A DNA stretch of 48,574 nucleotides from Cystobasidiomycetes sp. EMM_F5. Taxonomy: Eukaryota. Below, one piece after another: positions 1 through 48,574 of this stretch; positions within the stretch are counted from its first letter, which is position 1; every line of letters starts with the position of its first letter. Position numbers and translations under genes: made by a program. The notes beneath the pieces were generated by a model. That model was not told where the DNA came from. It worked only from the letters and a program-made list of their open reading frames with translations, and did not search any database. The DNA is taken from NCBI GenBank assembly GCA_051047955.1, contig JBPGPT010000005.1:682001-730574 (forward strand), written 5' to 3'.

Positions 1-593
1 TCGGCTGAATATCAGGTTTCGAATTCGAATTTCCAGTCAGCCATTTGCAGAGTATGCCTGTGTGATACTGCATCCCTCACTCTGCAGCTTGCGTGCAGCC
101 ATCCTGTCGTCGCCGCGCCCTTCGTGGTCAGGATGTCACAGGTTGCCAGTTGGATTGAGCAGAGAATACAAGGCAAACACGCGTCGGAAGGTAGTACAAA
201 TGGAGAGTGGTTTGGGATCCAGCTGCATTACACATAAGCACTAGTACAACACACGTATCGACGTATATTATATACAAGGCAGCCTGACTTATGGCACCTT
301 GGTTACTAATGGTACTGTTGATATACTCTTGACCCGCCGTTGTATAATCAGACAGACAACGTCCATTGTCTCGGTATTTGGACATTATACAACCACATTT
401 ACAGCCCTCGCAGCACTTACCTGTTTGAATCCCAATTATCCAAAATCCAATCCGCCACTGATTTCTTCAAACTCGAGAGATCAGATCTGGCCCCGGCCTT
501 GGAATCCGACAGACACTAAAGAAGGTCGAGCGAGCACATCGACGGCACTACAACACATCACACACACGGGAATACTGCACGCACACTGCAACC

Positions 594-1571
594 ATGACAG
601 CCCTCCGAACTACAGGAACCGCAGCACTCCGGAGTCTGTCTGCGAGAAGCACAGTCCTGCCGTCATCTGCGAGGGCCTACCACGCCAAGGTCATCAGTGA
701 GTCGGGATGATGGTTTATAGTGTGCATCGACTGGCCAGTATGCTGATGATTGCTCATTTCCCATCTCAAGACCGTACGCCGCGCTTCACCTCGGCAGTGA
801 CGGAGAACTAAAACTGACAATATTAAACATTGTCGTCTATCTCTCTCTCGCGCAGACTTTGAAAAGCCTCGTAATGTACGTCTTGATGTACTCGCCCAAT
901 CCCCGATGTGCACTCGTCTGAGGTGTCATCTCTCTCGCAGGTCGGAAGTTTCCCAAAGAGCGACCTCGGTGTTGGCACCGGACTCGTCGGAGCGCCAGCG
1001 TGCGGCGACGTGATGGAGGTGTGTAGCAAATGCATCGTACATGGCTTGTATCGACTCAATCCTCACTGATCTGCACTTTCCTCTCCCGTCCCCCTCGCCA
1101 CAGCTTCAAATCAAGGTCGATGACAAGGGTATCATCTCCGATGTCCGCTTCAAGACATTCGGATGTGGATCTGCTATCGCTTCTTCCAGCTATATGACGG
1201 AGCGAGTCAAGGGTCTATCTCTCGAAGAGGCTGGAAAGATTCGAAATACTGAAATTGCAAAGGAGCTCAGCTTGCCGCCGGTAAAGTGCGTAAAAGCCAT
1301 CATTCTGTGGATGACCTTGATACTCATTGTTGTGTGACTGTAGACTGCACTGCTCAATGCTCGCCGAGGACGCTATCAAGGCTGCTATCCGAGACTATCA
1401 CACAAAGATCAAGGGCAAGACTGAGGGAGTTGCCGGATCTATCGATGTCAGCCAGTCGGTGCGTCCAGTTCTTGAGTGTACATGTCTATTTCAGCCATGC
1501 TTATTCCTATCATGGTTATGCAGGTCGTCACCGGCAAGACTGTTGCAGAGGCAAGACCCGGTCAGGCATGA
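594..1571 (+). CDS. ISU1: Mitochondrial Fe-S cluster scaffold protein (IscU/ISU1), 7 exons, ~182 aa
   Basis: Exons 594-696, 771-773, 856-875, 941-1018, 1104-1285, 1344-1458 and 1524-1571 join in frame. They give an Arg/Ser-rich presequence, then [40 protein letters not shown] and [15 protein letters not shown]. The three Cys ligands and the LPPVK chaperone motif are present. Confidence 0.97.
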
Positions 1572-2038
1572 GCGTGACTCATCGAGACCCTACCCTGCCC
1601 TTGAAGACTGCCAAACGTCCGTTTATGTATCATGTAAAGGCTGTATCGACATTACGCACCATCGATGTATCATAAGGAGGTCTTTGTCAACGTATCTGAT
1701 CTTGCCTTCGTTGACTGCTGCTTTCCTTTCCATTCACGCCAGTGAAGCGAGTCAAACGCATGTCCTCAAGCTGGTCGCCTCAATTTTCTGTTCACAGTCT
1801 AACAATGCTGATGCTGTACAGTCGATGACCGCACTGACCTGTCGTATCGCCGGCGTCTTCTCTCAACGGCACGTCTTTCCGTTTCACAGTGGGTTGCCAG
1901 GGACACTCACGCCCAAACGCAACCCACTGGCACAGCCATGACACTTGACGCAGCTACGTGCCCTCTTTCCCTCTCCATTCCCTCCATTTCAATCGACCCA
2001 ACATCCTCTGCACTCGCACACTACTTCATACACAAACC

Positions 2039-2926
2039 ATGGCAACTCACGCCCACTCTGACATCGAGATGGAGCCGCTTGTCGCTGACTCGTCGTCGAG
2101 CCCAAACAATACATCCAAGTCCTCGCAGACCATCGTCAGCACCCTGCTAGGATATCGCCAGATTGCAGCAAACGCTGCTATGCGCAACCGAAACGCCATC
2201 TACGCTGCTCAGGTGGCCGTCTTCATCTGCTACCTCTGCGTTGTCTTCCTGTCGCACGGGATGGATGCCAGTGACAGCAAAGAGCACGGATGTGAGTTTA
2301 ATTACACAACAGATGGATTGGTAGGACATTGGGCTGAGGTTGGGTGCCTCAATTCGGACAGTACTCAAGCGTATCGTCAAGAATGGTATCAAGTGCGACC
2401 ACCAACGGCCGCAGATTAACGTCTTTATGGCTGCGTAGGCGAAACTTATCCTTTGTAACATCGGCCTTACCTGATTTCACTGCCATACACGATTCAGCTT
2501 CTTTGGCTCATTCGCCGCTGCTGATCAGCTGTATGCGTGAGTACCGCAGTTCCAATGCTAGGCTGTACATTAGTCATGCTAACGAGTCTGCATGTTACGT
2601 CACAGTCGTAATTGGGCATTGGCCGTCCCTAAAATTATCGTACTCCTGCCTTCTACCCTCCTCGGCATCAGCCTCATTGTGCTCGGATTCAGCCTGCTGT
2701 TCGTTTGGACTATCGTCGACTCGGTTCTCTGGGGTATCGGATTCGTAAGAGCTCTACGTGTTGTCTTACGTATATCCTAATGACTGATTTCGCTGATCAT
2801 CCACAGTACACTACTGACGCCCACTGGGGCAATCCAACCAGATGTAAGTCAGAAAAGCTTATCAGTACCGCCGAAATCTGCCGGCTGACTCCGGTGCATC
2901 CAGCTTGCGCTGTCGAGGGCTGGTAA
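2039..2926 (+). CDS. Hypothetical multi-exon membrane protein
   Basis: ATG at 2039 (MATHAHSDIEMEPLV). Hydrophobic segments VAVFICYLCVVFLS and IIVLLPSTLLGISLIVLGFSLLFVWTIVDSVLWGIGF lie on successive short exons with GT..AG junctions. The last exon reads ..SCAVEGW*. No family recognised and internal boundaries are uncertain. Confidence 0.55.
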
Positions 2927-3157
2927 AACAGATGCAAGATGAAAAGTCTGGAGTGGAGGGGCCAGGGGATCGTCGACGCATTCTATAATTCGTTCTGGCA
3001 GACAACGGTCACAGGTGAAAACGTACTGGATGATTCTGGGTTGCGAAGGTTGTCACACTAGGTTTAGCGAGGGTAATACGGATGCCACACACGTCATGCT
3101 GAGAGCGGTCGTCTGGTGCTAAAGTCACTATTTGACAACAAGTAGCATCCTCCAGAC

Positions 3158-3779
3158 CTAGTCTGCTGACTTCTCTTGTCCGGACTGAGCAGCAGGAGTG
3201 CCCGTTGAAACGACGTGATACTCCGAGAGCTTCTATGACATTATTTGGACTTAGTGTATGCATATCTTGTAAGGCTAACACTGACTACAGCACACACCTC
3301 CTTGAGATCGCTGATCTGCGAAAGCATCGCGTCCAGTGCCTTCTCAGCAGTGATTGCTACCTGAGCCTTGACCTCTCTGGTCAGAGAGGGCGAGGGCGTG
3401 GCCTGGAAGGGCTGCTGAGATGCTTTCCACTGCTGGAACAGCGCAAACTCTGCTGCATCAACGAAAGCAGGCGAGCCAGCCGAAATTGGATCCGCTTCAG
3501 GAGTGGCAGCAGTCGTTCCAGCTTGTCCAGCAGCTTTGGCAGCAAGATATTGCTGAAGGAATGCGTCGAACTTTGCTTCCCGAGCGGCGCGGCGAGAATC
3601 GAACCAGCTCTTCCAGCTGGCATTGGCGCCAACGTTGACAGCGTATTTCTCGCGAGCTAGTTGATACCCAACAAAAATGCCTGTCATGAAATGGATAAGT
3701 CGGTCAGCGTATGAGTAAACTCGAGGCCGGCTCGGTATTGTGTCTTCCCACCTGCGAGCAAAGTGAGGATTCCGCCCAT
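3158..3779 (-). CDS. Small orphan protein with N-terminal hydrophobic helix, paralog A (3 exons)
   Basis: Reads MGGILTLLAG|IFVGYQLAREKY..W..SRRAAREA..AEFALFQQWKASQQP..AEKALDAML..LKE|KLSEY..KSAD*. First intron is 3751-3681. Sequence and intron positions match paralog B. Confidence 0.8.
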
Positions 3780-4583
3780 TCTGCCTGATGTTGTTCCTCT
3801 TGATGATAAAAAGTCGGTCTACCTTGCTAATAAATCGATATAGAGCAGATAAGCCGCTGGCAACCGCAGCTGGTTCTGCCTTTTATACCGCAGTGTACAG
3901 ACTGTCCACGTCAGCTCGCTTGACCATCGCGCGTCTGTTCGGTCAGCGGACACGTCGCTCGGAACGAGCTAATTCGCAATCATATTCACACCCTGTCTAC
4001 GTGGAAGATAGACGGACGCGTACTCTGCAGCGCGCGTCCTCCCGGCATGACCGCGTGCAGTGCAGGTAAACAACGGCGTGAATTCGAGATGCCGAAAAGC
4101 TGACGAAGCGCTGCGTTATCAATGGGAAGAATGGACGTGACGTGGCAGGCAGTCAACATGTCATGCTGACGAAAGCCTGTTCGGAGGCGTGTGCTGAAAC
4201 AAGATATCAGCGTCAAGGATTGAGCACTAGTAGAACATGCTGGGAGGCGCGCAAATTGTACATCTGCGAAACATAGTGGTAGCATGTTTGACAGCAAGAT
4301 CTGACGCGATGCGAACTATGAAAAGTGGGGCTTTCGATAAAATTGACGCTTGACTCGATTCACTTTCATACAAATCACAAAGCCGTAAGAGGGAATTATG
4401 CATATCAATGCGAAACAGTGCTATATCCTTTTATCCAACCACATCATCAGAGATTTGAAAAGAGGTGGAATAGGTCTGCAGTGTTGTTATGTGATTATGT
4501 GAAGATGCAAGATCATGGCACACACATATTGACTAAATCGTCGAGCGATTTTTGAGTCATGGGTGCCTCGACGAAACTGTTTC

Positions 4584-5316
4584 TTATACGAGCTTTCTCT
4601 CTTGCATCAATGGGGAGGCCGGTGTGGTAGCAGAAGGACTCGACAGTGGTCGGTACTCCGCGAGTCTCTGTTGCGTCAACGTCCAAAAGTCAGTCTCGTT
4701 GATGTTGAGCAGTCGTGAAGCAAGGGAATTTACCTCCTTTAGACCATGGATTTGGATCAAGAGCGAGTCCAGGGCCTTGTCGGCACTGAAAGCGGCTTGA
4801 GCCTTGATATCGTCACTGAGTAGAGGGGACGGGTTCGGTGGAGCTACAGCATCTGTCGCCTGTTGCTGCCGAGATTGAGTACGACTGCTCTGGTCGCGGT
4901 CGAGCCATCCCCATCCATGATAAGCGGGTGCTGCAGACGACGTGATTGGCTGCTGACTGGCCTTCCATTGCTGGAAAAGGCCATACTCTGCTGGATCCAG
5001 GGTAGTCCCGGCCTTAGCAGGGGTATACGGGTCCGCTGGAGCGTTGGTTTCCATTGCCAAGTGCGTAGCTGTGGCAGCAGCTTGCTTGTGCTGAGTGCAC
5101 GCTTCCAGATACGCCTCGCGTGCGCGACGACGGGATTCGCCCCAAGAGGTCCAGGAGTCTTGGCCTGCGTGGTGGTTCTCAGTCGCATAGCGTTCCTTGG
5201 CAACGTGATAGCCCAAGAAGCCGCCTAAGACAAAAGCAGGATCAGCCTCACCAAGCAGAGGTACAAAAAGAGGTTCATCAGTGCTCACCTGCGAGCAGAG
5301 CGAATAAGCCACCCAT
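4584..5316 (-). CDS. Small orphan protein with N-terminal hydrophobic helix, paralog B (3 exons)
   Basis: Reads MGGLFALLAG|GFLGYHVAKERY..W..SRRRAREA..AEYGLFQQWKASQQP..ADKALDSLL..LKE|RLAEY..RKLV*. Has the same two intron positions as paralog A. Confidence 0.8.
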
Positions 5317-5817
5317 TCTGGTGCGTTGCCTGATGATTGTATAGTAGGTGCCGGGAAAGTGATGAAAGTATGGATGGTGTCGATAGAACCGACTGTTCAT
5401 ATGATGTTCGGATGACTAGATGAGAGATAAGCGGAGGAAAAGAGGAGGACTGCATGTTGCTTTTTATACCTGTCTACTGACCAACCTTGAGGTGACAGCG
5501 AGGTAGCGTAATTGCTTCGGCACAGCATGCGCGTACGTTGTTCTCCACAGAATCTTCTCATGACGTGTCGTGTCACTTCCGTTGCCGTCCGTATTGCTGT
5601 TGCAATCATGTTTGCGAAGCTACGCGGCAAGAGCCACTGCACGTGCCTGAAGTTGGGCCGTGGTGATGACGATGCGCTTGGTTCACGACAGAGGACACGG
5701 CGACAGGCCTATATCGTGTACGAATGTAGAAGTAGCAGGCTCCTTACGCATCACGACACCAAGGTCAGATCACTCGTAATTCAGGCCAACAGAATCGTGA
5801 CTGACTGGATTTCCTAT

Positions 5818-6920
5818 CTACGCATTAAAGGCAGTAAAGACAGAACCGAGCACTTTTCCCTTGGAGTCAAATCTAACGCCCTCCTCTCTCAGAAGTTCCA
5901 GCTTCTCGTTCGCATGCTTGCCTTCCGTTCCCCAATCCCCGCCAAAGCCGCCCAGGCGCCCATCCGAGGCGATGATGCGATGACAAGGAACTTGAGGCGC
6001 GAAAGGATTGCCTCTCATAGCATTACCGACAGCTCTAGGCGAAGATCCAAGAGACTTTGCCATTGCGCCTGTTTTGGCAACTTTAGCTGCATCCAGGGCC
6101 GGATCAGCCTGCTCACCATATGTAGAGAAGCGACCTTTTGGAATACGCAATAGTGCTTTCAAGCAGCGTTTCTGAAAGTCGGTCTTGTCTGATGCGTCTA
6201 TGACTGCATCGAAAGCATAGATGTCATCGCTTGCTGCCTTGGTCGAGCTGTTCTCCCCCTTGGGAGGGAGCCGCTGTTCCCCTCTGTTCCCGGGCAGAGT
6301 TCTGTTCTGCTTGCTGGTCTTGCCTCGTAAGGCTAGACTTTGCTCGTCCAGCTCCACGAGATCAACCTTGCCGTTCAGAATCTGATGACGCGCGCAATCA
6401 GCAGCAGTACTGCAGAAGGAATCCCCGGTACACTCACATCTTCTCCCATCTGGATCGCAGCTGAGAATTGCTGCTCCGACATGTGCTTGACAGCTGGTGC
6501 TTTGACAGCTTGTGCCCACGGCTTGTCCTTGCCAACCGCGTTGTCTAATATTATGCGGGCGAAGCAGTGGTCAAGAGTGACAGGCCTACGGAACGAAAGT
6601 ATCAGTAGCCGGTCTGAACTCTTATACGAGTATGTTATGTACCATTTTGGCTGGCATGGATCTCGCGCTCTCGCTTTCGCTGGAAGCGTTTCGGCGTAGA
6701 GTGTTTGCCATTTTTCGCGCAAAGCGGTCAATTCGTCTGATGCGTTGGTCTTGAGCTGCGCTGATTTACGCTCAGCCAATCCATTCTTCTTGCTGGGGAT
6801 AGTGAGGTCAATGACATCGGTATCGGGGATTCGCTTTCGTTTGGCGCCGGCCTGTGGGGCATGCGTTGACTGTTCGAGAGGAGCCATTGGTGCTGGTGCA
6901 AAATACCGCGATATTGACAT
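5818..6920 (-). CDS. MGT1: O6-methylguanine-DNA methyltransferase (MGMT/Ogt) fused to an N-terminal uncharacterised domain
   Basis: The C-terminal half has IPKGRFSTYG, SPRAVGNAMRGNP, the active-site PCHR motif and GGFGG..KLELLREEG. Introns 6642-6586, 6437-6382 and an in-frame intron after STYG join it to an N-terminal WPVTLDHCFARIILDNAVG domain. Confidence 0.9.
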
Positions 6921-7157
6921 GAGAGCAAGTGGTCATTTAAAAATGAGTTGTACAAAGCGTAGCCTGCTAGTCATGCTTGTGGCGTGTAAACAAAAGTGCT
7001 GACACACGACTGGCGCGTAAACTGCAAGGCTGGCGTATATTACACGAAGCAAGAAAGAAACTAGATAGAGTACATCGGACGATGGTAATGTCGACTCGAC
7101 GGAGCCAGACAGGACAGATGTCTACGCACATCTAACACGCAAACTCATTCTGCGCGT

Positions 7158-8068
7158 CTAGCGGCTCCACCAGTGTCTCTTCTGACGGTCGGCACCACCT
7201 TTTGAAACTCTGGACAGCACAAAGCGGTAAGGTAGATCTCCGTCCATTGCTTGTGTGTAAGCTTTGTCGGAGTAAGGCAGGAAATAGGAAATGGCAATGC
7301 GGGGATCATCTGAAGACTCATTGGTTTTGCCGGCTGGCTTCAGATGTATCGTAAATTTGCCTTTATGTGGGCTGCGGAAAGTTGAAGCATGGAAGGGGTT
7401 GATGTCGTCCGCAAAATTGCGTAGTGTCGATAGGAACGGGGGCATGCTGTACTGTTAATCAATCGGGCTAGAGAAAGGTATGCGCTTAGTCGCACTCACT
7501 CTACACTGACACCGTTGCTCTGCACGCTGATAAGCATGTCTCTGCCGACAAGCAAGCCGCCGTGATTCTTGAGTGCGAGTTCGCATACCCAATCGCACTC
7601 CACCGGAACAACTACATTGAACTGGACTTGCAGCCACGAAGGTACGCGAATCTTGCCATCGACCATCCGCTGATTGTCAGATTCAAGAGGATTGGAAATT
7701 ACGTGCTTGCCTGACTTGGAGTAGACATGAATGCCGGAGCGTAAAAAGTCCCCACTCAGCGACCAGAATGACTTATCGCTCGGATTGTTTGATGCCTGGT
7801 TTGGCCAAGGACGGTTTTCCATTGCTGAAGTGTACGTTGGAGGCGCTACAGATGCTGCAGTGGATGCGAGTGAGTCGCCACTAGCTTCAACGGTATAGCC
7901 ATGCGACGACATTGTCTTTTCCGAACGGTCATGGTTGATATTATCACTTCGCGAATAAGGGCTTAGAACACGAGGTGAGCGTGCAGTAGGAGATAGAGGG
8001 AGTGTTTTGGGCATGTTGGGAACGAAGTCGGACGAGCGATTGCGACCAAGTCGGCCAGAGCTCCACAC
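7158..8068 (-). CDS. Hypothetical protein (at least 2 exons; start uncertain)
   Basis: ORFs 7496-8068 and 7158-7445 can be linked by an intron with a GTGAGT donor and a TAACAG acceptor. Ser/Pro-rich N-terminus including a PPTY motif. No recognisable domain. Confidence 0.5.
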
Positions 8069-8377
8069 ACTTAAGCAATATGGGTCGATGGTCCAGTCTT
8101 GGAGTCAAAGAGGTCTAAGTGTTTCTGTTCTGTCACAGCTTTCGACTGAGGAACGCCGTCAAAGGGTACTCTATCCGGCAATCAGCCTGCTCGCCGAAAG
8201 TGCACTACGGTGCTGCCAGAATGGATGCGAAGCATTCAGTCAGTATTCGTGAGGTCATGAAAGACAACCGTAGTTGTATGGAATTGCATTGCTTGTTTAC
8301 ACAGTCGAAAGCCAAGTTGTCAAGTGTGGAAGCGCAATTGCAGCCTGGTCTTGCGTCGACCCAAATTCTCTAACGAT

Positions 8378-8851
8378 ATGCCACGCTTAGCTCGCAGCTG
8401 TGCGAGCTGTCTGCGCACACTGAGCAGCAGTCATGCATCAACGTCAAAAGCCGCATTCCCTGGCGTTCCCGGCTCAATAAATGCTTCAAGCAGAAACACG
8501 GTCATGCCAATCTCACGGACAATCAGTCTGCAAACACAAACGACGGCTCCGACATCAGAGAGCATCTACTCTACCCCAAGGCTACGTCAAATGTGGTCTC
8601 CACTACTATCGTCACCGTTCTCTACGCCTACAATATCCCACTCCCGACTACCTCTGATAATCTCGTCAACTTCCCTTACAATACCGTTGCTACAGCAACA
8701 AGTCAGACATCGGACACGAGGTAACTCGTATCAACCAAGCCAACGCGTGAGAAAGCGACGGCACGGCTTCCTTGCGCGGAGAAGGTCTATCAGTGGGCGG
8801 AAAGTGTTAATACGACGCCGGATGAAGGGTCGATTGTATCTCTGCCATTGA
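8378..8851 (+). CDS. MRPL34: Mitochondrial large-subunit ribosomal protein bL34m (L34)
   Basis: Long Ser/Thr/Arg presequence followed by the L34 signature RGNSYQPSQRVRKRRHGFLARRRSISGRKVLIRRRMKGRLYLCH. Confidence 0.93.
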   Translation: MPRLARSCASCLRTLSSSHASTSKAAFPGVPGSINASSRNTVMPISRTISLQTQTTAPTSESIYSTPRLRQMWSPLLSSPFSTPTISHSRLPLIISSTSLTIPLLQQQVRHRTRGNSYQPSQRVRKRRHGFLARRRSISGRKVLIRRRMKGRLYLCH

Positions 8852-9332
8852 AACCGTAAGTATCGTGCGAGACATGCAGAGCGATGAGTAATGACGCTGA
8901 ACGATGGGTCCAGGATAGGATTGGCATTGCAGGGATCTCGCACCAAGACAAGGTCAAAGCGCACGGACCTGTGGTAAACGCTAGCAGATGTCACAGTTGG
9001 TGAAAACGAATTCAGCGGGAGAGGCAACCGAAGCGACAGAAGCGCATCAGATTCACCCAGTCATTATGTCTAGGCCATTTCTCGTTGTACACCCGCTGTC
9101 TAGGGGCTTTCAACTTGCCGTAGTTGACTTCATCGTTTTTTTGGTTTGTTCCTTGCCTTTACTCTCATCCGCCAACCAAGTCTAGCAAACCACGCAACGC
9201 ACACACATACAGGACGGGAACATAAGCAAGGTGATTACACTAGTCGGCTGAGGCTGGCACCGCACTGCTCCGATTACAATTCACTGAGTCCCACTCTTTT
9301 CTGTGCTGGTTTATTTCGTTTCACCGCGTAGA

Positions 9333-10829
9333 ATGGCTACCACAGCAGCTTCATCCACAGCACCTCCCGCCGTTGAGGGTGGTGCAGCAAACCAAGGTGA
9401 CCAGTCTGGTGATGGCAACGAGTCCAAAGTGAGTCCACATATTGCCAATTTCCAGCGTGTCATTTGTCGTGCCTGCCTGTTCCACCAAAATATCACTTGA
9501 CGTCAGGCTCGTACAGTTATGTTCTTCACCATACACTCATGCCACCTCGACCACTATCTGCTGTGTCCAAATGCTGAATTCCTGGTCAATCAGGTTTACG
9601 TAGGCAAACTCTCCTACGTGCTGTCCAAGGACGATCTTTCCAGCATCACCTCCAAGATTGGCAACATGTGAGCATTACCCAGTCAGCTGCTTCATCACCA
9701 CTGACCTCCGCTGTCTTTAGCATCGAGGCCCAAGTCATCCTTCGTGGCGAAAACGAGCTCGGGTACGGTCATGTCGTATTCAGATCCGAAGGAGAGGCGA
9801 CAGATGGTGCCGACATCAGCGGGTGAGTCTCCACAATCTAATTCTCCAATTGATGTTGACCGCGCTCTTGAATCCAACAGTAATGCAACGCTCCGCAGCC
9901 GCAACAAGAAGTCTGGGCGTGGCGTAAGTCTGTGCTTTCGAAGATTCTTCTAGCAATCACTAATAGATGATTTCGCCTAGCGTGAAAAGACTCGTGCTGC
10001 TCGTGGCCGAGGCAACGGACGCGTTCGCCGCTCCGCTGACGATGTTGACGGCGATGGCGGCGACGCTGATGCTGACGCCGCCCCAACTTCCGAGGCCGCT
10101 GCTCAGAACGGTCAGGTTAGTATCACTGCTGTGACTGAAGGTGTCAAGGAGTTGAACGTCGACGGTGCCAAGCGTGGCCGTGGCGGAAAAGCCGGACGAG
10201 GTGCTGCCAGAGCTCCCAGACCAAAGCGGGAGCGAGGCGAACCCAGCAAGACTGTGAGTCGAGGTTGTCCGGCGTCTTGAATCGGATTAAACCGTACTGA
10301 TTTGTTTGTCGCAACCAATAGCTCCTCTTCATCCGCAACCTTCCTTACAACTTCAGTCAGGAGGCGCTTGCATCCCTTTTCTCAGAACACAACCTCTCTT
10401 ACCAGAGCCTGAGCATCCCCGTCCGCAAGTTTGGCCCGTTTAAGGGCAAGTCTCGCGGTTTTGCATTTGCCAACGTCGAGAATGAAGAAGCCCAAAAGAA
10501 GGTCATTGAGGCTCTCGATGGCAAAGAAGTCACTGGCGCTGGCTCAAACGAGACTGCAGCCGCTCCTGCCGAGGGTGAAGCTGCTTCTGGACCTCGCAAG
10601 TTTAAGCTCGTCGTCCGTCAAGGCTACGAAGCAGACCTCAAGCAGCCCGAGAATGAGGGAGAGGAAGGTGGCGCCGGTGCAGCAGGTGAGTGGTTTATGA
10701 AAGGAGTTAGAGGGGCACTTGAGAACGGGGTTTACATTACGCCCCTCTCATCTTCTCTTTGTAATTATCGTGACAGGACCTAAAGATTCCGGAACTGCAG
10801 AAACTCCCGCCGCAGCTCAGACCGCTTGA
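9333..10829 (+). CDS. Two-RRM, RGG-containing RNA/ssDNA-binding protein (Tcg1/Sbp1-like)
   Basis: RRM1 has RNP2 VYVGKL and a degenerate RNP1 LGYGHVVF. An RGRGGKAGRG linker follows. RRM2 has GEPSKT|LLFIRNLPYN and RNP1 SRGFAFANV. Multi-exon, ending PAAAQTA* at 10829. Confidence 0.8.
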
Positions 10830-11862
10830 TTGGTTGAAAGTCAACGAGCGAGTGAGTAGATTTATATGGTGACATGGGGCCACACTGATTGGATGTTGAG
10901 CAGGTTGCGAAAAACACAAACGACAGCGTAGTCCTTCTGTTATTACAAAAGAACAGCGTGATTTACGAGTCATAATGCAAAACATCAAAGATATTCCCTG
11001 CACTTTTACGTGTGCACAGATCATGCGCTCTTTATGCCCACTACCTCTTTTCTGCCTGCTCCCATTCTTCAGCCGGTGTGCATTCACGCATCACCCTATC
11101 CGTACTGGCGACCAGATCACACCGAGAGCAGCATGTCGTTTCTAGATTCCATTTCATCTGACTTCACGTCTGTGAAAACAACCTCACAGCTTCGTCACGC
11201 TTATTCCCATTTTCTCACTTCCGGGCCCAAACTCCAAGACGGAGCAAGTCTTGTCTGACAGTCTCGCTACGCATCCTGCTGAGTGTTGCCCTATTCCTTT
11301 TACCTTTTAATGATGCCTCTGTCTGTGGCTTTCGCAGACAGACGTAATTCCACGTGCTTTTAGGCGGTCATGCACTTGTGCTGTTGTCAAGCATACTTAG
11401 TCGTACCTTCAATTGCAATGCTAGTCTTTCAGACCAATGCAGTTTTCTCAATTGCTTTCTTTGCCCTCGCTTTGCCTTTTCTCCTCAATCCTGGCATCTC
11501 GAGCTGCGATGCGAGCTGCTATGCCAGATCTGTCTCCGCCCGACCATTAGACTGGCGGGAATGACAACTCCAGCTGCACTGGACACGATATGCAAGCCAT
11601 ACAGCACCTCGCCGTGTCACTGACGTACTCGACGCACAGACTTCCGTGCTGACTCTGACCGAGCTCCGTATCAACAGCTTCGGAGTGCCAAACATGGCCT
11701 GCGAGTTCCGTGGCCGAACGAGTGACATTGTCGCGTTCAGGCAGAGTATCTCGCTGTTTCGTTATCTCTGCGTCAAGTCTTACTCGCACACTCACACTCC
11801 CTTCATAATTCGATACACCCACCCACACTCATTTTGCATCTCGACTTGCGCTGTCGAGCGTC

Positions 11863-13231
11863 ATGGCACACTTTCACAGCTCAACAAAGCCCGAGACCAA
11901 GCCAGACTACGCTCTCGTCAGCGAAGCACAAGCAACGGGTACGTAAAGTGGTATTGCAGTGCAGTCCTTTGCAAAGCGCGGGGCTTACGTCGTATCGCTC
12001 TACTTTTCAGCCGATTTCTACGCAGCCGCTAACAGGGAGCCCGTGCGCTACGTCCGCGGCGAGAGGCGCAGTAAAAGGATCTCCACCCATGTCATCTATG
12101 GCGGAATAGCAATCGCACTCATCCTCATCCTCACGTTTGCCGTTTCTGGCCATGGCATGTTTGATACAAACTCTCCTTCTTCTCCCACCGTCTCTACCGT
12201 ACCCGCCAACGGACCTGCTGCAGAGCTACTGTTGGCTACTCCAGATGATGATGATTCATTCGAGACCACTTTAGACAATGTCGAGACTACCTCGTCTTCG
12301 CAGGCCGCAATGCCTGTCGCTACTCCGGGTGCGGATGATGAAAAGGTAGAAGAGCAAATTCCGGAGCAGGGAAATGAACAAGACGAAGACGAAGATATTG
12401 CCAACTCGAATTACAAAGGTCTCAAGGTTGTCGATCAGGATGATGACAAGGTTGTTGATCAGGATGATGACAAGACTGTCAATGACGATGATGATCAAGG
12501 GGACCACGAAAAGTCTGGAGACGTGGAGGAAGAACAGCAACTGATTGCGGATGTCAAAGCCAAGTACGAACGATACCGCTTGTAATAAGCCAATATACCA
12601 TGCTGATGCCTTGTCTTACAGTGAGGAGCAACTTACATCTAACTCTACTGCGACGTCCGACGATGAGGTAGAGAAGGAAGCGCAGGAGGATGCAGTTATC
12701 CTGGAGCAGCAAGCTACTCTGAAATCCACCAATTCCACACGCACCACTTTCACCACCTCTACAACCACTGACGCAGAATACACTCCCATCTTTCACGCAG
12801 AAGAAGTAACTGTTCCACTCAAGGCTACACTTCCTGATGATATGGAGGAAGAGCCTCTACTTGAGCAAGACGAGGAGAAGGCAGACGAGCTCAAGGAGGA
12901 GTCTGAGCTCGAGGAGGGTGCAGAGAAGCATGAAGAAGCCAAAGAGGATAGCGCCGAAGACGAGAAGGTAGAGGCGAGCGAGGAGGATGGACATGAGGAT
13001 GGTGAGGACAAGGAGCAGAGTGAAAAAGGTGGAAACGACGAAGCTTCGGAGACTGCCCCCGATGAGGAAGACGAAGACAACGACGGCAAAGCAACGCTCG
13101 ATGCTGAAGATGACGAGCAGCAAGCCAAAGAGGAAGAGAATGACAACGACGTCAATCTTCGCCGTCGCCATCTTCGCTGGGTCAAAGGCAGTGATCGCGC
13201 ACAACGCATGGCTCGTCGCGTCAGATACTGA
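11863..13231 (+). CDS. Hypothetical type II membrane protein with very acidic (D/E-rich) ectodomain and basic C-terminal tail
   Basis: ATG at 11863 and intron 11939-12025. TM segment VIYGGIAIALILILTFAVS follows a basic patch. A second intron (~12564-12621) joins ORFs 11959-12585 and 12545-13231. Confidence 0.7.
12424..12495 (+). repeat. 24-bp coding tandem repeat x3 (KVVDQDDD KVVDQDDD KTVNDDDD)
   Basis: aaggttgtcgatcaggatgatgac / aaggttgttgatcaggatgatgac / aagactgtcaatgacgatgatgat. Confidence 0.85.
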
Positions 13232-13466
13232 TGTCGCCGGTCGATAATACCCACGCTCAATCTCCCGTTCCCTTACACTGCTTAGATTAGCCATATATCT
13301 TCTTGAGTATCTCAGTGATTTAGAAGGCCATTACAGTCTAGAAATCTATCTTGCTAAAGCACTGCCAGCTTTGCCACTTCGTCCCGGCTCCACATTGTTC
13401 CAAGTTGCAGTCTTTTAGTCGCTTGAGCCTCAAGAAAGTTCGATTCAGACTGCATCGTCGTATGCA

Positions 13467-15219
13467 ATGAGCGGCCGCCGTCTGCCCATTCTGTCTGACG
13501 CTGCACTGGATACGGCTGCGCATACCCGGACATCCCCAAACTACGTCAGGCGGTCTCACTATGCTGTTGCGCTGGCGAGCTCGGCAATCCTCTGCATCTT
13601 ATCACTGCACGCTCTGTCATCGTATGCACCGCTCAACATTCCCACAGGATCCCACGATGAACTCTTGCAGAAGCCGGAACTGACGACGTCTTCAGTCGGA
13701 GAAGGCGCATCTTGGAACTCGGTCGCAGCAGCGCTCGGAGGATTCAGTACTTCATTCGTGCACTCTCCTGCGCTCAACATATCATGGCTCGCTAGACCTG
13801 CTGGTTTCGGGACACGTATACCGGAGGATGTAGGCCTCACCGGGGTCATCGAGGGAATAGAGGATTACGCTGCCAAGGAATACCATGACGTGCAAGATGT
13901 TCAACGCGATACTCGAGGATGTAATGTGGACGCCAGGGCTTTAATGCATGCCAATCCCGCGTACAGTGCTTTCAACGCCACCACTCCGTCCAATAATCAC
14001 ACTCTACCTGTACGCCGGATCGCGCTAATACAGCGCGGAGAGTGCTCCTTTGTCATCAAGCTACTTAATGCTCAAGCCCTCAACTTTGATGCGGTGATTG
14101 TGTACAATGACGCACAGCACGCGGCAGACGCGCAGCGGTCTCCATCGCCAATTTCACACACAGTCCCGTCTGATGAAGCCGAGCTCATCAGCATGTGGTC
14201 GCCGCTACGAGAAGCTGGCCGTATACAGATACCCAGCGTCTTTGTTGCCCACAAGTCGGGCAACACGATAGCGGAATTGGCAAGGTTGGCAAAGGCGGAA
14301 GGCAATAAGCTGACGATTGTGCTGGAGCCAGAAGAAGTGCCGAGGTTGTAAGTCACGATCCATGGTACCAGCAATGTCTGTCCATTTGCTGAGGCGAATT
14401 GAACTTCGCAGACTCTTCCTGGATATCGTTCTAGTCCTGTTCTTCCTGCCTACCATATCAACAATGGTAGTGATTGTCATCTCCAGAGTCCGTCACGAAC
14501 GACGTCGGCGTCGAATGCGAGCACCAAAGTCACTAGTTGACAGCCTGCCTACGTTCCGCTGGTCTGAAAGCCTCTTAGACCACGATGGTGATGCGTCTAT
14601 GATCACAGTGTCTGCAGAGAAGCCTCGCGACACGTCATTGGCTGAAGGAGGCAAGCAGGTCTCCGCGCAAAGCAAGGCACGATTTACATCTCTGTCAAAG
14701 CAGCTGGCTCGAGCAGTATTCTGGCGAAGTCGATCATACTTTGCAGCCGATCCTACAGTCATCATCGACAACAGCAAGGAAGCGGCACTCCTCTCCTCCA
14801 GACAGACTCGTGCTCTCGCACACAAGATCTTCTCGCAGCGAGAGTGCGCAATCTGCTTGTCCGACTTTGTCAATGATGACGATGTCCGCTTGCTCCCGTG
14901 TGGACATCTCTTTCATCAGTCGGAGATCGACTCGTGGCTCATCAAGCAGAGAAGATGGTGTCCCGTCTGTCGTTGTTCAGTCGATGGAACTCGAGAGGAC
15001 GTCGAGAGCGGGCCAATTCAGCCAAATGGCAACGATGTCGAGAGCGGTTTGGGCAGTCGGGACGCTGAGAATGGAGGTGGACAACCCGTTCATGCCCATG
15101 CTCAGCCTATTATCACGCGCGAAGACATCGAGGCCGCCGAACACTACGTTCCCGTCGCGAGCTCATCGACTTCTGCCTACACCGAGCGAACTCCTCTGAT
15201 TCGATCGCGAGAGTCCTGA
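13467..15219 (+). CDS. PA-domain transmembrane RING-H2 E3 ubiquitin ligase (RNF13/RMR-like)
   Basis: N-terminal hydrophobic anchor, PA domain (ARPAGFG; IALIQRGECSFVIKLLNAQ..AVIVYND; IPSVFV), TM segment, then RING CAIC..LPCGHLFH..IDSWL..CPVC. One intron at ~14348-14411. Confidence 0.9.
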
Positions 15220-15525
15220 TTCTACGAGTGGTCAGTCAGCACATGTGGTTTCCAAATTTTGATTCTGGAGTCAGTAAAGTGGGGTTGCGAAGTTAGTATG
15301 TGTATAGAAGGAATTCCCAGTCCATTTCTGGCGGTCGCGGTCATATATGTGTAGCCAGTACCGTATGTAGCGATACCCGGATCAATACAACCTACATGCA
15401 TTTGTGAACCGCTCTCGGTCTTTACGCATTTTACCCGTTGACGCGTTCACTTCACTCAAACGACATGCGGTCAAGCACATTTCCTGCCACTATGATGAGG
15501 AGATGAAGAGCAGACCAACTATGCC

Positions 15526-17714
15526 ATGTCAGTTGCCGGCTCTGATGGTTCTGACCGCAGTCAGCAAGCCGCACCAGGTCCTACTCGTGCCGGCATTGAT
15601 CAAAGATTTCCACATGCCCTAAGCCTCAAGGTCTGCAGTAGATATGGTTTCGCTCGCTATCTCAACTAACACTGTTGTGTATTGCAGGTTCTGCGAGCTT
15701 CGCGCCCGCACTTGGGCGTATCGCCAGATCTATACCATGACCGCACGAGCGCCTCTTCGTCCGGCTTCACCTTGACGCCTCTATTAGCTCTGCCGTACGT
15801 AGTTGTACGGAATACAAGATTGCAGGCTCCCTGAGACATGCGTTACATTATCCAGCACGGCGTTTGGCAACATCAATCTCGGGGAAACATTCTCTGGCAT
15901 TGTTATCGCAAGCAACGAAAGTCGCGATGTAGCCTACAATGCTACAATGCGTGTCGAGATGCAGACTGCCACAGCGAGGATCAAGCTATGGGAAAGCTTG
16001 TTACCAGACGCCGATAAAGCTGTTCCGCTGGCTCCAGGTCAAGCCATCGAAGCCCCTTTACTGGAACACGAGATTCGCGAGCCTGGCCTGCATGCCCTCG
16101 TCTGCAGCGTATCTTACTGGGCCAGTGGACCGCAGTCATACATGGACATCGCCAACAAACCGGAGCTCGTCCATAGGTCATTCAGAAAATTATTCAAGTT
16201 TCAGGTGGGAGTGGAGACAGATGCTGTTTTGTGCATGTGCGCCTGCCCAACTGACAAGACACCTTGTCCAGGTCACAAATCCTCTGTCAGTCAAGACCAA
16301 GGTACATGCCTCTCGGAATATTGCCGCGGCTCTGGACGAAACGATGCAATGTACATCGTTCCTCGAAGTCCAAGTGCAGAACCTCGCTCCCGAGCCACTC
16401 TTGTTTGAGAGCCTGATCTTCCACCCTAATCCAGGTCTAGAAGTGCAGGATTTGACTGTCAAGCCCACCTCGCCTATACAGTCAGGCGACATTGTGCAAT
16501 GTCTCTTCATTGTAGCGCCCACTAAGGAGCAACATCCCGAAGTATACCAAAGAGCTGTACGCGGTGGAGGTGTTATGCATTTAGGCAAGCTAGACGTTCG
16601 GTGGAGAGGTCGTATGGGCGAACCCGGCCACCTATCGACAAGCCAATTAATTCGTAGGCTTCCCTTGCCGATACCCGTTAGACTCGTTGCGGAAACTGCA
16701 GAGATTTCCTTACGGCCGCCACTCTTGCCAGCGGTGACTAGCGAGGCAATGACATACCGAAACAGTCAGAACAGTGACACAAGTTATACAAGCACAAGAT
16801 CGCTGGCGAAGGATAGCTTGCGGTTTCCAGGACGACCACCATCTCCGATGTCAGCATCGTCTAGACCGTCTTCCCCGACTCATCCGCAAGCCAGTCGTTT
16901 CGCTCTACATAACACCGACTTGTACGCGACATTGTTTGTCAAGCCCCCAAGTTCGACATCAGTACCCCTTGGAGACGCTTTCACAATAGACTTCGAGCTC
17001 AAAATCTCGTCAACGGTTCGCTCCAGTAGATTTCGTCAAAGACGTCTCAAACTCGCCGCTCAACACGTAAATTACCACGATGAGCAATGGCGTACAACCA
17101 AAGATACAGGCGATGAGAACATCTCCGCTGCAGATGCCAGCTCCGCTTCTTACAGTATGCAACAATCGCTTCAACCCGAAAGAACGATACCTGAAATAGC
17201 TTTAGAAGGTGACTCACAACCAGCAAGAGTACCGACTTCGGGCTACCTTCCGCCACCCGTTCCTCTCGATAATAGCAACCCATTCCGCCGTCCCGATCTG
17301 ACTGTTATTGACGAGAATGCGACATTACCCAGCAGTCGAATATCATTTCTTGGTTCATCGCTTGTTGAGCTCGCACCCATCACCCTCCGGCATCTACCGC
17401 AAGCTACAGAGGCTTCAGATCTCAGCAGTATCTCCAGCCGGCGGCAGAGCGTCGAGTCAGCAAAAACCGATGAGCAATCGCTAGCGGAAATTATTGATCG
17501 CAAGGGCCGTCCTGACACCGCAGAAATTCGCGCTCATTTCAGCCTTACATACCTGCCATTGCAGTACGGTATTCATGCGGTTGGAGGTGTACGCATTCTG
17601 CTGCTGGAGGATATTTGGATCGGTACAGACGCAACTACGGCAACCGAAATATCTGGTTTACCGCCCTGTAACATCGTTGAACATACCATCATTGCGGAAG
17701 TGCTGGTCGAATGA
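15526..17714 (+). CDS. TRAPPC13: TRAPP complex subunit TRAPPC13 (DUF974/Trs65-like)
   Basis: HALSLK|VLRASRP, FGNINLGETF, EHEIREPGLHALVCSVSY, FRKLFKFQ|VTNPLSVKTKV, FLEVQVQN and LGKLDVRWRGRMGEPGHLSTSQL. Three introns. Confidence 0.9.
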
Positions 17715-19152
17715 ACAGTCCGCCGAGCGCTTCTGAGCATAAAGATGACGCCTTATTCTCTGGCTATCGTTGCTTACAGGGCTGCTAAGGCTGAGTACGT
17801 CCGTTGAGCTTGGAGATCACGTCCAACCCCTCCAAAGGAGATCAACGGAGATTGAGTACGCGATATAAGGCACCCAAACAGAAGAAGCTCCGTCCGCAAT
17901 GTTTCTCAGGCCGCATCTTTTGCTTGCGCCCTTCCAGCAGGCATACTGCGGCATAATTGCATGGCTGTCAGGACTGCCTCGTGAGGTTAGATTATCACGT
18001 CTTCTGTAGAGTCAGCTTTCGCTCGAATCGCCTCAAGAGGTGTGCATCCAGCCCCGAAACGCATGAGCACATGTTGAATGTCCTTGACAAGTCCGCATCG
18101 ATATCGTTGGACAACGTCTAGGATCAGTAGTTTACAACCATTAGTTTCATCTGGAGTTGTTGGTAGCCTAGAGACATCATTGCGAAAGAAAGCTTTAGGC
18201 CTTTATTTTGCCACCAAATTGTCACATCCTGTTCATTTCACCTTTGATGAACGGTTACGTCTCACCAAACATGGCCATGCATTCATACGCAATACATGCT
18301 GCGAGGCAGACTTGCAGGCTGTGTGGAAGTCGTCTGCTGCAGGTTGTGCCGAAGCAGCTTCCTCAGCAGTCGTGTGCAAGCACTTCAGCGACCTCATCGT
18401 ACTGGGCATCCTCGATGTTCTCGCCGCGACATCGCGGATTGAGCTCATTGTCTCGAATGTCAAGACGCCCAGACTCCGTCGTTGTGATCAGCAGAAGGAC
18501 ATTCGCAACCGTACTTGAACGACCTACGATAGAAGAAGACGAGCTGCCGGTACCAATAGTCGCTGAAGGTGCAGAAACGGCTGCTGATACTCTCAATATT
18601 ACCGCCGCCGCAGAGAAGGTGTGTCATTAGTGCAAGTCTGACAACTATGCGTGGCTGAGACTGTATCAACCTTGGTCGTCCGCAGCAGCTGGCACGAATA
18701 CAAGAGCGTAATAAAGACCCAAATCTTGCTTTGCGTATACTTGTCGAAAGTGGAGGATGTCATGGATACAGCACCAAGCTCCAGGTAGCGGATATACGAA
18801 AAGACCGCCAGCCTGACGATTAGTGAGCAGTGCCAGCCGTTGCATGCAATGTCACGATGTAGCTGATGCACTAAGTGCAGCGTTCTGACTGCTAATGCCT
18901 CCGCTGGCAATGCGATGCGGGCGGGACTGCTCCTCGTCGATGCACTCACATTGTCTCTAGTCAAAGGATCGACATTGGACTATGCCACAGAACTCATTGG
19001 CAGTAGCTTCCGCTTACTTGACAACCCCCAAGCGAGCGGGAAGGGTTGCGGTTGCGGTATCTCATGGGAGCTCAAAATCTGATATTTTTCAATCGAATAT
19101 GTGTTCCACCATGTAGCATATTGTTTAGCAGGAAATCAGAAAGAAACATTAA

Positions 19153-22100
19153 TCAAACAACAGAACTGCTGGTACTCCGTCTACTCATGTCATGTCGTCG
19201 CTGCGCTATGGGACTTAATACGCCATTACCGCTTCCTCCCAGATTGAGCATCCCCAAGCCTTGTCCTACTATATTGTGAACCGCCGCTTGCACGCCAACG
19301 GCAGTAGTCTTGACCGTGAATAAGCGCACACTGCTCTCTCGCCATACCCAGAACGCCTCCAGGCTGTGAACATAAATGCTACCCCAGGCCAGGCTGGTTA
19401 GCCAGATAGCAGAATGGGTTGAATGTACAAAACGTCGCGAGCGAATGGAAGGTGCTGGCGGTAACAGGCCGACGAGGTTGGCGCTGCGCAGATACTCGAT
19501 GACAGCGGTGTTGGACGAGAGTGCAGATAGAGATGAGACTTTCGGCAAGAATTCGCTAATCATAATCAGGATGGAATCGATAGGCAGGCCTTCCCGCCAG
19601 GAAGCGACCCAGTTCTCTGTAGGCTGGAAACCATTTATTGCTGTGAAAGGGCCTTCGCCATCTGTGTCGTCTATACCAGCATGATGGTTCCCATACAAGG
19701 TCAGCTGTGAGGCAGATCGCTGCGGTAATTTCCCTCGTGATTTCTCACTCATCGTGGCCATTCTTGGTGGATATTCCAGAACCGGAGATGTAGGTTGTGA
19801 CGGGACGCGCTGAGTCGTCTCCGGTAGGTCCGGACGCTGTTGCTGATTTTGCAACGACATCTTTTCCGCATCGACACCCCTCATACTCGGATCCTCATTG
19901 GGGTCCGAGACCATTCGTGTGGTCTCAAGGCTGTACTCGCTGGCAAGAGAGGTGCGGCGTGAGGTCTTGCCAGATCCGGACTGACCTACTCCTTGTCTAC
20001 GACGTCGCGTAGCACGGATAACAGCGACGCCTTCGGCAAGTGTGAAATTTGCTAGCTCCTCGAAGCGAGCGTGAGATCGCACGATCGCATAGACAAGATT
20101 GGGACAGTCTGATCATGACGACATCAGCCCAGTCTCCGGCAATATGAGACGAAACGCAACGAACCAGATAATTGATAGTGAATAATATTGTTGAATGCTT
20201 CCAGCAGATAGAACGTTAGTCTTGGATTGGCCTCGTCGGACAATAGGAAATTTGGGGCAGACATTGCCATAAAGAGCTGCACGAGCTGCGTAGCAGATCG
20301 AATTGACGGGTTCTTGATGTACGGAGACACGTTGGTGAGGGTGAGTATGAAGGCAGGATAGATGGCGTTCAAAGCGCCCTTGGAGGCAAAAATAAGATGG
20401 TAGATTTGCTGGATGAGGAAGTCTGCTGCAGTCCCCGCTACAGCGTACCGACTAGGTAGTGGGATGTCACTGCTGAGCGCTACGTTGAGCGATGCCCCAA
20501 ACGCTCTCTCGGCCGAGAGCGTTTGCAGAAGAAAAGCAGACAGCTTTACCAGGCCGAGTTGCGCTGAGACACGTGTATTGCGTCAGTCACAAACGAATTG
20601 TGTTGTGGAACTAAACTGACCAGCGTCCTCTTTGAATTCCAAGCAGAAGAATAACAGAACGGACAGCATGAGGTGTACATTCTGTGGACGCTCCAGGAGG
20701 TGAGCCACAAATTTCTAGCACCGCAGATTCCATCAATTACGAGAACGAAGCGCGGTAGAGTTCAGCTTACCGGATTGCAGTCGACGATACGCCACAATAG
20801 GATAAGAAAGTCTGTTGCCATGGCTGGAGAAGGTAAAGTCGCGAGACCTGCAACATTGAGCGGCAAGGACAACAAGCTGGATCCAAGAGGTTGCATGAGT
20901 ATAGTGGAGATGTTCTGTAGTACATGTAGCGTCAGCCTTCATGCGTTGATGTACGCTTTTGGGGTTCAATACCTCCGCGATGAAAGAAAGGTCACTGGTA
21001 CGATGTATTTTACTTATGTAGGAGCGGAACACGTTGTTCACACCGCGTTCAGCATACTCACCTGGCGCTGGAGAGAAATAATCCTTGCGCTGGGAGGCAC
21101 TGGGTGTCTGCCTTACTGGCGACACAATGCCGTCCTGTCTGCTGTCGTCGCGCAAATCTACTTCGGATGCCTCCGAAGAGGGTGCGACGAGTAATGCATT
21201 CAGGACCTGGACACAAAGCTTGGCCAAAGCGACTCGTGGGGCGTCTTCCTTGCGCTTTCCTCCACTGACCAACTTCTCGTAGCCTTCGCCTACCGCCCCG
21301 CCGACGGCACCTACTATACCAGAAGAGCTTGCAGCGTGCATTGCTCCCGACTTGAGTGATGTGTTGAGCAGAGAACACAGTATAGTCAGTCTGACTTTTC
21401 GAGATCGGGCTGACGAAGAGGCTGCATTGCCAGTCATATACGCGTGCCAGCGATTCACAGGAGACGATAGTGACTGCGTCATGCCACTGAATGAGCTCTC
21501 GTATGCAGAATGATTGTGGAGCGGGGTGTAGGCCGATGTGGGAATGTACAGAGTCTTACTGAGCAGGACAAGTAGGAAGCGTAGCACCTCTACCCGCTTA
21601 GAATCGGTCTCCCGATTTGACGGAAGTGAAGCTGTAGCCCCTATGCCGTTCTCCCAAATCTGGTAAGATACCCGTTTCGCTCCAATACTCGACGGAAGAG
21701 TGAAACCCGGCACAAACAATAAATCGATTGTCGCGTGCAGGAGGCGTTCGCCTCGATAAGTAGGTGCATTTGATGTGTTGCTTTTCGACTTTGAGGATAT
21801 GGGAGACGCGGGCGCTGCCGACTGCATGCTTGTGTCAGCCTCTTCATCATCCTGAATGACGAATTGGCTTGGTGCACTAAGACCGTTTCCGCTAGAGTCC
21901 GGAGCCAAAGCCTTCCAGAAGACATCGTCTTCCAGAGAAGTGTCTTCGTGCGCGAATATATGGGGAATGAGCCGGCTGAGCAGTCGCAGGCAATTGAGCA
22001 ACTCGCGATTGAGATCATGCTCGGGACTGATTCCAGAATGTCCTATCGCTTTGGGAGCAGCGAAAGAAGGCAGGAGAGAAGTGAAGCCAGTCTTAGCATC

Positions 22101-22488
22101 CACTTGTTGAGGGAAAGTGGGATCCGCAAAGATGGACTGCAAGCGGTCACATGTCGCAATGACCAGATTGACGATGTTCTCAGGGTAAGTCGCCAATCCA
22201 CGCGTGATGTCGTTACTCGTTACGAGATTCAATACATCGTAAGCTGTCTCTGGTATGGTCCAGTAGAGTGCCCAGTATCGATGTTCGCTTTGCGGTATCA
22301 GCGACGTGTATAGTCGCGGTAGATGCTCGCTTCGAAAAGTTAGCTTGGGGTCGGATGGAGCGCTGAAAGGATTACTGTGGGCATGATATCACATCAGCAC
22401 AGCAATGTAGGCAATTACCCCGGCGTGAACGGCTCAATAGGTTCAGGTACTGCACGTACAGCTTGAGTGCACGAGGTAAGCTAAACAT
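19153..22488 (-). CDS. HID1: HID1/Ecm30 family Golgi/dense-core trafficking protein
   Basis: N-terminus KLTFRSEHL..YWALYWTIPETAYDVLNLV. Also LNCLRLLSRLIPHIF, DLLFVPGFT..YQIWENGIG, NVSPYIKN..APNFLLSDEAN..LLEAFNNIIHYQ and FQPTENWVASWREGLP. Multi-exon. Confidence 0.92.
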
Positions 22489-22661
22489 GGCGGATGATTT
22501 GAATGGTAAAGATTCATGTGTTGGCTGCTAATGCTCGAGAACAATAGCGCTCTTAGCAGGATATGACATGTTTGTGTCGTGCGAACGAAATATTTGCGTG
22601 CAGCCGAGCGAGTGTCAGATGCAAGCAATCGTTTAGCTCTTGCCAAAACTTGACCCTAACC

Positions 22662-23192
22662 ATGTCTGGACGTCAAGGCGGCAAATTGAGTACGCAGTAA
22701 TGACCATAATAACTATGCATATGGACTGGCGGAGTATGGCCAAGCTGATGGCAAATGGCTTGTACAACCATCAGAGCCTTTGAAAGCTGCAAAGAAAGAT
22801 CACAAGGATGAGGACGATGATGACAAGGCGCACAAGGCAAAGGTTGGTTATTCAACTGGCGCCGAGCAACCGGATGCTTTTGGTCTGGTCTAATGGCCCA
22901 AAGACGCCCGTACTGATATAATGCTCGACGTCCGTTGCGCTCGTGTAGCTCGCTGCCGACAAAAAGGCAGAGCAGGACTTGAAGAATCAGCTAGCAGGCA
23001 AGAAGGGACCATTGAATATGTGAGCTGCCTGACAACTGCCTTCGGCTTCAGCCGAGCATGCATACTAATAACTGGATTTCGTATATTACTAGGGGTGGCC
23101 AGGGCATCAAGAAGTGAGCGAGCATTATTGCGATTCTGCACATTGTGAAACGATGTAGACTGATCGCCTATGGTAGATCCGGCAAATCGTAA
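22662..23192 (+). CDS. TMA7: Translation machinery-associated protein 7 (TMA7/CCDC72), 5 exons, 67 aa
   Basis: Exons 22662-22689, 22775-22842, 22949-23019, 23093-23113 and 23177-23192 give MSGRQGGKLKPLKAAKKDHKDEDDDDKAHKAKLAADKKAEQDLKNQLAGKKGPLNMGGQGIKKSGKS*. Not in the ORF track. Confidence 0.95.
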
Positions 23193-23417
23193 TACTTTAC
23201 GCGAATATGTTGCATTATGTGCATAATCCTAGTAGCCTTGGTTTCTGCCATCAAGGCTTTCTTTAATTTAGCAGTTGTTGTGCAAGGTAGTCTGCATTGT
23301 ATTATCATACAAATCGTAATGTTTCGCGTCGTCTTCGCTCGGCGTACGTCTCTTGACCTTCGAGTTGCGCTTCGTTCGTTTCGACCGACTTTCAATTCGC
23401 TGCGATTCTGCACGTCC

Positions 23418-24507
23418 ATGTCTGCATCTCATAGGACCCTCGGGCCAATGTGTGCATTATGTCTGAGCAGTACAGCACGTTCTGCGAGGCTGTTGATGCG
23501 TACGCAACTCTTCATAGCACTGGAATATTTTCGATATCAGCTAACATGGATCGGAAACAGCTATTCGCGGAGTACGGCTTCAGAGCAGTGCAGCGGAAAC
23601 GACAGCCTCGACCTCTACATCACACAATATCGCTCCATCTACATCTCAGCCATCGCCGACGGAAGCTCCGACATCTCCAAAACCGACAAAACGAAATGTT
23701 CGCATCGTAGCGGCTTCGCTCCTTTCACGTCCACCCAGGCGCATGTCGCCCATCAGCAGCTTTGAGAAGGAGTACTACAAGTACGCTCGAAAGATTAATC
23801 GAGCCATCAGTACAGAACTCGATTCCGAATGGTATTTTCGAAAAGGCAGTCAGGCAGAGCAGGCGTACAAAGATCTCCTCCGTGAGTTGCACATTCTCAT
23901 CAATACACTCGGAACGAGAACTGTGCTAAGATATACTTCTGTTCGTAGAAGCTGCTGAAGATGGCAAAGAAGATGTAGCTACACCACTGGCAGTGGACAC
24001 GAGTATTGACGAAGACGTGCACAATATGGAGCGGAAAGCCGACCGTACTCTCTATTTTCTCGCCAAGAAAGATCGCACAACGCACGCTTGGCAGTTCCGT
24101 AGGTTTGGCACCTTCACTCTATACAGCCAAGCTCACGAATCGATGTGTGTTGTATTACAGCGCAAGGCGGAGTAGAAGCAAAAGAGTCATTAGCGGACGC
24201 ATCATCAAGAGAATTGACGGAAGAGTTCGGCCAAGACCTCGACGTGTGGCATACCGGCCGTTTGCCTGCCGCACATCATAGCTATACGCCAGACAGTACA
24301 TCCGCAGCAAGCAAGACACAAGCGGAACATACCAGCTCACCGTTACCTACGAAAGTCTTCTTTATGCCCGCTAGAGTGATGCGAGGATCTCCGCAGCCCA
24401 ATAAGCAGGAAGGCATCGTTGATTACGCCTGGTGCACGAAAGAGGAGGTCCGGGAGCGGGTCGCAGAAGATTATTACACCTCGGTCGAGAATGTTCTATC
24501 GCATTGA
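23418..24507 (+). CDS. MRPL46: Mitochondrial large-subunit ribosomal protein mL46 (Nudix-like fold)
   Basis: IVAASLLSRPP..FEKEYYKY, WYFRKGSQAE, ERKADRTLYFL..WQFP|QGGV, RELTEEFG..DVWHTGRLP, KVFFMPARV and DYAWCTKEEV. Start approximate. Confidence 0.88.
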
Positions 24508-24644
24508 TATTGAGCAGCCCGGGATAGTACTTTACATTAGCATAAGCCGAGCAAACTGCTAAGCGCCATTGAATGAAAACCATTCACTGCGAAACGAGTC
24601 GTACAACAAAGCCCATCTGATATGGCATACAGTAGCAAACACTC

Positions 24645-26756
24645 TCAAAACTTGAAGTTGTCCTTTTGCCTCTTTTGTTGGCGCGTCTGTTCTGCTTTTC
24701 TCCTCTTTGCACTCTCCTCTGCGACCACGTCTGAAAGGTCTTCTCGTCCACCTTGGCCTGCAGATTGTGATTCTGCATTTCTCTTTCTCGCATTCTCGTA
24801 CCTGCTCTTGATTTCCGCTTCCGACAGACCCTCCAACTCGCCAGCATCCAGACTGACGTCAACCCTCTGTTGCTGTTCTCTTCGCTTCTGTTGTCCTCGG
24901 TCGTCGACACCCAGTATTGGCAAATTGCTCGTCCCGACGTTCCGGGTATCGTATCCCCTCTCAGACCCGAGTGTACCGCGTACACTTGTGCGATGCTCTG
25001 GCAGGACCTGGTATAGCTCCTTTGGCGGTCCACCGGCATCACTATAATCGGTCGTCGTTTCTCTTCTTTTGCGGAGTTCCAAAAAGTCTGGCGTCTCAAG
25101 TCCACCCGGAACCGTAGAAGCGACACTTGCAAATCCAGAAGGCGTCTCCATTCCACCTGCAATAGATGAGGGCGTCTGCAACCCATCGGCATGTCGTTGT
25201 CTGGCACTGTCATCATCGTCTTCATCCTCTTCTTCCTCCTCCTCCTCCTCGCTGTCTTCTAGCTCTGGCTCCAACTCGCCAAACAGCGTCTTGTCAATCA
25301 CGTCCTGTCCTGCCGCGTCTGGTGCCAATTGGACGCCGAAGACATCACCATACAGAGGTCTGTTGAACTCGTCCACTGGCGGCCTGCCCCAACCACCGGG
25401 ATGAAAACCCCATTGAGCACCTTCCGGTATCGGTGCGTTCAAGCCCGGTATCCGCAACTGGGGGTAGGAGGGTGGGGGACCGAATCGCTGCATCGCAATC
25501 AGCCAGGGCGGAGGAGCAAGAGGAGGGATAGAGAGAGCCTCTTTGAGATCTTTTGATAATTCGCCCGGTCGTTTCTCCTTTAGGTGTGTCTCGTACTCTT
25601 TTCCTTCATAGTACATTTCCCCAAACTCCGACATGACGGGCTTTGTTTGAAACTTGAAGAACGCATCGTGTAGCTTTTGATAGTCGATATCGATCTTTCC
25701 CATCTTTGGCTGTACACGTTCTCGCGTCTTCTGCTTGAGCGATTGCCCTTCCTCCTTTTCCTTGATGGCGTCTCGCTGTGTGGCAATGCCTGTATCTGCA
25801 ATGAAGCCTAGGGTGGAGATCCGGAAGACCAGGTTAGTGTGTATAAGAAGGGATGAATTGTTCGGTAGGCCTACTTGGTAACTGAAATTGAGCCTTTTCG
25901 ATACCCTTCTTGCCGGCGAGGTAGTCTCGCTTGCTCTTCCAGTGAGGCGGTACTGCAATGGTATTCCTGTACGACTTGAGATGAACGAGGAGTCTCGGGT
26001 CGAGTGCAGACACATCGAACCAGTCTACTACGTCCGCCCTCTTGACGAGACGTTTGAGCTCTGCGACCGTCAGTCGATTCATCTTTTTCAGCTTGCGTTT
26101 CGATAGAGTTGCCGTCGCTGCTTGATCCTCTTCGTCGTCGGAAAGTGCTTCGTCGTCCGAGTAGTAAACGTGCCCCTTGCCTGTATCGCCGTCTGCGTTG
26201 TCGCCTGTTGCGGCATCGTCACCCTCGCCGTCGAGTGATCCCGCGAATCGAGCAAAGATGGCTCTGTACTCTGCTGGCATGTCTTGGCTGTCGAGTGACG
26301 AGACAGAGTCGTTTAATGCAGACGTAGATGGCTTTTTCTGAGTGAGAAGTATGCTTAGCCCTCGCTTGACGTTTGAAGGGCGTGCATCAAGCCACCCACC
26401 TCGTCCTCGTCTACCATATCATCGTACATGTTTCCCCCACTCAACTCGCTCGCAGTCATCCTCGCCGTCCGTTTCGGTCTGCTCGACTCGGCGGCATCTG
26501 TACGAACACTCTCCTGGCCATCCTCGGCCTTGACCTCGACGTCTCCTCCCAACGTGGATATTCCATTCGTCTCTGCGTCCTTTGTCGTCGCAGCCGGCTC
26601 TTCCGTACTCGTCGCCGCGGTTGCCTTTTGCTTTGCCTTTAGCTTTTTGAGCTGACCCTTGCTGAGCTTTGACGTGTTTACTGCGCTGCTCCCGTTCCCG
26701 TTGGCATGACTGGACGAGGCTGCTGCTGCTGCTGGCATTGTACTGACTCCGGCCAT
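24645..26756 (-). CDS. SF3B2: U2 snRNP splicing factor SF3B2 (SAP145/Cus1)
   Basis: RLTVAELKRLVKRADVVDWFDVSALDPRLLVHLKSYRN, QPKMGKIDIDYQKLHDAFFKFQ, PPPWLIAMQRFGPPPSYP and GAQWGFHPGGWGRPPVDE. C-terminus ends FKF*. Confidence 0.97.
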
Positions 26757-27342
26757 GCTTTGATTTGCTTGGATTGGGGCACTTCAGAGCCAACAAGTTA
26801 GAATGCATGTAGATGGGCTTTGAGGGGCTTTCGTGGTATCAATCCAATTCAAGTGCAACTTCAACCAGCACTACGCTCCCAGTCCCAGCATGCATAATGC
26901 TCTTAAATTCCATTGCCCGCAGTCTGCCCACCTCACTGCCAGCTTCTTCTCCGGCAACCTACACGACCGCCGTTACAACTGTTCGTAAAGCCGGCACAAG
27001 ATTCACAGACTGATGGTTCAGAATGCACTTGTTTGCATTCCGGATATCAGATACTCTGCGCCGTCCAGTATCTGCGAAGCTTCGCGTCCAACGAGGTTTC
27101 CGCCAAATGAAGTTGGCCTGGCCTGTCCCGTTGCGCTCAGAGACACAATGTTCCAGTGTCCATCGTATGAAATTTTCAGGTGACACGGAGCTGACGAGCG
27201 ACTGCTGATAAGCGATACAACGAGTGCTGCTTCGCAGTCTGGCTACCGCGTCAATATCTGCTGACAACCCTCTAAGTGCGACCGTCTGCAGCTAACCCTC
27301 TCCACACTCCCTCACAACCACACACTCCTTCACCAGCGTCTC

Positions 27343-29332
27343 ATGGCTTGGCTGAATTCATCAACGCGCCGGGGCAGCCAGTCGCGGGTATTCGTATCGG
27401 GTCCTACAATGAGCGATGGGACCACCCACGACGCGGAGAAGACGTCCTGGGCATCCTTGTCTCCCACCGTGTCCTTCAACGGCGTCAATCATCACCTCAA
27501 CGCCGCGCGCACAGGGATTCCAGCAATGCTCACCCAGTCGTCTAATCGGCAAAGGGTTCGTGTCGCAGCTATCGGAGGGACTGTCCTCATCTCCATTCTG
27601 CTCATCATGGCGTCCGGTAACTCTACTCCGTCCTCAGTCGCAACTCCCGAGCTGGTCGACAAGCTCGGTCAGTCGATGGCAGCGGGTAACGAGACGAGCG
27701 ATCTGTACAATGAGGACAACGTCGGCTACGTAGGATACGCCAAGTCGGTCGCAAGCAAGCTCAAAGACGAGATGAAGGAATACTACGACTATGCAGCGTC
27801 CGTAGCGGGCGATGCGGCGGAAAAGGCAAAGTCGTGGAGCAGCTGGAAAGCAAGCGACCAAGATGATGCTCTTGACAGTGATAGCGACAACGACGAAGAA
27901 GATTCAACTACAGGCACGGCTGAAGAGACTGATGCTGATGGTGAGGCAGTCAGTACGGCCACAAACTCTGGCTGGTGCTGGGGCAGCAGCAATCGCAAGC
28001 ACTCAAAAAGCAAAGGAGACACCAAGCACAATCAACTAAGCCAGTCTATCGCTTGTGCTGCCCCTATCAGACAGGAAATGAATGGTACTAAGATCACTCC
28101 GGCAAATTATAATGCCTTCCAGCGAGCATTTGCCGATTCTTGGAAGGGTGTGTGTAAGAACCTCGATCAGGATAAATTCACCATTCTCATGACGAGCAGT
28201 AACTCGAGAGCTAATATTGTTCGCAAGTGAGTGTGACTTGCTCGCATCGCATGGACATTTCCCAACCATATTTCTGACTTTGTATTCGGTCAACAGGAAT
28301 CTCAATACCTTCATCTCAGGCAAAGTCCCGTCGGTCGCAGAAGTCTATCTCCGCTGGATCGGTCCTCTTCCCACAGAACCGCTCTATGACTCTTCCATCC
28401 CCACTTCCGTTTCTGTCCGACTGTACGAGAATCAAAATGGCTCTTTGAACAATCGATGGGCACCTATTCCAGCCCTGAAGACGGCATACGTCTTCTCGCA
28501 CGACGACGATATGGAGATTGATCCTAGCGATTTTGAGTGGGCATGGAGTATTGCAAAGCGAAATACACCTGCATTCACGAGTTTTGTAGGAAGAAAGTTT
28601 GAATGGGCAGATCAAGCAAGAGGTGATAAAGTACAGGTAGACGAAAAGGGTAACAAGGTACTTCAACCGGTTTATAAGGTCGGAGTGGAGGGCCAAAATT
28701 ACAGTATGGGGTCAGTCAAGCCTCGACACTGAGAAATGGAACCCGTGCTAACATGAAAGTGCCATGCTTTTTGTTGCAGTACTTCTGCGAGCTGGATCCA
28801 TGCATCATTTATGGATATTTACGGACACGACTTCCTCAAACCAGTGCGAGATGTCGTGGAGGAGACGCAAAACTGCGAAGATGTAAGTAATCACCTGTCT
28901 TCATCCACCCAGCAACTCGTGCCTAATGGTTTCATTCACTAGATCGCAATGGCTTTCATCGTTCCTTACCTTACACGCGTTCCTCCGGTCATCATCGAGG
29001 GCCTGAAATCCGTTCTGGTGAGCAACTCCCCTTCGAAGGGACATCGGCAGAATCAGATAAGTATCATACTAATCATGTTCATCTATCCCGCAGCACTGGC
29101 AATTCCACAAGAATATGCAATCGGAAGGTGCAGCGCATTGGGTACGTTTATTCGGTCAATCGCCTAGGGCAGCCAAGTTTGACGTTGTCACGCAACTTTG
29201 CAGCGAAAGAGAGATCTCTGCGCAAAGGCCTTCTATAAGCATTTCGGTGAATTGCCGCCCGAGCGCGACTATACCGTCGTTCGCGGCCTTACCGCCGGGT
29301 CAAGGAAGATTCACTTTGAGCACGTCTATTGA
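27343..29332 (+). CDS. Glycosyltransferase family 64 (EXTL2/EPC1-like), type II membrane protein
   Basis: TM segment IGGTVLISILLIMA and acidic stem. Then KFTILM, SLNNRWAPIPALKTAYVFSHDDD (DDD motif), FVGR, YSM, VEETQNCED|IAMAFIV and RDLCAKAFYKHFGELP. Multi-exon, stop at 29330-29332. Confidence 0.88.
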
Positions 29333-29702
29333 GGCTTGGTCGAGCCTCCCCTTATGGTACTGCTTGGAACCTATCGCAACCTTCATAGAGTGTACATCGA
29401 CTTGCGAGTAACTAGTAAACCTATTCTTTATGAACAGATGCGTTAGATTCGAGCTTGACAATGGCACATCACACTGCGTGCAGAGCATGCGATGCACTGG
29501 CTTTGAGAGCACTTTGGCAATTTCTCAGGAGTACATTGCGCATTGCATGCGTCAAGAATAGCAACAACAGTCGATTGCCACTGCTGCCCTACTTACAACC
29601 AAAGGGCACACCAAGCTCTAATGCCAGATTGCCCACTTCAAACTGTAACTATCACCTCAACTTATGCCAGATTGTCGCGTGACTGCTCGACTTGCCAAAG
29701 TA

Positions 29703-31353
29703 TCAATCTACAAGGCCTTTGGCCCTTGCAGCCATGTAGTCTGTGATTAGTTCATGGTCTGCCCAGCGCCGTACTAGCCGTGTAAAACTCGTCTCGTATA
29801 CGCCGTCTTCACTTTCGCTTTCTGTATCCGTCGTCCAGATATTTGTAGGATTCAGGTCGTCTCCGCCGTCTCCCGAATGTGACCACGCATGACTATAGTG
29901 ACGCATGTCAGACGGTTGCATTCTTTTGATGGAAAATCTCTCCCTTACTATGCATATTGCCCCGACGCATCAAAATCGTAGTTCGTCGTCTCATAAACTA
30001 GTTCCATGTGCGGCGCTGTCCATAAGCTACAATTGGTAGTCAGCGAAAGTCCAAGCTGAAGCAAGACTCCGCTACATACGGGTAAAAGATGGCCCGTGGA
30101 CCAAGAACAGAGATCGTGTCGGGGTACTGCTTGGCGAGCCTCCATGGTACATGCACGGAGTGTTCGCTCCATTGCTTGTCGATGAAGTAGGTATACTGGT
30201 CCATCCACCGGGTCTGTTAGTCCACAACATGTGTGAGTCAAAGCTACATATAGCTGATGACGTGCACATACGATGAATGGCGAGTAAGGCTCCGCCATGA
30301 TCACCGCGTTGCACAATCCGCCTGGCTCCAAACGGTCAGGCTCATCCGGGTAGCCTTCCTGCGCCATGACTGTAGAGTGCGTATAGAAGGGTGCGAAGTC
30401 TAGGACGAGATTCAGCGGCAGATCAATCGGGGAAGATAATGCGCACAGACCTTTCAAGACGTACACATCCAGATCAAGGTAAACCCCGCCGTGCTTCTTC
30501 AGCGCTTCCAACCGCAAGATCTGTCGGAAGGGCATGGATGCGTCAGTCTGTATACAAGTAGATCATGGCGTGTCCTTACATCAGCTTTATGTGCTGGCAC
30601 GTCGACTGGGTTTCCGCTTGTCAATCGTTGATGTTAGCCACAATCATCGTTCGGATAGCTGTTGACTTACAAGATATGTTTCACATCCCGTGCAGTATGC
30701 TGTTCTACTACCACATTGTACTTTTTAGCTACCTGGAGTAGCCTTTGCCAGTACCATCCGGCTGGTTCGTGATCTCTCCAGAGCATAATCTTTGCTGGTC
30801 GCAGTGTCTGCACCGTTGACACGAATGATAGGTATTTGAGAAAGGGAAATGGCTTTCCGGGCTTTCCGGATAGCCAGACATAGTGTACGATGGAAGGGAT
30901 TCGTCTAGTTCCTTCAGGATAGAAAGTGCCGGAATTAGGATAGACGCTCAGGTCCACTTGGAACGGTAACGTTTTTCGATGTGGTGGAGCTTGAGGAAGG
31001 GCTTCTGCTGGTGCAGTAGCTGGTGCTCCTGTCGAGTTGTTGGCGGATGATACCACTATTGGCCTTTTTTCCGCAGTCGAGGCATCCACTTTGACAATCC
31101 TCGGAGACCTGAACGGCGCAGCTGTCGCATCTTTCGGTCCTACGTCCGAAGTCCAGTACGACGAAGGAAAGCTGTCGCTTCTGAACCTAGACAGCACCAC
31201 TCCCACAGCCAACAGGAGCAGCAGCTTCGTAGTCACTGCCTTGATCCGACGAGACTGTCGCGCAGGCTCTCGCGACTGGCTGCCTTCGACCGACATGCTG
31301 GCTGGTCGCGCTGTCGATGGCAGCCTAAAGTGCGCTCTCTTCATGATGGGCAT
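29703..31353 (-). CDS. Glycosyltransferase family 32 (DXD sugar-binding), paralog 1, 7 exons
   Basis: TM segment LLLLLAVGVVL. Then RIPSIVHYVW, AHKAD|ILRLEALKKHGGVYLDLD, GLCNAVIMAEP, QWSEHSVHVPWRLA and Y|HAWS. Ends GLVD*. Confidence 0.9.
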
Positions 31354-31594
31354 CCAGTTCAGATTTCAGGGCAGATCCCGACTCCTCGTCCTGCAGGCCT
31401 CCTTTACGCGCAGGGTTCGAGGTTCATAGAGTTGAGTGGCAACAACGACGCGATTGATATGTGGGGCTTTGCAGGTATACTGAAACGACAACACGGTGCA
31501 TCTAGGCTGCGAGCTAGTGTGATGAGAGCAAAGCGAAGTGAATATGCTGACTGCTGTTGAAATACGAAGAACGATTATCGGGAGTGCATGCACT

Positions 31595-33092
31595 TCAGTC
31601 AACGAGACCTTGTTCCCGGGCTTCCAGATACCTCATCTGAAGGTCAGCGTCTGACCACCTTCGTATCAGACGGGTGAAGCTCGTTTCTTTGATGCCGTCC
31701 TCTCCAACGCCTTTTGTCCATACATTGATGGGATTGTAGTTTGGCTCCGCTTTGTCAGCTTGACTCCATGCATGGCTATATAACGCGTTATCAGCGTTCT
31801 GCTGACAGCCTGACCTAGGTTCAGTAGCGACTCACTATGCATACTGCCCAGATTGATCAAAATCATAATCCGTAGTTTCGTGCACTAATCGCATGTGATC
31901 AGGCGTCCATAATCTAGATTAAGCGCAAGGCATCAGCTTGCATCATCATCCTCCTCATCCAACAACTCACGGGTAGAATATAGCCCGCGTATTGAGCGTT
32001 GTTATGGTGTCTGGGTGCTGCTTTGCAAGCCGCCACGGCAGCCGAACAGAGTGGTCATTCCACTTTGTATGGTCAAAAGTGTCGTAGTTTGATATCCAAC
32101 GGGTCTTAAAGCATATAAGTCAGGCTACACGAATCACAAAGGCAAGCCAGGTGGGGGTTGCTGCTCACGATGAAGCGCGCATAGGGTTCCGCAAGAATTA
32201 CGGCATTGCACAAACCCTCTGGCTCAGGTCTATCCGGATCAGATTGATGGCCTTCCTGAGCCATGACCATTGATTCATTATAGAGCGGTGCAAAGTCTGT
32301 TGTGTTGAAAGCTGTCAGTGTAAGACTGGCTGATTCACTTCCAAAGGGGGAATACATACCCTTGATGACGAAAACGTCTAAATCGAGATAGATACCGCCA
32401 TACGCTCTCAATGCCTCTAAACGAAGTATCTGTGTGAGAGCAACGGTCAGCGTCAGTCACATCATCTGCTTTGTCGCACATGGCAAAACATACATCCGCT
32501 TTGTGGGCGACGTGAGACACCTTTTGGCCGCTTGAAAAGGATTGTCAGCGTCATAGCTGGAGTCTGAAGGCCGGGTATGGCTCAGCAATACTCACAGTAT
32601 CTCTGTAACGTCTCGCACAGGCTTCTGTTCAATAGTGACGTTGTTGGCTTGTGCCACAAGTTTCAATTGTTGCCAGTACCATCCAGCCGGTTCGTGGTTT
32701 CTCCATAGCAGCATCTTTTCAGGCTTGAGCGTCGTCATGACGGACGCGAACGACAGGTATTTGAGGAAAGGAAAGTCCTTTTCTGGTTCGGATAGCCAGA
32801 CATAGTGTACTATCGATGGAACCTTGCGCGTCATGACGGGTAGGCTCGCAACGTCGGGATAGGTACTTAGGTCGAGTTCGAATGGGAGACGAGGCGAAGG
32901 GGCCGAATGCTCGGACTTGAGTAGAAACGGACTTGCATGCGAACTTGTTACCCAGCCTGCTACCGTCAAGAGCCCGACTGCAACAGCCATAAGAACAGTC
33001 CGCCGTATACGAGGATCCCTGTAGCTTTCATAATGGTAGTCGATTCTTTTGATCCCCGATACAGCGTCGGTTTCTTCCGAGAAATGCGCCAT
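31595..33092 (-). CDS. Glycosyltransferase family 32 (DXD sugar-binding), paralog 2, 7 exons
   Basis: TM segment VLMAVAVGLLTVAGWV. Then KVPSIVHYVW, AHKAD|ILRLEALRAYGGIYLDLD, GLCNAVILAEP, KWNDHSVRLPWRLA and Y|HAWS. Ends GLVD* at 31595. Same six intron positions as paralog 1. Confidence 0.9.
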
Positions 33093-33631
33093 GGTGAGGC
33101 CGTGCGGAGACTGATTGAGGACAGAGGGCGATTATGTAACGAGAAACGGCCTGTTGGATGAGGGGAGGGAGGGAGGAGCTGAATGCGCACCTCGCGTACT
33201 GATTCTCATGCCCTTTTTACTATTCAGCCCACATTCTCAAGCTATTGACTAACTTACGAGGTCTGAGAGTCCCTTTACACTTCGAGATATGCAGATTTCG
33301 TCAATAGTATGCAAGCCTCGCTTTCGGCAGATGGCAATGCAAGCGCATAGCAAGCACATGTTTGCAGATGGCGGATTGTGGTAGCGTAAAAGCAAGTGTC
33401 GCGTCGTACAGCGTCTGTGTTGGATGGAGTCGGCGCGTGGTTTCGAGCATCAGGTGGCAGGGAGCGGCCGAAGCGCAACGCAACGACATGGAGGCGAAGA
33501 GACTTGACATATGCGCCTCAGATCACATAGTCAGGGTGTATGGGGATTCGACACAGTCCATACGACTAAATCAGAGTATGTGGTCCCGAACAGAGGTCAA
33601 CCTGTCCGCTCTTATGTCAGGCCGGGCATCG

Positions 33632-33814
33632 ACGCGACTACTTTTCGCGACTATTCGACGCGATTTCCTCTTCTTTGCAATCAAGCGAGACTTGCGTTGA
33701 TACGATATCGGTAGCGTCACTGCGCTCAATGCGACAGTCACAGTCCGCATAGCAATCACCTTCATTGTACTTGGTACTCACCCGTCTTTACAACGACGCG
33801 CCGTTTCTACGCGT
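33632..33814. promoter_or_regulatory. Cluster of MCB/SCB-like CGCG elements upstream of CDT2
   Basis: ACGCGA at 33632 and 33658, TTTCGCG at 33643 (CGCGAAA on the minus strand), ACGCGC at 33796 and an exact MCB ACGCGT at 33809-33814. These lie ~180-360 bp before the CDT2 ATG. Confidence 0.45.
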
Positions 33815-33991
33815 CTTTGTTTTTTTGTGGCTATACACGTGTGTATATTTTGCAGAGCAGCCAGCTTGAATCGCCAGCCACACAGACGACGCAGCCTGAC
33901 ACAGCAGCAGCGTCTTCAGTCTTGAGATCTCACAGTTCCATCGCCAACATCCTCCATTTACTTGTCACCATCGCCGTTGCCAACTGCAACA

Positions 33992-36307
33992 ATGGCTGCG
34001 GCATCCAGTCGCGACCCGCTGGCCGACATCACCAACACCGTATCCGTCAGTGCACACCGCCAGCAGTCGAGCAAGCCAGCTGCAGTCTCCAACAACAACC
34101 TCCGCAAACCCAAGCTACTCCGCCAAACATCCCTCTTCGCATTTGCCGCTCGTCAGTCGTCCCCGGCGTGCTCACTATCCTCGGATGACCCTCTGCCAAA
34201 CGCATCGACGCCTGCAAAGTCGCATCCAGATGATGGATATCTGTCTGCATCTGTGCCCACATCATCCTCGTCGTCGCCCGACTCTATAGTCAACACTTCA
34301 AACAAACGGCAGAGACTCGATGACACTTTCCCTTCTTCGAATCATGCATCTCACAGCAGAAGTCACATCCAAGACGAGCGCGCAGAATCAGTGGACCCTG
34401 TGGACCCTGTGCGAGAGGAGCGACGAGCAAAGCTGCGCCTGCGCAATCAGCGCGGAATTCATGCGACCACCAAAAACTTTTCCGACCATCTTCGCCTGTC
34501 TGAGTATGCAACAACCTCACTGGGTCACCGTCTCGCTGAGGGAATGACAAGGCGAGGTCAAGCAAGCACTATAAGCAGAAATCATTGGGACCTTATCTCG
34601 CATGATACGGGTGACGTGCACCGGTGCGTGTCAAACAGACCAAACAGAGATTATGCGCCGCCCTTTGCGTGCGCGTTCAGTAATGGTGAGCGCATGTTAA
34701 AATAGCGGCACTTGAGTCAAATTTACTGATACCAGACGCCCTTTTCAACAGCATCCAAGAAAGGCGGCCGCAAAATCTTGGCTGTAGCAGATGAAGAAGG
34801 AACAGTCTCGTTGCTGGATGCTCACCAGACGGCGCAGTATGGAGCTCGTGAGCGACTCATAGGCTAGGATGGCATTTCTGTACTAATACTTGCCATTTGC
34901 ACCTCCAGCCACTATCAAGTCCTCCTTCCAGGCCCACAACAACGCCATCTTTGATTTACGGTGGAGCAACGACGATAAGCTCATTGTACGTTTCATGCTA
35001 TTAATCAACTTGTCACATGCTAATCGTCAAGCTGGCAGGCTACGGGATCGGGAGACCAGACTGCCATCCTGACGGATGTCGAGACGAAAAAGGTAACGGC
35101 TACATTTGCCGCTCACACATGCAGTATCAAGCAGATTCAGTTCGACCCATTCAATAACAGTGGGTGATACTTGCACATCTTTCGTGGAGCTGTTCGTACT
35201 GAACGATGATGCGCGCACAGACCTCCTCTCCACTGCTTCAAGAGACGGATCGATTGCTATCTGGGATCAACGGGTCAATGCTCAGAGTCAGTGGACACGT
35301 TCTTTCTAAGATGGTCGAGATGCTTAATCGTCTTTTGTGTCCACAGAAAATGGCAACCTAGCACCGGTCAACCACATTCGATTTGCACACGATAGCTTTG
35401 CAAAGACTCGTAAGCTCAAGGAGGAGACTCGTTCTTGCACGAGGAGTGTTACCTGCATCGTTTACCTTCAACATAAAGAAAATCTTTTGGCTTCGGGCGG
35501 GTCCTACGATGGGTATGTTGCTCGTGTCTGACTGCTTGATGGACATTCGCTCACCCTCTGTTCGCTTCATTAGCATCGTCAAAGTGTGGGACCTTCGAAA
35601 GGCCGTGTCGCGGCGAATCAATCCGCCATCCGTTGAGGAGAGCCTGGATTTTACTGGATCGTCAGCCGCTCCCTGCTCGACAGACTTGCCCTCGTCTTCT
35701 GCAATGTCTGCTTCATCATCATTCACGGGTCGCTCTCACGGCATCGCGTCTCTCATTCTATCCCCAGACGGAGCTCGACTTTATTCCCTCAACACAAATT
35801 CCAAGATTTACGTACACGACGCTCTCTTCCCCTCGCGCAACCTTGCAAAGCCAATGCAGGTCATGACCGGTCCTTCCCTCATGAGCAGCTCATTTTACGT
35901 TCGCCTCGCAATCTCAGCGGACGGCAACACGCTGGCAGCAGGAAGCTGTGGGAAAAAATACGGAGTGACGCTGTTTGACATTGCTACACACAAGAAGGGA
36001 ATGCAGCCATTTACTGAGCAGCAGGCTGGGGAATTTACCTTGTATGGTCATCAAGCTGAAGTCGGATGTCTCGATTGGGCAGATGATACAGTAAGCCTGC
36101 GTTTGATTTTGTCGTCCTTGATAACCGACATAGGCTGATATCCACCTCCCGTAGCTTGCAACCTGTAGCGATGACTTGCTCACACGATTTTGGCGGCCCA
36201 ATCAGCTGGTTCGGAGCAAAATAGCCACAGGCTATATGGTCGAGAAGGATATTTACTCGAAAGCAGAAAGACTTCGAAGACCTCCATTCCCTGGTCTATA
36301 TTTATAA
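33992..36307 (+). CDS. CDT2: CRL4 substrate receptor Cdt2/DTL (WD40)
   Basis: PPFACAFS, ILAVADEEGTVSLLD, FQAHNNAIFDLRWS..ATGSGDQTA, LLSTASRDGSIAIWDQR, RSVTCIVYL..LLASGGSYDG|IVKVWDLRK, SSFYVRLAISADG, GHQAEVGCLDW and LATCSDDLLTRFWRP. Confidence 0.9.
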
Positions 36308-36873
36308 ATATTGAGCAAGTCAAGGACCATTGCGCTCAACTGCAAGACAAAAACAATCGCTTCGCCACTCATTACAAATGCGCACAATGCCAAACCTTAC
36401 GGCATTACGATATGCAACCCATCCGTGCAACTTGCACGTTGCACGTTTCACAAACAGTCACACAGTCTCATTATATGAGTATACCGCGGCAGTTGACTGT
36501 TTTGCTTTGTGCATTGCATTGCGCTCTCCAGGATTTGTTACTAATCCTATTCATTGTACCGTTAATGCAAAACATGCTGCTTTGAAAGGCACTGCTTTCA
36601 AGCGATCATATATATTTGATAGGAGAGGCAGAAAGTTTGGCGAATGAGTCTGATACATAAGATTCTGGGCATTGGCGTCGTCATATATGCATAAAAGTGC
36701 CAGAGCTGCAAGCCTTATATCCAGCCTGTCGACATCTACAGATGTCAGTGTGCATATTCATGTCGTATCCTGCCCTACCAGATACAGTCAAAGCCCATTC
36801 CTACCGGATCTCATCAATGTGTGCACAAGCAAACTATACAGTTTGAGGTTTGGCAGGTCACGTGGCCCTGTCA

Positions 36874-36909
36874 GCGGAGAAGCGAGGCGGGGCACTCCGC
36901 AAAAAAAAA
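36874..36909. promoter_or_regulatory. Three CreA/Mig1-type SYGGRG boxes plus A9 tract upstream of the amylosucrase gene
   Basis: GCGGAG at 36874-36879, GCGGGG at 36887-36892 and CTCCGC (GCGGAG on the minus strand) at 36895-36900. An A9 tract follows at 36901-36909. The boxes are ~80-105 bp upstream of the ATG at 36979. Confidence 0.45.
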
Positions 36910-36978
36910 GCGAGCTACCTGCCAGCCTGCCAGAGCTCTCCGTCAAGGCCGCCGTTTGGGCATCCTGCTGCTGCGAAC

Positions 36979-39577
36979 ATGCTCACTGTACCACAGCAAG
37001 CAGCTGCTGCGCTGACGCATGTCAAAAGCCGGCTGCGCGAAACCCCGCAGGGCGTGTTGTTGGAAGACGATTTCTTTCTTGGAAACCTCAACTACAATTT
37101 TGTAACGCTCTATGGGATATACACCGGCATGTATCGGTAGCTACACCTTGCTACGACTGCTAATAAGCTCCTCACGTTTCCACAGAGCTGTACGGTTACC
37201 GCGAAGACTGCCTCGAGAGCCTAACCAGCCTCATTCAATCGCTAGCCACATCCTGGTCGGAAAGGCCAGAAGCGCTCCAGAATGTAGACAAGGAGAGACT
37301 GGGAAAGTCTGCGTGGTATACGTCGAATAAGATGGTAGGCCTAGTCGGACTCGCCCAAAGCAATCATTGAGAGCTGATCAAAGGTGCTGCGCTTTCACAG
37401 CTCGGTGGCATGTGGTACGCGACTACATCTATACGAGCGCAATGAACCAATGAATGACACCAGTACACACCCTAGTTACGTCGACTTATATGCTGGGAAT
37501 CTCACCAGATTAAGGGAGAAAATACCCTACTTGCAAGAAATTGGATTGACATATCTTCACTTGATGCCGCTCTTTAAAAGTCCTGAAAAGAATTCCGACG
37601 GAGGATATGCCGTCAGCTCGTATCGCGAAGTCGATAAGCAAGTCGGAACAATGGAGGAGCTCAAACAACTCGCTATCGAATTGAGAGCGTATGTTTTGTA
37701 AACTTTATCATTCTGGTGTGTACGCTGATGAAGTGCGGTACAGCGCTGGAATCTCTCTTGTCATAGACCTGGGTAAGTGAAAAGACGCCCTTTAAGATCG
37801 CCGTTTGACTTTCCCTCTTCCAACCAGTGTTCAACCATACATCAAATGAGCACGAATGGGCCAAGAAGGCGGCAGCTGGAGATCCAGAGTATTCCGGCTA
37901 CTATTGGATCTTCAATGACCGTTACATACCGAGCGAATTTGAAAAGACGACGCGTTCCATCTTCCCAGATGACCATCCAGGCAGTTTCATCCAGCTGCCG
38001 GATGGTCGTTGGATCTGGTCTACGTTCTATCACTTTCAATGGGATCTAAATTAGTATGTTGGCTTTCAGCGATCACAGTATACAGTCATATCTTGACCAA
38101 TGCGTATGTGCCAGCTCCAATCCAGCAGTCTTCAAGGCTATAGCGCTAGAAATGCTTTTCCTGGCAAATATAGGTGTAGAGATCTTCCGCATGGACGCTG
38201 TAGCTTTTATCTGGAAGCGCATGGGGACCACTTGCGAGAGCTTGCCAGAAGCGCACAAGCTATTGAGAGCATTTAATTCGATCTGTCGAATCGCTGCCCC
38301 GTCTGTCCTCTTCAAAGTAGGTGGTCCTTTTTGACAGTCCAAGATATGGCTCACTTGCAATCTTTGCAGTCCGAAGCTATCGTTCATCCAGGAGAAGTAG
38401 TCACATACATCGATTCGTACGAGTGTCAGCTTTCATACAATCCCCTTCAAATGGCATTAGGTTGGGTAAGCTTGACTTCTGATCGGCATGTTCGTAGCTG
38501 AAGACAGACGAATAACAGGAAGCGTTAGCAACCCGCAACGTCAGGATGCTCCAGCAAGCGCTTGAACGGTGGCACAACCTGGGCGATCCCGATCGCTGTC
38601 ACTGGGTCAATTATGTCCGCTCGCACGATGTGAGATGTTCGATAATTCCGGTGCATATTCCACAACCTGACGGCCCGCTTCTATCAAGGATATCGGATGG
38701 ACATTCTCGGATGAAGATGCCTTGGAGCTAGGTATAAAAGGCAATGAGCATCGCCGCTTCCTGAACGCTTTTTATGTCAATCGTCATCCGAACTCCTTTG
38801 CTCGGGGCGTGCCGTTCCAAGACAATCCAAGAACGGGAGACTGCAGAATCACTGGTACGGCGGCCAGTCTGGCGGGTATCGAAGCGGAAGGAGAATCAGC
38901 CATTGCTAGGCTGCTATTGCTGGAATCGATTGCCTTTTCAACAGGCGGTATTCCACTCCTTTACCTCGGAGATGAGGTAAGAGCCGCTATAGTGTGAGAC
39001 GCTCGTTAGCTGCTGAAATTATGCGATTGCATAGGTTGGTCAGCTGAACGACTACAATGTCCTCACGGACCCAGATAAAGGAGGTGACTCCAGATGGGTC
39101 AATCGGCCTGCGTGCCCTACTGCCTCCTACGATCAACGAAATGATCACAACACCATTGCCGGCAAGCTATTTGCTGGCATGATGAATCTCATCAAAATCA
39201 GAAAAGCTACGACGGAGTTAGGTAAGTCCAAGTCAGTTCCATGATAACATTGGTTCCTGCTGACTGTATTGTAGCCGGTGGTCGATTGGTCGGCTTCCAT
39301 ACAGGAAATCCTCACGTCCTTGGCTATCAGCGCATGGGCAGCCAGACGCGCCTTCTGTGCTTAGCAAATTTTCACGATACCTGGCAGGTGAGACACTGCG
39401 ACATGACTTCGATGCAATGAAACCTCGCATACTGACTGCATCTGACAGTGGGTCGGAAGAGACCGCTTCAGCTCAATTCCGGCGAATGTTGTGGACCTGA
39501 TTACGGGTTACGATATCGAGCTGCATAATTCGGGCATACAGCTGAGACCATACCAGTTCGTGTGGCTGCGGTTCTGA
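36979..39577 (+). CDS. Amylosucrase-like GH13 subfamily 4 enzyme, 13 exons, ~634 aa
   Basis: Exons 36979-37126, 37186-37334, 37401-37414, 37476-37688, 37744-37772, 37828-38053, 38115-38316, 38370-38465, 38519-38629, 38689-38976, 39035-39221, 39275-39387 and 39449-39577 sum to 1905 nt in frame. Motifs: [137 protein letters not shown] and LRPYQFVWL. Confidence 0.95.
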
Positions 39578-39697
39578 GACAAGTTGTGATGAAGGGAATA
39601 GACGTTAGCATAGCATAGCATATATGGGATCCAGTGCAAGCTTTCACGCCAACAATATACCATTGTCATACTGTAGATACTATTGTGCAATGTACAG

Positions 39698-40499
39698 TTA
39701 CGATACCTCCAGACTTGCTCCAACGGCCTCGAAAGCCTTCTTCATCTTTTCTATATCGTCCTTTGGCACATTCTCTTTGAGCGTTTTTGGTACGCTCTCT
39801 ACGAATTTCTTTGCCTCGACCAGGTTCATAGTCGGCATGACATTCTTGACTTCCTTGATGACCTTGGCCTTTTGCGCAGCATCAATCTTGGTCAAGGTGA
39901 CAGTGAAAACAGTCTTCTCTTTCGGCTTTTCTGGCTCTGCTTCCGCTGCCGGTGCTGCCGCTGCTCCAGATCCTGCGCCCGGAGCCGCCGCAACAGGAGC
40001 TGCGACTGCAACATCTGCGATATTCAGGCGAGACTGTGGGTAATGTGATTGAGTGATGGCTCTTTGCCTACAGTGTATACAAAAGAGCACCTTCAATGTC
40101 GACACCAGCTCTGAGGCCTCCAGTAACGAAAGACCGGCAATCTGGTCAACGATCTGCTGTACTTTTGGTGATGTTGCAGAGGTGCTGGAAGAAGTAGATG
40201 AACTTGGCGCCGGTGGGGTTGCTGACGATGTTGATGGCGAGGCTGCTGGAGTTGCATAAGATCTCGCAAAATGGCAGCTGCAGGATCAGGAGCTTCAGCC
40301 ATGAGCCGTCCGTATATGAATGACTCGTATAATGCGCACGTTACACATGCAGAGGTCTGTGGCAGCTGCTGCCGCTGCTTCGATGCCGCTCGAAGGCTTC
40401 TTGAAATTGCTGATCTTGCTAAACTCTACGTCCAAGAAACGCAGCGAGGCGTCAGATTGGCGCTTCGTAGACTTCAATGAGTTGTCGTAACCGTACCAT
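39698..40499 (-). CDS. MRPL12: Mitochondrial large-subunit ribosomal protein bL12m (L7/L12)
   Basis: The first coding exon is just ATG, followed by a presequence. Then SPKVQQIVDQIAGLSLLEASELVSTLK|SRLNI and EKTVFTVTL..KAKVIKEVK..NLVEAKKFVESVPKTLKENV..KKAFEAVGA. Confidence 0.95.
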
Positions 40500-40727
40500 G
40501 ATGGTCAGCGCCAAAGCTGTTCGCGGGTGAATGTTGTTTCGAAGACAAGCTCTGGTCGAGCTTTCAGCAGTTCTAGCTCTGCTGCCGACCAATGCAACAA
40601 CAGTCTCTTGGATATCTTTGACTTGCACTGACTGATGATATAAAGAGCCGCATGCTATGCTGAGCTGCAATGCTGCACCCTGCGTCCCCGAGCAACCTGA
40701 TGAACTTATACACTCTTAACCACCATT

Positions 40728-43700
40728 ATGGAGGCGTCGGCATCCACAAGCCGCAGTCTAACAGCGAGCAACCTTGAGAGACATACTCGCTGTAATAAGC
40801 CTTCGGCGGAGGAGAATATCGCTCGCTACTTTCGTTATTTACAGCCCAGCTCGCCAATCGCCCCTGCACGCGATGTCAGCAAGCACGCTCGCGATAACGA
40901 GCGCGAAAGCCACAGTGCTGCAAACAAACGCGAAGCAACTGATGCAGACGGGGCGCGCCGGTCGTCAAATGACCGCCATCGCTCCAGCCGTGACGATACT
41001 GGCCATGGCAAAACGCCAGGCCGAAAGTCGTTGATCAAATTCATGTTGTCCAGGCGCGATTCTGATGCATACAAGCTCGCACAAGAGGATGATCTCGAAT
41101 CTGTCAGCCCAGTCCTCAAGCCTCGGCGTGGGACTTCCGGTTCACCGCAGCAGCACTCGTCTAAACGTAAGAGAAATGAAAAGGACCGTATATCCTTAGA
41201 AGACAGTGAAGATGAACGAAAGAAACGCGTGCGAAGCCGGCACTTCGATAAGAATGAAGAGAGACATAGGGACGCTGCAGCAATCGACAAAAAGGGTAAA
41301 GGCCGTTCGAGCAAGTCAGAGGATGAGCGAGCGCAGTGTAGGTTCGGGGCTTATTCACAGCAAATCGTTCATCTGAGTGGTCTGCACTGTCAGTGCTTGA
41401 GCAGCGGAAGCAGAAACGGAGAGCCAAAGCGATCATTGTCAGGGATCGTACGGGTACAAAGTCTCTGAGCAAGAATGCCGTCAAAGCACAACAGGAACAG
41501 GACCACCAGAAATCCAAACATAAAACTGACTATGGAAGTAGGAACAAAAGCAAGCACAAGCGTGGTAAAGACCCAGACACCACGTCCGTCACGAGCAAGG
41601 GGGCTGCCAGCGGCAAGTATGAGCTCGAGTGGGACCTGGTAGATATTGCCCGGCGGAAACGTCGAGAAACAGCGGTTTCTAAGAGTGTAAGAGCTGTCAA
41701 GGATGCAAATCTGGCAAAGCCCTCAACGAAAAGAAAGCACGACCAGAATCCGCTGTCCAGAGCCTCAAATATTGGTCCAGTCGAGCGTGTTACAGTCGGC
41801 ATAGATCATATATTCGTAGCTTCGGCACATAGCTGACGACGTTTTCCTGGCCAGTTGAAAGCAAAAGCTGGTATCTATAACCAGGGAGCATCATCGTCAA
41901 GACAGCCTGTATCTAGAGATCGAAAGTTCAATCGTCCGCGTATGTTATGAGCAGTCTTCGATCAGACTCTATGCTCAATCCTCGTTCACAGCGCCAGATC
42001 TGGCATTCAACGAGCTGCCGTTTCTGAATCAGCCTGTCGCTAGTGTTGCTTCCCCACGCCGCAAACGCAGAAAAGCAGCGATACCTGAGACATCTGACAG
42101 CGATTCTAGCTTGCCTAGTATAAGTCGGGCTAATGCGATAAAAGCTGCTAGCGTGGAACTGGTGTATCAGCCTCCCAGCCGAAAGGAGCGCAAGGCAGTT
42201 GAAGAACCCGAACGAAACCGCAACGTGAAGAATCGGTCATCGCCGAAGTTGGCCACCCAAACTAAAAGGGTCGATACATCTTTCAGTGGTTCCAGCGATC
42301 TTTCCTCGTGTAATGGTGATGTCAAAATGCCAGAGAAGAGCAAAGGTAAGCCTGAGGGCAGAAGAAGCGAGACTTCAAATCCAGCTCTTCCGTCAGTGGA
42401 TAAGCATCAGACCGCGAAAGTCAGTGATCAAGCCAAGCCGGAGGTCGAATTGCGAGGAACGCGACAGCCATCGAGTGCCATGCGCGCAGGTACATCGCCC
42501 CCCTCTGAAGCACAAGTTTCCTCCCTCACCGGTCTTTCTGCGGCATCTCTGGCCCGAAGACGGGAGCGACGACACATGAACATAGAAATGCTGTCACAAC
42601 AGGCAGCAGTCCGCTCGACTGGCGCTCCAAGTTGTGCGGCCACGTCGGCGTTGCAGACTGTCCCAGAAAGTCCCGCAAAAGAGACTTCTCACATCCTCTC
42701 CAGCATCCGCCTTGATCACGGTCCTTCCGCTGTTGTTGGAAAGGCCTATCCGGCCGTGCGCGTCCCTCGCAGAAAGGCCAGCTTGATAGCGGGAGGGCGT
42801 ACCGATCTACCTCCACGCTCGCGATCCGGGTCGGCGTATGGACCGAGTCGCTTACAAGTGGAGACTGGCGTGAATGATTGGCTGTTCTCGCCACCTGAAG
42901 CTTTCGAGAATATACCGTATGACGACGATGCGCATGTGGAGCCAGCAGACTGCCCACCCCTGCAATTCACATTCGGCAACGATGTACCGTCATACTTAGA
43001 GCCAGCGCCGGCAGTCGACCATCAATTAGACGAGTTCGGGTTCGATGAGGACGATCTACCAGACTGCGACCGCAGCAACTCTGACCTGGACGACTACGAC
43101 GAAAATACATACAGTCTACACATGCGCACATGCATGCCACATCAAAATGTCACGGACTTCCATGCGCAGGCTGTGCCCTTGGCCACCCACCAGCATCCTG
43201 CCTTGCCGATGTCGAACGGCCCAGGGGAGCGGTCCGTGGACGTGTCTGAGGACATGATCAATTGGGACTTTGTCACTCATGATACAGTCGATTCAGCGAT
43301 CTTGGAAGACGCAAATGGGCACTCGGTCTTGCCAGGGCTCTCAGCTTATCAAGCGCAAGTCATGACGAGCCGTGACATGGCATCAGATCCTCAGACTTTC
43401 GTAGACACCGCGGCTGTGACCAATCGGGACTTCGAACTTCAGATCAAGCAATCAGCGTGGCCTTTCCGTCAGCATGGCCTGCCTTTCGATCATCAATCGC
43501 TTATTGACCACCAAAACGGCAGTGGCAATGCGTATCCAAGCGGCGAACATTATCATAACAACACGAGATCTGCTGAACATCAATATGGTACGACCGTCAT
43601 TGCGACCTTGCCGTGCGCAAGAGCATGTCCATCACACGAAGTCAATACATTCTCGGGCTCGCATGCCAATTTGTATTCGGCAGACGACCTGCTGCAAGCA

Positions 43701-43772
43701 TACGAGTCCGCGCCATACAACGGAAGGCAGAACAATCGCTACAACGGCTTCTGGAAACGGTCCGGTGCCTGA
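40728..43772 (+). CDS. Large hypothetical, mostly disordered protein (basic/Ser-rich N-half, acidic C-half)
   Basis: Consecutive same-strand ORFs 40728-41468, 41393-41836 and 42111-43772 are separated by short intron-like gaps. Several K/R clusters resemble NLSs. No domain recognised. Confidence 0.6.
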
Positions 43773-44053
43773 GGAGGTGCAATCCGACCGTACAATTTTT
43801 TGCCAAACATCGCCGGTAGTGCTCCGCTAATTAGATGCACAGCTTCCCTTTCATGCAATGCAATTTACTTCATTATTTCATGACGTACCGAGCCGTTGCA
43901 TTTGGGTCATTAACGGTTGGCTCGCTTTAATGTCCCTTTGACGCTGTTCTGCAGCATTTAAGCGTTTCCACAAATCATGCTGACAATTCTCGCCTGATCG
44001 TCTCTTCCAACATCTGCAAGGTTAGTCAAGACCAGGCAACAAGCACCTCAAAA

Positions 44054-44409
44054 ATGGATGTGTAAGCATGATGCATCATGCGCAGCAGCCTTGAGTCGCT
44101 CAATGTTGACCCCAAATTTCTTGTAGTAACAGCTACATGATGCAAAGGTCCATGATGGGCGGTATGCCATCGTACGGATACGGTCGTATGATGGGAGCCA
44201 TGAATTACATGGGTTATGGCGTCAATGCTTACGGAGGATATGGCGGCTACGGCAGCTATGGTGGCGTCAATGGCTGCATGGCAATGTCTCCATACTCGGG
44301 CATGATGGCTGGCGGCATGGCTGGCGGCATGTACGGCGCATCCGCAATGGGAGGAATGGGTTACGGAATGAATCCCATGCTCATGTCGCGCTCGCCGTAC
44401 ATGATGTGA
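44054..44409 (+). CDS. Small Met/Gly/Tyr-rich low-complexity protein, 2 exons, 96 aa
   Basis: AAAATG at 44054, then intron 44062-44126 (GTAAGC..TTGTAG) joins in frame to give MDVNSYMMQRSMMGGMPSYGYG...SRSPYMM*. Confidence 0.7.
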
Positions 44410-44490
44410 GACTTCGAGAAAGACACGCAAACGGTACTCCTCTCACGCCCTCCAATGTGCACCAAGCTACCGCTCCTTAAGCAGAAAAGA

Positions 44491-46349
44491 CTACAAATGT
44501 GCCTTGAGTCCAGCCTTTCGGAACAGTTCCTGCCGCTTCTTCTCCTGCTGCTCCATGATTTTACGAAGCTCTCCCGCTCTTTTAAGTTCACTGTAAATGC
44601 CAAATATCAGATACACAATGATATGCGATGGAAACCAATGGTAAACTTACTTTTTGCCGATTTGCTGAATGTGTACTTCGTCCGGACCATCGGCGTATCG
44701 TAGAGTACGGACAGCAGCCCACATGGCAGCAAGCGGGGTATCTTGCGACAGACCCTCTGCGCCATACATTTGCATCGCTTGGTCGAGAACATTCAGTGCC
44801 ATTTGCGGTACTACAGCCTGTAGAGTGACGCAATCTCAGAATGCATATATGGTATACTGACTGCCAACACGGACCTTTGCAATACCGATGTCGCGCAGAG
44901 CGCCTTTGGCTCGTACAGTATCAATTTGAATAGCTGCGACGAGGACAAGCAAGCGAGCCTGATCGAGTTCCATTCGTGCTTTGGCAACTCGTTCGATGAC
45001 TACTCCATGTTCTGATAGTTGCTTGCCAAAAGTCTTGCGTGAGGAATCGGTGACGCGGGTAATCATCAAATCTAATGCTCGCTGGGCGACACCGACAGTC
45101 CGCATGCTAGCAAGCAGCGAAGGAGAATCAGCATGTCGAAAATGGTACACGAGCTCAAACTCACCAGTGATGGATGCGACCAGGGCCTGATATGGTGGAG
45201 ATTCAGTTTGCAACATATAGCCTGCTTAAATGTCACTACTCACCAAGACGTCCCTGTATGACTTCGAAGCCTCGGCCCCAACCAGCTATAATGTTACTCT
45301 CCGGCACTCGCACATTCTCATAACGTACTTCCATGTGTCTATTGTGTGGAGGGTGGAGTCAGGTTCAATGTTGGACGCTCCGAAGCTGTATCGTCGACAA
45401 CCTCACCCTTCTGGAGCTCCATCCTGGCCCATGATTGTCATCGGTCGTACGATAGTCACGCCTGGAGTATCGGCCGGCACGATAACGATTGACTGTCGTT
45501 TGTAAGCGTCCTTATTATTTGGATCAGATTGACCCATGACTAAGTGGACAGCGCATCTTGGATCTCCGGATCCCGAGATCCACCACTTGAGGCCGTTGAC
45601 GACTATCTGACCATTCTCGCGAGTGATGCGCAACTTGATGTTTGTGGCATCGGAAGACGCGACGAATCGTTCGGTCATCGCAAATGCAGATCGCGTCTTG
45701 CCCTCAAGAAGCGGGACGAGCCATTTCTTCTTTTGCTCCTCCGTACCATATCGAGCAAACACTTCCATGTTGCCCGTGTCACTACGACCGGCACCGGTCA
45801 AATCGTGAAAATTACAAGGAGGACTAGTGACTTACGGAGCTGCGCAGTTGGTAGCTTCAGGAGCTACAGTACATCTTCCCATCACCTCTGCCATAACGGC
45901 GTATTCGAGGTTGGTGAGATCGACACCGACGCTGAGAAGGCGGGTCTATAAGCGCGTCTGCCAACAAGATCAGCAGTGTATGCACTGACTCTGGGTAGTG
46001 CGCTTTGGACAAAAACAAGTTCCACAGCCCGAGTGATCTTGCCTTTGCCTTGAGTTCTTCCAATACTGGCGGGATGACCTTCCATCGCTTCTTGGGATCC
46101 AGCTCAATCTGTGCATGGTACACCTTCTCTGCTGGAATGCATTCGAACTCTACAAAGTCAACGAGTCTGGCTAATTTCTGCTTTGCATCTTCGGAGAATC
46201 TGTTTGGAGAAATGTCAGACCGCCAGAGATACGAAACGTCGCTATCCATTGCATTACCTTGGTTCTATGAGTGCCCACGTTCTATATGAACCAAGTCAGT
46301 CGGGATAACGTTGCCATCTAGACACCCTGCCTCACGAGCTGGGCATCAT
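44491..46349 (-). CDS. Acyl-CoA dehydrogenase (ACAD10/11-like), peroxisomal PTS1 (-AHL)
   Basis: [81 protein letters not shown] and [14 protein letters not shown]-terminus GLKAHL*. Many short introns. Confidence 0.93.
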
Positions 46350-46625
46350 TCGCGTAATCGGATGGCCAGATTGGAGCGGCGGCCCTCCAACTGGGACTGG
46401 GTTAGCTTCGCGGGACATGGCGTGTGGATGGTGTCAGTTGGATGGAATTGTGCTCTCCTTTTGCAGATGCGTGCAAAGCAGAGCGTAGTTTCGGTCGGGA
46501 GACCAGAATCCCCAGTTCTTTACCGGCAGTCGAAGTCGCCGAGTCGCGACCTTTGCGCAATGCTTCGAGCTTGGACTGCAGACAGCTCTGCGAGCACAAC
46601 ATGCATCAGAGACCAGCAATGAGTT

Positions 46626-47389
46626 ATGCAGCTGTCCAGGATTCAGTTCGAGGAGGCTATCGAGCTATGGCTGGATGACGGTGTCGGTGCCTCAGGCACA
46701 GCAGATTTGAAGGCCGTCAATCCAGCAGATTGGTCTATAAAGCGAGATGTGAGCCTGGCTTTCTTTGGTTGTCGGTGTGACACAAAATTGTTCACTATCC
46801 TGACATTGGCTCAGCCCGTGCTGGGCCATGCGTACCTGTGCAGACTTCGCAAGGTCATTCAGCTGCGAGGAGGTCTTAGTCCTCAAGGCCGCAATAATGA
46901 TGAAGACGCAGCAGCTGATCAAGTCCAGGAGATTGTTGATGAAGCTCAGAAGATCTCGATAGAAGGCGTGGCCCACATGGGCTTCGTCGACCTCCACATC
47001 GTCTATTCGCCGTCTTATCGGGTTCCAGTGCTCTACTTTCGAGCATATACCGCTGGTGGGCCGCGCTCGTTCTCAGCAACATGCTCCTGTCTCTGATTGA
47101 AGTGCACTACACAGATGGCTCTGTTGCACCGCTAGAGGATCTCCTCCGTTCTTCGTTATTCTACCGCTCGAGTGAGACGGAATTGGCCGACCTCAAGGAC
47201 GGCAACATGCAGACACCATCAGTTTCACAAGGCGAGCACCCTCTGACGACGCATCCGTGCTTCTTCCTGCATCCCTGCGAGACTGCTGCAGCGCTGGCCG
47301 AGGTGATGGCCGTCACCACTCCATGTACACCTCACCTCATCTTGAAAACATGCATCATGCTCATCAGTACTGTCGTGGACATACGCTAG
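46626..47389 (+). CDS. ATG10: Autophagy E2-like conjugating enzyme Atg10
   Basis: HIVYSPSYRVPVLYF and SQGEHP..FFLHPCET (catalytic HPC). Short length and lack of the Atg3 N-terminal region favour Atg10 over Atg3. Confidence 0.85.
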
Positions 47390-47759
47390 CGAGAAACGGT
47401 CTGCGACCATTCGCAGCATCGAAAACGCCCTTTTCATGCAAAGGAGGGGTGGAGCATACTATGCCACTCCAACGAGTTGTCGAGCAAGAGGCTCGAAAGA
47501 CAGACATCGAAATCCTGAGTCAAGTAGCAATCCAGTGTCATGGTACTCTCTGCCTCCTTCACGTATGCTTCCGCTGGGAATGGTATGGAACCATCCTAAA
47601 GTCTCCACTTTGTTACGCTCAGCTACCAAACTTCCCAATCCTCGCTCCGAATTTCACTAGCATCACATTTGATTATGATCCTTCAGCACCAGTGCTGCAC
47701 ATACCGACAGCAGGGTCTCAGGCTTACTCTTATTGCTGCTACGTAAATGCTGGCAGGCT

Positions 47760-48317
47760 TCAGACCGTGCTGTGCCAAGATTGGGGTGTTCTTGGCGGAG
47801 GGAGGTCTTCGCCTTCGCCTTCACACGAGCTCGTGCAGCTACGACAATCTTCATTACATTCTTCGCAGTCTTCCGGCCGATCGGCTTTCATATCGTGATC
47901 ATCGAGGCCGTGAGGTATAGTGGGCAAAGCTGTCTCTCGATGGACGTCGTACAAGAAAGGGTTCTCTCTGAATGGTCGCTGAGGCTCGGCGTCCACTTGG
48001 CTATAGGTCCTTTGCTGCGGTCGACAGTGATAGAAGAGCTTGAACAGTACATCGCGGCCACGAGTAGCGGCGGGTGCTACAACGGGTCGCACGCGCATTA
48101 CGGCGCTATTGAAGATGTAGCCGGTCTCTTTGTAGAAGACCGCCATCAAGACCATCAGAGCGAGTACCATGACGCCGATCCACATGTGCAAATCGCTCCA
48201 GTCGTTCCACAGCCACGACCAAACGTAGAGAAATCCCATAATCCCGCTGATGAGAAAGATAGTGCCAACGGTGATCAGTGTGAAGCCTTGTACACATAAC
48301 CACATGTCGTCCGCCAT
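47760..48317 (-). CDS. Hypothetical membrane protein with two N-terminal TM segments (185 aa)
   Basis: ATG-started ORF with FTLITVGTIFLISGIMGFLYVW and MWIGVMVLALMVLMAVFY, plus a Cys/acidic tail (CEECNEDCRSC). Confidence 0.55.
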   Translation of the reverse strand: MADDMWLCVQGFTLITVGTIFLISGIMGFLYVWSWLWNDWSDLHMWIGVMVLALMVLMAVFYKETGYIFNSAVMRVRPVVAPAATRGRDVLFKLFYHCRPQQRTYSQVDAEPQRPFRENPFLYDVHRETALPTIPHGLDDHDMKADRPEDCEECNEDCRSCTSSCEGEGEDLPPPRTPQSWHSTV

Positions 48318-48574
48318 TTCTTAAAGGTGGTGAAATGCTAAGGCGCGTAACGCAACCCGCATTTTGGCCTCCGGCAGCACGCATTGAAGAGATTCGCCGC
48401 ATGTGTCCGGCTGCCACAAGCGCCGAACATCTGTCTGACGCCTGACTGGATGCGCCTAGCAATGTTAGGCGGTCAATCAGCACCATCCATGTTCATCGGC
48501 TCAACAGTATGTTATGTGAATCGTATTTAACCGAGGAACGATGGTTACACAAGTGAAAACTGTCGTCGAGGGTC

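Follow-up and report, generated by a model that had tools for sequence, protein, structure and literature searches.

A putative amylosucrase-group gene with 12 introns and probable bacterial ancestry in a basidiomycete fungus

We analyzed a stretch of 48,574 nucleotides (the window) from a basidiomycete yeast and found in it an intact gene that probably encodes a cytosolic enzyme of the GH13 amylosucrase / sucrose-hydrolase group. The reading we favor, to which we give a probability of roughly 80%, is that the gene stems from one transfer from a bacterium to a fungus, that it has since adapted to its host, and that its product builds alpha-glucan from sucrose by the mechanism proposed below. 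The protein adds one more member to an enzyme family that was already known, and its fungal homologs are already in public databases under automatic names. These homologs form a small and scattered group of fungal amylosucrase copies that is absent from discussion in the papers that could be searched.

The gene lies on the forward strand at 36979-39577. We set its exon boundaries by tblastn of three homologs; the 13 exons join to 1905 nt, or 634 codons plus a TGA, with no internal stops, which matches the 13 exons, 12 introns, and roughly 634 in-frame residues of the original prediction. Exon 1 (36979-37126) encodes the N-terminal helical domain and begins with the ATG at 36979, the first in-frame ATG downstream of a stop codon at 36844-36846. 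Exon 2 (37186-37334), exon 5 (37744-37772, just 29 nt), and exon 12 (39275-39387, in the C-terminal domain) were placed by tblastn homology and the spliced frame. Exon 3 (37401-37414) is a putative micro-exon of 14 nt that encodes LGGM and two nucleotides of a Cys codon; we include it because colinearity with a conserved stretch of the homologs (...MLGGVCYVD...) requires it. Exon 13 (39449-39577) closes the frame with the TGA at 39575-39577.

The exons in between carry the residues that are expected of an amylosucrase. We use the functional labels (catalytic, acceptor-site, pocket-closing) that we take to be established in the literature on the amylosucrase of N. polysaccharea (NpAS; PDB 1G5A; EC 2.4.1.4). 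The catalytic barrel begins in exon 4 (37476-37688), which contains SDGGY with Asp145 (37597-37599; NpAS Asp144) and Tyr148. Exon 6 (37828-38053) contains FNH (His188), Arg227 (37953-37955; NpAS Arg226), Ile229, Phe230, and Phe251. In exon 7 (38115-38316), the FRMDAV motif holds the nucleophile Asp287 (38194-38196), with Arg285 two residues ahead of it, and is followed by Ala290 and Phe291. Exon 8 (38370-38465) has SEAIV, with the acid/base Glu329 (38373-38375), Ile331, and Val332; exon 9 (38519-38629) ends in SHD, that is, with His395 and the transition-state stabilizer Asp396 (38627-38629). Intron 9 (38630-38688; 59 nt, phase 0) splits the SHD|D motif between Asp396 and Asp397, just as had been predicted. 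Exon 10 (38689-38976), which spans the B' domain region, carries Asp397 (38689-38691), Arg418 (38752-38754; NpAS Arg415), and Arg449 (38845-38847; NpAS Arg446). Finally, DSRW in exon 11 (39035-39221) provides Arg512 (39092-39094; NpAS Arg509), the partner of Asp145. The GH13 catalytic triad (Asp287, Glu329, and Asp396) is present, the pocket-closing pair is kept, and every catalytic and acceptor-site residue named in the original prediction was found.

The spliced protein is homologous to amylosucrase-type proteins far beyond chance. It is 68.9% identical to a protein from Coniosporium apollinis across 634 aligned columns, and 61-64% identical to proteins from Arthrobacter and Microbacteriaceae. 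Its closest homolog, P0149, aligns with residues 2-634 at 68.9% identity and with 4 gap positions, and we mapped the window's residues to NpAS through the alignment of P0149 to 1g5a. That alignment (806.8 bits) pairs residues 33-632 of P0149 with residues 30-626 of NpAS; it runs without gaps across 30-574 of 1g5a and then has a single gap of 3 residues. Through P0149, the layout is colinear with the five domains of NpAS, whose names in order we take to be N, A, B, B', and C, and the lengths are similar (628 amino acids for NpAS and 634 for the window's protein). The near end-to-end colinearity claimed beforehand held across this span; the HMMER alignment leaves out the N-terminal 30 residues. 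All 20 of the active-site and acceptor-site residues that we checked are identical between NpAS and the window's protein: D144, Y147, H187, R226, I228, F229, F250, R284, D286, A289, F290, E328, I330, V331, H392, D393, D394, R415, R446, and R509 (NpAS numbering). These include the acceptor-site residues Asp394, Arg446, Arg415, Arg226, Ile228, Phe229, Ala289, Phe290, Ile330, and Val331. In contrast to NpAS, the window's gene sits in a eukaryotic host and has 12 introns.

Structure and domain searches agree with this assignment. Every one of the 18 best matches of P0149 in the PDB is an amylosucrase or a sucrose hydrolase, with scores of 418-807 bits; trehalose synthase, the family that follows, reaches 183 bits. 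Exon 10 by itself matches 1g5a (E = 1.3e-38, chain positions 392-489), and all 18 of its structure matches come from the same group. PF00128 was found in exon 4 (E = 3.9e-12) and in full-length P0149 (E = 3.3e-43); four other exons, each tested separately, had no match in Pfam, probably because these pieces are short. NCBIfam gave 27 weak matches and none at the cut-off; this library has no amylosucrase model. Together, the searches and the conserved residues support placing the gene in the GH13 amylosucrase / sucrose-hydrolase group, which we take to be CAZy GH13_4.

The alignments of the window's protein with several homologs, among them a named bacterial record (P0158, from a Microbacteriaceae MAG), start at the first residue of both, so the protein has no N-terminal extension. 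The mean Kyte-Doolittle hydropathy of its first 15 residues is 0.79. The enzyme is probably cytosolic.

To place the gene among its relatives, we ran a profile search of a collection of 5.8 billion protein sequences, clustered at 90% identity, from which 120 rows were listed. The 50 best clusters make up a fungal-type group, with 18 fungal names, one plant name, and no bacterial names. The gene is therefore not a one-off: the fungal group has about 50 clusters, and some of its members are already annotated automatically as "amylosucrase" in public records. The public fungal records include "Amylosucrase [Endocarpon pusillum Z07020]" and proteins from Exophiala viscosa, Halenospora varia, and Meredithblackwellia eburnea. 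Most of the fungal-named members are Chaetothyriales, along with Endocarpon, Schaereria, Coniosporium, Halenospora, and Meredithblackwellia; the carrier genera also include Fonsecaea, Cladophialophora, Capronia, Knufia, and Lithohypha. Black yeasts and fungi of rocks and lichens presumably make up most of these carriers. No other fungal lineages appear among the 120 rows listed. A scan of metagenomes with exon 10 gave no close relative (the best was 77% identical among 80 of 233 confirmed loci), and no ortholog above 80% identity across this exon was found. Several public records of the amylosucrase family look mislabelled.

In phylogenetic trees, the fungal sequences form one clade nested among bacteria. 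A careful maximum-likelihood tree of 40 rows (LG+C20+F+G4; NpAS was left out of the trees) groups the window's protein with 10 fungus-named rows, P0153, and L090 at a support of 100/100. The sister of this clade (94/96) is a small bacterial group that consists of Amnibacterium, a Microbacteriaceae MAG, an Acidobacteria MAG, and two unnamed rows (P0155 and P0156), and the two together lie inside the bacterial rows at 98/99, 100/99, and 100/100; four distant representatives serve as the root. The same fungal clade, with 25 rows and an SH-aLRT of 100, came out of a quick tree of 83 rows. Support for the Amnibacterium-type sister relation is moderate in both trees (94/96 in the careful one and 85 in the quick one), and more than one donor lineage is conceivable, with the Acidobacteria MAG and unnamed sequences sharing the sister group with Amnibacterium. 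The bacterial rows also include a record named as an amylosucrase of Cellulomonas carbonis (P0070), which is 61.7% identical to the window's protein. The actinobacterial amylosucrases (Cellulomonas carbonis, Arthrobacter) and the group of Amnibacterium and the Microbacteriaceae MAG are 61-64% identical to it over about 600-634 residues. A test of horizontal transfer had been set out beforehand, and its outcome was that fungal homologs are patchy and that one clade of them is nested, with strong support, among bacterial sequences; the window's copy is also linked to native genes. This supports a single transfer from bacteria to fungi behind the fungal clade.

Because the deepest branches of the fungal clade form a polytomy, "one transfer" covers either an early acquisition followed by many losses or a later spread from fungus to fungus. 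In the strict form of the first scenario, a very old transfer would have given the gene to an ancestor shared by Ascomycota and Basidiomycota, and vertical descent with loss from most lineages, and no later spread between fungi, would explain the rest. AU tests did not reject either of two topologies that fit this, one that unites the 10 ascomycete rows in a clade (p = 0.258) and one that unites the window's protein with Meredithblackwellia (p = 0.138), although this is weak evidence given the polytomy. Furthermore, the order within Ascomycota (Coniosporium, Schaereria, Endocarpon, Chaetothyriales) roughly matches taxonomy, and 12 introns and full adaptation of base composition fit a long residence. 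However, purely vertical descent would require very many independent losses, given about 50 clusters in a collection of this size. A weak objection is that no amylosucrase named for a Cyphobasidiales MAG is among the 120 rows listed, even though the collection includes another protein (P0216) under that name. Also, the window's protein is almost as near to the bacterial copies (61-64% identity) as to the other fungal copies (64-69%), and it is the most divergent member of the clade that we saw, with a terminal branch of 0.64. We regard strictly vertical descent from such an ancestor as possible but doubtful. The reading we favor is of a single transfer that gave rise to a small fungal clade, which would now be found in at least six classes of two phyla.

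If the enzyme works as NpAS does, then sucrose would bind in a pocket that is shut by the Asp145-Arg512 pair. Asp287 would attack the sucrose, which would release fructose and leave a covalent glucosyl-enzyme, with Glu329 as the acid/base and Asp396 stabilizing the transition state. The glucosyl unit would then pass to the non-reducing end of an alpha-1,4-glucan acceptor, guided by Asp397, Arg449, Arg418, and Arg227; the most plausible acceptors are cytosolic glycogen or maltooligosaccharides. Water or fructose could serve as side acceptors, which would give hydrolysis or turanose and trehalulose, respectively. The net result would be that the cell stores imported sucrose as glucan with no need for UDP-glucose and that the fructose enters glycolysis. 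The specificity for sucrose, the polymerization, and the physiological role are all predictions from conserved features, and conserved residues cannot tell polymerase from hydrolase or isomerase behavior in vivo.

The same gene, with the same origin, might instead encode mainly a sucrose-splitting enzyme (a hydrolase, an isomerase, or both) that substitutes for invertase when the fungus grows on sucrose, with negligible glucan synthesis. Pure sucrose hydrolases belong to the same GH13 group: the Xanthomonas enzymes (PDB 3CZE/3CZK and 2WPG) share the fold and the catalytic machinery and are among the 18 top matches. To our knowledge, all characterized amylosucrases also hydrolyze and isomerize sucrose. 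A pathway from UDP-glucose to glycogen already exists in fungi, which would render a second synthetic route superfluous, and the sucrose routes known from fungi are hydrolytic (PMC11930586). Against this, P0149 scores about twice as high against amylosucrases as against the Xanthomonas-type hydrolases (807 versus 418 bits; for exon 10, 134.7 versus 41.6 bits). The acceptor-site residues that we checked, including Arg227, Arg418, Arg449, and Asp397, are all kept, and the record named as a Cellulomonas carbonis amylosucrase is one of the bacterial rows in the tree. A mainly sucrose-splitting role thus seems rather unlikely to us. Among the representatives, we considered two (P0354 and P0359) as candidate Xanthomonas-type sucrose hydrolases, and both proved to be closer to amylosucrases.

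The enzymes that fungi usually employ, GH32 invertases and intracellular GH13 alpha-glucosidases with maltose/sucrose transporters, act on the same substrate. They hydrolyze sucrose, whereas amylosucrases pass its glucosyl unit on to a glucan and are another lineage of GH13, with bacterial ancestry. An intracellular route for sucrose in fungi needs a disaccharide importer (PMC11930586), and the same is expected for a cytosolic amylosucrase.

We also considered whether the gene might be a decaying or silent relic of the transfer, in effect a pseudogene. Of the sequencing runs listed as matching the stretch, none was an RNA run, and two runs had small shares (0.07 and 0.06); furthermore, the full-length frame needs one non-canonical donor site as well as the 14-nt micro-exon. 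The non-canonical donor belongs to intron 1 (37127-37185; 59 nt, phase 1; GCATGT...CAG), which we take to be GC-AG because, of the 4 possible in-frame and stop-free junctions, only this one keeps the protein colinear with its homologs. The sole GT-AG option (37102-37187) is in frame, but it would lose 9 conserved residues and serves only as a fallback. We also rejected a stop-free model with 11 introns (the shortest path, with the fewest introns), because tblastn showed that its first two introns pass through a chance-open frame without homology. The other 11 introns are GT-AG, and all 12 are 53-66 nt long. A TRAY motif, as in branch sites, lies 5-40 nt upstream of the 3' splice site in 11 of the 12, compared to 21.5% of 2000 control windows from exons, and CTRAY occurs in 7 of the 12, compared to 4.6% of control windows. 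Given 634 stop-free codons over 13 exons, 20 of 20 functional residues intact, just 4 gap positions relative to the nearest fungal homolog at 68.9% identity, and strong conservation of the fungal group (a mean column identity of 78% over 16 sequences), decay is very improbable. The gene is predicted to be expressed.

The genes around the amylosucrase gene are eukaryotic. Upstream, at 35362-36138 on the forward strand, is an exon of a WD40-repeat protein; downstream, and convergent, at 39698-40285 on the reverse strand, is an L7/L12-type ribosomal protein (PF00542, E = 2.6e-22; PF16320, E = 4.5e-07) that is presumably the mitochondrial MRPL12. The flanking genes had been named as CDT2 and MRPL12: the L7/L12 identity and the eukaryotic character of both sides stood, and CDT2 was seen only as a WD40-repeat protein. 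The eukaryotic neighbors within these 48.6 kb are WD40, L7/L12, TRAPPC13, Hid1, SF3B2-like, and PA+RING genes. An SF3B2-like ORF is 73% identical to a protein from a Cyphobasidiales MAG and 63-66% identical to proteins from Rhodotorula and Mixia, and by this one marker the host is a Pucciniomycotina basidiomycete whose closest named relative is a Cyphobasidiales genome. Nothing in this placement supports the suggestion that the fungus is associated with plants. The amylosucrase coding sequence has a GC content of 0.504 and a GC3 of 0.556, close to the GC3 of five neighboring ORFs (0.49-0.55). In contrast, bacterial amylosucrase genes are intronless, and five actinobacterial or acidobacterial homologs have a GC3 of 0.85-0.98.

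Because the flanks are eukaryotic and the GC content is host-like, bacterial contamination is excluded, as originally claimed. The nearest relatives outside the fungi are Actinomycetota of a kind that is common in soil and often contaminates samples, and public records of the family include apparent mislabellings. Even so, contamination, a chimeric assembly, or a transfer from fungi to bacteria are refuted as far as these sequences can tell, with 12 spliceosomal introns in the gene and with the fungal clade forming one strongly supported small branch within a wide diversity of bacterial sequences (at E <= 1e-30, the search matched 905 of the representatives clustered at 50% identity).

Among the openly accessible papers that were searched, none deals with a fungal amylosucrase, and none reports an assay of one. 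One basidiomycete genome paper contains the word amylosucrase, but it only cites the structure paper for NpAS. Reviews treat amylosucrase as a prokaryotic enzyme: one gives its distribution as "across prokaryotes" and shows a tree of amylosucrase sequences from sources that include Cellulomonas and Arthrobacter, some of which are characterized (PMC11046441), and in a 2026 review (PMC13579501), the string "eukaryot" occurs 0 times in the main text and "fung" and "yeast" only in the reference list. The conserved fungal clade described here would add a third fungal route for sucrose, beside invertases and alpha-glucosidases, and would be a eukaryotic case of glucan synthesis without UDP-glucose. 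Amylosucrase is used in biotechnology for the synthesis of glucans and glycosides, and the clade offers amylosucrases that are naturally adapted to eukaryotes.

More speculatively, a scattered range of stress-tolerant fungi (black yeasts, rock-inhabiting and lichen-forming fungi, and this Cyphobasidiales-like yeast) might share a bacterial-derived pathway that leads directly from sucrose to storage glucan, bypasses nucleotide sugars, and banks the sucrose leaked by phototrophs, as partners or as neighbors, in lichens and subaerial biofilms, with an unusual burst of intron gain in the basidiomycete lineage. We consider this broader scenario rather unlikely.

Fungi commonly acquire carbohydrate enzymes by transfer. 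This gene offers a clean case in which to study how an acquired gene turns native. After the transfer, the window's copy would have taken on the base composition of its host and gained 12 short spliceosomal introns. The public fungal homologs belong to the same 100/100 clade, have the same length, are colinear with the window's protein including the N-terminus, and are 64-69% identical to it. The window's copy differs from them in coming from another class (Cystobasidiomycetes-like) and in its introns: it has 12 in 1.9 kb, and the ascomycete-type copies that we examined, on two metagenome contigs (L083 and L090, of Chaetothyriales/Verrucariales type), are each one unbroken ORF without introns. 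At least one of the native neighbors also has far fewer introns than this gene. We considered whether the introns were copies of one repeated element (an "introner") and dropped the idea because the 12 introns resemble one another no more than shuffled sequences do, with a mean local score of 11.4 (11.1 when shuffled) and a maximum of 17 (25 when shuffled).

The amylosucrase-type gene of the window is a new member of a known enzyme family, with an unusually high number of introns. Fungal homologs are already public in databases under automatic names, so what is new is this member, within a fungal amylosucrase clade that is found in databases and, it appears, has not been described in print. 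A full-text search of the openly accessible literature (main articles) found no mention of a fungal or eukaryotic amylosucrase. In the portions available, a 2024 review describes the distribution of amylosucrases "across prokaryotes" (PMC11046441), a 2026 review has 0 occurrences of 'eukaryot' (PMC13579501), and a 2025 study of sucrose and maltose use in fungi considers only GH13 alpha-glucosidases, GH31, GH15, and GH32 (PMC11930586).

To build the gene model, we listed the open frames over 36700-39900 and set the boundaries by hand from tblastn alignments of three homologs obtained with exon 10. The resulting 13 exons (36979-39577, forward strand) join into 1905 nt, or 634 codons plus TGA, without internal stops, which bears out the original prediction of 13 exons splicing in frame to about 634 amino acids. 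The path with the fewest introns is also free of stops, but its first part lies in a frame without homology, and we rejected it. Intron lengths range from 53 to 66 nt; all 12 introns end in AG and 11 begin with GT. Intron 1 probably has a GC donor (GCATGT) because, among the four in-frame and stop-free junctions, this is the only one that preserves a stretch conserved among the homologs; the one GT-AG option would lose 9 conserved residues. Exon 3 would be a micro-exon of just 14 nt, which restores the conserved stretch ...MLGG.CYVD.... As had been claimed, an intron (intron 9) splits the SHD|D motif. Of the 12 introns, 11 have a TRAY motif 5-40 nt 5' of the acceptor, as compared to 21.5% of 2000 exon control windows, and 7 have CTRAY (4.6% of control windows).

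Exon 10 alone matches the amylosucrase of Neisseria polysaccharea (NpAS) with E = 1.3e-38, and all 18 of its matches among solved structures are amylosucrases or sucrose hydrolases. The nearest full-length homolog, from Coniosporium apollinis (P0149), shares 68.9% identity with the window protein (4 gap positions). P0149 aligns to the structure of NpAS (1g5a) over residues 33-632 against 30-626 with one 3-residue gap (806.8 bits), versus 493-530 bits for other amylosucrases, 417-418 bits for sucrose hydrolases from Xanthomonas, and 183 bits for trehalose synthase, the next GH13 group. Pfam recognizes the GH13 catalytic domain; NCBIfam has no family model for amylosucrase. Through the P0149-1g5a alignment, we checked 20 positions that correspond to catalytic, pocket-closing, or acceptor-binding residues of NpAS, and the window protein has the same residue as NpAS at each of them. 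These include Asp287 (the nucleophile, by equivalence to NpAS), Glu329 (likewise the acid/base), Asp396, and the pocket-closing pair Asp145-Arg512, as well as Arg227, Arg418, and Arg449, so the catalytic residues and the three arginines that the original prediction had listed as retained are indeed present.

Given these conserved residues, the protein is predicted to use the retaining double-displacement mechanism of amylosucrase: sucrose would form a covalent glucosyl-Asp287 intermediate with release of fructose, and the glucosyl unit would then be passed to the end of an alpha-1,4-glucan. We expect the protein to be cytosolic because its N-terminus is not hydrophobic (mean hydropathy of 0.79 for residues 1-15) and because its first residue aligns with the first residue of several homologs, including P0158, a named bacterial record from a Microbacteriaceae metagenome-assembled genome (MAG). 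If the enzyme is cytosolic in the fungus, its natural acceptor would presumably be glycogen; for bacteria, a role of amylosucrase with glycogen as the acceptor, including the saving of ATP, is described in section 26 of the 2024 review (PMC11046441). The main rival to glucan extension is that the enzyme's chief job is to split sucrose.

A Pfam scan of 15 long ORFs spread over the window identified neighbors with WD40, L7/L12 ribosomal protein, TRAPPC13, Hid1/Dymeclin, DUF382 plus PSP (the SF3B2/CUS1 type), and PA plus RING domains, all of which are eukaryotic housekeeping types. The L7/L12 gene (39698-40285) is convergent with the amylosucrase-type gene. The upstream neighbor had been called CDT2; the Pfam evidence places it as a WD40 protein and does not confirm that identity. 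The coding sequence has a GC content of 0.504 and a GC3 of 0.556, close to five neighboring ORFs (GC3 of 0.49-0.55) and far from five bacterial homologs from high-GC lineages (0.85-0.98). Together with the eukaryotic neighbors, this excludes bacterial contamination, as had been argued. Besides its own entry (100%), the SF3B2-like ORF (24645-26024, minus strand) is most similar to unnamed proteins (72-81%) and to a protein from a Cyphobasidiales MAG (73%), followed by Rhodotorula (65-66%), many Agaricomycetes (61-66%), and Mixia (63%). By this one marker, the host is a Pucciniomycotina basidiomycete, probably of the Cystobasidiomycetes. Four ORFs on the forward strand had no Pfam match at E ≤ 0.001: 27265-28230 (321 codons), 33926-34705 (259 codons), 40704-41468 (254 codons), and 41859-43772 (637 codons).

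Among the best 120 of 1965 matches to exon 10 (longer proteins only), none was over 80% identical, and Arthrobacter proteins were interspersed with a few fungal records. We searched again with a profile made from the 16 full-length matches of highest similarity. The best 50 clusters stand apart as a group (69-100% identity to the first query sequence) with 18 fungal names, one plant name, and no bacterial names; the listed matches ranked beneath them are bacterial, at 66% identity or less. The fungal names are Exophiala (5), Fonsecaea (2), Cladophialophora (2), and one each of Capronia, Rhinocladiella, Knufia, Lithohypha, Endocarpon, Schaereria, Coniosporium, Elasticomyces, Halenospora, and Meredithblackwellia. 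We checked the lineages of nine taxa of this group in the taxonomy, and four of the 50 clusters carry the NCBI name 'amylosucrase'. The fungal carriers may be linked to life on rock, in lichens, or as black yeasts. The window protein shares 64-69% identity with the fungal group and 61-64% with bacterial proteins, and it has no close ortholog among the protein-collection matches listed or the metagenome contigs (best 77%).

We then compared the spliced window protein to fungus-named records, to bacterial ORFs taken from 80 GTDB-species loci and thinned to 31 at <78% identity, and to full-length representatives, of which an exhaustive HMMER search found 905 at E ≤ 1e-30; 12 of these were placed in a quick tree. 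In that tree (83 rows), the window protein, 17 fungus-named proteins, the plant-named protein, and 6 unnamed proteins form a clade (SH-aLRT 100). A more careful tree of 40 rows (LG+C20+F+G4, with ultrafast bootstrap and SH-aLRT) left out 8 long-branch representatives and near-duplicates. Its fungal clade (100/100) comprises ten named fungi, the window protein, the unnamed protein P0153, and the metagenomic locus L090. The sister group (94/96) contains Amnibacterium, a Microbacteriaceae MAG, an Acidobacteria MAG, and unnamed proteins P0155 and P0156, and bacterial rows successively surround both (98/99, 100/99, and 100/100). This nesting is the pattern that the original prediction had named as support for horizontal transfer, and it suggests that a single transfer from bacteria founded the fungal clade. 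The donor lineage would lie somewhere near the Amnibacterium-type group.

At its base, the fungal clade is a polytomy that comprises the window protein, Halenospora, Meredithblackwellia, P0153, and the other ascomycetes. AU tests did not reject a clade of the window protein with Meredithblackwellia (p = 0.138) or a clade of the ten ascomycete rows (p = 0.258). Both groupings are compatible with an old acquisition followed by many losses, which the data therefore allow; the gene may equally have spread later from fungus to fungus.

Two metagenome contigs, L083 (the whole locus) and L090 (987-2942), have uninterrupted ORFs of 641 and 651 codons that share about 80% identity with the Endocarpon protein and have a fungal-like GC of 0.51. 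The flanks of L090 have no Pfam matches. Because these ORFs are uninterrupted and L090 is placed inside the Chaetothyriales in the careful tree, at least some ascomycete-type copies of the acquired gene appear to be intronless. On average, an intron occurs every 159 nt of coding sequence in the window gene, while the SF3B2-like neighbor (24648-26340, minus strand) has a single intron (25806-25872) over 526 aligned residues, and the TRAPPC13-, Hid1-, and SF3B2-like neighbors contain uninterrupted ORFs of 1.4-1.9 kb. If anything, then, the acquired gene exceeds the genes around it in intron content, which is opposite to what is usually seen between acquired genes and their native neighbors. Comparison among the introns ruled out that they are copies of one element.

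Several records have names that disagree with their positions. In the 83-row tree, a protein named Mikania micrantha (P0076, on a 96-Mb contig) falls among the Chaetothyriales of the fungal clade, beside Rhinocladiella and Exophiala oligosperma; it is either a fungal sequence in a plant assembly or a further transfer. P0140, named Elasticomyces elasticus (Dothideomycetes), is nearly identical to a protein from Exophiala viscosa despite their different classes (branches of 0.048 and 0.047, SH-aLRT 100, 83-row tree), and the record may be mislabelled or from a mixed assembly. The protein of a locus named Vibrio cholerae strain 35D (L068, protein P0002) clusters closely with those of Arthrobacter agilis and A. 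burdickii (branches of about 0.1, 83-row tree), as if the assembly contained DNA from Arthrobacter or a transfer had taken place very recently. Finally, in the 83-row tree, the homolog from a Planococcus sp. (L035, Bacillota) is nested in Microbacterium sequences, due to either contamination or transfer between bacterial phyla.
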